NCBI GenBank assembly: GCA_035943935.1
Contig: DASZBR010000006.1
Span: forward strand, 67,633-131,632
Direction of reading: 5' to 3'
Length of the DNA: 64,000 bases
Origin: Gammaproteobacteria bacterium
GTDB taxonomy: Bacteria; Pseudomonadota; Gammaproteobacteria; DASZBR01
Of this stretch, positions 1 through 64,000 are shown one piece after another. Below the pieces are notes generated by a model that saw only the letters and a program-made list of their open reading frames with translations, made no database searches and was not told the origin of the DNA. The translations under genes and the position numbers were made by a program. Position 1 is the stretch's first letter. Every line of letters begins with the position of its first letter.

Positions 1-220
1 CAACATTATGGTAACGTTTTGATAGAGGTTTGTGGTGGGTAAAATTATCCATTCCCATTACATAGATAGCTTTTGGTTCAATACTGAGTCTAATTTGTCC
101 GATACGCCATCTATCCGCATACAAATCATAAAAGTTAATGCAATTACTTTGTGTGAGACGAACCTCGTCGGGTTTGACTCTGACACCTTTTGGGGTAATG
201 ATTTCTGTTAATAGCTGCAT
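1..220 (-). CDS. Hypothetical protein, N-terminal part only; the CDS continues past the window start
   Basis: ATG at 220..218 on the minus strand opens an uninterrupted 73-codon frame running off the window edge (MQLLTEIITPKGVRVKPDEVRL...). It is divergent from tadA. I recognise no family. Confidence 0.35.
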   Translation of the reverse strand, partial: MQLLTEIITPKGVRVKPDEVRLTQSNCINFYDLYADRWRIGQIRLSIEPKAIYVMGMDNFTHHKPLSKRYHNV

Positions 221-247
221 AGATATTCTCTCGAGAGGAAACTTTTA

Positions 248-664
248 GTGGATGACGCGATTTGGATGAATTATGCGCTGGCATTAGCAAAACGAGCAAG
301 AGAAAAAGGCGAGGTTCCTATTGGAGCAATAGTTGTATTGGATAATAAAATTATAGGTCGTGGATATAATTCACCCATTTCTAAATTAGACCCGACGGCG
401 CATGCAGAAATCATGGCTTTAAGATCAGCTGCCAAAAAACTTAAAAATTATAGATTAGTGGGAGCGACGTTGTATGTTACGTTAGAGCCTTGTTCGATGT
501 GTGCGTCTGCCATGATTCATGCGAGAATTAAGCGCTGTGTCTATGGCGCGGTGGATCCGAAAAAAGCATTAAATATAACCAATCATACGGTTAATTATAC
601 AGGCAGTATTTTGGCTGAAGAATGTGGGGAAGTCTTGAAATTATTTTTTAGGGAGAAGCGTTAA
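248..664 (+). CDS. tadA: tRNA-specific adenosine deaminase (CMP/dCMP deaminase fold)
   Basis: HAE...PCxxC zinc-binding motifs (HAEIMALR, LEPCSMCASAM). 138 aa, typical TadA size. Confidence 0.85.
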   Translation: MDDAIWMNYALALAKRAREKGEVPIGAIVVLDNKIIGRGYNSPISKLDPTAHAEIMALRSAAKKLKNYRLVGATLYVTLEPCSMCASAMIHARIKRCVYGAVDPKKALNITNHTVNYTGSILAEECGEVLKLFFREKR

Positions 665-1212
665 TGGTCAAAATTATAGTTCCTATTATTGCAGTATTAT
701 TTTCTACAGTGGTTTTTGCACAAGACAAACCCGAGGCGGCTAAACCAGAGCCTAAGTTTGTGATGACCCAGCCGTTGGCAGATGCGTTACAGCCGGTGAA
801 TGGGAAAGTGCTTGAAACTAAAACGTTTGGTAATGTGACTGTCGTTCATGCAAGCGTTACAGGCGCTGATCACAGTGATGCCTATTTTATTGTGGCAAAA
901 GATAAAGTATTTGATATTGATGACTATTCAAATCTGTCGCAACTCAATCTGAAATCACAACCTAGCTTTGCTCAACTTGCACAAAAATATCCTAATATTG
1001 GTATCTGGCCGGGAAGTCATATGTTTCCAAAAAGTGAGACATTAGCCGGTGGAGTCACACAGCTTATTTTTACCTACTCTTTACTGAATGGCTGCCATGC
1101 GTGTGAATTGGGTGGAATTGCCAATGTAGGATTTAATTTCGATAAAGACGGAAATTATCTGGGTGAACAATTATTAGCGCTCTCGCCACCACCGTATTCA
1201 GCCAGCAAGTAG
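664..1212 (+). CDS. Hypothetical exported protein
   Basis: N-terminal signal peptide MVKIIVPIIAVLFSTVVFAQ. Overlaps the tadA stop (TAATG). No recognisable family. Confidence 0.6.
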   Translation: MVKIIVPIIAVLFSTVVFAQDKPEAAKPEPKFVMTQPLADALQPVNGKVLETKTFGNVTVVHASVTGADHSDAYFIVAKDKVFDIDDYSNLSQLNLKSQPSFAQLAQKYPNIGIWPGSHMFPKSETLAGGVTQLIFTYSLLNGCHACELGGIANVGFNFDKDGNYLGEQLLALSPPPYSASK

Positions 1213-1863
1213 TGCTTTTCGAAAGGCATTAATGGTTGTTTTGTAGTTTTTTGTCTTAAAAATAGCAGAGCCGGCCACAAAAATCGTCGCGCCGGCTTTT
1301 GCTACTTTATCTATATTATCCAGTTTAATTCCGCCATCTACGGCTATAGCAATATTTTTTTTATGTTCATGAATCATATTTTTTGCAAGTTTTATTTTAT
1401 CAATACTCTCGGGTATAAACGCTTGGCCTGCGAAACCTGGATTAACGGACATGATCAATATTTCATCAAGCTGATCTTTGTGATTGTCTAAATAATGTAG
1501 CGATGTTGTGGGATTAAAAGCGAGTCCCGCTTTGCAGTGATGTTTTTTAATTAGGCTGAGGCTGTGAGTAATATTATCTGTTGCTTCGGGATGAAACGTA
1601 ATGACACTAGCGCCTGCTTTTGCAAAATCTTCTATCAACCTATCTACGGGTTGCGTCATGAGATGGACATCTATTTCTGCTTTAATACCGTAATTTCTCA
1701 ACGCTTGGCAGACTAAAGGGCCTATCGTGAGATTGGGAACATAATGGTTATCCATGACATCAAAGTGAATGCGGTCTGCACCCGCTTTGAGGACATCTTC
1801 ACATTCTTTGCCTAATGTGGCGAAATTTGCTGAGAGAATGGATGCAGAAAGTAAACAAGTCAT
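1198..1863 (-). CDS. rpe: Ribulose-phosphate 3-epimerase
   Basis: Strong Rpe similarity (SILSANF, HFDVMDNHYVPNLTIGP, MSVNPGFAGQ). The ORF-track frame extends to 1980, but the conserved N-terminus begins at the internal ATG 1863 (MTCLLSASILS). Confidence 0.85.
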   Translation of the reverse strand: MTCLLSASILSANFATLGKECEDVLKAGADRIHFDVMDNHYVPNLTIGPLVCQALRNYGIKAEIDVHLMTQPVDRLIEDFAKAGASVITFHPEATDNITHSLSLIKKHHCKAGLAFNPTTSLHYLDNHKDQLDEILIMSVNPGFAGQAFIPESIDKIKLAKNMIHEHKKNIAIAVDGGIKLDNIDKVAKAGATIFVAGSAIFKTKNYKTTINAFRKALLAG

Positions 1864-1907
1864 TGTATGATACGCCTTTTCCGTCGAACTCTTTAAGGAT
1901 ACAGAAG

Positions 1908-2816
1908 ATGAAAGTGAAAAAAAAGCAGCGCGTGAAACGATTATTTCGTTCTGCAAAACAAGAGCTGAAACATGCCACACGGATACATGCCACTACGCAG
2001 GCGACATCCTCCGCGTATCGACTAGCGTTTATTGACCAAGATTTTTTATTGCGACGAGAACTGCGCGCGGTACGATTGCAGTTGGAGCTCTTAAAACCAG
2101 AATTGATACAGCACGATGCTAAAATTAAAGCAACAGTGGTTGTTTTCGGAAGCGCACGGATTCCTGAGCCGGCTGTTGCAAAAAATCGTTTAGAAATTGC
2201 CCAAACACTACTTTTAAAAGATCCACAAGACAAAGCATTGGAGCGTCAAGTTAAAATTGCGGAAAGTTTAGTTAAAAAAAGCCATTATTATGACGAAGCG
2301 CGCAAATTAGGACGATTAATTTCTAAAGAAGGCAAAGATGAATTTGGAAATCCCTATGTGGTTGTAACGGGCGGTGGTCCTGGAATTATGGAAGGTGCTA
2401 ATCGTGGTGCGCATGATGTACATGCGAAAAACATTGGATTAAATATTGTTTTGCCGATGGAGCAGGGACCCAACCCCTATATTACCCCCGAATTTTGTTT
2501 TCAATTTCACTATTTTGCTATTCGTAAAATGCATTTTTTAATTCGTGCTAAAGCACTGGTGATATTCCCCGGTGGATACGGAACATTTGATGAATTGTTC
2601 GAGACGCTTACCTTGGTTCAAACAAAAAAAATTGAACGCATGCCGATAGTATTAGTGGGTAAAGAATATTGGAATAAACTGATCAATTTTCAAATGATGG
2701 TAGATGAAGGCGTTGTGGATCAGGAGGATCTAAAATTATTTACATTTGTTGAAAATGCGGAAGAAGCGTGGAGTGTGATCCAAGGGTTTTATTCCAATGC
2801 GTCAAAGCCAACTTAA
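1908..2816 (+). CDS. LOG-family (TIGR00730 / lysine-decarboxylase-like, PpnN-like) nucleotide-binding protein
   Basis: GGGPGIMEGANRGA and PGGYGTFDELFE motifs, which are diagnostic of the LOG/Rossmann nucleotide 5'-monophosphate nucleosidase family. The start is placed at ATG 1908 (AAGGA upstream) to avoid overlapping the divergent rpe. Confidence 0.65.
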   Translation: MKVKKKQRVKRLFRSAKQELKHATRIHATTQATSSAYRLAFIDQDFLLRRELRAVRLQLELLKPELIQHDAKIKATVVVFGSARIPEPAVAKNRLEIAQTLLLKDPQDKALERQVKIAESLVKKSHYYDEARKLGRLISKEGKDEFGNPYVVVTGGGPGIMEGANRGAHDVHAKNIGLNIVLPMEQGPNPYITPEFCFQFHYFAIRKMHFLIRAKALVIFPGGYGTFDELFETLTLVQTKKIERMPIVLVGKEYWNKLINFQMMVDEGVVDQEDLKLFTFVENAEEAWSVIQGFYSNASKPT

Positions 2817-3647
2817 TAATGCTTTCGCAAAAGGTTCCGGTGTAATTTCGGGAAAAAATGAAACGCCGGTTCCCAGATCAATGGTCGTCAGTTGAGTGAG
2901 ATTGTTTTTTGCCCAGTTGACGGTATGTGCATCACCCATAAAACCGGGTTGTACGTGGATTAATAATTTTCGAATGCGAGTGTTTTGAAGCCAGTTTGAA
3001 TATTTTTCAATAAATGGGATATTTGAGCTTTTTGAATTGATATAAACAAGATCGAGCATTGTTTGTAAAAGTACTTCTCGACCTTCTTTTGTGTCATATA
3101 TTTCATGATAATACGTTAGCGCTTCGGGTGAAATTTTACCATCGCGAGAATGTCGAATGATTTTCTCAACGACAATATTTCTGTCGATGTACATTTTTTG
3201 CAGTGTTTCAGGTTCTCGTTTTAGTCCAATCTTAAGTTCTTGAAGCAACATAGGAATTTCCTGAAGGTTTTTTTTAATATACAGATAGGGATCTGCTAAA
3301 ACCAAACCTGCAATTTTTTCAGGATGTTTTTGTGCATAAGCAAGTCCAATAATTGAACCCCAGCCATACATGACCAATGTAATATTAGTATGCTTTAGCG
3401 TATCAATAAATGATTCTAGATACAGTAATTGATTCGCGGTAGTGTAATCAATATTCGGTTTATCTGATTCGCCCATTCCGATAAAATCAACAGCAATGCA
3501 GCGTGCGTTGACAGAAGCGAAAGAAATAACATCACGCCACATATAACTCGACGCAGATAAGCCATGTAGAAATAAAATTGTTTTGCCTTCGCCTTCCTCA
3601 ATATAGTGCATGTTTACACCTCGCACTAAAACCTTTTTTGATTCCAT
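2802..3647 (-). CDS. Alpha/beta-hydrolase, haloalkane-dehalogenase-like (paralog 1)
   Basis: FLHGLSASSYMWR...CIAVDFIGMGESDKP, typical of the haloalkane dehalogenase/epoxide hydrolase N-terminus. Start chosen at the internal ATG 3647 (MESKKVLVRGVNMHYIEEG) by alignment with the paralogs. Confidence 0.7.
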   Translation of the reverse strand: MESKKVLVRGVNMHYIEEGEGKTILFLHGLSASSYMWRDVISFASVNARCIAVDFIGMGESDKPNIDYTTANQLLYLESFIDTLKHTNITLVMYGWGSIIGLAYAQKHPEKIAGLVLADPYLYIKKNLQEIPMLLQELKIGLKREPETLQKMYIDRNIVVEKIIRHSRDGKISPEALTYYHEIYDTKEGREVLLQTMLDLVYINSKSSNIPFIEKYSNWLQNTRIRKLLIHVQPGFMGDAHTVNWAKNNLTQLTTIDLGTGVSFFPEITPEPFAKALLSWL

Positions 3648-3648
3648 A

Positions 3649-4503
3649 TTAGAGCCATTCCAATAAGGCTTTTGCGAAAGGTTCTGGTGAAAGCTCAGGG
3701 AAGAATGAAATACCCGCCCCAACATTTACTGCAGTAAATTCAGAGAAATTTTTATTCGCCCAATTCAGTGTGTCTGTATCACCCACGAATCCGGGTTTAA
3801 CATACATCATTAATTTTCGGATGGGGGTTTTTTTAAGCCACTCTGCATAGCTTTCAATAATGGGTATGGCAGTACTTTTGGGATTGACGTAAGGGTTGTC
3901 GAGCATAGTTCGGATAAAAATTTCGCGACTTTCTTTTGTGTTGTAGATCTTGGAATAATAATCCATGGCTTCTTGTGGAAGTTTATTCATGCGCGACGCG
4001 CGAATAATTTTTTCAACCAAATGATTGTTTTCATCAATATATTTTTTCCGTAAGATTTCGGGGTCATTTTTTGAAAGAGCACTGATTTCTTGAAACACCA
4101 TGGGAACATCTTGAAGATTTTTTTTCATGCGTACATAAGGATCGGCGAAAACTAAGCCTGCAATTTTTTCAGGATGTTTTTGTGCATACGCAAAACCTAT
4201 AATCGATGCCCAGCCATACATAACCAACGTAATATCGGAAAGAGCTAATGCATCAATAAAAGCTTCCAGGAAATATATTTGATCACTTGTATCGTAATCC
4301 AATTTGGGTTTATCTGATTCACCCATGCCAATGAAATCTACTGCAATACATCTGGCTTTTGCAGAAATTTGTGAGATAACAGAACGCCACATGTAGCTTG
4401 ACGCAGATAATCCATGTAGAAATAAAACCGTTTTGCCTTGACCCTCTTCGAGATAATGTAGGTTGGCACCGTGAGTAGAGATAGATTTCGATTCCATAAT
4501 CAA
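3649..4503 (-). CDS. Alpha/beta-hydrolase, haloalkane-dehalogenase-like (paralog 2, tandem)
   Basis: About 60% identical to the downstream paralog over its whole length (same FLHGLSASSYMWR / DFIGMGESDKP / MYGW.SIIG motifs). Its stop is 1 nt from the next gene's start. Confidence 0.7.
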   Translation of the reverse strand: MIMESKSISTHGANLHYLEEGQGKTVLFLHGLSASSYMWRSVISQISAKARCIAVDFIGMGESDKPKLDYDTSDQIYFLEAFIDALALSDITLVMYGWASIIGFAYAQKHPEKIAGLVFADPYVRMKKNLQDVPMVFQEISALSKNDPEILRKKYIDENNHLVEKIIRASRMNKLPQEAMDYYSKIYNTKESREIFIRTMLDNPYVNPKSTAIPIIESYAEWLKKTPIRKLMMYVKPGFVGDTDTLNWANKNFSEFTAVNVGAGISFFPELSPEPFAKALLEWL

Positions 4504-4512
4504 TAAAACTCC

Positions 4513-4824
4513 TTATGTTTTGTTCCTAACAGTTGTTTTTTCCAGGGCGAGTAATCGTTTTTTCTTGTCCAACAATTTACCATGAGTGTGTCCAAAATAA
4601 CCACCCAAATTATTTTTCCCAACGACGCGATGGCAGGGGATGATAATGGGAAGAGGGTTGGCGCGGCAGGCTTGACCAATAGCGCGTGGATGGGAATTTA
4701 ATTTTTTGGCGAGTTCGGAATAAGTGACAGTCTTGCCGGGCGAAATTTTTAAGAGTTCCGCCCAAACACGTTTTTGAAAATCAGTGCCAGTGAGATTACT
4801 CAGCAGAGAGTTTTTCGTCGACAT
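4513..4824 (-). CDS. ogt: Methylated-DNA-[protein]-cysteine S-methyltransferase, DNA-binding/active-site domain (Ogt/MGMT C-terminal-domain protein)
   Basis: PCHRVV active-site motif ([17 protein letters not shown]) and an MGMT helix-turn-helix region. It is short (about 100 aa), so a single-domain protein. The start is uncertain: ATG 4824 overlaps the rplS 3' end by 29 nt. Confidence 0.6.
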
Positions 4825-5185
4825 TGTCAGATTTCCGTTTCGACAATTTTTCTTTAATGCGGGCAGCACGGCCACTTAATTCACGTAAGTGATACAGTTT
4901 TGCTTTACGTACATCACCACGACGCACAACTTTAATTGAAGCAATAACAGGGCTGTGGGTTTGAAATACACGTTCAACCCCTTCACCATAGGAAATTTTA
5001 CGTACGGTAAAGGCTGAATTTAAACCACGGTTGCGTTTTGCAATCACAATACCTTCAAAAGCTTGCAAACGTTCGCGGTCGCCTTCTTTGACTTTCACTT
5101 GGACAGATACTGTGTCGCCTGAGCGAAAGGTCGGAACGTCTGAACGTAATTGAGCTGTTTCAAGTGCCTCAATAATCTTACTCAT
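4796..5185 (-). CDS. rplS: 50S ribosomal protein L19
   Basis: Near-identical core to E. coli L19 ([37 protein letters not shown]). Confidence 0.95.
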
Positions 5186-5864
5186 TTTTACTACTCCTCT
5201 TTAACAAGTCGGGTCGCTTTAGTGTTGTTTTCAATAAAGCTTGTTCTTTTCGCCACTTCAAAATGGCTTGGTGGTCACCGCTTAACAAAACGTCTGGTAC
5301 GCGTTGTCCATCAATTTCTTCAGGTCGAGTATAGTGGGGATAATCCAGCAAATCCTCACTAAATGAATCTTGGGAAGCCGATTCAGCATCTCCTAATACA
5401 TCAGGTAATAATCGTGTAATACCGTCTATCATTACCATTGCAGCGAATTCACCGCCACTTAATACATAATTACCGATGGACCATTCTTCATCGATATCAT
5501 GTTCTATAATTCGTTCATCGATACCTTCATATCGACCGCTGATTAATATCAGTTCTTGTTGTGTCGCAAAATCTTTCAGTGCAGCTTGGTCTATCAATTT
5601 TCCCTGCGGCGATAAATAAATGACTTTACCCCTATTACTTTTTTTTATTTTTTCAAGGGAGTCACGCAAGGGTTGAACTTGCATCACCATCCCAGGACCA
5701 CCCCCATAAGGGCGATCGTCAACGCGTCCTGTTTTATCGTCCGTAAAATCTCGAGGATTCCAATAATTGACTTGGATACGTTTATTTTTCTTGGCGCGCC
5801 CTACAATGCCGTAATCCAATGCGCTGAACATTTCAGGAAAGAGGCTGACGATGTCAAATTTCAT
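5178..5864 (-). CDS. trmD: tRNA (guanine37-N1)-methyltransferase
   Basis: TrmD motifs ([22 protein letters not shown]). Conserved rimM-trmD-rplS order. Confidence 0.9.
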
Positions 5865-6360
5865 GCCAATCGACTCGCATTACCTTTTTTATTAAATTAA
5901 TTTCCATAATATATCTGTTAATTATATAGGGTATTAATATTTCTTTTTTATGTTCTTGATTTTTTACAACAACAATATCATTCGCGCCCGTATTAAATAT
6001 ATCTACTATTTTTCCTAGAAATTTTTTTTCAAGATTATAAACATCGAGTCCAATTAAATCTGTCCAATAATATTCATCTTTTTTAAGCGCAGGTAACTGA
6101 GTGCGTTCAATCCAGATCTCTTCATTGGTTGCGGGTTTTTGTTTTTCATCAAATAACGCAATAATTTTTTTGCCTAATAATTTACATTCCACTATGTTGA
6201 GTGGCTTCTTATTTTTATCATACCAAGGGTGATAATTTATTATGTTGGCCGAAGGTTCAGTGAATGAATGGATTGATACAAATCCTTTTATTCCATGCAC
6301 CCGGCCAATTTTGCCAATTAATATCCAGGTATTATTCAGCGGTTTTTCCTGCAGCTTCAT
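5854..6360 (-). CDS. rimM: 16S rRNA processing protein RimM
   Basis: [13 protein letters not shown] motif, PRC-barrel C-terminus. Operon position between rpsP and trmD. Confidence 0.9.
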
Positions 6361-6592
6361 ATTCTTTTAATAAATGAGACACGCGCTCAGATAATTGCGC
6401 GCCTTTTGAAACCCAATGAGTAATGCGATCGGTTTCAATGTGCAAACGAATTTCGCCGCCTGTCGCAATAGGGTTAAAATAACCGACGCGTTCAGTATTG
6501 CGGCCATCACGTGGATGACGGCTATCGGTTACAACTATGGTGTAAAAGGGACGGTTTTTGGCACCGCCTCGTGATAATCGAATCGTAAGCAT
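6332..6592 (-). CDS. rpsP: 30S ribosomal protein S16
   Basis: [17 protein letters not shown], the conserved S16 N-terminus. Confidence 0.95.
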
Positions 6593-6652
6593 GTAACGTC
6601 ATTCCTCTTGTCATCTAAAAAGACTGCGAATTCTACGTGAAATTGAGGTGGG

Positions 6653-6681
6653 TTGCAAAGTACTGTCGCGCATTTTAGACT
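6653..6681 (+). promoter_or_regulatory. Putative sigma70 promoter for icmP/dotM (TTGCAA-17 bp-TAGACT)
   Basis: -35 TTGCAA 6653-6658, 17-nt spacer, -10 TAGACT 6676-6681. RBS AGAGAGGAG 6-14 nt upstream of ATG 6712. Confidence 0.4.
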
Positions 6682-6711
6682 GATGGACTGAATGGACAGA
6701 GAGGAGCACCG

Positions 6712-7842
6712 ATGGCAGCTCAACAGCAATCGCAACAAGGAGGGGGAGATAATTCGCTTGCTGCCCTGTGGCTCACCGTTTTCTTCCTGGCTGTTGCCGC
6801 TACGATTGTATATGTATTTCGCCTTCAACTTGCTTGGTTTGTCATTAATTTGAAGTATATGGAATTGTCTGTCGTCAGCCTGTTCTTATCGAGTACGGTT
6901 CCCCTCAATCAGGCTATGGGGCAGATTGATCCCAATTCGCTCTCAATGAATGGTGCAATGGCCATTTTGACGCAAGTAGGGGATTATATCCGCTATCCCT
7001 TTGGTCTTATCTTACTCATCCTTTCCATTATATTGTTTTACGGGCATCCCTCTCTTCGATTCAAAAAAATTCATACAATGAAGTCATTGATGGAGCAGGA
7101 AAAGTTTAATTGGCCACAAATCATGCCTGTGTGCCAAGTTGATATTGTAAAAGAGCCCTTGGAAAAAGGACCTTGGTCGATGTCATTGACGCCGATGCTA
7201 TTCGCTAAAAAGAACCATTTGCTTTACGAAGAGCGAGAAGTGGGCGGAAAAGTACAGATAGGAGAGATGCGAGAGCGCATCAATGTTGGGCTGCTTCGCT
7301 CTGAGGCCCACCAAGTCTTTGCGATGCAATTGGGGCCTAATTGGCAGGGCGTTGAACGATTGCCTATACATACTAAGGCATTATTTGCAGTTTTTGCTTG
7401 CCGCGCCAACCGAGATGAACCTAGCGCTAAGGCCATTCTCGATAAAGTGGCTACGTCTTCTCCTACCGGCTCACTGGATTTCTCAGGCGTAGAAGAGACG
7501 CTGGATCGTTATAAAGATACCGTATTGGTTAAACGTGCGATTGAACGCCATGCATTTGTATTAACCGTAATGGCATCGATGCTGGAATTGGCGCGTCAAG
7601 ATGGTGTTTTAGCCTCTGCTGATTTCTTATGGTTAAAAATCGTTGATAGACCACTTTGGTTTATGTTGAATGCAGTGGGAAGACAGACGCCGCCGTCTGA
7701 AGTGGCTGGACCTGTTGCACACTGGTTGGCCGAGAAAAAGCTCGGTCGACATATCAGTGTGCCTATGGTGGAAGAAGCCGTAAAAGCATTGGAAGCGGCA
7801 CTGAAAGAGATCATTTATGTTCCAGACAAAGAGGAACAATAG
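6712..7842 (+). CDS. icmP: Type IVB secretion system coupling-complex protein DotM/IcmP
   Basis: 376 aa (Legionella DotM is about 380 aa). N-terminal Gln-rich start followed by two TM helices, then a soluble domain. It is followed 3 nt later by a DotL-like ATPase, which matches the icmP-icmO gene order. Confidence 0.7.
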   Translation: MAAQQQSQQGGGDNSLAALWLTVFFLAVAATIVYVFRLQLAWFVINLKYMELSVVSLFLSSTVPLNQAMGQIDPNSLSMNGAMAILTQVGDYIRYPFGLILLILSIILFYGHPSLRFKKIHTMKSLMEQEKFNWPQIMPVCQVDIVKEPLEKGPWSMSLTPMLFAKKNHLLYEEREVGGKVQIGEMRERINVGLLRSEAHQVFAMQLGPNWQGVERLPIHTKALFAVFACRANRDEPSAKAILDKVATSSPTGSLDFSGVEETLDRYKDTVLVKRAIERHAFVLTVMASMLELARQDGVLASADFLWLKIVDRPLWFMLNAVGRQTPPSEVAGPVAHWLAEKKLGRHISVPMVEEAVKALEAALKEIIYVPDKEEQ

Positions 7843-7844
7843 CG

Positions 7845-10202
7845 ATGGCAGACTATAAAAAACGTGGTATAGAGCAAAAGCACGAGCAAGATCAACGTCA
7901 ACTTATTCGTGATACCCGGACACTTTTTCAGCGGTTTACGGATTTCTTCGCGAATCCGACGAGTGTGGTGATCCTTTTGGTGTCGTGCGCTGTCTCGGGA
8001 TTTTTTATTCCACAGTTTGTTGATATTTTATTTTTGGCGGGTGTACTCTCTTTTCTAGCGGCCTATTTTCGTAAAACAACGTTACCTTTTCGTTTGCCGG
8101 CAAGTGCACATATGTTGGATTATAACGATCCCGCATCGGGATCGAAAAAACCGCGTATGTCACGTGGCATCAGTTTCTTTGGAAACGACATAGAAACCAA
8201 TGAAGAACTGTGGTTTACGAATGAGGATATGCGTACACACGTTTTGATTTTCGGTTCAACCGGAAGTGGTAAAACAGAGGCCTTAGTTTCGCTTGCGTAT
8301 AATTCTTTAGTGCAGGGCAGTGGATTTATTTATATCGACGGTAAAGGTGATAACTCACTGTTCGCAAAAATATTTTCCATGTGTCGAGCCATGGGACGAG
8401 AAGATGATGTTTTATTAGTTAATTTCATGACGGGTGCGCGAGATATTGTCGGTCCGCAATTAACACGACTTTCAAATACTATGAATCCATTCGCCAGTGG
8501 TTCATCGAGCATGTTGTCACAATTGGCGGTGAGTATGATGGATGCCAGTAGCGCATCGGCCGATGGTGATATGTGGAAAGGCCGTGCCATCGTATTCGTT
8601 GAAGCACTCATGAAAGTATTGGTCTACATGCGTGACAAAGGTCATTTATTATTAGATGCCAACACAATACGTAATTATTTTATTCTCGAACGACTTGAAG
8701 CGATGGCGATGGATAAGCAATTTATCCGCGATAATCAAGAGCCTGTAGATTTATCTGATGCCCCAACAACCGTGTTAGAACCTATTATCAACTATGTGAT
8801 CAACTTGCCGGGTTACGATAAATCCCGCAAGGGAAAACAAGTTTCGCAAGTATTGGAACAACACGGGTTTATTACGATGCAGTTAACGCGTGTGTTTGGT
8901 TCGTTCGCAGATACCTACGGCCATATTATGCGAACAAATTTAGCTGAAGTTGATTTTAAAGATATTGTTTTAAATAGACGTATTCTGGTTGTACTTCTTC
9001 CTGCGTTGGAAAAATCACCGGATGAATTGGCAAACTTGGGTAAAATTATTATTGCTTCTTTAAAAGCCATGATGGCAGCCGGTTTAGGGGATACGGTAGA
9101 AGGCGAATTTCGTGATTTAATTAAACGAAAACCTACAAATGCTGCTTCGCCTTTTGTGTCTATCATGGATGAATATGGATATTACGCGGTGAAGGGATTT
9201 GCCGTTGTACCTGCCCAAGCCCGATCGCTCGGATTCTCTGCTATTTTTGCCGGCCAAGATTTACCTGCTTTCCAAAAAGCGTCTAAAGAAGAAGCGGCAT
9301 CTATTGGTGCGAATTGCAATATTAAAATTTGTATGAAATTAGAAGATCCGACTGAAACATGGGAATTCTTCACTAAATCAGCCGGTGAAGCTTATGTGAC
9401 GAAAGTTGATGCGTTTCAAACGCGTCCCGATAGCATCTTTAATACGTATATGGATACACGCAGTTCTTCAGCTGAAAAACGATCTCGTATTGATTTATTA
9501 GATCTTAAAGAGCAGCGCGAAGGGGAAGCGCATATTCTTTTCAAATCAAAAATTATTCGGGCGAAGATGTTCTATGCAAATCCTACACCTGTCGCTTACA
9601 TGCGTTTGAATCAACTGTTGAAAGTTGCTCCACCGAATGAAGAAATATTGATTGAAATGGAAAAGCGCCGTGAATTATTCAGAGTGGTTGCACAGAAACA
9701 GAATTTTTATGCGAAAGGCGTTGCTCCGAGTGAAGAAATTAATGCTATCGTTGAAGACCTCGCTGTTTCAGATGCTGAAGACCCGATTGAGCGTGGAATT
9801 TCAGCCTTATTAGCGCACTTTAATCGTGCGCATGGAACGCGTATTCCTGAAGTTGAAACGACGGATGATGATTTAACAAAACTCAATATGTTTACGAAGT
9901 TGAGGGTGCTTGAATCCGATCGCAAGTTTATTCTTACGGATGATATGGAACGCTTTAGTCATCCCTTACTGAGCAAGAATAAATCGCATGAATTTGTGGT
10001 TTCTCTTGAACGTTCCGCCGGCAAAGCAGACAAATATGCATTGAGTATTGCGGATGAAGTGATTAAAGATATTGAGAATGCAACAGTCTATCCACCTAAT
10101 ATTCGTGATGAAATGATGCCATCTCAAGTGGCAGATACCATTAATGATTTACTTAAGAGCATTATCAAGGAACGAGAAAATGCAGGTAAACCCGCCTCCT
10201 AG
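7845..10202 (+). CDS. icmO: Type IVB coupling protein DotL/IcmO (VirD4/TraD-like ATPase)
   Basis: 785 aa (Legionella DotL is 783 aa). N-terminal TM segments, Walker A FGSTGSGKTE, a TraD/TrwB-type NTP-binding domain, and a long C-terminal extension typical of DotL (the adaptor-binding tail). Confidence 0.75.
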   Translation: MADYKKRGIEQKHEQDQRQLIRDTRTLFQRFTDFFANPTSVVILLVSCAVSGFFIPQFVDILFLAGVLSFLAAYFRKTTLPFRLPASAHMLDYNDPASGSKKPRMSRGISFFGNDIETNEELWFTNEDMRTHVLIFGSTGSGKTEALVSLAYNSLVQGSGFIYIDGKGDNSLFAKIFSMCRAMGREDDVLLVNFMTGARDIVGPQLTRLSNTMNPFASGSSSMLSQLAVSMMDASSASADGDMWKGRAIVFVEALMKVLVYMRDKGHLLLDANTIRNYFILERLEAMAMDKQFIRDNQEPVDLSDAPTTVLEPIINYVINLPGYDKSRKGKQVSQVLEQHGFITMQLTRVFGSFADTYGHIMRTNLAEVDFKDIVLNRRILVVLLPALEKSPDELANLGKIIIASLKAMMAAGLGDTVEGEFRDLIKRKPTNAASPFVSIMDEYGYYAVKGFAVVPAQARSLGFSAIFAGQDLPAFQKASKEEAASIGANCNIKICMKLEDPTETWEFFTKSAGEAYVTKVDAFQTRPDSIFNTYMDTRSSSAEKRSRIDLLDLKEQREGEAHILFKSKIIRAKMFYANPTPVAYMRLNQLLKVAPPNEEILIEMEKRRELFRVVAQKQNFYAKGVAPSEEINAIVEDLAVSDAEDPIERGISALLAHFNRAHGTRIPEVETTDDDLTKLNMFTKLRVLESDRKFILTDDMERFSHPLLSKNKSHEFVVSLERSAGKADKYALSIADEVIKDIENATVYPPNIRDEMMPSQVADTINDLLKSIIKERENAGKPAS

Positions 10203-10881
10203 TGTATTGGTCACCGGTGCGCAATCCGGATTGGGAAAGGCCACAGCGATTTTTTTTAAGTCTTTGGGATCGCATGTTTTTTCAATAGACAAAGATAATT
10301 GTGATGTGACAGATTTTCAAAAAGTCTCGTCTTTTATAAATTCGCTGTCAGAAATTCCAAGAGTGTGGGTGAATTGCGCGGGTGTTTTTCAAGCTCAAAA
10401 AATACTAAAGATGTCTTCTGAAGAATTTAAAAATATTATAGATGTTAATTTAATAGGCAGTTTTAATATTATTAAATGCGCAGCTGAAAAATTAGCTCAA
10501 TTAGATCCTATAAATTCAGACGGCGAAAGAGGCGTGATTATTAATACAGCGTCTATTGCTGCGTTTGAAGGTCAAGTTGGGCAGGTCGCTTACAGTGCAT
10601 CAAAAGCGGGCATTGCTGGTATGACATTACCGTTGGCGAGAGAATTAGCCCCACTGGGGATTCGTGTAATGGCCATTGCACCAGGCCCCATGGAAACGCC
10701 CATGGCGACAGATAAGATTTCTGAAAAAGTTAAGCAAGCATTAACGTCATCCATACCGTTTCCCAAGCGCTTTGGTTATCCCGAAGAGTTTGCGCGTTTA
10801 GTACACCATATTGTCGAAAACAGTTATCTGAATGGCTCAGTGATTCGATTAGATGCTGCACTTCGAATGGCTGCCACATAA
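10180..10881 (+). CDS. SDR-family oxidoreductase (3-hydroxyacyl-CoA dehydrogenase type-2-like)
   Basis: TGAQSGLGKA Rossmann motif and the YSASK catalytic motif. Start moved to ATG 10180 to avoid overlapping icmO. Confidence 0.75.
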   Translation: MQVNPPPSVLVTGAQSGLGKATAIFFKSLGSHVFSIDKDNCDVTDFQKVSSFINSLSEIPRVWVNCAGVFQAQKILKMSSEEFKNIIDVNLIGSFNIIKCAAEKLAQLDPINSDGERGVIINTASIAAFEGQVGQVAYSASKAGIAGMTLPLARELAPLGIRVMAIAPGPMETPMATDKISEKVKQALTSSIPFPKRFGYPEEFARLVHHIVENSYLNGSVIRLDAALRMAAT

Positions 10882-12377
10882 ATAATAATTGAAAACGCTA
10901 ATATCACAACAAAATCAGGTCCAAATCCCAAAATGTTTTTCCCGCCAAATGTTCCCAAATAGGAAATAAGCGTTAAGCCTATAAAATACGGAATTAACCA
11001 TTTTGCCGTGTTTTTTGTGGCTTTTGTTTGAAGATGTTTTTGTGTGCGAAGTTGATATAAAAAAACAACTGCACCAATCAGAACCGTTATCATCAATCTC
11101 CAAACCGTTGACCACCCTGTCCAAAATACTAATAAATTACAAATATAAAATCCGGTGATGGCAAATACTTTTCCGTACGGTAATTCAAAGGCGTTTTTAG
11201 TGGTTAATTGTTTTCGCAGGGGAATTAAGGCGAGTGGCCCAATGCTATACGAAATTACAAAGCACGAGACAATAAACCCCATCATTTTTTGCCAGGTGGG
11301 GAAGGGCATGAATAAAAATAATCCTACGAGATAATTAAAGATTAATCCTCGCCATGGCACACCGCTTTTATTTAAGTGCGAAAAGAAGGGCGGGAAAAAT
11401 CCAATCTTAGATAACGCATAATTAACTCGGCTGGTTGCACCGGTATAAATAAAAGCCGTTCCAAACGGCGAAACTATTGCACCAATATAAATAAACACGA
11501 CAAGCCATGCTAAGCCTAATGCATTGGCAATTGCTGCAAAGGGTCCGGTAGTTTCTGCGCCAAAATTTAAATGATTCCAGCCTTGTGCAACATCTTCGCT
11601 GTTAATGGCGCCAATAAAAGCAATTTGTAATAAAACATAGACTATTGCACAAATAAAAACGGATCCTAATATCGCAATGGGTAATGCAACTTTAGGATTT
11701 TGTGCTTCGGCTGCCATTTGAATCGCTGGGCTATTGCCAATATAGGAAAACACCACGCCACCCAGAGGAAGTGCCGCTAAAATACCGTGCCATCCATAAG
11801 GCATAAATCCGCTGTATTGATGAAAGTTAGCGGTATTAAAGTGAAAATAAAGTAGCGTAATTAATACAAGCGTGGGTACCGCTAATTTAATCACCACAAA
11901 TCCAGTGCTTAATCGACTGAATAATTTTGCACCGAATTGATTTATATAAACCATAAAAAACATTAAAAACGCTGCGGTAAAAATGCCTTTTCGAGTTAAT
12001 ACTGTTGAACCATGAATACTATGAACAAGCGAGGGGAAGTAATCAGCGGCATATTTTAATAGCGCGAGAGTTTCAATCGGCGCAACGACGACACTTGATA
12101 CCCACACCAACCAACCTACGGTAAAACTCATTAAGGGCCCATGACTTTTTTCAGCATATTGAACCATGCCGCCAGCAACAGGAGAATTTGCCGCTAACTC
12201 AGCAAAAGCAAAACCAATCACGGTCATTAAAACAGCGCCAACGATCCATGCCAATACTGCAGCGGGCCCTGCGATTTTTGCAACATACATCGGGCCAAAT
12301 AACCAACCCGATCCCATAATTCCACCGATGGCAGTGAATAAAAGAGCCGCGATACTGATGGAGCGTTTAAATTGCAT
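10824..12377 (-). CDS. APC-superfamily amino-acid permease
   Basis: About 12 TM helices. The N-terminal GSGWLFGP motif is typical of APC amino-acid transporters. Confidence 0.75.
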   Translation of the reverse strand: MQFKRSISIAALLFTAIGGIMGSGWLFGPMYVAKIAGPAAVLAWIVGAVLMTVIGFAFAELAANSPVAGGMVQYAEKSHGPLMSFTVGWLVWVSSVVVAPIETLALLKYAADYFPSLVHSIHGSTVLTRKGIFTAAFLMFFMVYINQFGAKLFSRLSTGFVVIKLAVPTLVLITLLYFHFNTANFHQYSGFMPYGWHGILAALPLGGVVFSYIGNSPAIQMAAEAQNPKVALPIAILGSVFICAIVYVLLQIAFIGAINSEDVAQGWNHLNFGAETTGPFAAIANALGLAWLVVFIYIGAIVSPFGTAFIYTGATSRVNYALSKIGFFPPFFSHLNKSGVPWRGLIFNYLVGLFLFMPFPTWQKMMGFIVSCFVISYSIGPLALIPLRKQLTTKNAFELPYGKVFAITGFYICNLLVFWTGWSTVWRLMITVLIGAVVFLYQLRTQKHLQTKATKNTAKWLIPYFIGLTLISYLGTFGGKNILGFGPDFVVILAFSIIIYVAAIRSAASNRITEPFR

Positions 12378-12388
12378 AGTTAAGTCCC

Positions 12389-13231
12389 TTATAACTGCAG
12401 ATATTTAGCGGTATCGAGAATTTTTTCGCGTTCACTAAAACTGGTTAAATCAGTATTTATTTTCAGTGAATTACCGTCAGTGTGTAAAACAGCCAGTGTT
12501 TTTTGCATAGCTTTAATGCACGCACGTTGGAGATCGGAGGGAATGATGACAAGATTAAATCCTAATGCTTCTAATGTTTTTAAGGGTACGTCAGGTGTTT
12601 TTCCGCCGTGGAACATATTGATTAATTTAAAGCCAGAAATTTTCTTTGCTACTTCTTCGATCTGAGAAAGGCTGGTGGGTGCTTCTACAAAGATCATATC
12701 CGCTCCGGCTTTTTGATAAGCTAATGCTCGGTCAATCGCGCTGTCAAAATTCTCTGCTCCGATGGCATCGGTTCTTGCAATGATTAAGAAATCAGGATTT
12801 TGTTTGGTTTCTTTGGCGGTTTTGATTTTATGACACATCTCGTCTTTTGAAATTAAGGTTTTGTCATCTAGGTGTCCGCAGCGTTTGGGAAAAGTCTGAT
12901 CTTCTATATGGATGCCTGCGACACCAATATTTTCGAATTCACGTACGGTACGAGCGACATTGATGGCGTTGCCAAAGCCCGTATCAGCGTCGGCTATCAC
13001 AGGAAGGTCAGTTGCTCGAACGATAGAGGAAACTTGAGTGGTTATTTCAGTCAGCGTTAATAGGCCTAAATCGGGGTAGCCTGCACTACGTGCGATGGCG
13101 CCGCCGCTGGCATAAAGTACTGAAAATCCTGCCTGTTTTGCTAATAAGCCAGATAAACCATCATAAACACCTGGAGCTACCTGAATCTTTTTAGAATTAA
13201 GAAGTTGACGCATTTTTTGCACATTTGCCAT
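12389..13231 (-). CDS. Isocitrate lyase/PEP mutase superfamily enzyme (methylisocitrate lyase / carboxyphosphonoenolpyruvate mutase-like)
   Basis: ADADTGFGN and KRCGH motifs of the ICL/PEPM family. Start at the internal ATG 13231 (MANVQKMRQLL); the upstream ORF extension is nonsense-like. Confidence 0.75.
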   Translation of the reverse strand: MANVQKMRQLLNSKKIQVAPGVYDGLSGLLAKQAGFSVLYASGGAIARSAGYPDLGLLTLTEITTQVSSIVRATDLPVIADADTGFGNAINVARTVREFENIGVAGIHIEDQTFPKRCGHLDDKTLISKDEMCHKIKTAKETKQNPDFLIIARTDAIGAENFDSAIDRALAYQKAGADMIFVEAPTSLSQIEEVAKKISGFKLINMFHGGKTPDVPLKTLEALGFNLVIIPSDLQRACIKAMQKTLAVLHTDGNSLKINTDLTSFSEREKILDTAKYLQL

Positions 13232-13281
13232 CGTTATCGTCCTTAGTTCGCGTATAATCTTTGGGTTGAGGAGGAATACGT

Positions 13282-14145
13282 GTGAGTGTTGTTTTAGCCC
13301 GAAGACCCGGATTATCTTATTATCAAAGCACAGCGGTTGCAATTGGCAACTTTGATGGCATACATCTTGGGCACCAAGCACTCCTCGAAAAAGCAGACAG
13401 TGTTTTGACTTTTGAGCCCTATCCACAAGCTTATTTTCATCCTGAGCGAAAAATGCCGCGTTTAACAACGTTACGTGAAAAACTAAAATTATTTAAAAAA
13501 TTTGGAATAAAAGCGGTCTATGCAGTGCCCTTTGATAAAAAGTTCTCGTTATTATCACCTGAAGATTTTATTCAAACTATTTTAATCAAAACGCTTGGGT
13601 CAAAAAAAATTATTGTGGGAGAGGATTTTAGGTTTGGTTTTCACCGTGCAGGTGATACAAACTTATTAAACCAATACATCACCACAGAAGTTATCAAGCC
13701 AGTTTTATGTGATGGCAGTAAAATTAGCAGTACGCGTGTTCGTGAAGCTCTTTTTCACAGCGATTTGCCGCTAGTTAAAAAATTACTGGGTCGAGATTAT
13801 TCCATAATAGGACGAGTGGTGAGAGGGGATGGCAGAGGGCGACAATTAGGTTTTCATACGGCGAATATTTCATTACTGAAAAGATTGCCGCCATTAAGAG
13901 GCGTTTATGCTGTTAAGATTAATAATAAATTAAAGGGCGTGGCAAATATTGGTTCGCGTCCAACAGTAGATGGCACACGAGATTATCTCGAAACCCATAT
14001 TTTTGATTTTAATAAAGATATCTATGGTGATTACATAGAAGTTGAATTTGTACAAAAGATTAGAGACGAGAAGAAATTTGATTCATTGAATGCATTACAA
14101 GAGCAGATTAAACTGGATGTTCAACTGGCAAGAGACATAACATGA
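13282..14145 (+). CDS. ribF: Bifunctional riboflavin kinase/FMN adenylyltransferase
   Basis: [14 protein letters not shown] nucleotidyltransferase motif. GTG start preceded by GAGGAGG. ribF-ileS-lspA order. Confidence 0.85.
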
Positions 14146-16838
14146 TTGACTATAAACCTACTTTAAATTTACCCACCACTGAGTTTCCGATGAAAGCCAG
14201 TCTTTCACAACGCGAGCCTGAATATCTCAAACAATGGGAATCAAATTTACTTTACCAAAAAATCCGTGAGCTGCGAAAAAACCACAAGAAATTTATGTTA
14301 CATGACGGTCCTCCATATGCGAATGGCAATATTCATTTAGGCCATGCGTTAAATAAAATTTTAAAAGATATTGTGGTGAAGTCGAGGACAATGGATGGCT
14401 ATGATGCGCCGTATGTTCCTGGTTGGGATTGTCATGGGTTACCCATAGAATTAAATGTCGAAAAAAAACACGGTAAAGCCGGCGAGAAATTAGATGCAAA
14501 ACAATTTCGTCAAAAATGTCGTGAATATGCGCAAGAACAAGTGAATATTCAGCGCGAAGAATTCAAGCGGTTGGGTGTATTAGGTGATTGGGAACATCCT
14601 TATTTAACAATGGATTTTAAATTTGAAGCGAATATTTTACGCGCGTTGTCTAAAATTATTCAAAATAAACATTTAATACAGGGATTTAAACCCGTTCATT
14701 GGTGTATCGATTGTCGTTCGGCACTTGCTGAAGCAGAAGTGGAATATCAAGATAAATCTTCTCCCTCCATAGATATTAAATTTCGCGTTGTGGATTCCGA
14801 TTGGATTATACCTGTTTGGACAACAACACCGTGGACGTTGCCTGCCAATGAAGCAGTAGCCTTAAACCCAGATCATGTTTATGTATTAGTTGATGCGGGC
14901 GCTGAAAAATTAATTTTAGTCCGTGAATTATTAGAATCTAGTTTGGCTCGCTATAAAATAGCGGATTATAAAATTATTAAAGAGCTAAAAAAATCAGAAC
15001 TGGAAAATCTAAAATTACATCATCCTTTTTATGATACTAAAATAGTTCCTGTGGTATTTGGTGATCACGTGACTCTCGATACAGGTACAGGTGCAGTACA
15101 TACAGCACCTGCACACGGCGTGGAAGATTATGTGGTTGGTCAGCAGTACAAATTACCGATGAATAATCCCGTAAATGATAATGGTTGTTTTAATGATTCA
15201 ACACCCGTGTTTGCGGGAAAATTTATCTTTAAAGCCAATCCAGAAATTATTGAATTAATTAAAACAAAAAATAATTTATTACATGAAGAAAAAATTCAAC
15301 ATAGCTATCCGCATTGTTGGCGTCACAAAACACCGGTCATATTCCGCGCAACACCACAATGGTTTATTAGCATGGATAAAAATAATTTGCGCCAACAAGC
15401 GCTTTCGGAAATTACCAAAACACAATGGCAACCCGAGTGGGGTGAGCAACGCATGGAAGGGATGATCAAAGATCGACCGGATTGGTGTGTTTCACGCCAG
15501 CGTCAGTGGTGTGTGCCAATGGGATTAGTCGTGCATAAAGAAACCAAACAATTGCATCCCGATATGGTAAAAATTACTGAAGAAATTGCGCTTAAAATAG
15601 AACAATCAGGAATTGAAGCGTGGTATGACTGGCAATGTCCGTATCCAGAGTATGAAAAAATTCAAGATACCCTTGATGTGTGGTTCGATTCTGGCATTAC
15701 TCACTATGCTGTATTAAAAGAACATCAGGCTGATTTGTATTTAGAAGGCTCTGATCAATACCGTGGTTGGTTTCAATCATCATTATTAACATCAGTCGCG
15801 ATGAAAGAAAAAGCGCCTTATAAAGAAGTGCTCACACACGGTTTCACGATTGATGAAAAAGGCCGAAAGATGTCGAAATCGATTGGCAATGTGATTGCAC
15901 CTGAAAAAGTGATTAACAGTTTGGGCGCAGACGTTTTACGGCTGTGGGTAGCAGCAACCGATTATCGTGCAGAAATGGCATTGTCGGATGAAATATTACA
16001 GCGTACCGGCGAAGCCTATCGACGTATTCGAAATACGGCGCGTTTTTTATTAGCCAATTTACATGATTTTAATCCTGAAGTTAATTTATTGGATACCGCT
16101 GAATTATTAAGCTTGGATAAATGGATTATTCAAAAAGCCCAATTATTGCAAGAAGAAATAAAGCTAGCCTATACAGAATATCAATTTCATTTGATCTACC
16201 AGAAATTACATAATTTTTGCATTGTTGAATTAGGTGGATTTTATTTAGATATTATTAAAGATAGACAGTACACCATGCAAAAGAATAGTCAGGGCAGACG
16301 CTCTGCACAAACGGCTATTTATCATATTTTGCATGCACTGGTTCGATGGATTGCGCCCATATTAAGTTTTACTGCAGAAGAAATCTGGTCGTATATGCCT
16401 TCGGAAAAAAATAAATTAGCGTCTATATTTTTAGCTGAGTATTATCTTTTTCCAGAGATAAGTGCAGACCAGATTAATTTTGATAAATTAGTTGTTCTGC
16501 GGGAACAAGTGAATAGAGAATTAGAAATCAAACGCAATGAGAAATTAATTGGTTCTGGACTTGAGTCATTAGTTCATATTGTCGCACCAGAAGAACTTTA
16601 TGCTGAATTACTTAAATTAAAAGATGAATTACGGTTTGTTTGGATTACCTCGGGTGCGACAATAGAAAAAGGCGCTGAGCTAAAAATAAATATTACGCCA
16701 TTAAATAATTTAATTAAGTGTACGCGTTGTTGGCATCGTCGAGAAGATATTGGCAAGGACACTGCACATCCTGATATTTGTTTGCGGTGTGTAGACAATT
16801 TACCGGAAGGAAAAGGAGAGACACGACACTATGCTTAG
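14142..16838 (+). CDS. ileS: Isoleucyl-tRNA synthetase
   Basis: [12 protein letters not shown] (HIGH) and KMSKS motifs. C-terminal zinc-finger CxxC pairs. 898 aa. Confidence 0.95.
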
Positions 16839-17298
16839 ACTTAAGTATTGGCATTGGATTTTATTGAGTGTTTTCGTCGTTATTTTGGATCAAAGTTCAA
16901 AGTGGGTCGCTTCGACTTATTTGCAGTACCACATCCCCGTTGAAGTCACTCCTTTCTTTAATTGGTACCTGGATTTTAATCATGGCGCTGCATGGAATTT
17001 TTTAAGTAATGAAACGGGTTGGCAGCGATGGGTGCTTGCAGGATTTTCAACGTTGGTTTCTATTCTTATTTTATTTTGGTTGAGAGACTCAGAAAACAAA
17101 AAAAATACCAGTTGTGCGGGCTTAGCGTTAATATTAGGCGGCGCAGTAGGTAATCTAGTAGACAGAATTTATCCGGGTGTGGTGACTGATTTTATTCAGT
17201 GGCACTTGAGCACTTATTATTGGCCTACGTTTAATATTGCAGACAGTGCAGTCTGTGTCGGTGCGGTTTTGTATATATGGGGTATGAGAAATGACTAA
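16831..17298 (+). CDS. lspA: Lipoprotein signal peptidase II
   Basis: 155 aa, four TM helices, conserved FNIAD motif. Operon position after ileS. Confidence 0.9.
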
Positions 17299-18616
17299 TT
17301 CAGCATTGATGATGATTTCACCGCTCGATGGACGCTATGCGGATAAAACCAAAGAGTTGAATAACCTATTTAGCGAATATGCTCTTATGCGACATCGCGT
17401 ATTCGTTGAAGTTAAATGGCTAGAGCACTTGCAACCCGAAATCAATCTAGAAAAAATAGTTTTGGATTTTAGTCTTGAAGACGCGAAAGAAATTAAAAAA
17501 ATAGAATCAGAAACGAATCATGACATGAAAGCGATTGAATATTTTATTAAGTCAAAAATGGATAAAAACCCTAAAACTAAAAAATTACGCGAATGGGTTC
17601 ATTTTGGCTGTACCTCAGATGATGTTAATAATCTGGCCTACGGATTAATATTATCGACCACAAGGGAACAGATTTTATTAAATTATTTTAATGACCTGAT
17701 GAGTGTGTTGCGAGATTTGGCGCATCGTTACGCAAAAATTCCTATGGTATCTCGAACGCACGGTCAAATAGCATCACCGACCACAGTGGGCAAAGAATTC
17801 GCCAATGTATTATCAAGACTTGAGTCACAGGTATTTGGATTTCAACATATAAAAATAATGGGCAAAATAAATGGCGCGGTGGGAAATATGAACGCGCATC
17901 ATATTGCGCTTCCCGATAAAAATTGGTTTACGATAGCCAAAGATTTCGTTGAAAATCTAGGATTACATTATCAAGCGTATACCACACAGATAGAACCTCA
18001 TGATTATATCGCCGAGTTATTTCATAGCCTAATCAGAATTAATACTATATTAATAGATTTTTGTCGTGATACCTGGGGATATATTGCTTTAGGTTATTTT
18101 GAACAAAAAATAAAATCATCAGAAACTGGTTCTTCAACCATGCCTCATAAAATCAATCCTATCGACTTCGAAAATGCCGAGGGGAATTTGTATTTATCGA
18201 ATAGCTTATTAAATTGCTTGGCTGAAAAATTGCCGGTATCAAGATTCCAGAGAGATCTGGTTGATTCGACTTTATTACGAAATATGGGCGTTGGTATTGG
18301 CCATGCAGTGGTTGCATACCAATCACTACTAAAGGGCCTGAATAAATTAGAGATTAATCAAGAAAAAATATCTGCTGATTTAAACAATGCGTGGGAAGTA
18401 TTGGCTGAGCCCATTCAAATGGTTATGCGTGTACATGGTGTAGAAGAACCCTATGAAAAATTAAAAAAATTAACGCGTGGAAAAAATATGAGTAAAGAAG
18501 CATTGCATAAATTTATAGACAGCGTTGAATTGCCTGAAGAGATTAAGAAAAAATTAAAAGCATTAAAACCTGCAGATTATATTGGCTATGCGGGGATTTT
18601 GGCGGAAGAGATCTGA
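17291..18616 (+). CDS. purB: Adenylosuccinate lyase
   Basis: PurB N-terminus (SPLDGRYADKTKEL) and the SSTMPHKINP fumarate-lyase signature. Confidence 0.9.
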   Translation: MTNSALMMISPLDGRYADKTKELNNLFSEYALMRHRVFVEVKWLEHLQPEINLEKIVLDFSLEDAKEIKKIESETNHDMKAIEYFIKSKMDKNPKTKKLREWVHFGCTSDDVNNLAYGLILSTTREQILLNYFNDLMSVLRDLAHRYAKIPMVSRTHGQIASPTTVGKEFANVLSRLESQVFGFQHIKIMGKINGAVGNMNAHHIALPDKNWFTIAKDFVENLGLHYQAYTTQIEPHDYIAELFHSLIRINTILIDFCRDTWGYIALGYFEQKIKSSETGSSTMPHKINPIDFENAEGNLYLSNSLLNCLAEKLPVSRFQRDLVDSTLLRNMGVGIGHAVVAYQSLLKGLNKLEINQEKISADLNNAWEVLAEPIQMVMRVHGVEEPYEKLKKLTRGKNMSKEALHKFIDSVELPEEIKKKLKALKPADYIGYAGILAEEI

Positions 18617-18617
18617 T

Positions 18618-18657
18618 GTGGGGACGGGATAAATCCCGCCCCTACGAATTACTTTTT
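18618..18657. terminator. Imperfect GC-rich hairpin between convergent purB and rpsT; candidate bidirectional terminator
   Basis: GTGGGGACGGGAT..ATCCCGCCCCTAC stem with 2 mismatches, then a T5 run on the plus strand. Confidence 0.35.
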
Positions 18658-18918
18658 AACTAATTTTTTCACGCGTGCGTTCAAACGACTCTTTGTACGA
18701 GCCGCTTTGTTTTTGTGAATCAAACCCTTTTTAGCGGATTTATCCAGAATAGAAGCAGTTTTACGGAGAACAGCATTGGCTTCGGCGAGATCACCTTTCT
18801 CAATGATTTTTAACAGTGTTTTGACTTGTGTGCGCATTTCAGAACGTTGAGACGCGTTGCGGACACGGCGGGCTTCGCCTTGACGGGCACGTTTTTTTGC
18901 CTGTTTTGTATTAGCCAA
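18649..18918 (-). CDS. rpsT: 30S ribosomal protein S20
   Basis: MANTKQAKKRARQ S20 N-terminus, 89 aa. Confidence 0.95.
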   Translation of the reverse strand: MANTKQAKKRARQGEARRVRNASQRSEMRTQVKTLLKIIEKGDLAEANAVLRKTASILDKSAKKGLIHKNKAARTKSRLNARVKKLVKK

Positions 18919-18982
18919 GAGGGGATACTCCTTTCATTTGCATGGTAAATTCAGGCCGAAATGATGCCGATTTAGATAAAGC

Positions 18983-19012
18983 TTGTCAATGATCTTCGCT
19001 GTCGTCTACAAT
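18983..19012 (+). promoter_or_regulatory. Putative sigma70 promoter of rpsO-pnp (TTGTCA-18-TACAAT)
   Basis: -35 TTGTCA 18983-18988, -10 TACAAT 19007-19012, 40 nt upstream of the rpsO ATG. Confidence 0.45.
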
Positions 19013-19052
19013 GGCGCACTTTATGATATTGATGATAGTTGAGGAGTTTTAG

Positions 19053-19310
19053 ATGACAGTAGAGGCATCGGCTAAGAAATTTCAGCGCAGTCCCAAAGAT
19101 ACGGGATCGCCAGAAGTTCAAATTGCCCAGTTAACCGATCGTATAAACGAGCTTACCGAACACTTGAAAATCCATAAGAAGGATAACCATTCCCGCCATG
19201 GTCTTTTACAAATGGTCAGTAACCGTAGAAGTTTATTGAAGTATCTCAAGACTGAGAACGCAGAAATTTACAAAAAGTTGATTGCAGATCTCAATCTGCG
19301 CGACCAATAA
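19053..19310 (+). CDS. rpsO: 30S ribosomal protein S15
   Basis: Conserved S15 sequence ([33 protein letters not shown]). Confidence 0.95.
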
Positions 19311-19336
19311 AACCGCCCCCACACAAGGAAACTGCA

Positions 19337-21421
19337 GTGAGCATTAAAAAAACCTTTCAATTTGGTGAACACCAAGTCACGTTAGAAACCGGTACAATCG
19401 CACGTCAAGCCACAGGAGCCGTTATGGTTCAGATGGGTGATACGGTGATTTTAGCAACGGTTGTTGTTGATAAGAAAATGAAAGAAGGTATTGATTTCCT
19501 TCCCCTCACTGTTATGTACCAAGAACGTACATATGCTGCAGGCAAAATTCCGGGTGGTTATTTCAAGCGTGAAGGTCGTCCGACAGAAACAGAAACCTTA
19601 AATTCGCGTCTCATCGATAGACCTGTTCGTCCGTTGTTCGCAGAGGGTTTTTATCATGAGATTCAAGTCGTCGTTTCTGTATTATCGTTAGACAAGACTG
19701 TTAATCCTGATATTCCAGCGTTATTAGGCGCTTCAGCGGCATTAGCTATTTCTGGTGCTCCCTTCAATGGTCCTATTGCTGCGGCACGTGTAGGTTACAA
19801 AGATGGCGTATATTTATTGAATCCCAGCGCTGAACAAGTATTAACCTCTGAATTAGATCTCGTGATTGCGGGAACAGAGAAAGCTGTATTGATGGTTGAA
19901 TCTGAAGCCAAAGAATTATCTGAAGAGATTATGTCTGGTGCATTGCATTTTGGTCATCAACAAATGCAAGTGGCGATTAAGGCTATCAAAGAATTTGCCG
20001 GTGAAGTAGGCAATCCGCCTATGACATGGCAAGCACCTATAACGCATGATTTATTAGAAAAAGCGTTACATGAACACGCTCAAAAAGAATTGGATGATGC
20101 TTATTCCAATATTCCAGCAAAAGCAGAGCGTTTAACCAAAATTAATGATCTGCGTAAAAAGACTATTGAGAGTTTAACGAAAGACGAAAAATTTACCGAA
20201 CACATGGTTCGTGCGCATTTCGAAAGTTTAGAAGCAAAAATCGTTCGTCACCGTATTTTAGATAAAAAACCACGTATCGATGGTCGTGATACTGTCACGG
20301 TTCGTCCCATTACGATCCAAACAGGTTTGTTACCCCGTACACACGGTTCAGCGCTATTTACACGTGGTGAAACACAAGCGTTGGTTGTGAGTACATTAGG
20401 AACCGGTCGTGATGCACAGGTGATTGATGCATTAGGTGGCGAGATTAAAGATCAATTTATGTTGCACTATAATTTTCCTCCATACTCTGTGGGCGAAACC
20501 GGTCCGATGACAGGTCCTAAGCGTCGTGAAATTGGCCATGGTCGATTAGCACGTCGTGGTATTCAAGCCGTGTTGCCAACACAAGAACAATTCCCTTATG
20601 TCATTCGCGTGGTTTCTGAAATTACGGAATCAAATGGCTCGAGTTCAATGGCGAGTGTGTGTGGCGCAAGTTTATCGTTGATGGATGCGGGTGTTCCACT
20701 TAAAGCACCAGTTGCGGGTATTGCGATGGGCTTAATCAAAGAGGGCGAGAAATTCGCTATTTTGACCGATATTTTGGGTGACGAAGATCATTTAGGCGAT
20801 ATGGATTTCAAAGTTGCGGGTACTGAGAAAGGTATTACTGCGCTTCAAATGGATATCAAGATTGATGGCATTACCAAAGAAATTATGGAAAAAGCTCTGG
20901 CTCAAGCGAAGACAGGCCGATTACATATTTTGGGTGTGATGAATGCTTCTTTGAGCAAAACCCGTGAAACCATGTCGGATTACGCTCCACGTATTGTAAC
21001 CATCAAAATTAATCCTGATAAAATTCGTGAAGTGATTGGAAAGGGCGGTGCGACCATTCGTGCATTAACTGAAGAAACAGGCACAACCATCGATATTACT
21101 GATGACGGTACAATTAAAATTGCATCTACAGATAATGAAGCTGCACAAGAAGCGATTCGCAGAATTAAAAGTCTTACGTCTGATATTGAAATCGGCGCTA
21201 TTTATGATGGCACTATTTCGAAGTTAATGGATTTCGGTGCGTTTGTAACAATTATGCCGGGTAAAGATGGTTTAGTGCATATTTCACAAATCGCAAATGA
21301 ACGAGTTGAAAAAGTGTCTGATAAATTACAAGAAGGCCAAAAAGTCAAAGTCAAAGTGTTAGAAATTGACAGACAAGGCAAAATTCGTTTAAGTATGAAG
21401 GAGGTCAACCAGGAGGCTTAA
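19337..21421 (+). CDS. pnp: Polynucleotide phosphorylase
   Basis: GTG start. Two RNase PH domains, KH and S1 domains. 694 aa. Confidence 0.95.
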
Positions 21422-22707
21422 TGAACACAATGAACTTAAACGCAGTTCGGGTTCCAAAATATCTTCCATGGTTAGTTGTTCTTTCAGCAGCAATGTTTTT
21501 TTTCTACGAATTTATTCAGATGCAGATGTTCAATGCGATCAGTCAGTCGCTTCTGAGTGAATTCCATGTGGGTGCAACAACGTTAGGTTATGTTGCATCC
21601 TGCTTTTTTCTCGGTAATGTCCTCCTTCTTTTTCCCGCCGGTATGTTATTAGATCGATTTTCTACACGTAAAATTATTTTAGCGGCGATGTGGATTACGG
21701 TAATCAGTACAGTATTATTTTCTCAGTCACACTCTATCTTTGCTATTAGCATTTATCATCTTGCTGCAGGTTTTGGTAACGCGTTTTGTTTTTTAAGCAG
21801 CATTCGAATTGCCTCACGTTGGTTTCCCGCAGAAAGAATGGCGCTTGTATTAGGCGTTGTAATTGCATTGGCTATGTTTGGCGGAATGGTTGCGCAAACA
21901 CCGTTGACCTGGTTAATTTCAGAAATGGGATGGCGTAATTCTCTATTAGTTGTATCAGGATTAGGGGTTTTACTGATTATCTTAATTTGGGCTGTGGTGC
22001 GTGATTATCCGCCGGGCCAAGAAGAATTTTATAAAAATCAACGTCAACAATTACGTGAATTGGGTGTGATGAAAAGCGTTTTCTTAGCATTAACCAACTT
22101 GCAAAATTGGTTTTCCGGATTATTTATTAGTTTCTTGAATGTTCCTCTCATGTTATTAGGCGGTTTGTGGGGAAGTTTGTATTTAACAACAGTTGATCAA
22201 GTTACTTCACTTCAATCGTCTTATGTGATTTCTGCGATGTTTTTAGGTGCGATGGCAGGGTTTCCGGCGATTGGTTGGTTTTCCGATAAAATTAAACGCC
22301 GTCGTTTGCCCATGATTATATTCTCTGTGCTTTCAATACCTGTCATGGTAGCGATCATGATGTTACAAAACTTATCGCTGTGGTCATTGGTTCCACTCTT
22401 TTTCGCTTTAGGCTTTTTAAGCGGCGCACAAACCGTCGGTTATCCTGCAATATCTGAAAGCAATGATAAAAGCATTATTGGTACTGCCATGGGATTGTCT
22501 GCGGTATTAATTATGGGTGCCCCCATGATATTCGAACCCCTGTTTGGAAAATTAATGGATAAAAATTGGGATGGAACCGTTGTGAATGGTGCGCATGTTT
22601 ATAATGCAGCGGCGTATCACAGTTCGATGTCGATGTTAGTCATTATCTTAGTGGCGGGATTAGTCGCGTCATTATGTGTCAGAGAAACCTTTGCCCGCGA
22701 GAAATAA
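21421..22707 (+). CDS. MFS transporter (paralog A; possibly the Pht-like family seen in Legionellales)
   Basis: 12 predicted TM helices. LDRFSTRK motif in loop 2-3. Confidence 0.7.
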   Translation: MNTMNLNAVRVPKYLPWLVVLSAAMFFFYEFIQMQMFNAISQSLLSEFHVGATTLGYVASCFFLGNVLLLFPAGMLLDRFSTRKIILAAMWITVISTVLFSQSHSIFAISIYHLAAGFGNAFCFLSSIRIASRWFPAERMALVLGVVIALAMFGGMVAQTPLTWLISEMGWRNSLLVVSGLGVLLIILIWAVVRDYPPGQEEFYKNQRQQLRELGVMKSVFLALTNLQNWFSGLFISFLNVPLMLLGGLWGSLYLTTVDQVTSLQSSYVISAMFLGAMAGFPAIGWFSDKIKRRRLPMIIFSVLSIPVMVAIMMLQNLSLWSLVPLFFALGFLSGAQTVGYPAISESNDKSIIGTAMGLSAVLIMGAPMIFEPLFGKLMDKNWDGTVVNGAHVYNAAAYHSSMSMLVIILVAGLVASLCVRETFAREK

Positions 22708-22710
22708 AAA

Positions 22711-23976
22711 ATGAATACAGGCTTAAAGCCGTGGATAGTTGTCTTTTCTGCAGCACTTTTCTTCTTCTACGAATTCATCCAAATGAACATGATAAGTTCT
22801 TTGGCGCCATATTTGATGCACGACTTTTCTATCGATGCGACAAAATTAGGCAATCTCTCTGCAACGTATTTTTATTCAACCATATTATTTTTATTACCTG
22901 CTGGACAAATTTTAGATAGGTTCTCAACGCGTAAAGTTATTTTAACCGCGTTGTTAATTTGTACCTTAGGCACATATTGTTTTGCAGTGACAGATCAATA
23001 CGAATTAGCTGAGTTGAGTCGATTATTAACGGGTATTGGTAGTGCATTTTGTTTTTTAAGTTGTATTAGATTAGCGTCGCGTTGGTTTCACAACGACAAA
23101 CTCGCATTAGTTTCCGGATTAGTCGTAACAATGGCCATGTTAGGCGGCACGATTGCACAAACACCGTTAACATTATTAATTAATGCCTTAGGCAATTGGC
23201 GTCATGCGATCATGATTGATGCCGGGCTTGGATTAGTATTCTGGATTCTCATCTTTTTCTTAGTTCAAGATTATCCCAAAGACAGTCATCGAACGATTGA
23301 TAACGACCAAGAAGCGTTAGAAAATTATGGCTATTGGCATGCGATGAAAACATCCTATGGGACAGTGCGCAATTGGCTGTGTGGTTTGTATACCTGCTTT
23401 ATGAATTTACCGATATTTTTAATTGGCGGTGGTGGATTTGGAAGTTTATATTTACAACAAGTGAAACATTTATCTCTACTACAATCTTCATATCCTCCCA
23501 TGATGATATTTTTTGGGACGGTGATTGGTTCGCCATTATCGGGTTGGATTTCTGACAAATTGGCTTTGAGAAGATTGCCCATGCAAATTGGTGCCGTATT
23601 AGCCATAATCTTAATGTTTATTTTTATTAATATATCCGCGACGTTGTCCGTTTATGCCATTATGTTTTTTCTGTTGGGTCTTGTGGGTGGCGCGCAAATT
23701 ATTAGTTATCCTACTGTCGCAGAAAGTAATCCTCGCATTATTACCGCAACGTCAGTTAGCGTAGTATCTTTTACAACACTTGCGGGCGGTGCAGTATTTC
23801 AGCCGTTATTTGGTTATGTCATGGATAAAATGGGTGATGTAAAAATCATCAATAATATCCATACTTACTCACCACGCGATTATCATGTGGCGATGATGAT
23901 TATGCCGGCCGCGATGTTGGTTGCTCTCTTTGTTACTTTCTTTATCCGCGAGACACACTGTAAGTCGGTGGATTAA
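22711..23976 (+). CDS. MFS transporter (paralog B, tandem duplicate)
   Basis: Shares with paralog A the N-terminal FFFYEFIQM, the LDRFSTRK motif and overall topology. It begins 4 nt after the paralog A stop. Confidence 0.7.
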   Translation: MNTGLKPWIVVFSAALFFFYEFIQMNMISSLAPYLMHDFSIDATKLGNLSATYFYSTILFLLPAGQILDRFSTRKVILTALLICTLGTYCFAVTDQYELAELSRLLTGIGSAFCFLSCIRLASRWFHNDKLALVSGLVVTMAMLGGTIAQTPLTLLINALGNWRHAIMIDAGLGLVFWILIFFLVQDYPKDSHRTIDNDQEALENYGYWHAMKTSYGTVRNWLCGLYTCFMNLPIFLIGGGGFGSLYLQQVKHLSLLQSSYPPMMIFFGTVIGSPLSGWISDKLALRRLPMQIGAVLAIILMFIFINISATLSVYAIMFFLLGLVGGAQIISYPTVAESNPRIITATSVSVVSFTTLAGGAVFQPLFGYVMDKMGDVKIINNIHTYSPRDYHVAMMIMPAAMLVALFVTFFIRETHCKSVD

Positions 23977-24769
23977 GTAGATTCAAAAAATAGTCCTTTT
24001 CAAAAAATCGAATTTCTTTGGGATCCATTAGGAATGGACTGATATCTGAACGAACTTTTTTGAAGTCTGTTTCTTCGATGCGTTTTTTGAGTAATTCTTT
24101 GAGATTGCTTTTATCCAATGTCCAATCTTTTTTCTCGGTTTGAATAATGGCATTATTTAATAGGTTGAAATTGGGTTCAATTTTTTGGCTAAGATACCAA
24201 ATTAAATCATAATAATCTCGACCCTTCGTATACTTTCGACACAAAACTGCATGCAGTTTTCCGGAAAACAAAGAAGCTGGATCGTAGTGATTAATGCCAA
24301 CCAGAAAATCTTTATTAATAACACTGAGCTGCGTTTGATAACCGTGTGGAGGATTCTGATCGACTTCAAATTTAATAAAAATTTTTTGATCTTCATGAGC
24401 ACTTAAACCGACGGTATGTAGAATATCATTAAATTTTACGGAAGCTGATGCGACAGTTTTTTTGTCTTTATATGTAATAGTCACGTCGAGATTATAAAGT
24501 CGTAAATGGCGTTCAAGATCTTTCATCATGGAGCTAAAGTTATATTTTTTTGGGTCAACAAGACAGAAGTCAAGGTCTTCTGAAAATCGCTTAATGCCAT
24601 AAAGAATTCTAAGCGCGGTGCCGCCTACAAAAGCTAAATTTTTAAAATAACCATTTTCATCAATAATTTTCAAAATCAAAATTTGCAAAAATTCCCGTAG
24701 CTGATTGTATTTCTCTTCGCGGGTATGGAATGGCTTAAGCTTTTGCTGAATGATCTCAATCATGTTCAT
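23942..24769 (-). CDS. Nucleotidyltransferase toxin AbiEii/AbiGii (DUF1814), type IV TA / abortive infection
   Basis: FVGGTALRILYGIKRFSEDLDF, the nucleotidyltransferase motif characteristic of AbiEii. About 275 aa. Overlaps the upstream AbiEi-like gene by 14 nt. Confidence 0.65.
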   Translation of the reverse strand: MNMIEIIQQKLKPFHTREEKYNQLREFLQILILKIIDENGYFKNLAFVGGTALRILYGIKRFSEDLDFCLVDPKKYNFSSMMKDLERHLRLYNLDVTITYKDKKTVASASVKFNDILHTVGLSAHEDQKIFIKFEVDQNPPHGYQTQLSVINKDFLVGINHYDPASLFSGKLHAVLCRKYTKGRDYYDLIWYLSQKIEPNFNLLNNAIIQTEKKDWTLDKSNLKELLKKRIEETDFKKVRSDISPFLMDPKEIRFFEKDYFLNLLNPPTYSVSRG

Positions 24770-25406
24770 GCTCCAATTGTTTAATTAGTAAGTTGACCAG
24801 AATAGTCATTTTATTGATTTTATATTTTTTCGCAATGTGTCGAAGTTTTTTTGTGTCTAACCCTTCTAAATTTTGAAAGCGATACGATTCGGTAAAAATA
24901 TCAGATTTATATTCTCGCTCCCACGGTACTCTGAAATATAAGAAATCAATAATTGCGCGTTCTTTGCTGGCCATATAAACAGAATTTTTAAATTCATCTT
25001 GCACCATCACAAAATCACCAAAATGATTCGGTTCTACGTGATGATAGATAAATTGTCCAAGAGCATTATTAAATTCTTGTGTTTTCTTGCTTGAAATCGA
25101 TGTTGTTGCATAAACACCTTCGGGAATAATATTGTAATAACTCAGCGCTGTTTCTAGGCTGATATAAGAGGGGAGGTATAGTTGGTTAGCGAGATAATAT
25201 TTCGAAAATTTCGTTTCGCGATCTTTTTCTTGTAGCGTATACATGCCGCGCTTTAATGGAACCACATAGCCTTTTTGAATCCACTCGCTGACTTGACGGC
25301 GCAGGGTGGCTACATCTTTAGTGAGGTGCGAGAAGATGCGCCCATGGAAGAAGGGGTAGCTTTTAACCATGTCTCGAAACGCGGCATATTTCAATGGTTT
25401 CTCCAT
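24756..25406 (-). CDS. AbiEi-family antitoxin / transcriptional regulator (type IV TA)
   Basis: N-terminal winged-helix region with the VVPLKRGMYTL motif typical of AbiEi_4. Start at the internal ATG 25406 (MEKPLKY). Immediately upstream of, and overlapping, AbiEii. Confidence 0.6.
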   Translation of the reverse strand: MEKPLKYAAFRDMVKSYPFFHGRIFSHLTKDVATLRRQVSEWIQKGYVVPLKRGMYTLQEKDRETKFSKYYLANQLYLPSYISLETALSYYNIIPEGVYATTSISSKKTQEFNNALGQFIYHHVEPNHFGDFVMVQDEFKNSVYMASKERAIIDFLYFRVPWEREYKSDIFTESYRFQNLEGLDTKKLRHIAKKYKINKMTILVNLLIKQLEHEHD

Positions 25407-25516
25407 ATTACAAAAAAATGTAATATAGGGAATTATAGCGTAATTTGGCTGTTTCGCCAAATAGGCTGTCAGAACAGGCTGAGCTGGTCGCAAATTTCGA
25501 CCACCTTTGAAAAAGA

Positions 25517-26911
25517 CTACATATTCTCCGACGCAAAATCCGCAAGTCTCGAACGTTCACCGCGTGACAAGGTAATATGCGCGCTGTGTTCCCAATGTTT
25601 AAACCTATCTATTGCGTAAGTTAATCCCGAAGTGCGCTCTGTTAAATATGGCGTGTCTATTTGATGTAAATCACCCAAACAAACTATTTTAGTACCAGGA
25701 CCCGCGCGAGTTAGTAACGTTTTCATTTGTTTAGACGTCAAATTTTGGGCTTCATCGATAATTAAATATTTATTTAAAAAAGTTCTGCCACGCATATAAT
25801 TTAATGCTCGAATTTTAATTTTATTGCGTAATAAATCTTGAGTGGCTGCACGTTCCCAGGCATCGCCGTGTGTATTGCTATGCAGTACTTCTAAGTTATC
25901 CATTAATGCACCCATCCATGGCGTCATTTTTTCTTCCTCAGTACCCGGTAAGAAACCAATATCTTCGCCAAGTGGAACGGTTACGCGAGTCATTAATATT
26001 TCGCGGTATCTTGCATGATCTAAAGTTTGTGCTAATCCTGCTGCTAATGTTAATAATGTTTTTCCAGTCCCTGCGGGACCTTGTAATGTCACGAAATCAA
26101 TATCCGGATCCATCAGGACATTTAATGCAAAATTTTGCTCTCGGTTTCGAGCGTTGATACCCCATAAAGTATGCTTTGGCAATTGGTAATCATGCGCGTG
26201 TTGGAATACGACGTAATCATTTTTAATTTCACGCACAAATGCCATGAAAGGTTGTGAGGGATCTTGTAAATATAAACAATCATTGGGAAGCCACGTATTA
26301 ATTTCCGGGCCTTTAATTTTATAGTAGGTCTTGCCTTCTTCTTTCCATGATTCCAGATCTTTGCTGTGTTTATCCCAAAAATCATTCGGCAATACATGAA
26401 TGCCGGTATGTAATTGCGACAAATCTTCTAAAACTTGATCGTTATAATAATCTTCGGCATGAACGCCTAAAATTCCTGCTTTCACTCTGAGATTAATATC
26501 TTTGGAAACCAACGTAACTTTAGTGTGAGGTTTATCTTTTTGAAGAGACAGGGTAATGCCTAAAATAGAATTATCTGCTTTACCGCCGGGTAATATATTA
26601 GGTAAGAGTGAATTGACTTCATTGGTTTGGAAAAATAATTTTCCGCCATTCGTGGGGAGTGATAATCCATCGACGATTTCTTCGTGCGTTTTGCCCGTCA
26701 TGAGTTCATCGAGAAAACGGTTCGTTTGGCGGACGTTAGCTGCCGTTTCCGTCAACCCTTTTTTATTGGCATCGAGTTCTTCGAGAACAACCATAGGAAG
26801 ATAAATATCATGCTCTTGGAAGCGTAATATAGACGTGGGATCGTGCATCAACACATTGGTATCTAAAACAAATAAGCGCTTATCCTTTGCAACTACTTTC
26901 CCTTTTGCCAT
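25517..26911 (-). CDS. PhoH2-type protein: N-terminal PIN domain fused to a PhoH-like ATPase
   Basis: N-terminal FVLDTNVLMHDP (PIN) and a C-terminal Walker A GPAGTGKT PhoH domain. 464 aa. Confidence 0.85.
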   Translation of the reverse strand: MAKGKVVAKDKRLFVLDTNVLMHDPTSILRFQEHDIYLPMVVLEELDANKKGLTETAANVRQTNRFLDELMTGKTHEEIVDGLSLPTNGGKLFFQTNEVNSLLPNILPGGKADNSILGITLSLQKDKPHTKVTLVSKDINLRVKAGILGVHAEDYYNDQVLEDLSQLHTGIHVLPNDFWDKHSKDLESWKEEGKTYYKIKGPEINTWLPNDCLYLQDPSQPFMAFVREIKNDYVVFQHAHDYQLPKHTLWGINARNREQNFALNVLMDPDIDFVTLQGPAGTGKTLLTLAAGLAQTLDHARYREILMTRVTVPLGEDIGFLPGTEEEKMTPWMGALMDNLEVLHSNTHGDAWERAATQDLLRNKIKIRALNYMRGRTFLNKYLIIDEAQNLTSKQMKTLLTRAGPGTKIVCLGDLHQIDTPYLTERTSGLTYAIDRFKHWEHSAHITLSRGERSRLADFASENM

Positions 26912-26914
26912 GTG

Positions 26915-27451
26915 TTAGGTTTTCTCCGGTTCCATTATAGAGTCAAAATTCATATCGTCACAAAATAACATAAAATGTTCACGCCACTCTGAGATAGACA
27001 GATTAACAGAAAATTGAATTTTTATAGTGATAGACAGCATAGGCGTCTCAGTATACCGGGCTTTATAGGTATCTATGTTGATCTCATGGATAAAAATATC
27101 GGGTTGAACTAAGTAGCGCATAATCTGATGAAAGTTCTCAGGATTATCTTCGGCTATGATATAGAGATTGTAGGGGAAGAAATTTTTCTGAGGTGGCTTG
27201 AGGTTAGTGCGCTCCATGAGAATTTGCATGGATTTCTTTTTTGCCAAGGTATTCAATTTGGGTTCAAGTTTGGCGATGACGGCCCACGTTCCGCCGATTA
27301 AAAAGTGTAAATTATGACGATCACCGTGTTGGTAAAGACGCCAATCTAAAATGTCGCATTGATGATGCGCGATAAGGTGTGCAATTTCACGAAGCGTTTC
27401 AGTTTCGCTCGCAAAAATAGCCGCAATGCTTAAATATTGTTTGTCTTGCAT
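26915..27451 (-). CDS. gcvR: Glycine-cleavage-system transcriptional repressor-like ACT-domain protein
   Basis: Two ACT-like halves, about 178 aa from the internal ATG 27451. Divergent from dapA, as in E. coli gcvR-dapA. The ORF-track N-terminal extension overlaps dapA and is rejected. Confidence 0.55.
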   Translation of the reverse strand: MQDKQYLSIAAIFASETETLREIAHLIAHHQCDILDWRLYQHGDRHNLHFLIGGTWAVIAKLEPKLNTLAKKKSMQILMERTNLKPPQKNFFPYNLYIIAEDNPENFHQIMRYLVQPDIFIHEINIDTYKARYTETPMLSITIKIQFSVNLSISEWREHFMLFCDDMNFDSIMEPEKT

Positions 27452-27521
27452 CTGACGATTTCCTTGCTTGTCACGGGGTTGGGAGAGCAGTACTATGCAG
27501 GAAAGTCGGGGAGGGCACAAG

Positions 27522-28400
27522 ATGTTTACAGGCGTAATAACAGCATTAGTTTCACCCATGGACGCCAATGGCGAGATTAACCTCAACAGCCTTGAGAAGC
27601 TGGTAGAACGCCAAATTTCGGCTGGGGTACAAGGCCTGGTCGTTAATGGCTCGACGGGCGAATCGCCCACCGTAACCCCCGAAGAATTCGAGAAAATGGT
27701 CGAAACGGTCGTTAAAAAAGCCGCTAAACGGGTGCCTGTTATTGCCGGGACAGGTTCGAACTCAACCCTCAAAACTATCGAAACCAGCAAGAAGGCCTTA
27801 GCGCTCGGTGTAGACGCCTGCCTCATCATCGCGCCTTACTATAATAAGCCAACCCAAGAGGGCATATACGCCCATTACAAGGCTATTAGCGACAAAGTTC
27901 CCCTGCCTATTATTTTATACAATCATCCCGGAAGAACTGGCTGTAACATTGCGCCTGAAACGACCGGGCGACTTGCTGAGATAGCCAATATTGTTGCGCT
28001 GAAAGAATCCAATATGACGCTATCCCAAATCGATGATTTATTGAACCGGGTTGAAGATAAGATAGATATTTTGACGGGCAATGACGAAGATGCGTTATCT
28101 GCCATGTTATTAGGATTTAAAGGCGTGATTTCTGTCGTGTCTAATGTCGCACCAAAATCCATGCGAGCATTATGTGATGCAGCGCTGGCGGGAAATAGAC
28201 CCTTGGCGCGAAAATTGAATAAAAAATTGCTGCCGTTATATAAAGAAATTTTCTCCGAGAGCAATCCGATTCCCTGTAAGTGGTTGTTACATGACATGGG
28301 ATTGATTCCTGAAGGAATCCGTTTACCCTTGAGCAGTCTTTCACAGAAGCATCATCAAGATTTGAGATCAGCATTTAAATTTGTGGGCGAGGAAGTCTAA
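27522..28400 (+). CDS. dapA: 4-hydroxy-tetrahydrodipicolinate synthase
   Basis: MFTGVITALVSPM N-terminus, the Lys-containing motif, 292 aa from ATG 27522. Confidence 0.9.
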   Translation: MFTGVITALVSPMDANGEINLNSLEKLVERQISAGVQGLVVNGSTGESPTVTPEEFEKMVETVVKKAAKRVPVIAGTGSNSTLKTIETSKKALALGVDACLIIAPYYNKPTQEGIYAHYKAISDKVPLPIILYNHPGRTGCNIAPETTGRLAEIANIVALKESNMTLSQIDDLLNRVEDKIDILTGNDEDALSAMLLGFKGVISVVSNVAPKSMRALCDAALAGNRPLARKLNKKLLPLYKEIFSESNPIPCKWLLHDMGLIPEGIRLPLSSLSQKHHQDLRSAFKFVGEEV

Positions 28401-28559
28401 ATGAAAAAGATTTTAATGTTATTAACGGTATTGAGTTTATCGAGTTGTGCAGCGGTGGGTATTCAGCGTCATGAAAATGATTATGCTCGATTAGCGAATG
28501 TTCAGCCGGTATCAAAAATTCCGCCGGGAAGTCTTCTTTCTCAGCAGGTTCGTCATTAG
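28401..28559 (+). CDS. Small lipoprotein (52 aa), possible BamC/NlpB remnant
   Basis: ATG directly after the dapA stop. MKKILMLLTVLSLSSCA lipobox signal. Too short for the ORF track. E. coli has bamC in this position. Confidence 0.4.
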   Translation: MKKILMLLTVLSLSSCAAVGIQRHENDYARLANVQPVSKIPPGSLLSQQVRH

Positions 28560-28589
28560 AATAGCGCGCGCATGTATGTTCATCTATCC

Positions 28590-28681
28590 GGAGAGGTACC
28601 GAAGTGGCTATAACGGCACCGACTCGAAATCGGTTGGGGGCTTAACGTCCCACGAGGGTTCGAATCCCTCCCTCTCCGCCA
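28590..28681 (+). tRNA. tRNA-Ser (anticodon CGA)
   Basis: GGAGAGG...CCTCTCC acceptor stem, long variable arm, anticodon loop CUCGAAA, TPsiC GGTTCGAATCC, 3' CCA encoded. Confidence 0.85.
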
Positions 28682-28804
28682 GCCTTCGCTTTTGCTACGG
28701 CTGGCAGGCCAGTTGAAAAATATACTGGTACAAAATTTAATAGAACGCTTATTCATGGAAGCGAAGGCTGTTCGCCGAAGTGCGAAGCACGGAGGAGGAC
28801 AGTG

Positions 28805-30790
28805 ATGTTTATTTTACAAGTCGCCGTTCCCACACCCCTGTATAGATTATTCGATTATATTGCGCCGGATAATTTTACCGCAGAAAATTTTAAACCCGGC
28901 CTGCGTGTAAAAATTCCGTGGCGTGACTCAACATTGACCGGTATTTTATTAAGTACTAGCGACAAATCCAGTATTAATCCCAAAAAACTAAAGCAAGCTG
29001 AAGAAATATTAGATACCGAGAGTTTGTTTTCTGAATCTATACTTAAATTAATTATTTTTGCTGCGGATTATTATCACTATCCCATTGGCGAAGTTTTCGC
29101 TGCAGCATTACCGACATTATTAAGACAAGGTAGAAGTACAGAATATAAGCATCATGCTTTTGAGTTCGAATCACTTCCTGAAGTGCCGCTAGTATTAACC
29201 GGTCATCAAAAAATAGCCGTCGATAAAATTATTTCTGAGTTAAATAATTTTAAACCCTTTTTATTATTCGGCGTGACAGGATCAGGTAAAACAGAAGTGT
29301 ATTTGCAAATTATCAGTGAAGTATTAAAACAAAATAAACAGGCTTTAATATTAGTTCCCGAAATAGGTTTAACGCCTCAGACGGTCATGCGATTTCAAAT
29401 GCGATTTCCCGTAATTATTTCTGTATTGCATTCTGGGCTAACAGATTCAGAAAGACATTCCGCGTGGCTTCAAGCAAAAAATGGCGATGCGAAAATTGTT
29501 ATTGGCACGCGGTCTGCTGTATTTGCATCATTAAAAAATCCGGGTGTAATTATATTAGACGAAGAACATGATTTATCTTTTAAACAACAAGAAGGGTTTA
29601 AATATTCGGCAAGAGATTTAGGTGTGTTACGCGCGCAGTTTGAATCTATTCCTATTGTATTGGGTTCAGCGACGCCCAGTTTAGAAAGCTTGCATAATGT
29701 TGAATCAAAACGCTATGAATTATTAACGCTTCCGGAAAGAGCGGGTGAAGCCGTTCACCCCAGTTTTATATTAATAGATTTAAAAAAACAAGCAGCACCC
29801 AAAGGTTTATCCATTGCGCTATTAGAAAGTATTCAAAAGCATTTAAAAGATAACAATCAAGTACTGGTCTTCTTAAATAGACGCGGATATTCACCGACTT
29901 TAATCTGTCATCACTGCGGATGGATTGCGACGTGCAGACAATGCGATGCAAATATGACGATTCATAATTCGCCGTCGCATTTACAATGTCATCATTGTGG
30001 TGCATCCAGGCCCGTGGATAGAAAATGTTTGGAATGTCATTCGACTTCTTTGGCGCCATTAGGAACCGGTACAGAAAGAATTGAAGAAAATCTTAAAGAG
30101 TATTTTCCTGAAACGCCAATTATAAGAATTGATCGAGATTCGACGCGTAAAAAAGGTTCTCTGGAAAAAAAATTAGCAAATGTTCATGAAGGCGAGGCTT
30201 GTATATTAGTTGGCACACAAATGCTTGCGAAGGGACATCATTTTAAAAACGTAACTTTAGCCGTAATTTTAAATGCTGATTCGGGATTATTTAGCAGTGA
30301 TTTTCGCGGCTCTGAGCGCACTGCGCAATTAATTTTGCAAGTTGCCGGAAGGAGTGGTCGTGCTGAAAAACCGGGTGAAGTCATATTACAAACGTATCAT
30401 CCTGAACATAGTTTGTTAAATATATTATTAAATTCAGGTTATGAAGATTTTGCTAAGAATTTATTAAAAGAGCGGGAAGAAGCACAATTACCGCCGTACC
30501 ATTTCATGGCAATGATTCGGGCGGAGGGTTTAAAAATAGAATTGGTGATTGAGTTTTTGAATCAAATAAAAACCTATCTTAATAAAGACAATGCTGTTTT
30601 TGCCTTGGGGCCCTTGCCGGCGCCGATGCAAAAGAAGGCGGGTAAACACCGTGGGCATTTGTTGTTACAATCGAATAATAGGTCAAATTTAAAGCGGGTC
30701 TTAAATCAATTAACGAGCCATTTATCAGAAATTAAGTCTAAGCAAAATGTCAGATGGTCGATTGATGTCGATCCGATGGAATTGTTCTAA
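28805..30790 (+). CDS. priA: Primosomal protein N' (replication restart helicase)
   Basis: Walker A GVTGSGKTEVY, DEEH box, C-terminal Cys4 zinc motifs. GGAGGAGGA RBS before ATG 28805. Confidence 0.9.
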   Translation: MFILQVAVPTPLYRLFDYIAPDNFTAENFKPGLRVKIPWRDSTLTGILLSTSDKSSINPKKLKQAEEILDTESLFSESILKLIIFAADYYHYPIGEVFAAALPTLLRQGRSTEYKHHAFEFESLPEVPLVLTGHQKIAVDKIISELNNFKPFLLFGVTGSGKTEVYLQIISEVLKQNKQALILVPEIGLTPQTVMRFQMRFPVIISVLHSGLTDSERHSAWLQAKNGDAKIVIGTRSAVFASLKNPGVIILDEEHDLSFKQQEGFKYSARDLGVLRAQFESIPIVLGSATPSLESLHNVESKRYELLTLPERAGEAVHPSFILIDLKKQAAPKGLSIALLESIQKHLKDNNQVLVFLNRRGYSPTLICHHCGWIATCRQCDANMTIHNSPSHLQCHHCGASRPVDRKCLECHSTSLAPLGTGTERIEENLKEYFPETPIIRIDRDSTRKKGSLEKKLANVHEGEACILVGTQMLAKGHHFKNVTLAVILNADSGLFSSDFRGSERTAQLILQVAGRSGRAEKPGEVILQTYHPEHSLLNILLNSGYEDFAKNLLKEREEAQLPPYHFMAMIRAEGLKIELVIEFLNQIKTYLNKDNAVFALGPLPAPMQKKAGKHRGHLLLQSNNRSNLKRVLNQLTSHLSEIKSKQNVRWSIDVDPMELF

Positions 30791-30808
30791 TTGATAGGAG
30801 AAAATACT

Positions 30809-31003
30809 ATGCAAAACAATGAGGAAGAAAGAGGAAGAGTACGCAATCTTGAAAATTTTGGTAGATCTCCGCATGGCGGTGGATATGGGATTGGAGTAGT
30901 ACCTAATTTTTGGCAATTACGTGTACTTGCCAATATTTCATCCGTCCCTACTCCTGATGTTGATGAAGCAATGAATGCGGATAAAAGTCTGCGTTACGAC
31001 TAG
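30809..31003 (+). CDS. Hypothetical small protein (64 aa)
   Basis: ATG 30809 with an AGGAG RBS, between priA and kbl. Gly-rich; no recognisable family. Could be non-coding. Confidence 0.3.
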
Positions 31004-31022
31004 AACTGAGAAAGGAATATTT

Positions 31023-32216
31023 ATGTCAAAAAGCAAATTTACGAAATTTTTAGCTGAAAAAATCGCCGAACTTAAAACCGAAGGCTTATACAAAGCCGAG
31101 CGTGTTATTACTTCACAACAACAAGCGGAAATTGAAGTGAATCACGACCAACACGTTTTAAATTTCTGTGCAAATAATTATTTAGGTTTAGCCAATAGCC
31201 CTAAATTAATTCATGCCGGAAAAGAGGCGTTAGATAAACATGGCTATGGTTTAGCGTCAGTCCGATTTATTTGTGGCACACAAGATATTCATAAAGAATT
31301 AGAATCAAAAATAAGCGAATTTTTAGGCACGGAAGATACGATATTGTACAGCTCGTGTTTTGATGCAAATGGTGGATTATTCGAAACTTTATTATCAGAA
31401 GAAGATGCCATAATCTCAGACGCACTAAATCATGCGAGCATCATAGATGGCATTAGATTATGTAAAGCCCAAAGATTTAGATATGCGAATAACAATATGG
31501 AAGATCTTGAAAAACAATTAATCGCCGCAAAAGAGGCAAGATTTAAGTTGATAGCGACTGATGGCATATTTTCCATGGACGGCATTATTGCCAATTTAAA
31601 AGCGATTTGTGATCTTGCAGATAAATACGACGCAATGGTCATGGTTGATGATTCGCATGCCGTGGGTTTTATGGGCAAAACCGGAAAGGGCACACCGGAA
31701 CATTGTGGAGTAGCAGATAGAATTGATATTTACACCGGAACATTGGGTAAAGCATTGGGTGGCGCGTCGGGTGGATATACATCCGGCAAAAAAGAAGTGA
31801 TTGATTGGTTAAGAAATAGATCTAGACCCTATTTATTTTCTAATACTCTTGCTCCTGCAATTGTTGGTGCATCGATTGAAGTATTAGCTTTATTAAAAAA
31901 ACATGGCGAAAAACTTCGTGCTAAATTAAAAGAAAATTCAGAGTATTTTAGAAAGCATATGACAAAACTGGGTTTTAATTTAATTCCCGGCGAACATCCT
32001 ATCATTCCCGTTATGTTAGGTGATGCTAAGCTAGCGACCGAAATGGCAAATCAATTATTAAAAGAAAATATTTATGTGGTTGGATTTTCTTTCCCCGTAG
32101 TACCAAAGGGTCAGGCGAGGATTAGAACGCAAATGTCTGCAGCACATACTAAAGAGCAATTAGACAAAGCGATAGCAGCGTTTGCAAAAGTCGGTAAATC
32201 ATTAGGAGTGATTTAA
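31023..32216 (+). CDS. kbl: 2-amino-3-ketobutyrate CoA ligase (glycine C-acetyltransferase)
   Basis: PLP-dependent AOS-family motifs. Paired with tdh downstream. Confidence 0.9.
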
Positions 32217-32217
32217 T

Positions 32218-33243
32218 ATGAAAGCATTAGTGAAAGCCAAAGCGGAGAAAGGCATTTGGTTACAAGATATTCCAAAACCTACGATTGGGCATAATGATGT
32301 TTTAATTAAAATAAAAAAAACAGCCATTTGTGGAACGGATGCACATATTTATAACTGGGATGCATGGGCACAAAAAACCATTCAAGTTCCCATGGCGATT
32401 GGCCATGAATTTATGGGTGAAATCGTTGAAGTCGGCGATGAAGTCACTGGTTTAAAAATCGGTCAACGTGTTTCGGGTGAAGGACATATTACGTGCGGTT
32501 ATTGCCGAAAATGTCGCGCAGGTAATCAACATCTTTGTCGAAATACGATTGGATTGGGTGTGAATAGACAAGGTTGTTTTGCAGAATATTTAAGTTTCCC
32601 TGCTAAGAATGTCTATCCCTTACCCGATAATATTCCCGATAATATTGCTGCGTTTTTAGATCCATTAGGCAATGCTGTGCATACCGCACTGTCTTTTGAT
32701 CTGGTGGGTGAGGATGTATTAATTACAGGTGCAGGTCCTATTGGCATTATGGCTGCTGCTATCTGCAAAAAAGTTGGCGCGCGATTTGTGGTCATTACCG
32801 ATGTAAATGAATATAGATTAGAGCTCGCTAAAAAAATTGGCGATATTACCACCGTTAATCCTACTAAAATTTCTTTAGATGATGTTATGAAAAATTTGGG
32901 GATAAAAGAAGGTTTTGATGTGGGATTAGAAATGTCTGGTAATGGCCCTGCATTTAATCAAATGTTAGAACACATGAATCACGGTGGACGAATTGCAATT
33001 CTTGGAATTCCCTCTGCACCCATCGCCATTGATTGGAATCATGTAATATTTAAGGGCTTAATATTGAAGGGCATTTATGGCCGTGAAATGTTTGATACCT
33101 GGTATAAAATGATCATGTTGTTACAAAGTGGTTTAAATGTTGCGCCAGTATTAACGCATGAATTTCATTATACGGAGTTCCAAAAAGCGTTTGATGCGAT
33201 GGCGAGTGGACAGTCAGGTAAAGTAATATTGCATTGGAATTAG
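32218..33243 (+). CDS. tdh: L-threonine 3-dehydrogenase
   Basis: Zinc-ADH motifs ([22 protein letters not shown]). 341 aa. kbl-tdh operon. Confidence 0.9.
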
Positions 33244-33256
33244 AGAGGACATAGAA

Positions 33257-33847
33257 ATGAGAATAGCCATATCAGGTACACACTCAGTCGGAAAATCAAC
33301 GTTTGTACAAGATTTCCTCGCTGCACATCCGGATTATCAATTTGAAGAAGAGCCTTATCGTGCAATACGTCATCAGCATGAAATTGTATTTGCGGAAGAT
33401 CAAACGCAGAACCATGTTATGCTGCAATTAAATCACTGTATAGAATCCATTAAAAAATATCATCCCGGCGATAAGGTCATCTGTGATCGTTGTCCCATTG
33501 ATTATATTCCGTATTCGAGTTATTCCATTGATCATGGCCGACAAGATATTGATAAAAAATTTGTAGATTCGCTCTATCCATTAGTTAAAGAAGTGATAGG
33601 GCATTTGGATTTAATTGTGTTTGTGCCTATTTCAGATGAGCATCCCATTTTGTTGGAAGTAGATGGTCATCGTCCACCGCATGATTTTTATCGTGATTGG
33701 GTTGATGAAGCCTTTAAAGAATTATATCGCGAAAATTTAAAAACGGTTATTTCGGGTAAAGCACCCAAAGTAGTAGAAATAGTCGGCGATCGACAATCGC
33801 GTATAAAACAGCTTAATGAAATCATAAAATCTATGGGGCAGAATTAA
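33257..33847 (+). CDS. P-loop NTPase (NadR-NRK/AAA_28-like predicted kinase)
   Basis: Walker A ISGTHSVGKST at the N-terminus, 196 aa. Resembles small nucleoside/nucleotide kinase-like ATPases. Confidence 0.5.
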   Translation: MRIAISGTHSVGKSTFVQDFLAAHPDYQFEEEPYRAIRHQHEIVFAEDQTQNHVMLQLNHCIESIKKYHPGDKVICDRCPIDYIPYSSYSIDHGRQDIDKKFVDSLYPLVKEVIGHLDLIVFVPISDEHPILLEVDGHRPPHDFYRDWVDEAFKELYRENLKTVISGKAPKVVEIVGDRQSRIKQLNEIIKSMGQN

Positions 33848-34774
33848 ATGAGTAAAAATACTATTCCAGTTTGGTTGCAATCTGGGCCTGCTGAAAAATA
33901 TTATCAACGTCATCTAGAACAAGAAACTTTACGCGACGTTTGGGTGAAGATGATTCGTGAGCGTTGGGGAAATCCAGAGAATCCTGGATTATGGTTATTT
34001 CCGGATATCAAGCGCGAAGATAAAATAATTCCAAAATCAATTGATGCGGATGTTCGCATAACGCAATTTACGCCATCAGATCCCAGCAACGATATTTTTG
34101 TCTATATTCATGGCGGTGGTTGGATGATTCCTGCGTCGGGCAAACATCTTGCGTGGGCCAAAAGAATATCGCATATGACAAATATGACAGTACTTTCAGT
34201 AGACTATCGATTGTTACCGGAGCATCCGTTTCCTGCTGCGTTGAATGATTGTATAACAACTTATTTATACGCACGCCAACAAACTTCAGGAAGGGTAATA
34301 ATAGGAGGCGATTCTGCCGGTGGAAATATGGGCGCTGCACTTGCGCTGTATTGTTATGAGCATCACTTACCACTACCGGATAAAGTTTTGTGTCTGTCAT
34401 CTTATTCCGATCAGTATTTTGAAAAGTACCCCTCTATGATGGCATTTGGTGTGGGTAATCCTTATGCAGAGATGAGTGTGATCGCTTTTATGCGCGCGTT
34501 GTATCTTCCGAATATTAAAGACTGGGATAATCCTTATGCAAGTCCGCTGTATGGTCAGTTAGATCAAATGCCGCCAACGTGTGTGTTAGTCGGACTGGAA
34601 GATCCGTTGTGTGACGATAATATTACGTTTGCACACAAGCTCAAAGAGGCCAACGCAGAGGTAAAATTATATACATTTGATCGAATGCCACATTCATTTT
34701 TTACGTATCCTGAATTAATGCCAGAGATCTGTGAGCAAGCGAATAATCTCATTGTTGAGTTTATGTTGGAGTGA
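33848..34774 (+). CDS. Alpha/beta-hydrolase esterase/lipase (HSL/Aes family)
   Basis: HGGGW oxyanion motif and GDSAGG nucleophile elbow. Confidence 0.75.
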   Translation: MSKNTIPVWLQSGPAEKYYQRHLEQETLRDVWVKMIRERWGNPENPGLWLFPDIKREDKIIPKSIDADVRITQFTPSDPSNDIFVYIHGGGWMIPASGKHLAWAKRISHMTNMTVLSVDYRLLPEHPFPAALNDCITTYLYARQQTSGRVIIGGDSAGGNMGAALALYCYEHHLPLPDKVLCLSSYSDQYFEKYPSMMAFGVGNPYAEMSVIAFMRALYLPNIKDWDNPYASPLYGQLDQMPPTCVLVGLEDPLCDDNITFAHKLKEANAEVKLYTFDRMPHSFFTYPELMPEICEQANNLIVEFMLE

Positions 34775-35136
34775 TTATGACTAATGCTGAGAGCAACAAA
34801 AAAATAATTGAATCCTATTTTTTAACGATGTGGAACAAACGTGATACTGCATTAACAGATACATTAGTGGCAGAGAATTATGTTCATCACAAGCCAGATG
34901 GCGATGTTCATGGTAGAGACCATATTAAGAACGTTATGAAGATAGTATTGGCGAAATATCCGGATATTCAATTTACACTCAAGCATATTCTCGCAGAAGG
35001 CGAAATGGTTTCCACATATCTTGAAGGGAAGGGCACTGATAAAGAAACGGGTAAAATAACCTATTTCAAAGAAGCATTCTTTCATCGTATTCTGGATGGA
35101 AAAATTGTTGAGGGTTGGATTATTTTTGCGGGTTAA
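34771..35136 (+). CDS. SnoaL-like / NTF2-fold ester-cyclase-like protein
   Basis: 121 aa, ESYFLTMWNKRD...VHGRDHIK pattern typical of SnoaL_2 domains. Confidence 0.55.
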   Translation: MIMTNAESNKKIIESYFLTMWNKRDTALTDTLVAENYVHHKPDGDVHGRDHIKNVMKIVLAKYPDIQFTLKHILAEGEMVSTYLEGKGTDKETGKITYFKEAFFHRILDGKIVEGWIIFAG

Positions 35137-35477
35137 ATTTGTTCTGGTGTTATAAGACTGAGTCGTTTGGGTAGTATTTTTTTTAAGTTCCTCCGTCCAT
35201 CTATTACACTATGAATGGTTATTTTATCACCCCTGATTTCATAAGTAATCCGATATGAGATATAAAAAATTTTATACAAGCGAGAGTTATTTACTTTTGT
35301 TGTTTCTTGAACACGTTGGCGCCATTCAGGAAAATATAAAAGACTATCAATCTTCTTTAGAAGATTTTCAATAAAAACTTCAGCTTTACCACTGTAGTCA
35401 TTTTCTGAGATATAAGTAAACAGCTCAAAAAGATCTTTTTCGGCCATCTTGCTTATTATTATTTCGTAAGGCTGCAT
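35133..35477 (-). CDS. ParE/RelE-family type II toxin
   Basis: YRIIYEI-like motif (YRITYEIRGDKITIHSVIDGRRNL), about 100-114 aa. The true start may be ATG 35447. Confidence 0.6.
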   Translation of the reverse strand: MQPYEIIISKMAEKDLFELFTYISENDYSGKAEVFIENLLKKIDSLLYFPEWRQRVQETTKVNNSRLYKIFYISYRITYEIRGDKITIHSVIDGRRNLKKILPKRLSLITPEQI

Positions 35478-35766
35478 GAGAACATTTCTCCTTTATAAGA
35501 GCCCGTAATTCTGCTGCTACTTCTTTGAAGGGACGCACTTCTCCCTGTTCAACTTCAATAAAGCTAACTGTTAAACGTCTGAGGGTGTCAAGACGTTCGC
35601 ACCATTCTTCATCGCTTAAATGATCAAGAGAAGCAGCGGTGGCTTTACTGTATTTTTCAAAGTTACGAATGATTGTATCCGGATCAGTTTCTGATAGGAT
35701 TTTTGCTTTGCTGGCTTCATCTATCCAAATAGGCGGAGGCGGGGTAACTGATTTGATAGCTCGCAT
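35425..35766 (-). CDS. Putative addiction-module antitoxin (TIGR02574 / Unstab_antitox-like)
   Basis: LSDEEW...GEVRPFKEVAAELRALI resembles the TIGR02574 addiction-module component. Immediately upstream of the ParE-like gene; the reading frames overlap. Confidence 0.5.
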   Translation of the reverse strand: MRAIKSVTPPPPIWIDEASKAKILSETDPDTIIRNFEKYSKATAASLDHLSDEEWCERLDTLRRLTVSFIEVEQGEVRPFKEVAAELRALIKEKCSHAALRNNNKQDGRKRSF

Positions 35767-35843
35767 AACTTAACTCCTGATGATTATTCAGCATAATGAA
35801 ACTTGTATAGGAACTTTTCAATAGAATTAAAAAATATTTTTAC

Positions 35844-36653
35844 TTAATCCCTCAGCAATTCATTCAACGCAACTTTCCCGCGCGTCTGCTCATCCACAAA
35901 TTTAACAATCACTGCACAATAAATACTGTGTGATTTATCTTTGGAGGGAAGTGAGCCGGGAACGACAACGGCGCCTTTGGGAACAACGCCATAAGTAATT
36001 TCATTTGTCATGCGATTATATATTTTGGTACTTTGGCCAATATAAACACCCATTGAAATCACGGCGCCTTCTTCAACAATGACACCTTCAACAATTTCAG
36101 AGCGTGCGCCAATAAAACAATTATCTTCTATGATAGTGGGTGTTGCTTGCAAAGGTTCTAATACACCACCAATTCCTACACCACCTGATAAATGAACGTT
36201 CTTACCAATTTGCGCGCATGAACCAACTGTTGCCCACGTATCCACCATCACACCTGTATCTATATAAGCGCCAACATTTACGAAAGAGGGCATTAATATG
36301 GTGGTAGGAGCAATATAAGCGCCTTTTCGGACTATTGCAGAAGGTACTACGCGAACATTTTCTTCTTTAAATCTTTCTTCTGAATAACCTTCATATTTCA
36401 TGGGTACTTTATCGAAGAAATTTGTAAAACCGGCTTGTTGAATAACATTGGGAAATAATTTGAAATATAATAAGATGGCTTTTTTGATTGTTTCGTTCGT
36501 TACCCATTTATTATTTATTTTTTCAGCAACGCGTATTTTGCCAGAATCTAATTGCGAAATGATCTCGAGAACAGCGGCTCTAATTTCATGGGGAGAACTG
36601 GTCGGCGATAAAATAGCGCGATCTTCAAATGCTTGATTAATCAATGCTTCCAT
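35844..36653 (-). CDS. dapD: 2,3,4,5-tetrahydropyridine-2,6-dicarboxylate N-succinyltransferase
   Basis: Hexapeptide-repeat left-handed beta-helix. Conserved DapD N-terminus. Confidence 0.9.
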
Positions 36654-39600
36654 TAGTCTTCACCTTTGCTAAAAACATATACATGGTTGGGATAACAAAT
36701 AAAGTAAAAAAAGTGCCGAATGACATGCCACCAATAATCACCCAACCTAATTGTGTACGTGCCCCTGATCCAGCTCCATGTGAAAGTGCTAGAGGCAGTG
36801 CGCCTAAAATCATGGCAAATGTTGTCATTAATACGGGACGTAAACGAATCGACGCGGATTCAATAATGGCACCTAATTTATCATAACCCTGTTCTTGTAA
36901 TTGATTAGCAAATTCGACGATAAGAATTCCATGTTTACTGATTAAACCAACTAATGTGACCAAACCAATTTCGGTATAGATATTTAACGTTCCGCCGGGT
37001 AATAAATGTAATGCAATCAGTGCTCCTGCAGAAGATAGCGGTACACTCATCATGACAATCAGCGGATCACGAAAACTTTCAAATTGTGCGGCCAACACGA
37101 GAAAAATAAATAAAATGGCAAATACAAACGTCTCTTCCATGGCACCAGAGGATTGCACCATTTGACGTGATTGTCCTTCGAAATCATATTGAATATTGGG
37201 CGGTAAATTCTTTTTAGCAATACCTTCAAGATAACTCAACGCTTGACCGAGCGTGTAACCCGGCGCGAGACCCGCTGAAATTTTTGCGGCACGAACTTGT
37301 TGAAAGTGATTTAAACTTTGTGTTTCAACGGTTTGATTGATTGTCGCGATGTTGGATAACGGAATTAATTGACCCGTTCCTGTACGAACATTTAATTGTC
37401 CTAATTGAGCGGCTGAGGATCTAAATTGTGGCATGACTTGAGGAATAATATTATAGCTTTTTCCACCCATATTAAATTGCGCCAAGAGAGGTTGAGCCAA
37501 AGCAAGATTTAACGTGCTGTTAATTTCAGTCATGGGTATGCCCAAATCAGCAGCTTTATCACGATCCAATTCAATGTCTACTTGTGCCGTGTCCATTTTG
37601 AGGTCGCTGTCTAAATTTAATAATTTAGGATTTTCTTTTTCTGCAATGCCAATTAATTTCTGCGCCGCATTATTTAAATCTTGATACGACCCTGTTGTTT
37701 TTAAAACAAATTCTACGGGCGTGAATGCGTTACTGCCGGGTAACGGTGGGTCATTAAACGGAAAAGCTTTAATACCGGGAATAGCCCAGAACTGAGGAAA
37801 GAGACTTGCAATAATGTCTGATGAAGATCGTTTGCGTTCGCTCCAGGGTTTCAACACCATAAATGAAAATGCGCTATTTTGTGCTGGTGATCCCGCATAG
37901 CCATTAATGATGCCATACCCCAACGATTCGGGAACTTTCTTATAAATGTCTTCAATTTTTTTAGTTTGCGAAATCGTATAATTTACGTTTGCATTTGTGG
38001 GGCCAGTAGCGGCACCTAAAATAACCCCTTGATCTTCTTGGGGCGCTAATTCACTGGGAAGTGTGGTATATAAAGAATAACAACTGACGTAAATAATTCC
38101 CGCAATAATTAATACTAAACCTTTTCTATCCAAGGTTGCTTTTAATAACTCTTTGTATTTATTCATAAAGCGATTAAATATTTCATCAACTTTTTCTGGT
38201 AAGCCTTTCTTTTCAGAATGCTTTAATAATTTTGAGCACATCATGGGCGAGAGTGTCAGTGCGACAAAACCTGAAATAATTACGGAACCTGCTAATGTAA
38301 ATGCAAATTCTCTGAAGAGGGCGCCCGTTAATCCGGAAACAAATCCAATGGGTGCATAGACGGCTGCCAATGTTAATGTCATGGCAATCACTGCAAATCC
38401 AATTTCGCGTGCGCCTTTTATAGACGCATCAAATGGTGATAAGCCATCCTCTATATGCCGATGTATATTTTCGACGACAACAATCGCATCATCGACGACT
38501 AATCCAATCGCTAATACCCAGGCGAGTAGTGTGAGAACATTAATGCTATATCCTAGCGCTAACATAATGCTGCACACGCCAATAATAGATAGTGGTATGG
38601 TAATGATGGGAATTAAGGCATTTCGTAATGAACCTAAAAACATAAATATAACAATAATTACAAATAACGTTGCTTCTATGATGGTTTGATAGACTTCTTT
38701 AATGGATGCGGCAATAAATTTCGAGGCATCGTACATCAGAATGGCATTTAACCCTTGCGGCAAGGAACGCTTGACCGAAGGCATAACGTTATTCACTTCT
38801 TTGGAAATATCCAATGGATTTGCTGTCGGTTGAGGAACAACAGCAAGTACAATGGCATTTTGGCCATTAATATTCACAGAAGTACTATCATCTTCCGGAC
38901 CCAGTTCGGCATATCCAATTGCATTGAGACGCACAAAATTGCCTTTATTGTCGCTTTTAATCACTAAATTATTAAATTGTGCGGGTGTGCGTAAATCGGT
39001 TTGTGCCGTGACATCAAAAAGTTCCCACTTACTTTCTATAGTACCGGCGGCAGTTTGAATATTATTGTTCATCAAGGCCGTTGACACATCATTGGCGGTA
39101 ACGCCATGAGAGGCCATGAGTTGTGGATTCAACCAAATGCGCATGGAATATAATCGTTCACCAAAAATCAGGGCTTGCGCGACACCGGGTAGCGTTGCAA
39201 TTTCGGGTTGTACGACACGGACAATATAATCCGTAATTTGTTCTGCATTTAATGTCGGGCTATAAAAAGGTATATACATCGTGGGTTGTGCGTTGGGATC
39301 TCTTTCAGCGACGATAGGATCTTGAATTTGTTTTGGCAAAAGATAACGTACCGAAGAGACGGCATTACTGATATTTGTTACGGCTTTGTTAATGTCATAG
39401 CCCAAATTAAAAACGACTGAAATATTGCTAGAACCTGTTGAGCTCGTGGATTTTATATAATCAATTCCATCTATTCCTGAAAGCGCATTTTCAATGGGGG
39501 TGGTGACAAACCCTTCCATGATTTGTGGGCTCGCGCCAGAAAACGTTGTGCTGATATTAATGACAGACGCAGAGATTTGCGGAAATTGTCGTGTGGGCAA

Positions 39601-39693
39601 TGACATGAATGCACGAATGCCCGTCAGTAAAATAATTAAACTTAAGACAGTGGCAAAAACAGGACGACGAATAAAAATATCAGTGAGTTGCAT
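36637..39693 (-). CDS. RND multidrug efflux transporter (AcrB/MexB family)
   Basis: About 1020 aa, 12 TM helices, two large periplasmic loops. N-terminal [14 protein letters not shown]. Start at ATG 39693 or 39699. Confidence 0.9.
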
Positions 39694-40735
39694 GGACATT
39701 GGCGCCATCATGAATTTTGAGTTGGCCTTGTGTGACGACAACATCACCGTCATTCAAGCCGGATACGGCAATCATGCTTTTATTTGATTGCAATATTTTA
39801 ATGGGCGTTTTGACGGCTTTGCCATTCACAACGGCATAAACATAATTTCCACTGGCGTCGTATACCACGGCAAGTTGCGGAATACTGACCAACATTTTTT
39901 GTGCACCCGCATCAACGGTTACTTGAACAAAACTACCGGGTAATAATTTTTCATTCGGATTCGGAATATGTGCACGAATCGCAACGGTTCGCGTGCTGAC
40001 ATCCACGGCGGTATCCACTGCTCTAATAGATCCTTGGAAAGTTTCACCGGGGAAACTGTCGCTCTGAACTTTCACGGGATCGCCTGATTTAATTTGAGAG
40101 GCATTATTTTGTGGAACGGAAAAATCGACTCGCAGGGTGTCAATCGACTGTAAATTAACGAGAGACTGTCCGACATTAATATAGTCGCCGACGTTATAAA
40201 GTGTTAATCCCAATTTGCCCCCGATAGGTGCGGTAATGACATTTTGGGCGAGTTGCGCTTTTACGGCTTGAAGATTGGCTAGCGCTGATGCTTTATTTGC
40301 AAGTGCGGTATCCAGGTCTTGTTTTGAAAGTGCGCCGCGTTTAAACAGCGCAATGGCTCTATCATAATCACCACTGTTCAGATCGGCAGTCGCTTGCGCT
40401 GCAGCAAGATTTGCTTTCAGTACGCCAGGATTAATTTCTAATAAAACATCGCCGGCTTTAACCGTATCGCCGGAATGAAAATAAATTTTGGTGACGTTAC
40501 CGGCAACTTCAGATTTGAGCATAACACCTTGAACGGCATTGAGGGTTCCGCTCGCTTGAATCCGTGTTTGCCAATCTTGTGGTTTTGCCGTAGCCACAAT
40601 GACATCCGTTTTCATACTTTCCATATATTCTTTTGTTTTTAATGCAACAAACCACTCCCAGCCTTTCCAAAGAGAAATGCCGAAGACGAGTAGGAGTGCA
40701 GCGAGGAGAATGAGTTTGCGTTTACGTTCTGTCAT
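39680..40735 (-). CDS. RND efflux periplasmic adaptor (AcrA/MexA-like membrane fusion protein)
   Basis: N-terminal TM anchor, coiled-coil hairpin (ANLAAAQATADL...), biotinyl/lipoyl-like and beta-barrel domains. Overlaps the RND gene by about 14 nt. Confidence 0.85.
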   Translation of the reverse strand: MTERKRKLILLAALLLVFGISLWKGWEWFVALKTKEYMESMKTDVIVATAKPQDWQTRIQASGTLNAVQGVMLKSEVAGNVTKIYFHSGDTVKAGDVLLEINPGVLKANLAAAQATADLNSGDYDRAIALFKRGALSKQDLDTALANKASALANLQAVKAQLAQNVITAPIGGKLGLTLYNVGDYINVGQSLVNLQSIDTLRVDFSVPQNNASQIKSGDPVKVQSDSFPGETFQGSIRAVDTAVDVSTRTVAIRAHIPNPNEKLLPGSFVQVTVDAGAQKMLVSIPQLAVVYDASGNYVYAVVNGKAVKTPIKILQSNKSMIAVSGLNDGDVVVTQGQLKIHDGANVHATH

Positions 40736-40789
40736 ATAAGGTATGCTATTATCTCTCGCTATATAAGGCAAGGGAGAAGGTGGCTAAAA

Positions 40790-41638
40790 GTGAATTTAAA
40801 AAATGTCGATTTGATTGGTTATGCATGTGGTTTGGCAGCAGGAAATCCCGGGTGCGCAGAGGGTCCCGTTCAACTTCAAACGGTGTTTGATCATCTGGAA
40901 TTATTATATCCCGCCCTCACAGAGTCACCCCAAGACAACTATCACCTTATTGCTGAGCTTTCTTTACGATTAGCGCAGCGTATCGAAAAAACACTTCAGC
41001 ACAAAAAGCAATTTATCGTCTTTGCGGGTGATCATTCGTGTGCCATAGGTACATGGAGTGGTGTGGCTCATGCACTTCGTGAAGAAAAAAAAGATTTTGG
41101 TTTGATTTGGATTGATGCACATTTAGATTCACATACACCTGAAACGTCTCCCTCTGGAAATATTCACGGCATGCCGGTTGCCAGTTTATTAGGACACGGA
41201 AATAAATTATTGACCTCTATTTTAAATAATCACCCTAAAATCAAACCTGAAAATATTTGTTTTATCGGCATACGTAGTTTTGAGAGGGGTGAAGAAGACT
41301 TAATCAAAAAATTAAATATTAAAACCTATTATATGCAAGAAGTAGACGAGAGAGGGTTGGATGCTGTGTTTAAAGAAGCCAAAGCAAGAATTACAAAAGA
41401 TACGGAATATTATGGCGTGAGTATCGATCTCGATGGCATTGATCCGGAAGATACGCCCGGTGTAGGAACGGCTGAACCCAATGGCATTAAAGCCGATGAT
41501 CTATGTAAAGCATTAAGGGAATATTGCCAACATGATCCAAAATTATTGGGCGCCGAAATTACGGAATTTAATCCCCATTTAGATATTAATCACAAAACAC
41601 AAGCTGTCATACGTCGTCTCGTTGCTGCGATATATTAG
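40790..41638 (+). CDS. rocF: Arginase-family ureohydrolase (arginase/agmatinase/formiminoglutamase)
   Basis: Mn-binding motifs DAHLDSHTPETSPSGNIHGMPVA and SIDLDGIDP. GTG start with a GGGAGAAGG RBS. Adjacent to rocD, which supports arginase. Confidence 0.7.
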   Translation: MNLKNVDLIGYACGLAAGNPGCAEGPVQLQTVFDHLELLYPALTESPQDNYHLIAELSLRLAQRIEKTLQHKKQFIVFAGDHSCAIGTWSGVAHALREEKKDFGLIWIDAHLDSHTPETSPSGNIHGMPVASLLGHGNKLLTSILNNHPKIKPENICFIGIRSFERGEEDLIKKLNIKTYYMQEVDERGLDAVFKEAKARITKDTEYYGVSIDLDGIDPEDTPGVGTAEPNGIKADDLCKALREYCQHDPKLLGAEITEFNPHLDINHKTQAVIRRLVAAIY

Positions 41639-41656
41639 ATATTATAGGAGAATACG

Positions 41657-42844
41657 ATGAGTCCTGTTGAACTTGAAAACAAATATGGTGCACATAATTA
41701 CCACCCGTTGCCTGTGATGATTACGCGCGCAGAAGGCGTGTATGTATGGGATGAGCACAATAAAAAATACATGGACATGATGAGCGCGTATTCCGCCATC
41801 AGTCATGGACATTGTCATCCCCGATTAGTTGCTGCGTTAACGAAACAAGCCAATACCGTGGCGGTTGTTTCACGTGCTTTCCACAGTGACAAATTAGGGC
41901 CTTTTTTACAGAAAGCCTGTGAATTAACGGGAATGCCTCGTGCATTACCCATGAATAGCGGAGCAGAAGCAGTAGAGACGGCATTGAAAGCAGCGCGTAA
42001 ATGGGCTTATCGTGTTAAAAAAGTTCCTGAAAATAAAGCAGAAATTATTGCGTGTGAAAATAATTTTCATGGTCGGACTATATCTATCGTTTCTATGTCT
42101 ACTGAGGCTCAGTATAAAGACGGCTTTGGACCGTTACTTCCCGGCATTAAAATTATTCCCTTTGGAGATAGTGCTGCGCTCGAGAAAGCAATTACGCCAA
42201 ATACCGCTGCATTTATTGTCGAGCCTATTCAAGGTGAAGCAGGAATTATTGTACCGCCAGCGGGATATTTAAAAGCGTGTGAGGCGATTTGTCGTAAGCA
42301 TAATGTCTTATTAATTACCGATGAAATTCAAACCGGTTTAGGTCGCACCGGTAAATTATTGGCATCACAACATGAAGGCGTAAAGCCAGATTGTATTACG
42401 TTGGGTAAAGCATTGGGTGGTGGATTAATGCCCGTATCTTTATTTTTATCACGAGAGGATGTCATGGATGTCTTTACGCCGGGGGATCATGGAAGTACTT
42501 TTGGGGGTAGTCCGCTCGCTGCAGCCGTGGGACTTGAAGCCTTAAATGTCATCGTTGATGAAAAATTAGTTCAGCATGCCCATGAGATGGGTGAATATTT
42601 TATGGCTGAGCTTAAAAAAATCCACTCACCCTTAATTAAAAATATCAGGGGCAAGGGATTATTGATTGGCATTGAAATTAATCCTGGAAAGAAATCTGCT
42701 CGTGATCTTTGTTTAGAATTATTAAACTTGGGATTATTGAGCAAAGAAACGCATCACACGGTAATAAGATTAGCTCCGCCGTTAATTATTACTAAAGCTC
42801 AAATTGATGAAGCCATTACTATGATTAAGCAGGTCATTAAATAA
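41657..42844 (+). CDS. rocD: Ornithine aminotransferase
   Basis: Class-III aminotransferase. YGAHNYHPLPV and DEIQTGLGRTGK motifs. Confidence 0.85.
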   Translation: MSPVELENKYGAHNYHPLPVMITRAEGVYVWDEHNKKYMDMMSAYSAISHGHCHPRLVAALTKQANTVAVVSRAFHSDKLGPFLQKACELTGMPRALPMNSGAEAVETALKAARKWAYRVKKVPENKAEIIACENNFHGRTISIVSMSTEAQYKDGFGPLLPGIKIIPFGDSAALEKAITPNTAAFIVEPIQGEAGIIVPPAGYLKACEAICRKHNVLLITDEIQTGLGRTGKLLASQHEGVKPDCITLGKALGGGLMPVSLFLSREDVMDVFTPGDHGSTFGGSPLAAAVGLEALNVIVDEKLVQHAHEMGEYFMAELKKIHSPLIKNIRGKGLLIGIEINPGKKSARDLCLELLNLGLLSKETHHTVIRLAPPLIITKAQIDEAITMIKQVIK

Positions 42845-42849
42845 TTAAT

Positions 42850-42993
42850 ATGCCTAAGGGTTTTAGTTTGTTAGAAGTTCTTATTGCTTTGACTATAGTA
42901 TCGATTAGCTTGTTGGGTTTTGCGCAATCAGAATTAGTGGCGTTAAAATTGGAAAAGGATTTGCAGAAAGAACTTCAGAAGTCTGTTGTCTGA
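42850..42993 (+). pseudogene. Truncated minor pilin (PilV-like) fragment, 47 codons
   Basis: MPKGFSLLEVLIALTIVSISLLGFA is a prepilin-type N-terminal cleavage/methylation domain. The frame ends in a TGA that lies at the edge of the palindromic element. Confidence 0.5.
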
Positions 42994-42994
42994 T

Positions 42995-43078
42995 CCCGGA
43001 TTCCGCTGCGCTCCATCCGGGCTACTATTACTTTTAAAAGATCGCCCGTAGCCCGGATGGAGCGCAGCGGAATCCGGG
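42995..43078. repeat. Perfect 31-bp-arm inverted repeat with a 22-nt loop (REP/MITE-like palindromic element)
   Basis: CCCGGATTCCGCTGCGCTCCATCCGGGCTAC at 42995-43025 and its exact reverse complement at 43048-43078. GC-rich relative to its surroundings. Confidence 0.8.
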
Positions 43079-43100
43079 AAATAATAATCATGGGACATTA

Positions 43101-43547
43101 ATGAGACCTAATCAACATGGCTTCTCTTTATTAGAAACGCTCTTCAGCTTAGCCATCAGCCTATTTTTAATCAGCCTGATGGTTAAACTCTATGGTCTGC
43201 AAGAGATTCTCCATTACGACGTACAACAGCTGAGCACTCTCAATCGGCAAGCCATAATTACGCGCCAAATTTTAAGTCATGCAGTAGAAAAAAATCAGGA
43301 AAAATATCTTTATATCAACAAAGATAATTTATACCTAAAAAAACCACATGATATTGCTGTCGAATTGGTATCGGGTGTCAAAAATCTCGTTATGACAAAG
43401 CATCAAGATAAAATCGATATTAAAATCACTGTTTTTATTCGAGGGAATAGTCATGAAACCAAAAGGCTTTATTCTAATAACAGCATTAATCTTCATTTTT
43501 TTGTTAAGCCTCGTTGCACTGTCGACGCTGGAAACGAGTGCGCATGA
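43101..43547 (+). CDS. Prepilin-type minor pilin (PilW/FimU-like), short
   Basis: QHGFSLLETLFSLAISLFLISL N-terminal methylation motif. 148 aa, shorter than typical PilW. Confidence 0.5.
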   Translation: MRPNQHGFSLLETLFSLAISLFLISLMVKLYGLQEILHYDVQQLSTLNRQAIITRQILSHAVEKNQEKYLYINKDNLYLKKPHDIAVELVSGVKNLVMTKHQDKIDIKITVFIRGNSHETKRLYSNNSINLHFFVKPRCTVDAGNECA

Positions 43548-43593
43548 CGCTCGCATTCAAAAGCGCTTTTATGATATCGTACGCACTTCGTGA
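43453..43593 (+). pseudogene. PilX-like minor pilin fragment (46 codons, overlapping frames)
   Basis: MKPKGFILITALIFIFLLSLVAL, a PilX-type N-terminus, in a frame that overlaps both neighbouring ORFs. Confidence 0.3.
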
Positions 43594-43618
43594 GACATGG
43601 AAAAAGGATGCGTGGGCA

Positions 43619-44410
43619 ATGAAACGAGCATTGGGTTTTGTTGGATTAATCAGCGTTGGATTAGTATTAACAGGATGTGATTACAATCGCTCCAAGCCTA
43701 CGTCGCAATTTCCATCAGAACAATCGTTTTATGTTCATGATCAAAGTCTCATGACGAGTGGAACCTACCCGTTAAGTCCTTTTGATAAAGTTGTGATGTC
43801 GGGTCCAGTGACCGCGGCTTTTAAAAACAATCAAGCACAAGATGTTATTCGGGTGAATGGAAATCCTTCTTCGCTGAATGGACTTTCTGTTGTTCAACGA
43901 GGTCGTATTGTTTATGTCAGTGCAACAGCAGGCCACCCTGTAAATATTGATGTTGAATCCCAAGCGGCACAATCACAGATACCACTCAATTTAGTCCTTT
44001 CGGGTAATACGCACACTAAAATGGAAGGCAACTTTTTAATTCAACGAATTGATGCATCGGGCAATGCGAATTTAAAACTGTATTGGTTAAATACCTCGCA
44101 TTTGACCGTTAATGCGAGCGGTAATGCTAAATTATTTTTGGCCGGTGTTGTGACGCATTTGGATGTAACAGCATCAGGCAATTCAGAAGTGAATGGTAAG
44201 TATTTACGCGTAGACGAATCTTACGTTCTGGCAAGGGATAATGCACAAGTCGGTGTCAGTGTGAAGAAAGCACTAGGTTCGCAATCGGTCGGTAACGCGA
44301 GTATTTATTATTATCGTTATCCAGAATTCGCAGGAATTTATCTTGGCGGTTCAGGTAGCGCGCTCAATATGAAGGGTATTTCAGGTCCGTCGAATAACCT
44401 CTTGGACTAA
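43619..44410 (+). CDS. Lipoprotein with DUF2807-like beta-helical repeats
   Basis: Lipobox signal MKRALGFVGLISVGLVLTGC. Repeated ..ASGNA.L.L motifs (DASGNANLKL, NASGNAKLFL, TASGNSEVNG). Confidence 0.55.
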   Translation: MKRALGFVGLISVGLVLTGCDYNRSKPTSQFPSEQSFYVHDQSLMTSGTYPLSPFDKVVMSGPVTAAFKNNQAQDVIRVNGNPSSLNGLSVVQRGRIVYVSATAGHPVNIDVESQAAQSQIPLNLVLSGNTHTKMEGNFLIQRIDASGNANLKLYWLNTSHLTVNASGNAKLFLAGVVTHLDVTASGNSEVNGKYLRVDESYVLARDNAQVGVSVKKALGSQSVGNASIYYYRYPEFAGIYLGGSGSALNMKGISGPSNNLLD

Positions 44411-45031
44411 CTTATCAATTCCAACGGATATTTCTGTAATTGATTTGCCTAACATAAAAGCGGGTGTTGTGACGACTTTGTGTTTGTCATCGACAACAAT
44501 ATTGGCGCAATCACACTCAGTATGTAAATTACCCATTTTTTCTAAAGCATGAGCGGTTGTTCTATCTGTCCCTATAGTCATTTTCACACCTTTGCCATAG
44601 ATATGGGAAATCAAATTAGGTGCAATGCAAATAAATCCGGCGGGTTTTTTCAGTTCAGCCATTTTTTTTGCGAAGGGTAGGATATGTGAGTCAATATGAC
44701 TTTTATCGCTTGCCGTACCAAAATCTGAAAGATTATTGGCGGCACCAAATCCGCCCGGAAATATGACGGCATCATAATCTGTGGGATTGGCATGGGCGAT
44801 ATCGATAATCTCACCACGCGCAAGTCGTGCGGATTCTACCAGGACATTACGTGTCTCGGACGATTCCTGTTTCGTTAAATGATTGGTCACTTTGCGTTGG
44901 GGAATATTAGGCGCCATGCATTGATATTTTGCACCGGCTTTTTCAATAGAAAGAAGGGTACAAACCGTCTCGTAGATTTCACTTCCATCTGAAACGCCGC
45001 ATCCGGATAACACTACTGCGATGGTTTTCAT
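44381..45031 (-). CDS. elbB: DJ-1/PfpI-family glyoxalase ElbB
   Basis: High similarity to E. coli ElbB (IAVVLSGCGV.DGSEI, PGGFGAA.NLS.F, IGTD). Confidence 0.85.
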   Translation of the reverse strand: MKTIAVVLSGCGVSDGSEIYETVCTLLSIEKAGAKYQCMAPNIPQRKVTNHLTKQESSETRNVLVESARLARGEIIDIAHANPTDYDAVIFPGGFGAANNLSDFGTASDKSHIDSHILPFAKKMAELKKPAGFICIAPNLISHIYGKGVKMTIGTDRTTAHALEKMGNLHTECDCANIVVDDKHKVVTTPAFMLGKSITEISVGIDKLVQEVIRRT

Positions 45032-45074
45032 GCCATAATCTCCCTGATTTAATTTGATGGGGCATGATAAAGCA

Positions 45075-46064
45075 ATGCGTGTTTTGGGTATAGAGAGCTC
45101 CTGTGACGAAACCGGTTTAGCTATCTACGATAGCGAACAGGGTTTGCTCGCGCACGGTTTATATTCCCAAACGGATATGCATGCAAAATACGGTGGTGTC
45201 GTTCCCGAATTAGCGTCACGTGATCATATTCAAAGACTCATACCCTTATTAAAGTCTGTATTAAAAAAATCCAATTTAAATTTAAAAGATATTTCAGCCG
45301 TTGCATACACAGCAGGTCCTGGATTAATTGGCGCTTTATTAGTTGGCGCTTCGTTTGGACGAAGCTTAGCGTGGAGTTTAAATATTCCGGCAGTCGCTAT
45401 CCATCACATGGAAGGCCATCTATTAGCGCCGTTATTAGAAACGCCATCACCAGAATTTCCGTTTATCGCATTATTAGTATCGGGTGGACATACGCAATTA
45501 GTTCATGTTCAAAATATAGGCCAATATAAAATTATTGGAGACACTCTTGATGATGCAGTTGGTGAAGCATTTGATAAAGTCGCAAAATTATTGGGTTTAG
45601 ATTATCCGGGTGGTGCAGCACTTTCTGCATTAGCCAAAAAGGGAAATCCTAAAGCGATTAAATTCAGTCGACCCATGACGGATAGACCTGGATTAGATTT
45701 TAGTTTTAGTGGACTTAAAACTCAGTTTTTAAATCAATTTCAACAACAAAAATATTCTCCGGAAGATTTGGCGGCGAGTTTTCAAGAGGCTGTAGTCGAT
45801 ACTTTAGTTATAAAATGTAAAAGGGCGCTCGAAGATAATTTTTTAAATCAGTTAGTTGTCGCGGGCGGCGTGAGTGCAAATACTTTATTACGTCAAAAAC
45901 TGGACCAGTTATTACATAAATTAGATGGCAAGGTTTTTTATCCGCGACAAGAGTTCTGTACTGATAATGGTGCGATGATTGCGTTTGCGGGTTATAAACG
46001 TTTAGCGATGGGCCAAGATGATAATTTGCAGATTAAAGCAAAGGCGCGCTGGGAGATGACTTAA
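45075..46064 (+). CDS. tsaD: tRNA N6-adenosine threonylcarbamoyltransferase
   Basis: [20 protein letters not shown]-terminus, His-His metal motif. Confidence 0.9.
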
Positions 46065-48126
46065 TTCTGCATAAAGAGCTTAAATCACACATGCGGCACG
46101 TTTCTTCGCCATATTTAGGCTGAACTTTTGCATTGCCGCTTAAAAAATCATCGGCTATTTTTAATAATTCTTGTTCCCACAGATTTTTCATATCTTTAAC
46201 AGCAATTTCTTTTAATTTGCTATTACCCGTTCTCAAATAAGCATAGGCGATATTATCGACAGAAACGGCGCTTAATATTGCATATAACGGCAATTGGGGT
46301 TCATCGAGATAATCACCGCGAATATCATATTGGCTGGTTTTATAGTCTATTATTAGATATTTATTCTCGGCTATTTTATCTATGCGGTCTATTCTCAATT
46401 TTAAGGGGAGTTTGCCGAGATGAGTTTCTAGGGTTTGTTCTGTCGCAATCACCACAAAATCTTCGCGTTTTTTCTCGAGATCAATCCAATCTAACATTAA
46501 TTTTTGTAATCTAGCTTTTTCGGCCAGAATAAAAATTTCCTGAGTCGTTTTAGCAAACTTATTTAGGCTGTTATTAATTAAGCTGTCTATTAAATCACCT
46601 AATTTATCTTGAGGATAAGTTATTAATATTTGTTTAGATTGAACGGCTTTCCAGAAATTTTCTAATACTTGATGAACTAAATTGCCGCGTTGAAGGGCCG
46701 TAAATCCCATTTGCGGTAATTCTTCTTTTTGAGCATTCAGTCTATGTTTTGCAAAAGCTCTAAACGGACAGGCGATGTGATCTTTAAATATTTGGCTGCC
46801 GCGGTGGTGTAAATGATTGAGATCTACTGGAACGTTTTCGTCAACGGGTGCGACGAATTGTGCTCCTACAACTGGCTGCGGCCAGATTAAATTAATCTTT
46901 ACCTCAGCAATATCTTTTAATATATCAGCGGGAATTAAAGTCTCGTCGCGGTTTTGTTGTGGATAACTGAAAATAATCTCATCTGCGTTTTTTGTAAAAT
47001 CACGTGTCTCTGATACCGTATGAGGGAATGGTAGAAAAGGATTGGTTCGAGATTTATTAGGCCAATTTCTATTGTCCATGCCTGCGACCCATAATTTATC
47101 AAACAGCAAACCCTTTGATTCCAGCAAGCTTAATATATGTATATTAGCTGTTTTAGACGCTGTTACTTGAAAAGGTATTCGGCTGCATAAACTCGATAAT
47201 TCTGAAAAAGCTTCCTGATAATTTAATTTTTTATTTATAAAGTCATAGTTTTTATAGGTTTTAAATATGTCTTTTAATTTTTCAGACAACTGAAATTCTT
47301 CGTTATTAAGCGGTCGAGTTCCGGGGAATCCTGAATTATCTAATTGGCGTTGAAAACTTTCTGCCCATTCACTCGGGCGCAGTGAAGTAGCTTCAGGTTT
47401 TAAGCTGGATAGTGCATCTTGTATAAAGTAGTAGTCTCCGAACTTTTTGACCGCAGACATCGTATAGGCTTTACGGTCATCTATAATAGTGTTGAAGTAG
47501 TACTCCAGCTTATCTCGATGGGTTTCTAAATCAGGTATAACACAAGCTGTTTGTATGGTTTTAGGCTGAGAACTTGCCCACAAAACCATAGTTTTTAGTT
47601 CCATTTCGCTATCAGGAAAGAGCGCTTTTGAGATTTTTTGACTACTACGCTCTAGAGTTATCCGCTCACAGTGACCCAGTACTTTTTGTTCCAGTGGGGT
47701 AAGGTCAGTGAACCCGACTAAGCCCGTTCTCTCCGGGAGTACTGATTTGGCCATGACCTGACCTAAATCCGTGAGATTATTTCTACGGTAGTAGTCCTCT
47801 ATAAGGAGCGCGATGGATTGAAACAGCTGGGTGTCGTCGTTTTTATTGAAGAGAGGATCGTGAATAGAGATTCTATGTTGAGTACACACGTGCCAGGCTG
47901 ACTGTATTAAAGCCGCCAAACCCAGGTATTCCGGGCTATTTTCAGCAATCAGGGTCTTTATGAGCAGCAGCTGCTGATGAGAATTGAGTAAAGTTTGGGT
48001 GGATTGACTCTCCAGAAACGCCTTTTCAAGCCATTGAGAGAGAGAATAAACGGGAATAGACAAATTTAATGACGCAGAAAGCCTATGATTTGTCGTCAAA
48101 ATCAGATCATATCCACTAAAATCCAT
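46033..48126 (-). CDS. PD-(D/E)XK nuclease-family protein, AddB-like 'probable DNA repair protein' with a C-terminal Cys cluster
   Basis: C-terminal RecB-type nuclease motif YLIIDYKTS and a terminal [11 protein letters not shown]e-S-like cysteine cluster. 697 aa. No helicase partner adjacent. Confidence 0.55.
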
Positions 48127-48278
48127 GGCTTTCCTCAGGTTTTTAAATCAGGTTGTTTAGAATGCTTTATGTTATCTCTAAGATGTTGATATATATAGAG
48201 AAAACGGCTGTTGGCTAGTTTTTAGCCACTTTGTTTTAAACCGCTATTTTATCGCGATTTTCATTCCTTTTTCTGATT

Positions 48279-48313
48279 TTGTCCACAAAGTTATCCACAG
48301 ATCTTGTGAATAC
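48279..48313. promoter_or_regulatory. Cluster of DnaA-box-like 9-mers upstream of rplU
   Basis: TTATCCACA (48291-48299), a perfect consensus. TTGTCCACA (48279-48287, 1 mismatch). Inverted GTATTCACA (48305-48313, 8/9). Confidence 0.45.
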
Positions 48314-48322
48314 TTTCAACAG

Positions 48323-48351
48323 TTGCAGATTGGGAAGCGATTGCGTAGAAT
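48323..48351 (+). promoter_or_regulatory. Putative sigma70 promoter of rplU-rpmA-obg (TTGCAG-17-TAGAAT)
   Basis: -35 TTGCAG 48323-48328, 17-nt spacer, -10 TAGAAT 48346-48351, about 40 nt before the rplU ATG. Confidence 0.5.
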
Positions 48352-48392
48352 GCGGCTCTCAAATTTTTAATATAACAGGATGAATCTTCCTC

Positions 48393-48701
48393 ATGTACGC
48401 AGTGATCCAAACCGGTGGTAAACAGTATCGCGTTTCTGAAGGCCAAGTATTAAAGGTCGAAAAATTGGACGTCGAAATTGGTAAAACAGTCGAATTTAAC
48501 AATGTGCTCATGATTTCCAATGATGCTGGCTTAAGAGTTGGCGCGCCTTATGTTGATGGCAGCAAGGTCATTGCGAATGTGGTGGGTGAAGGCCGACACG
48601 ACAAAATCAGAATTATTAAGTTCCGTCGCCGTAAACACTATCGTAAGCAACAAGGGCATCGTCAGTATTTTACGACGCTCGAAATTAAAAGCATTAGCTA
48701 G
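48393..48701 (+). CDS. rplU: 50S ribosomal protein L21
   Basis: [14 protein letters not shown], the conserved L21 start. Confidence 0.95.
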
Positions 48702-48726
48702 TTATAATTTATTAGGGGTATAGGTC

Positions 48727-49011
48727 ATGGCAACAAAAAAAGCCGGTGGTAGTACACAAAATGGTCGCGATTCAAATCCTAAGTATTTAGGTGTTAAACG
48801 CTTCGGCGGCGAACTCGTTAGAGCGGGCAATATTATCGTTCGTCAACGTGGTACACGTAAACATCCGGGCAAGCATGTTGGTATGGGCCGTGATCATACA
48901 TTGTATGCATTGGTTGATGGCCATGTTGAATTCAAAATTAGCGGTGAGTTGAACAAGCAGTACGTTAATATTATTCCCGTTTCACCTGAGGTTTCTCCTG
49001 TTACAGAATAG
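48727..49011 (+). CDS. rpmA: 50S ribosomal protein L27
   Basis: [25 protein letters not shown]27. Confidence 0.95.
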
Positions 49012-49029
49012 TTGTTCTTTGGTGTTCCC

Positions 49030-50061
49030 ATGAAATTCGTTGATGAAGCCACGATTAAAGTCACCGCCGGAAAAGGCGGTGATGGATCGGCGAGTTTTCG
49101 TCGTGAGAAATTTATTCCTTTCGGTGGTCCCAATGGCGGTGATGGTGGCGATGGCGGAAGTGTTTATCTGATTGCTGATAGCGCCATTAATACACTCGTT
49201 GATTTTAGATACCAACGCGAACACAGAGCAAAATCTGGCGAAAAAGGTGGTGGGGCAGAATGTACTGGAAGAGGCGGAGAAGATTTAATTATTCCCGTGC
49301 CTGTTGGAACCTTAGTCTATGACATCGAAACACAAGAATTGTTAGGTGATCTCAAAACAGCGGGCGAAAAATTATTAGTCGCACGTGGTGGATTTCACGG
49401 ATTAGGCAATACCAGATTTAAAAGCAGTGTAAACAGAGCACCGAGACAATTTACCAAAGGCAAAATGGGTGACATACGCAAATTAAAATTAGAATTAAAA
49501 GTGTTAGCTGATGTGGGATTATTAGGTTTACCCAATGCGGGAAAATCGACTTTTATTCGATCAGTTTCAGCGGCAAAACCCAAAGTCGCTGATTATCCAT
49601 TTACTACGCTATATCCTAATTTAGGTGTCGTTTCAGTTTCTGCTCACAGAAGTTTTGTAATCGCAGATATTCCGGGTTTAATAGAAGGCGCCGCAGAAGG
49701 TGCTGGTTTGGGAATACAATTTTTAAAGCATCTTCAACGCACGCATGTGTTATTACATATTGTCGATATTGCGCCACAAGACGAGACTGATCCTATTATT
49801 TCTGCTAAGCAAATTATTAATGAGCTTAAAAAATTTAACGCTGATTTATTAAAAAAACCGCGTTGGTTAGTCTTAAATAAAATTGATTTGATGCCAGAAG
49901 ATGACGCGGCAAAAGAAGCAAAGCGCATTATTAAGGGCTTAGCCTGGAAAGGGCCTGTGTATAAAATTTCAGCGCTCGCTGGAATTGGAACAAGTGAACT
50001 CACAAAAGATCTCATGGACTTTATTGAAAAAAACCGCGAAGAGAATGCTATACTGCAATAA
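49030..50061 (+). CDS. obg: GTPase Obg/CgtA
   Basis: MKFVDEA N-terminus, Gly-rich Obg fold, G1 GLPNAGKST. Start at the internal ATG 49030. Confidence 0.9.
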
Positions 50062-50112
50062 ATTTAGCGCGTCATAAAATTGCGTATGTGAAATCGGTAA
50101 AAAGGATCGTGT

Positions 50113-52915
<2,803 letters not shown>

Positions 52916-53221
52916 TAATTTTTGTTTTTTTGTCTCGGTATTTTCGGGGGATTGTGCAAAAGTTTTTTCGAGTCTCTCTCGATGTTGTTTTCGACGAATT
53001 TTTATTTTTTCTGAATCATACAGCTGTTCAGGAATTTCAATTATTTTAATGCAATCCACAGGGCAGGGTGCTACACACAATTCACAACCGGTACATTCAG
53101 TTTCTAATACGGTATGCATTTGTTTGTTCGCGCCGATGATGGCATCGAAGGGGCAAAATTGAAGACATTTTGTGCAGCCGATGCATTCTGATTCTGTGAT
53201 AATGGCTAATTTAAATGTCAT

Positions 53222-55249
53222 TTATTTTACGCGCATACCCGGCTGCGCACCCTCGTGTGGTTCTAAAATCCATAAATCTTTTCCTCCCGGACCTGCTGCT
53301 AACACCATGCCTTCGGAAACGCCAAAGCGCATTTTGCGGGGTGCAAGATTGGCAACCATAACTGTATATTTGCCGATTAAATTTTCTGGTTCATAGGCTG
53401 ACTTAATTCCCGCAAAGACTTGTCTTTTTTCTAAGCCAATATCTAGCGTCAGTTTTAATAATTTTTCCGCGCCTTCAACCGGTTCTGCATGGATAATTTT
53501 TGCGATGCGCAAATCTATTTTGGCAAAATCTTCGATATTGATTTCAGGAAATATCGGATCAAAATTTGTATTTGCTTCTGTCGTCATAGATGCCTCTTTG
53601 GGTGATGCATTTCTCAATGCAGTAATTTGCTCAGGCGTAATGCGTTGTAATAAGGGTATAAATGTTTTGATGGTGTGTTTAATCAACGGTGAAGTACTGA
53701 TCTGCCAATCTATATCGGGAATATTCATAAACATTTCTACATTCTTTGCCGTTTCAGGAAGAATGGGTTTCAGATAAGTCATTAATAATAAAAATAAATT
53801 TAAGCCTGCACTGCAAATCTCTTGAACTTGTTTCTCATGCCCAGGTTGCTTTAATAATGCCCAGGGTTTTTGTTCATCAATATATTGGTTCGCACGATCC
53901 GCTAACGCCATGATTTCTCTGACGGCTTTACTGTATTCGCGAGATTCATAATATTGGGCGATTAATTTACCCTGTTTAACAAAGTCGTCAAATAATTCAG
54001 GAATAATACAGTCATCTGACAATGCATTATCAAAATGCTTATTAATAAACATGGCGCAACGGCTGGCGATGTTGACAACTTTACCGACCAAATCACTGTT
54101 AATGCGCTGCATGAAATCTTCAAGATTTAAATCAATATCTTCAAGTCGATCACTTAATTTAGCGGCATAATAATATCTCAGATATTCTGGATTGAGTTGT
54201 TTTAGATAATCATTGGCCTCGATAAAAGTCCCTCGTGATTTAGACATCTTTTGGCCATCAACCGTCAGAAAGCCATGAATAAATACGGAGGTGGGTGTGC
54301 GAAATTCTGCGCCCATTAACATTGCTGGCCAAAATAACGTGTGAAAATACATGACGTCTTTGCCAATAAAATGATATAGCTCCGCTTTACTGTCGGGTTT
54401 CCAGTAATCGGCAAAATTAATATTTTTTGTTTTTTGTGCATCACATAATTGTTTAAAAATGGCAATATAACCAATAGGCGCATCGAGCCACACATAAAAA
54501 TATTTATTTTCTTCACCCGGAATTTTAAATCCAAAATAAGGCGCATCGCGAGAAATGTCCCAGGGCTGTAATCCTACGGAAAACCATTCGTTTAATTTAT
54601 TCATGACTTCAGGCTGTAAGGATTCTGCATCCATCCATTTGTCTAATTTTTCGCTAAATTTAGGTAAATCAAAAAAATAATGTTCTGTTTTTTTAATAAT
54701 AGGTTTTGTATTGGATAAAGCAGAAAGCGGATCAATTAAGTCCATGGGCGAGTAAGTGGAGCCGCAAGACTCACATCCATCACCGTATTGATCTTTACTT
54801 TTACATTTAGGACATGTGCCTTTAATAAAACGGTCTGGGAGAAAAATATTTTTTTCAGTATCGAAATATTGCTCGATTTCTTTTTTAAATATAGCCTCAT
54901 GATCGCTGAGTTTTTTATAAATCAATTCGACAAAACGCTGATTTTCTGTCGAGTGGGTCGTGCCATACATATCCAGATTAACGTGAAAAGCAGCATAGTC
55001 TTTTTTGCGTTGTTCATGGATTTCTTGAATATAGTCTTCAGGCTTTTTATGAAGCTTTTCAGCACTGAGCATAATGGGCGTGCCATGCGCATCATCGCCT
55101 GAGATAAAATAGCAGGTATTTTTCTGATTTTTTTGAAAACGCACCCAGATGTCCGCCTGGATGGCTTCGACGAGGTGGCCCAAATGGAGTTGCCCATTGG
55201 CATAGGGGAGGGCCATTGTCACTAACATTGTTCGAGAGGTCGTTTTCAT
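53222..55249 (-). CDS. metG: Methionyl-tRNA synthetase
   Basis: [13 protein letters not shown] (HIGH), KMSKS, zinc knuckles, C-terminal EMAP/tRNA-binding domain. 675 aa. Confidence 0.95.
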
Positions 55250-55313
55250 GTGTTACAATAGTTCCCTTTTATACGCGCTAAATCGCTCAAGTCCCAAAGG
55301 ATAGATTATCATC

Positions 55314-57122
55314 ATGCAAAATCAAGTAGAAAATATCAGAAATATCGCCATCATTGCTCACGTTGACCACGGTAAAACCACCCTCGTTGATAAGATGCTC
55401 CAACAATCCGGTGCTACGCTAAACCGCACCGAGCGCGTCATGGACTCCAATGACCTTGAAAAAGAGCGTGGAATCACGATTTTGGCTAAAAATACGTCCA
55501 TTGATTGGGGTGGATACCGTATTAATATCGTCGATACCCCAGGTCACGCGGACTTCGGTGGTGAAGTCGAACGCATCTTATCCATGGTTGATTCTGTATT
55601 ATTGTTAGTTGATGCGGTTGATGGTCCTATGCCTCAAACGCGATTTGTGACCCAAAAGGCTTTTGCTAATGGACTACATCCGATAGTCGTCATTAATAAG
55701 ATCGACCGACCGAGTGCAAGACCTGACTGGGTATTAAACCAAATTTTTGATTTATTTGATCGATTGGGTGCCACTGAAAAGCAGCTAGACTTCCCGGTTA
55801 TCTATGCGTCTGCGTTGCAGGGTTTTGCAACACTGGATTACAACAATAAATCAGACAATTTGATCCCGTTATTTGAAGCCATCGTAAAACATGTTCATCC
55901 GCCGAAAGTGAATTTAGACGGACCGTTTCAAATGCAGATCAGTGCGTTGGATTATTCTAATTATGTCGGCGCGATAGGCATTGGTCGAATTTCACGCGGC
56001 AGAATTAAAAGCAATACTCCCGTCACGGTTATTGCCGCTGATGGAAGTTCACGTCAAAGCCGAATATTACAAATCTTGGGTTACCACGGTTTAGAGCGAA
56101 AAGAAATTCCAGAATCCATGGCCGGTGATATCGTGGCAGTAACTGGCGTCGATAATATTCGTATTTCAGATACGTTATGTGATCCGAGCGCACCAGATGC
56201 ATTGCCTAATCTTACGGTTGATGAGCCTACGATTAGCATGATTTTCCAAGTGAATAATTCTCCGTTTGCAGGACGTGATGGAAAATATGTCACCAGCCGA
56301 CAAATTCGTGAAAGATTACAGAAAGAATTAATTCACAACGTTGCGTTACGCGTTGAAGACATGCCAGACCCGGATAAATTTCGTGTGTCAGGTCGTGGCG
56401 AATTACACCTTTCCATTTTAATCGAAACGATGCGTCGTGAAGGTTATGAATTATGTATTGCGCGCCCAGAAGTCATCATGAAAGAAGTGGAAGGCGAAAC
56501 CTGTGAACCTTATGAGACTTTAACAGTCGATGTTGAAGAAACTCATCAAGGGACTATTATGGAAAAATTAGGTTCACGTCGCGGAAAATTACTCGACATG
56601 ATGCCAGATGGAAAAGGGCGTGTGCGAATTGAATATATGATTCCTGCGCGAGGATTAATTGGATTCAGAACAGAATTCATGACATCAACGTCAGGCACAG
56701 GATTATTGCACCATAATTTTGATCATTATGGTCCTGCAGCAAAAGGCGAAGTTGGTCATCGACAAAATGGCGTATTAATTGCGAATGCCGTGGGTGTTGC
56801 TGCTGCGTTTGCGATATTTAATTTACAAGAACGTGGTCGCATGATTATTGGTCCACAAACTGAAGTGTACGAAGGAATGTTGGTTGGTATTCACTCAAGA
56901 GATAATGATTTAGTTGTAAATATTTCAAAGGGCAAACAATTAACAAATATGCGTGCATCGGGATCAGATGAAAGTATTATTCTCACTCCGCCCATTCAAT
57001 TCAGCTTAGAACAAGCGTTAGAATTTATTGAAGATGATGAATTAGTCGAAGTCACGCCGGCGACGATTAGACTTCGTAAGAAATTCTTGAAAGAAGTTGA
57101 TCGAAAGCGGTATGAGAGATAA
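55314..57122 (+). CDS. typA: Translational GTPase TypA/BipA
   Basis: [20 protein letters not shown]1 motif, EF-G-like domain order, 602 aa. Confidence 0.95.
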
Positions 57123-57127
57123 TTTAT

Positions 57128-58006
57128 TTAATGGGTGTTAACGGTCACCGTACCGCTAGCACCCATTCTTAATGGATACTTCGGATCAGGATTCACAAAA
57201 TCTACTCTTACTGGAAAGCGCTGTGTCACTTTCACCCAATTTCCTGTGGCATCTTCAGGCGGTAATAATGAAAAGACAGCGCCACTTCCACGACTCACAC
57301 CTTGCACAATACCCTTAAAAGTAATACCCGGATATATATCGATGCTAATTTTTGCTGATTGACCCGATTTAATTCGGCCTAAGTCAGTCTCTTTAAAATT
57401 GGCATTGATCCACCACTCTTTATTTTCAACTAACGCAAATTGTGGAGTCGTCGCTTGTATGACTTGGCCTTGGCGTAAAATAAAATTAGTAATATAGCCA
57501 TCATTCGGTGCGTAAATTTGCGTGTACAGTAAATTAATTTGTGCGGTCGCTAATTGTGCTTCAGCAACTTTTAACGCAGCTCTTAATTGATCTAATTGTC
57601 CTTGGGCATCGTCTCCTGCTGATTTGGGGAGTGCTCCTCGTGTAACCAATGGCAATATGCGCGCCGTGTCTTTTGCTTGTGTATCTGTTTGTGCTTGAAT
57701 TTGTTCAACAGTGGATTGCGCTTGTCTCAGTGCAATTTCAAATGGGTTGGGATCAATCGAAAAAAGTAACTGACCTTTTTTTACAAATTGATGGTCAGCG
57801 ACATAAATATGATCAACCCGTCCTGTGACTTGAGCGGCAACATTGACGACATCAGCTTGAATATAGGCATCGTCGGTTGAGGGATAGTAAGTCGTATAAA
57901 GGCTGTAAAAATAGGCGAGTGTCGCGAGAAGTAAGATACTTGCGCTCACGAGCCAGAATTTTTTTGCCGTCGGGTTCATCAACACTCCAGAATACACTGC
58001 AGACAA
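57128..58006 (-). CDS. HlyD-family membrane-fusion/secretion protein (EmrA-like, short)
   Basis: N-terminal TM anchor, coiled-coil and the YIQADVVNVAAQVTGRV HlyD motif. No cognate pump gene adjacent. Confidence 0.65.
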   Translation of the reverse strand: MSAVYSGVLMNPTAKKFWLVSASILLLATLAYFYSLYTTYYPSTDDAYIQADVVNVAAQVTGRVDHIYVADHQFVKKGQLLFSIDPNPFEIALRQAQSTVEQIQAQTDTQAKDTARILPLVTRGALPKSAGDDAQGQLDQLRAALKVAEAQLATAQINLLYTQIYAPNDGYITNFILRQGQVIQATTPQFALVENKEWWINANFKETDLGRIKSGQSAKISIDIYPGITFKGIVQGVSRGSGAVFSLLPPEDATGNWVKVTQRFPVRVDFVNPDPKYPLRMGASGTVTVNTH

Positions 58007-58062
58007 TATTATCGGGCTATACTAAAATCATGTCCAGTCATATATCAAAGGGAGAAGTGCAT

Positions 58063-58917
58063 ATGTCAGTTCAATCAAAAACAGTCAGTGTTCATGGATC
58101 AACTATGCATTATCTGAGTGAGGGGAAGGGTAAGCCTATTGTGTTTTTACATGGCGCGCCTGCTTCCAGTTATCTCTGGCGAAATATTCTTCCTAAGTTG
58201 GGTATAAAAGGCCATTGTATTGCGCCAGACTTTATTGGCATGGGGAATTCAGATAAACCAGATATTCAATATACTATTCATGATCATATAAAATATTTTG
58301 AAGGATTTATTGATGCGTTAAAACTTAAGGATATTACTCTCGTGATGTTGGGTATGGGATCGGTGGTGGGCATGGTGTATGCAGAGAAACATCCTGAGAA
58401 TATTTCGGGATTGGTTTTTATCGAATCTTTTTTACATGTTCCCAAAGATGAACAAGAAATTCCCATGTTGATCCAAGATTTAATTCCCATGATGAAAGAT
58501 GAAAAAAGATTAAAAGAAATGGTCGTCGATGAAAATTATGCGCTTGAAAAATTTTTGCCAAGCTTAACGCTTAAAAAATTATCGCCTGAAATTCTGGCGG
58601 TTTATCGCAAACCGTTTGAGACAAAAGAATCTCGTGTTGTGTTATGGCAATCCGTTTTAGAAAATCCTTTCTTTAACTCCAAAAGTCCACTAATTCCCAT
58701 AATAAACGGTTATTTGCGTTGGTTGCAGACAACACACATTCCCAAATTATTACTCTATGTCGTACCTGGTTTTTTAGTCAGTATAGAAACCGTTAAGTGG
58801 TGTACGGATAATATTCCCGCATTGACTGCAGTTGATATTGGCTTTGGTTTGCATTATTTACCCGAAACCATTCCGGATGAAATTTCCGATGCGCTTTTAG
58901 CATGGATGCCATCGTGA
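58063..58917 (+). CDS. Alpha/beta-hydrolase, haloalkane-dehalogenase-like (paralog 3)
   Basis: FLHGAPASSYLWRNILP...CIAPDFIGMGNSDKP. Start at ATG 58063 (RBS AAGGGAGAAG) by alignment with the paralogs at 2.8-4.5 kb. Confidence 0.7.
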   Translation: MSVQSKTVSVHGSTMHYLSEGKGKPIVFLHGAPASSYLWRNILPKLGIKGHCIAPDFIGMGNSDKPDIQYTIHDHIKYFEGFIDALKLKDITLVMLGMGSVVGMVYAEKHPENISGLVFIESFLHVPKDEQEIPMLIQDLIPMMKDEKRLKEMVVDENYALEKFLPSLTLKKLSPEILAVYRKPFETKESRVVLWQSVLENPFFNSKSPLIPIINGYLRWLQTTHIPKLLLYVVPGFLVSIETVKWCTDNIPALTAVDIGFGLHYLPETIPDEISDALLAWMPS

Positions 58918-59050
58918 TTGACATTAATGAAAAAAGACTTGCATTCTTTTTCAAGATAAGCGTTAATATGCCCTGATCGATTTTTCAGTGATGATGGATT
59001 GATCATTGACTTATTGTTCAACAATCAATTGATTATGAGGATATATCCAC

Positions 59051-59311
59051 ATGGCAAAGTTAGCAAAAATCGCAGTAGCCGTAATAGCAGGTTTGGCGTT
59101 GGCTGGTTGTGCAAGCGAAGGCAGCAGTGCTTGCGGAACAGTAGCTACACCAGTTGCAGCTCCTGCACCGATGAATGCTTGTAAGAACATGAGCTCTTGC
59201 AAACATAAAGTAAGACATCATGCAGTTAAGCATCATGCAGTTAAGCATGCTAAGAAAGAAGCAACAAAGAGCACCAGCACAAGCACAGAAACCACCACAA
59301 CAACCAACTAA
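59051..59311 (+). CDS. Small secreted/lipoprotein-like Cys- and His-rich peptide (candidate RiPP precursor or metal-binding peptide)
   Basis: 86 aa. Signal peptide MAKLAKIAVAVIAGLALAGC, then four Cys in 31 residues, HHAVKHHAVKH encoded by a perfect 15-bp tandem repeat (59226-59255), and a Thr-rich tail. Own terminator, then DUF692 78 nt downstream. Confidence 0.6.
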   Translation: MAKLAKIAVAVIAGLALAGCASEGSSACGTVATPVAAPAPMNACKNMSSCKHKVRHHAVKHHAVKHAKKEATKSTSTSTETTTTTN

Positions 59312-59329
59312 AATTGATTGTTGCGGTTC

Positions 59330-59365
59330 AATGAGGCTGATGTTAACGTCAGCCTCATTTTTATT
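59330..59365 (+). terminator. Rho-independent terminator after the small peptide gene
   Basis: AATGAGGCTGA-TGTTAACG-TCAGCCTCATT perfect stem, followed by TTTTTATT. Confidence 0.7.
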
Positions 59366-59388
59366 GATCCCAACAGCAGTTCCTCACT

Positions 59389-60198
59389 ATGCATAAAGCA
59401 CTCGGTTGTGGTTTAGGCTTACGTTCTACCTACTATCAGGAAATTCTTTCAACCTTACCTCCTGTCGATTTCTTCGAGATTATTTCGGAGGATTATATGG
59501 TGGAGGGCGGAAATCCACTTTTCTACTTAGATAAAATTCGCGAACACTATCCGATGGTTATGCATGGCGTGTCCATGTCTATTGCGGGTACCGATCCACT
59601 TGATCAAAATTACCTTCAAAAACTTAAAGCACTAATACAGCGAGTCAATCCAGCCTGGATCTCTGATCATTGTTGTTGGACCGGTGTGAATGGCAAAAAC
59701 ATGCACGATTTGTTACCCGTGCCCTATACCGAAGAAGCGCTTAACCATATTTCTAGTCGTATTCAACAGGTACAAGATTATTTAGGGCAGAGAATTGCAA
59801 TAGAAAACGTCTCGTCTTATATACAATATCAACAGTCTGCTCTAACCGAATGGGAGTTTTTAAGTGCGCTCTGTAAAAAAGCGGACTGTTTATTATTATT
59901 AGATATTAATAATATTTATGTGAATAGCTTTAACCATAAATTTAACCCACATGATTTTATCAATGGCATTCCTCAAGATCGCGTTCAGCAATTTCATTTG
60001 GCGGGTCACACGAATAAAGGCGATGTAATATTAGATACTCACGATGCGCCCATTATTGATGAAGTCTGGAAATTATTTGACGTTGCCATAAAACGCTTTG
60101 GAAATGTTTCAACCTTAATAGAGCGCGATGATCGTTTCCCGCCATTTTCAGAATTATTAGATGAGCTGGCGCAGGTGAGAAAATATGTTACTGCGTAA
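59389..60198 (+). CDS. DUF692 (UPF0276) TIM-barrel protein, MbnB/TglH/BufB-like
   Basis: GLGLRSTYY, HGVSMSIAG, ISDHCCW, IENVSSY, LLLDINNIYVNS, HLAGH and IERDD blocks, characteristic of DUF692. 269 aa. Confidence 0.8.
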   Translation: MHKALGCGLGLRSTYYQEILSTLPPVDFFEIISEDYMVEGGNPLFYLDKIREHYPMVMHGVSMSIAGTDPLDQNYLQKLKALIQRVNPAWISDHCCWTGVNGKNMHDLLPVPYTEEALNHISSRIQQVQDYLGQRIAIENVSSYIQYQQSALTEWEFLSALCKKADCLLLLDINNIYVNSFNHKFNPHDFINGIPQDRVQQFHLAGHTNKGDVILDTHDAPIIDEVWKLFDVAIKRFGNVSTLIERDDRFPPFSELLDELAQVRKYVTA

Positions 60199-60865
60199 AC
60201 TTCAAGAGAATTGGCAGCAAGGTGTTTTTGACGAGCAAACTGATCCCATCATGCCCTATATTATTAACCCGGAAGATCGGGCCATGATTTATATCGATAG
60301 CTATAGAGCAAGATTAATTGAGGCGCTGGAAAAAACATTTTTGTTACTACTGGATAAAATGGGTGAAGACGATTTTTGTGATCTTGCGCTAGAATATATT
60401 GATGCTTATCCTTCAGAATATTATTCTCTGGCTAAATTTGGACAATATTTAAGTGGTTTTCTTAAGAAAAAAAATAAATCTCAATTAGCACCGATTGCAG
60501 AAATCGATTGGGCAATCAGTCATGCGGTTGATGCGAAAACCGTTGCTGTTGTTAATCGTGATTATTTGCAAACCATCCCACAAGAAGAATGGAGTGAAGT
60601 GGTTTTTGAATTACATCCTTCGCTGACCGTCTTAGATAAATATCGTGTATATCGCAAGCAAACTCAAGTGTATTATCTTGAAATAACGGAACAAGAAAGA
60701 CAGGTTTTACAATGGATTCAACAGGGATATACGTTTGGTGAAATTTGCGAAAAATTATGTGTCATAATGTCTGAAGAAGAAGTGGTGAATTATCTGATAC
60801 AGCAATTGTTGCGCTGGTTGGATGATGAATTAATCACGGCAATTACCGTCAAGGAAAAAGCATGA
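60185..60865 (+). CDS. DUF2063 protein (partner of DUF692; BufC-like)
   Basis: N-terminal [12 protein letters not shown] and the [20 protein letters not shown]...LAKFG pattern of DUF2063. Overlaps the DUF692 stop (ATGA-type coupling). Confidence 0.75.
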
Positions 60866-61725
60866 GTTGGTTTAAAAAGTTATTACCCTCAAGAATACGC
60901 ACAGAATCGGGTAAAAACCGCAAGAGCGTGCCGGAAGGATTGTGGACAAAATGTAAGGGCTGCGACGCGGTATTATATAGCACCGAACTTGAGAGTAATT
61001 TATATGTGTGCCCCAAGTGTAATTATCATGATGCAATGCCTGCGCGTGAACGCTTAGTCTCTTTATTAGATGAAAATACAGGTGTTGAGCTCGGGGAAGA
61101 GATTACCGCTGTAGATAGATTGCATTTTAAAGACAGTAAAAAATACAAAGACAGAATTGATGCTTCTGAAAAATCATCGGGCGAAAACGAAGCCATAATC
61201 ATTATGGAAGGAAAAATTAAAGCATTGGAATTAGTTGTCGCTGTATTTGAATTCGCTTTTATGGGTGGCTCGATGGGAGCGGCTGTGGGTGAAAAATTTG
61301 TATTGGGTGTCAATACGGCGCTTGAAAAGAAAATTCCCTTTGTTTGTTTTTCCGCCAGTGGTGGAGCCAGAATGCAAGAAGCTTTATTTTCGCTTATGCA
61401 GATGGCGAAAACGTCTGCTGCACTGGCAAAACTTTCTGAAGCGGGACTACCTTATATTTCAGTCTTAACTAATCCAACCATGGGTGGAGTTTCTGCGAGT
61501 TTAGCCATGTTAGGCGATATTATTATTGCCGAACCACAGGCTTTAATTGGTTTTGCCGGCCCCCGTGTTATAGAACAAACCGTCCGTGCAACTTTACCCG
61601 AAGGTTTTCAGCGCAGTGAGTTTTTATTAGAACACGGTGCGATTGATATGATTGTGAATCGCGCGGACATGCGTGAATCTCTAGCAAAAACCTTATCAAA
61701 ATTGTTACACCATGCTCCACTCTAA
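60862..61725 (+). CDS. accD: Acetyl-CoA carboxylase carboxyltransferase beta subunit
   Basis: N-terminal zinc finger CKGCDAVLY...CPKCNYH and the carboxyltransferase domain. Confidence 0.9.
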
Positions 61726-62794
61726 ACCCGTTATCACTGTCACGGGAACTAATGGCAAAGGATCAACAGTCGCTTTCTGTGAAGCCATATTATTAGCCGC
61801 GGGATATAAAATTGGCGCCTATTATTCTCCCCATGTATTTCATTCGAGTGAAAGAGTAAAAATAAATAACAAGCCTATTTCTTTGCTTGATTCAGAAAAC
61901 TTTACTTTTCAAGAAATCACACATAAAGCCATTGAATTATTTAATCAGTCTGATTTGGATGCACTCGTGTTGGAAGTGGGTATTGGCGGAAGATTAGATG
62001 CGGTTAATTTATTAGTCGAGCCAGATGTTTCTGTTATAACGAATATAGATTTCGATCATCAAGATAAATTGGGTCATACACGAGAAGAAATTGGCTTAGA
62101 AAAAGCGTATGTCTATAGGCCGAATAAACCCAGTATTTATGGTTCTGAATATATACCTGAATCTGTCATAAATTACGCTCAAAAAATAAATGCTAGATTA
62201 TTGAGATATAAACAAGCTTTTGATTATAAAGTTTATGAAAATCATTGGGAGTTTTTTAGTAATAATAAAGAGATTAATTATAAAAATTTGCCTATACCCT
62301 ATTTGACATTACACGATGCAGCCATAGCACTGGAAGCTCTCAGCCATTTTCCCTTAAAAATATCTCTCGAAAATATTCAGCAGGGATTAAAGTCAGCTTA
62401 TTTGCCGGGAAGATTTAAAGTTATCTCTAAGCCAGTTTTGCAAATATTCGATGTTGCCCACAATCCAAGCTCTGCGGTATTACTTTCTCAGAAATTAGCA
62501 AAATTACCGTGCGAGGGAAAAACGATTGGCGTAGTGGGTATGCTGAAAGATAAAGATATCCCCGGAACCCTTAAGCCGCTGATTAATGTCGTGGATGATT
62601 GGATGGTGGGGAGTTTGGATGATCCACGTGGCGCGACCTGTGATCAGGTTGGAGCTTATTTACCTAATAGCGTATTATTTCAGGATATTCATGAGGCCTA
62701 TCAAGCCGCCTTAAAATTAGCCGGACCGAAAGATAGAGTGGTTATTTTTGGGTCATTTAGAACCGTAGGAGCGTTATGTCCCGACAGAAGTTAA
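61712..62794 (+). CDS. folC: Dihydrofolate synthase/folylpolyglutamate synthase (N-terminally short)
   Basis: P-loop [12 protein letters not shown], Mur-ligase domains, accD-folC order. It is only 360 aa, and the frame is closed by a stop 30 nt upstream. Confidence 0.8.
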
Positions 62795-63534
62795 TCATGG
62801 GCAATTGGAAAATGAATGGGGACAAAGCGACCCTTCATGCGCTCATACAACACATCAAAGCCATCAAACCCACTCCTAAATCAGAGGTCGTGGTTTTTCC
62901 GCCCTATGTTTATCTTGAGAAAGCTGTCTGGGAGCTCAGAAATTCAGAGATTCAATTGGGGGCCCAAGACGTCAGTCAATATGATAACGGCGCTTATACT
63001 GGCGAAATTTCAGGCAGTATGCTAACTGATATAGGCTGTAAATATGTCTTAATAGGCCATTCTGAGCGACGTCATGTGATGGGCGAAACCGATGAGATGA
63101 TTGGTCACAAGGTTATCAAAGCATTTCAAGCGGGCCTGAAACCCGTCTTATGTGTAGGCGAAACACAGGAAGAACATCTCGCCCATCGCACCGAACAAAT
63201 AGTATTGGCGCAATTAGAGAGTGTGTTAAACTTGCGCGCCGTAGCTGACTATTTACCCCAAATGATTGTCGCATATGAACCCGTTTGGGCGATTGGCACA
63301 GGCTTAACTGCAACGCCGTTAGAAGCACAAAAAGTACATTTAATGTTACGCGAAGCATTAGGTGAAAAAAATAAAGCATTAGCAGAACATGTGCCCATTG
63401 TGTACGGCGGCAGTGTCAAAGCAAGTAATGCAAAACATTTATTTGAGATGCCAGATATTGATGGTGCGTTGATTGGAGGCGCATCGTTAAATGGTGAAGA
63501 ATTTCATGCCATCTGTCGGATGGTGGAGTTTTAA
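62776..63534 (+). CDS. tpiA: Triosephosphate isomerase
   Basis: GNWKMNG, AYEPVWAIGTG, GGSV motifs. Confidence 0.95.
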   Translation: MSRQKLIMGNWKMNGDKATLHALIQHIKAIKPTPKSEVVVFPPYVYLEKAVWELRNSEIQLGAQDVSQYDNGAYTGEISGSMLTDIGCKYVLIGHSERRHVMGETDEMIGHKVIKAFQAGLKPVLCVGETQEEHLAHRTEQIVLAQLESVLNLRAVADYLPQMIVAYEPVWAIGTGLTATPLEAQKVHLMLREALGEKNKALAEHVPIVYGGSVKASNAKHLFEMPDIDGALIGGASLNGEEFHAICRMVEF

Positions 63535-63537
63535 AAC

Positions 63538-63876
63538 ATGCAAGAATTGATTTTGATGATTCACCTTATCGTTGCTTTATTATTAATTGTATTAATTTTA
63601 ATGCAGCGTGGTAAGGGTTCGGATGTTGGCGCTGCCTTCGGTAGTGGTGCGTCAAATACTATTTTTGGAAGCGCAGGCACAACGTCATTTTTAGTCAAAT
63701 TAATTTCTATATTAGTTGCGGTATTTTTTACCTCGAGTTTGGTGCTGAATTATTTAATGGCACATACCGTAAAAGAAGAACAATTGGCGAATACGCCAAA
63801 AGTATTATTGCAACAACAGCAGCAAGCGCAGCAAAATCAGCAACAGCAACAAACGCAACAACAGTCACAGAAATAA
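63538..63876 (+). CDS. secG: Protein-export membrane protein SecG with a poly-Gln C-terminal tail
   Basis: LMQRGKGSDVGAAFGSGASNTIFGS, the SecG signature. C-terminal QQQQQAQQNQQQQQTQQQSQK. Confidence 0.9.
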   Translation: MQELILMIHLIVALLLIVLILMQRGKGSDVGAAFGSGASNTIFGSAGTTSFLVKLISILVAVFFTSSLVLNYLMAHTVKEEQLANTPKVLLQQQQQAQQNQQQQQTQQQSQK

Positions 63877-63961
63877 GCCGATGTGGTGGAATTGGTAGAC
63901 ACGCTACCTTGAGGTGGTAGTGGGTAAAACCGTGCCGGTTCGAGTCCGGCCATCGGTACCA
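63877..63961 (+). tRNA. tRNA-Leu (anticodon GAG)
   Basis: Acceptor GCCGATG/CATCGGT, long variable arm, anticodon loop UUGAGGU, GGTTCGAGTCC T-arm, CCA encoded. secG-tRNA-Leu order as in E. coli leuU. T7 run follows. Confidence 0.85.
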
Positions 63962-64000
63962 TTTTTTTAAAAGGTTGACGGTATGCTAACAAATTATCTG

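Follow-up and report, generated by a model that had tools for sequence, protein, structure and literature searches.

In E. coli operons REPs act as a 3′-end barrier that stabilises part of the transcript, and one study reportedly found that REPs near stop codons cause ribosome stalling. The REP-associated tyrosine transposases (RAYTs) are enzymes of the HUH/Y1 type and belong to the IS200/IS605 superfamily. GTAG-headed REPs form both HH and TT dimers, in which the two units lie 20-100 bp apart (Di Nocera 2013). A P. mendocina REP, GTAGCCCGGATGCAATCCGGG (Nunvar 2010), has the same head and stem as the repeat arm analysed here, and Table 1 of that paper gives the C. burnetii Dugway REP as GTAGGTTGGGCTGAGCTTGCGAAGCCCAAC (GTAGGTTGGGC...GCCCAAC). 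In C. burnetii, IS1111 inserts into a chromosomal stem-loop that occurs more than 50 times and is described as a GTAG REP within QMITE2, the small copies of which have BLAST relatives in Bradyrhizobium. ISPpu9 also targets REPs.

The locus described here is an 86-bp palindrome (42994..43079) that lies between the first two of three small pilin-like genes, in a 64-kb stretch of DNA (the window, ~40% GC) from the MAG of an uncultured gammaproteobacterium. An inverted-repeat search revealed two arms of 32 nt each, 100% complementary, around a 22-nt AT-rich spacer (TATTACTTTTAAAAGATCGCCC, 43026..43047) that forms the loop of a long hairpin; none of 100 shuffled controls matched this inverted repeat, which excludes a chance origin of the match. 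The left arm (GTAGCCCGGATGGAGCGCAGCGGAATCCGGGA, 42994..43025) is a REP unit on the minus strand, and the right arm (43048..43079) is an identical unit on the plus strand. Each consists of GTAG followed by CCCGGAT, 13 nt and ATCCGGG, i.e., a 7-bp stem with a 13-nt loop, and both read GTAG-first on their own strand. The GTAG ends point towards the spacer, and the arrangement is that of a REPIN-like REP doublet, a "TT homodimer", as judged from the inverted-repeat search, the folding and the relatives. The element is extragenic: its left arm adjoins the TGA of ORF1 (42991-42993), and its right arm ends 21 nt upstream of the ORF2 start. It has a GC content of 59% (66% in the arms). The original prediction had described perfectly complementary arms around a 22-nt AT-rich loop, a composition GC-rich relative to the genome, and the stop codon of a 47-codon ORF at the element boundary, all of which is confirmed; the sizes it gave, 31 nt per arm and 84 bp in total, omit the outermost base on either side.

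The palindrome is, by a wide margin, the longest hairpin of the window. RNA folding of positions 42975-43110 yielded -79.5 kcal/mol (z = -11.1), and no shuffled sequence was equally stable. The calculated energy of the perfect 32-bp stem with its 22-nt loop was -72.3 kcal/mol for RNA and -45.3 for DNA, against -26.0 for two separate small hairpins; a single arm as RNA gave -11.6 to -14.4 kcal/mol. No U-tract is present 3′ of the hairpin, where the next sequence is AAATAATAATC, and no terminator-like site was detected on either strand between 42600 and 43800, hence the element does not qualify as an intrinsic (Rho-independent) terminator. A search of Rfam matched it to no family. The flanks (...GTCTGA on the left and AATAATAAT... 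on the right) contain neither a direct repeat nor a target-site duplication, as would be required of a MITE.

The arm belongs to a widespread repeat type. Its exact 32-mer occurs in at least 120 metagenome contigs, and a degenerate REP core gave at least 120 matches in the genome collection, where those listed come from high-GC genomes, share the loop consensus GGAGCGNAGCGNA, and show the type to be abundant in Bradyrhizobium. All other carrier loci of the arm REP among the matches listed have 48-74% GC and belong to the Alpha-, Beta- and Gammaproteobacteria; no relative at ~40% GC was present among the 120 exact-arm metagenome loci listed, and the source genome was not among the degenerate-core matches listed. 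At five loci (L021, L058, L145, L151 and L181) the REP lies less than 400 bp from ORFs that match NF047646, the model of RAYTs, at 1e-54 to 1e-58, and in L151 and L181 an exact 31-mer of the arm flanks the RAYT genes. The GTAG-inward orientation is a minority arrangement for this REP type, as counted from pairs with 0-1 mismatch only (the REP is near-palindromic and matches its own reverse strand at up to 4 mismatches). Other GTAG-inward dimers of the arm REP carry unrelated spacers, and the whole element with its spacer had no exact match in the JGI metagenomes. Within the window there is only this one doublet: no further REP copy or degenerate remnant was found even when 13 mismatches were allowed, and no RAYT-like ORF was detected. 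The proposal of a MITE/REP-like mobile repeat family therefore stands for its REP part, given the at least 120 contigs and the RAYT-flanking copies, but not for its MITE part, given that direct repeats are missing. The palindrome is an unexceptional representative of a repeat class that is already known.

We compared syntenic relatives. The element is absent at the orthologous site in three of them (L123, L124 and L246), including the closest relative, L124, whose ORF2 is about 81% identical. Its interpretation as an insertion is thereby upheld, and such presence/absence at orthologous sites is the pattern by which REPIN mobility is recognized. The gap between ORF1 and ORF2 was 10-18 nt before the insertion and is 107 nt with the element. 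Both junctions are supported independently of the MAG assembly by Logan contigs from four sequencing runs, in which either ORF1 continues for 30 nt into the left arm or ORF2 is preceded by 29-30 nt of the right arm. The 86-bp unit was inserted, without target duplication, in the lineage leading to the source MAG. Removal of the element in silico gives an empty site that reads ...CAGAAGTCTGTTGTCTGAAATAATAATCATGGG....

Other REP sequence types recur around the operon in relatives. In the closest ones, such types (GTAGGGGCG...) occupy neighbouring sites.

The gene upstream of the trio is, as had been noted, a rocD-like ornithine aminotransferase gene (41657..42844, plus strand), itself preceded by arginase (40790-41638), and this arginase-rocD synteny with the pilin-like trio is conserved. 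The three plus-strand ORFs are present as described, including ORF3 in an overlapping frame. ORF1 (42850..42993; HEV2613759.1) encodes a 47-aa prepilin-like mini-protein with the leader MPKG followed by FSLLE..., and is essentially an N-terminal helix alone. It matched N_methyl with 31.5 bits (1.2e-7; cut-off 21.2) and, over its N-terminus only, the PilV model TIGR02523 with 29.8 bits (cut-off 52.2). The product of ORF2 (43101..43547), a pilin-like protein of 148 aa, carries an N_methyl motif (23.8 bits, 3.1e-5; cut-off 21.2). This protein has full length for its family, which is very small (13 proteins among 1.84 billion representatives) and whose members mostly have 145-160 aa. Its AF2 model shows a helix at residues 10-63 and a small beta-sheet, and its last ~30 aa form an extension that overlaps ORF3. 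The label PilW does not fit ORF2: none of 14 ORF2-family members matched the PilW model, and the weak matches were to ComGF, PpdB-like and ComGE. When the ORF2 model was compared with PDB structures by Foldseek, nothing significant was found, and a PDB profile search returned sub-threshold N-terminal pilin matches only. ORF3 (43453..43593), which was not annotated by NCBI, encodes a 46-aa PilX_N/ComGG-like mini-protein (PilX_N, 7.9e-5, 23.0 bits, below the cut-off of 25.5). Its 95-nt overlap with ORF2 (43453..43547, plus strand) belongs to the best-conserved DNA at this locus. Thus, ORF1 and ORF2 show the type IV pilin-like signature (G|F-x-x-x-E plus a hydrophobic helix) above the N_methyl cut-off, and none of the three ORFs matched a full-length PilV, PilW or PilX family model at cut-off.

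Downstream of the trio lies the gene for a DUF2807 lipoprotein, with a signal peptide ending in LTGC (43619..44410, plus strand), as it does in four relatives; in deeper relatives the downstream gene encodes a low-complexity protein of 1,545 aa in which no pilus domain is present. The locus has no pilY1, pilE or fimU operon context, and no pilus machinery was found near the trio. The source MAG encodes a DotM homologue and is Dot/Icm-bearing. Source proteins sit in single-member or two-member clusters.

In the relatives that cover the trio, ORF1 has 41-51, ORF2 145-156 and ORF3 46-53 aa. The ORF1 equivalents measure 45 aa in L123, 51 aa in L249 and L250, and 50 aa in L247; ORF1 of L124 has the same C-terminal end, and in L246 about 42 aa form the ORF1 part of a fusion. 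ORF1 gave a pN of 0.18-0.30 against a saturated pS of 0.78-0.92, and dN/dS was 0.15-0.37 for the ORF2 body and 0.06-0.5 for ORF3. ORF3 keeps a length of 46-53 aa in five lineages, and within the ORF2 overlap it is the ORF3 frame that is selected. Extension of the DUF2807 gene upstream was considered as a cause of the conservation past the ORF2 stop, and was rejected, the frame being closed in L123. As judged from these sequence comparisons, the trio consists of conserved, lineage-restricted, reduced pilin-like genes under purifying selection, and not of pseudogenes.

These results bear directly on the idea that the element truncated pilV within a decaying operon. The stop codon of ORF1 is not part of the element, removal of the 86 bp leaves the same end codon, and ORF1 is equally short in relatives without the element; hence, the insertion truncated nothing. 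Decay is contradicted by a pN far below pS in ORF1, by the corresponding values in the ORF2 body and ORF3, and by the length of ORF2, since 148 aa is normal for the family. Alignment with relatives, by which frameshifts might have been mapped, instead gave the same ORF lengths and stop positions in up to five lineages. What survives is the notion of a reduced cluster: the ORF3 equivalent of deeper relatives has 111 aa vs 46 aa here, and the ORF1 equivalent of L248 also has 111 aa. The link of this reduction to the palindrome is lost, because the shrinkage of ORF3 from 111 to 46 aa is old: it took place before the insertion and has nothing to do with it.

We conclude, with a probability of roughly 0.85, that the palindrome is two identical inverted GTAG-headed REPs of a RAYT-cognate repeat type, inserted between intact small pilin-like genes. 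The competing view of an IS-derived MITE that truncated a full-length pilV and left behind a decaying pilV-W-X operon draws on arms that would, on form alone, pass for terminal inverted repeats and on the 111-aa versions of ORF3 and, in L248, of ORF1 in deeper relatives. We consider it very improbable, since flanking direct repeats are missing, the arms are RAYT-flanking REPs and not IS ends, the ORF1 stop is outside the element, and ORF2 has the full length of its family, in a trio that bears the signature of purifying selection throughout; the empty sites, next to which ORF1 has 45-51 aa, refute the truncation itself. A locally evolved regulatory hairpin (a rocD-ORF1 terminator or attenuator) or a chance local inverted duplication would agree with a very stable hairpin placed directly after a stop codon and present once in 64 kb. 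It would not agree with the absence of the hairpin from three syntenic relatives, nor with the lack of a T-run. Moreover, the arm is base-for-base the REP of at least 120 unrelated contigs, also next to RAYT genes, and independent local evolution therefore cannot account for the palindrome; very little credence is left for such an origin.

That the element serves mainly as a docking site for an IS of the IS110/IS1111 family, like the GTAG REP of C. burnetii QMITE2, is improbable. The literature offers a precedent in the targeting of REPs by IS1111 and ISPpu9, and the arm REP type is abundant in Bradyrhizobium, where small QMITE2 copies have their BLAST relatives. However, the host is not C. 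burnetii, the stem of the C. burnetii REP is another one, the site is unoccupied, and no IS110-family domain is present among the Pfam matches listed for the window. The C. burnetii/IS1111 setting in which the palindrome had originally been placed was abandoned on these grounds. An assembly or binning artefact, i.e., a chimeric join with high-GC DNA, might be suspected from the fact that the arm occurs elsewhere only in high-GC contigs, among the matches listed. On a single contig the element has a syntenic gene on either side, and both junctions recur in independent assemblies from four runs, which makes such a join extremely improbable.

For the REP doublet, we propose that a RAYT acting in trans may have inserted the 86-bp unit as single-stranded DNA. 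In this group, REP/RAYT systems are regarded as passing almost strictly by vertical inheritance. The arms are identical, their REP is otherwise one of high-GC carriers among the matches listed, the doublet is the sole copy in 64 kb at ~40% GC, and the relatives have other REP types; because of this, a recent cross-lineage arrival can be entertained, in which a REP/RAYT system, or even a naked REPIN, came in horizontally by replacement or invasion, although we regard it as unlikely. The element destroyed no coding sequence, and any effect would probably be exerted at the RNA level, by a hairpin of -72 to -80 kcal/mol between ORF1 and ORF2. The 107-nt gap should uncouple the translation of ORF1 and ORF2, and the hairpin could, by analogy with REPs in E. 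coli operons, act at the 3′ end as a barrier through which the rocD-ORF1 portion of the transcript becomes more stable than ORF2-ORF3.

A newly sampled lineage has yielded a textbook REP doublet, whose main consequence is to correct the annotation hypothesis of a broken pilus operon. The conservation of one REP type to the base, loop included, in distant Proteobacteria and over a 30-point GC range suggests a strong constraint by the cognate RAYT. Different REP types have independently hit the rocD/pilin-trio neighbourhood in sister lineages, which thus provide naturally filled and naturally empty sites at which REP insertion and its effect on operon expression can be studied. The trio itself, in which two helix-only proteins of about 43 mature residues surround a pilin-like protein of 150 aa next to arginase-rocD, is an uncharacterised and very rare gene set in Dot/Icm-bearing bacteria that may repay study.

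As in the minor-pilin sets ComGE/ComGF/ComGG, PpdA/PpdB/YgdB/PpdC (E. coli) and PilV/PilW/PilX, three consecutive genes with prepilin-type N-termini are found at this locus, with G|F-x-L-L-E in ORF1 and ORF2, a PilX/ComGG-type G|F-I-L-I-T in ORF3, and a pilin-like helix plus sheet predicted for ORF2. Unlike those sets, the trio remains below every family cut-off, and ORF1 and ORF3 are helix-only proteins of 46-47 aa. C. burnetii QMITE2 (Wachter 2018; Denison 2007) shares with the element a GTAG REP, an 80-100-nt hairpin, a location usually at gene 3′ ends and a Dot/Icm host. Compared by description, the element differs from QMITE2 in having no 7-11-nt direct repeats, no 150-190-bp full-length form and, among the Pfam matches listed, no IS1111 nearby, and in sequence it is not identical to the C. 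burnetii REP of Nunvar Table 1, the stems being different.

The REPINs (Bertels & Rainey 2011) are closer: they too are two inverted REPs with a spacer, are predicted to form one long hairpin, and are present or absent among relatives. They are mobilised by single-copy RAYTs, and the REP of the 86-bp element flanks RAYT genes in other genomes. A copy population and a RAYT are expected of REPINs, whereas the window has one doublet and no RAYT-like ORF, and P. fluorescens REPINs have other REP sequences. In comparison with the GTAG-3 REPs (Di Nocera 2013), the host is a Dot/Icm-bearing one of ~40% GC where the other carriers listed have 48-74% GC, and there is one doublet in 64 kb, in the less common TT homodimer form and with perfectly identical arms. 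With these REPs and those of Nunvar 2010, the element shares the 5′ GTAG, the (C/G)CCGGAT...ATCCGG(G/C) stem and the loop motif GAGCGNAGCG, where enterobacterial REPs have ...AGCGNAGCG... loops. Like the GTAG-3 REPs, it is extragenic, with a stop codon just 5′ of it, and is a dimer of inverted units about 20 nt apart.

The palindrome between the first two pilin-like genes consists of two 32-nt arms (left, 42994-43025; right, 43048-43079) that are 100% complementary to each other and are separated by a 22-nt AT-rich spacer. The inverted repeat of the original prediction exists, but its coordinates left each outer end 1 base short. RNA folding of the 42975-43110 region yielded -79.5 kcal/mol (z = -11.1), by far the strongest hairpin of the whole window. 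As a single long hairpin the 86-bp unit (42994-43079) reaches -72.3 kcal/mol as RNA and -45.3 as DNA, versus -26.0 kcal/mol for two separate small hairpins (RNA comparison). No U-tract follows the hairpin, which rules out a classic terminator. In the 64-kb window no further copy of the arm was detected at up to 3 mismatches, and the arm sequence did not occur in 100 shuffles. Degenerate remnants of the repeat were likewise absent from the window, the next-best match having 13 mismatches in 32 positions, the level of shuffled sequence.

Read on its own strand, each arm is GTAG-CCCGGAT-GGAGCGCAGCGGA-ATCCGGG-A. With GTAG at its terminus and then a 7-bp stem enclosing a 13-nt loop, it is built like a repetitive extragenic palindrome (REP). 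The Pseudomonas mendocina REP GTAGCCCGGATGCAATCCGGG shares its head and stem with the arm, and enterobacterial REPs with ...AGCGNAGCG... loops appear in the same table (Nunvar et al. 2010, Table 1, PMC2817692); elements of this kind are classed as GTAG-3 (Di Nocera et al. 2013, PMC3733652). When one genome per species was scanned for the pattern GTAGCCCGGATN13ATCCGGG, at least 120 matches were obtained, those listed being mostly from Bradyrhizobium and Xanthobacteraceae, and also from beta- and gammaproteobacterial MAGs; the loop was conserved as GGAGCGNAGCGNA across them. In five fetched loci the REP, the exact 31-mer included, lies <400 bp from ORFs resembling REP-associated tyrosine transposases (RAYTs; 1e-54 to 1e-58 against NCBIfam NF047646), and in locus L181 the RAYT-like gene is bracketed by two REP copies in inverted orientation. 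The window itself yielded no RAYT gene. Given the REP anatomy, the matches to published REPs, the recurrence of the exact 32-mer in at least 120 metagenome contigs and the RAYT-adjacent copies, the arm is a genuine RAYT-cognate REP, and of the original interpretation, which holds up only in part, the REP-like repeat family is supported. Two such REPs and the spacer make up the 86-bp doublet, whose predicted fold is a single long hairpin; this is the structure by which REPINs are defined (Bertels & Rainey 2011, PMC3116915). Over Alpha-, Beta- and Gammaproteobacteria (48-74% GC; L001-L244) the sequence GTAGCCCGGAT-GGAGCGNAGCGNA-ATCCGGG is near base-identical. Because even the unpaired loop is conserved almost to the base, this implies a sequence-specific constraint on the loop, presumably recognition by the RAYT.

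A search of a 5.8-billion-protein collection found only four relatives of the ORF2 protein, and their contigs provided syntenic loci. In L123 (ORF2 ~54-60% identical) the order is arginase-rocD-ORF1-ORF2-ORF3-DUF2807, and the ORF1-ORF2 gap is 18 nt, without the element; in L124 (ORF2 ~81% identical) it is ~10 nt, also without the element, which is missing from L246 as well. The doublet is thus an insertion relative to these syntenic relatives. The window flanks (...GTCTGA | AATAATAAT...) reveal no target duplication. An assembly artefact was ruled out, since the junctions are present in Logan contigs from four runs (SRR12377062, -63, -66 and -72): some continue from ORF1 for 30 nt into the left arm, others hold ORF2 preceded by 29-30 nt of the right arm. 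These contigs end inside the arms because a k=31 assembler must break at a 32-nt inverted repeat. As these breaks are systematic, 29-30 nt into a perfect 32-nt inverted repeat (ends of L121/L122 and L251-L254), contig ends in the Logan collection can flag long palindromes but are no evidence of multi-copy repeats.

The palindrome had been proposed to truncate pilV within a decaying pilV-W-X operon. The genes concerned are ORF1 (42850-42993, 47 codons) and ORF2 (43101-43547, 148 codons), both with a prepilin N-terminal methylation motif, and ORF3 (43453-43593, 46 codons), with a PilX_N match just under the cut-off; arginase and ornithine aminotransferase genes lie upstream and a DUF2807 lipoprotein gene downstream. 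The TGA of ORF1 abuts the left arm, but in silico removal of the 86 bp leaves the same TGA in place. Furthermore, short ORF1 equivalents (47 aa in the window) occur in relatives that lack the element: 45 aa in L123, the same C-terminal end in L124 (whose contig cuts the 5′ end), and ~42 aa in L246, where ORF1 is fused to the front of ORF2; they measure 50 aa in L247 and 51 aa in L249 and L250. Among 1.84 billion representatives, a profile search retrieved just 13 members of the ORF2 family, and since most have 145-160 aa, ORF2 at 148 aa is full length. In four lineages ORF3 has 46 aa and ends at the same stop; a fifth lineage has 53 aa. By Nei-Gojobori counts, ORF1 shows pN 0.18-0.30 against a saturated pS of 0.78-0.92, and the ORF2 body a dN/dS of 0.15-0.37. 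ORF2 and ORF3 overlap by 95 nt in different frames; there dN/dS is 0.06-0.5 in the ORF3 frame versus 0.8-3 in the ORF2 frame, which identifies ORF3 as the selected frame. Purifying selection acts across the trio, and with ORF lengths and stops kept across the lineages compared, decay does not describe it: the three genes are intact and conserved, and form an unusual set in themselves.

What degeneracy there is has no connection with the palindrome. The trio is reduced in the window's clade (ORF3 from 111 to 46 aa), and because this state is common to at least five lineages with saturated synonymous sites, the reduction is old, stable and selected. Deeper relatives (L249, 916-6578; L250; and a 556-kb JGI 3300050046 contig) keep the arginase-rocD linkage and a trio of 51-145-111 aa; after it comes a K/N/S-rich low-complexity protein of 1,545 aa, possibly effector-like, without Pfam or pilus domain. 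In L248 (5661-6471) a 111-aa ORF1 equivalent is paired with a 156-aa protein, and the pair adjoins relA/spoT and fabH, not arginase-rocD.

The PilW label also failed, as the PilW model matched 0 of 14 ORF2-family members; weak matches, far under cut-offs, were obtained to ComGF (12/14) and to PpdB-like and ComGE models (10/14). In its AF2 model (mean pLDDT 69), ORF2 combines a helix at residues 10-63 with a sheet of five strands, in pilin fashion, and Foldseek found nothing significant in the PDB. The last ~30 residues (pLDDT <50) are an extension absent from distant family members; with two conserved Cys and the same stop in five lineages, this tail looks like an overprinted extension. In L123 (7035-7505) and L245 (48-515) ORF2 begins M-T-L-L-E and lacks both a leader peptide and a Gly at -1, mimicking a pilin N-terminus after processing. 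In L246 (6001-6666) a single frame fuses ORF1 and ORF2 and contains a second, internal G|F-T-L-L-E site. Compared with L123, L124, L245 and L246, window positions 43440-43600 (ORF2 tail/ORF3) show the highest DNA conservation in the locus, and substitutions there track the ORF3 frame. Past the ORF2 stop, ORF3 synonymous sites show pS 0-0.24 versus 0.65-0.9 elsewhere, which points to some extra constraint; a third reading frame was rejected as its source, being closed in L123. ORF3 is absent from the NCBI annotation and its exact sequence from a 15-billion-protein collection. Conserved and under purifying selection yet unannotated, it is likely a missed small gene.

The REP identity of the arms, the doublet hairpin, its insertion relative to relatives and the intact coding sequences are the observed basis for the following scheme. 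A RAYT recognizing GTAG and hairpin would have copied the unit in single-stranded form, with no target duplication. This step draws on what Ton-Hoang and colleagues reportedly found with E. coli TnpA-REP. It also draws on REP/RAYT knowledge (Nunvar et al. 2010, PMC2817692; Bertels & Rainey 2011, PMC3116915). The ORF1-ORF2 gap is 107 nt in the window versus 10-18 nt in relatives, and 86 nt of it form the 32-bp stem unit, beginning one base past the ORF1 stop. Such an enlarged, hairpin-filled gap should abolish ORF1/ORF2 translational coupling. REPs <~15 nt from a stop codon are said, in 2015 work by Liang and Deutscher, to stall ribosomes and trigger tmRNA tagging; if this applies here, lower ORF1 output is predicted. 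The hairpin may also block 3′-exonuclease, favouring the rocD-ORF1 portion of the mRNA. The malE-malF REP is the classic case of such a barrier. Decay of structured REP-containing mRNAs requires RNase R and PNPase (PMC12320835).

REPs have landed repeatedly around rocD and the trio. Intergenic sites close by in the sister lineages L245 and L246 hold another REP type (GTAGGGGCG...). In L245, GTAGGGGCGTGATTCATCACGCCC (1-30) lies in the ORF1/ORF2 gap, where the contig breaks, and a second copy at ~6046 (-) makes two in 10.5 kb; in L246, GTAGGGGCGAGACATTGTCTCGCCC (6041-6065) lies between rocD and ORF1 and is read in-frame as the "leader" of called protein P0010. In L247 the repeat found upstream (~595-700) is CGTC-tagged. 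The window has ~40% GC, and the other carriers of its REP, among the matches listed, have 48-74% GC throughout. This, together with the different REP type of the sister lineages, keeps alive a horizontal arrival of the doublet, which we consider improbable.

The original prediction had also raised a role as an IS1111 target, by analogy with C. burnetii. The locus proteins are deposited as HEV2613757-60 under a gammaproteobacterial MAG. The window encodes a DotM homologue (PF23127, 4e-61), which points to a Dot/Icm-bearing, Legionellales-type host other than C. burnetii; an MbnB/TglH/ChrH-family RiPP-modification enzyme, AbiEii and ParE toxins and housekeeping genes are also present. The premise of targeted stem-loop repeats is backed by the literature: IS1111 inserts into a chromosomal stem-loop with >50 copies (Denison 2007, PMC2104537), described as a GTAG REP lying within QMITE2, and BLAST links the small form of QMITE2 to relatives in Bradyrhizobium (Wachter 2018, PMC5896051). 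Its application here is opposed by three points: the C. burnetii REP GTAGGTTGGGCTGAGCTTGCGAAGCCCAAC has a stem unlike that of the window REP (Nunvar 2010, PMC2817692), no IS110-family gene was among the matches listed for the window, and the REP site is unoccupied by an IS. Any REP might serve as an IS target, and the window offers no sign that this one does.

REP dimers 20-100 bp apart are termed HH when GTAG points outward and TT when it points inward (Di Nocera et al. 2013, PMC3733652), and in these terms the doublet is a TT homodimer. Elsewhere, among the matches listed, dimers of the same REP mostly have GTAG outward and a distance of 21-28 nt. Perfect homodimers with GTAG inward and an AT-rich spacer of ~20 nt also occur, e.g., in locus L192, but their spacer sequences are unrelated to that of the window element. 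The element thus belongs to a known class of repeats, of which it is an ordinary example in a newly seen lineage.
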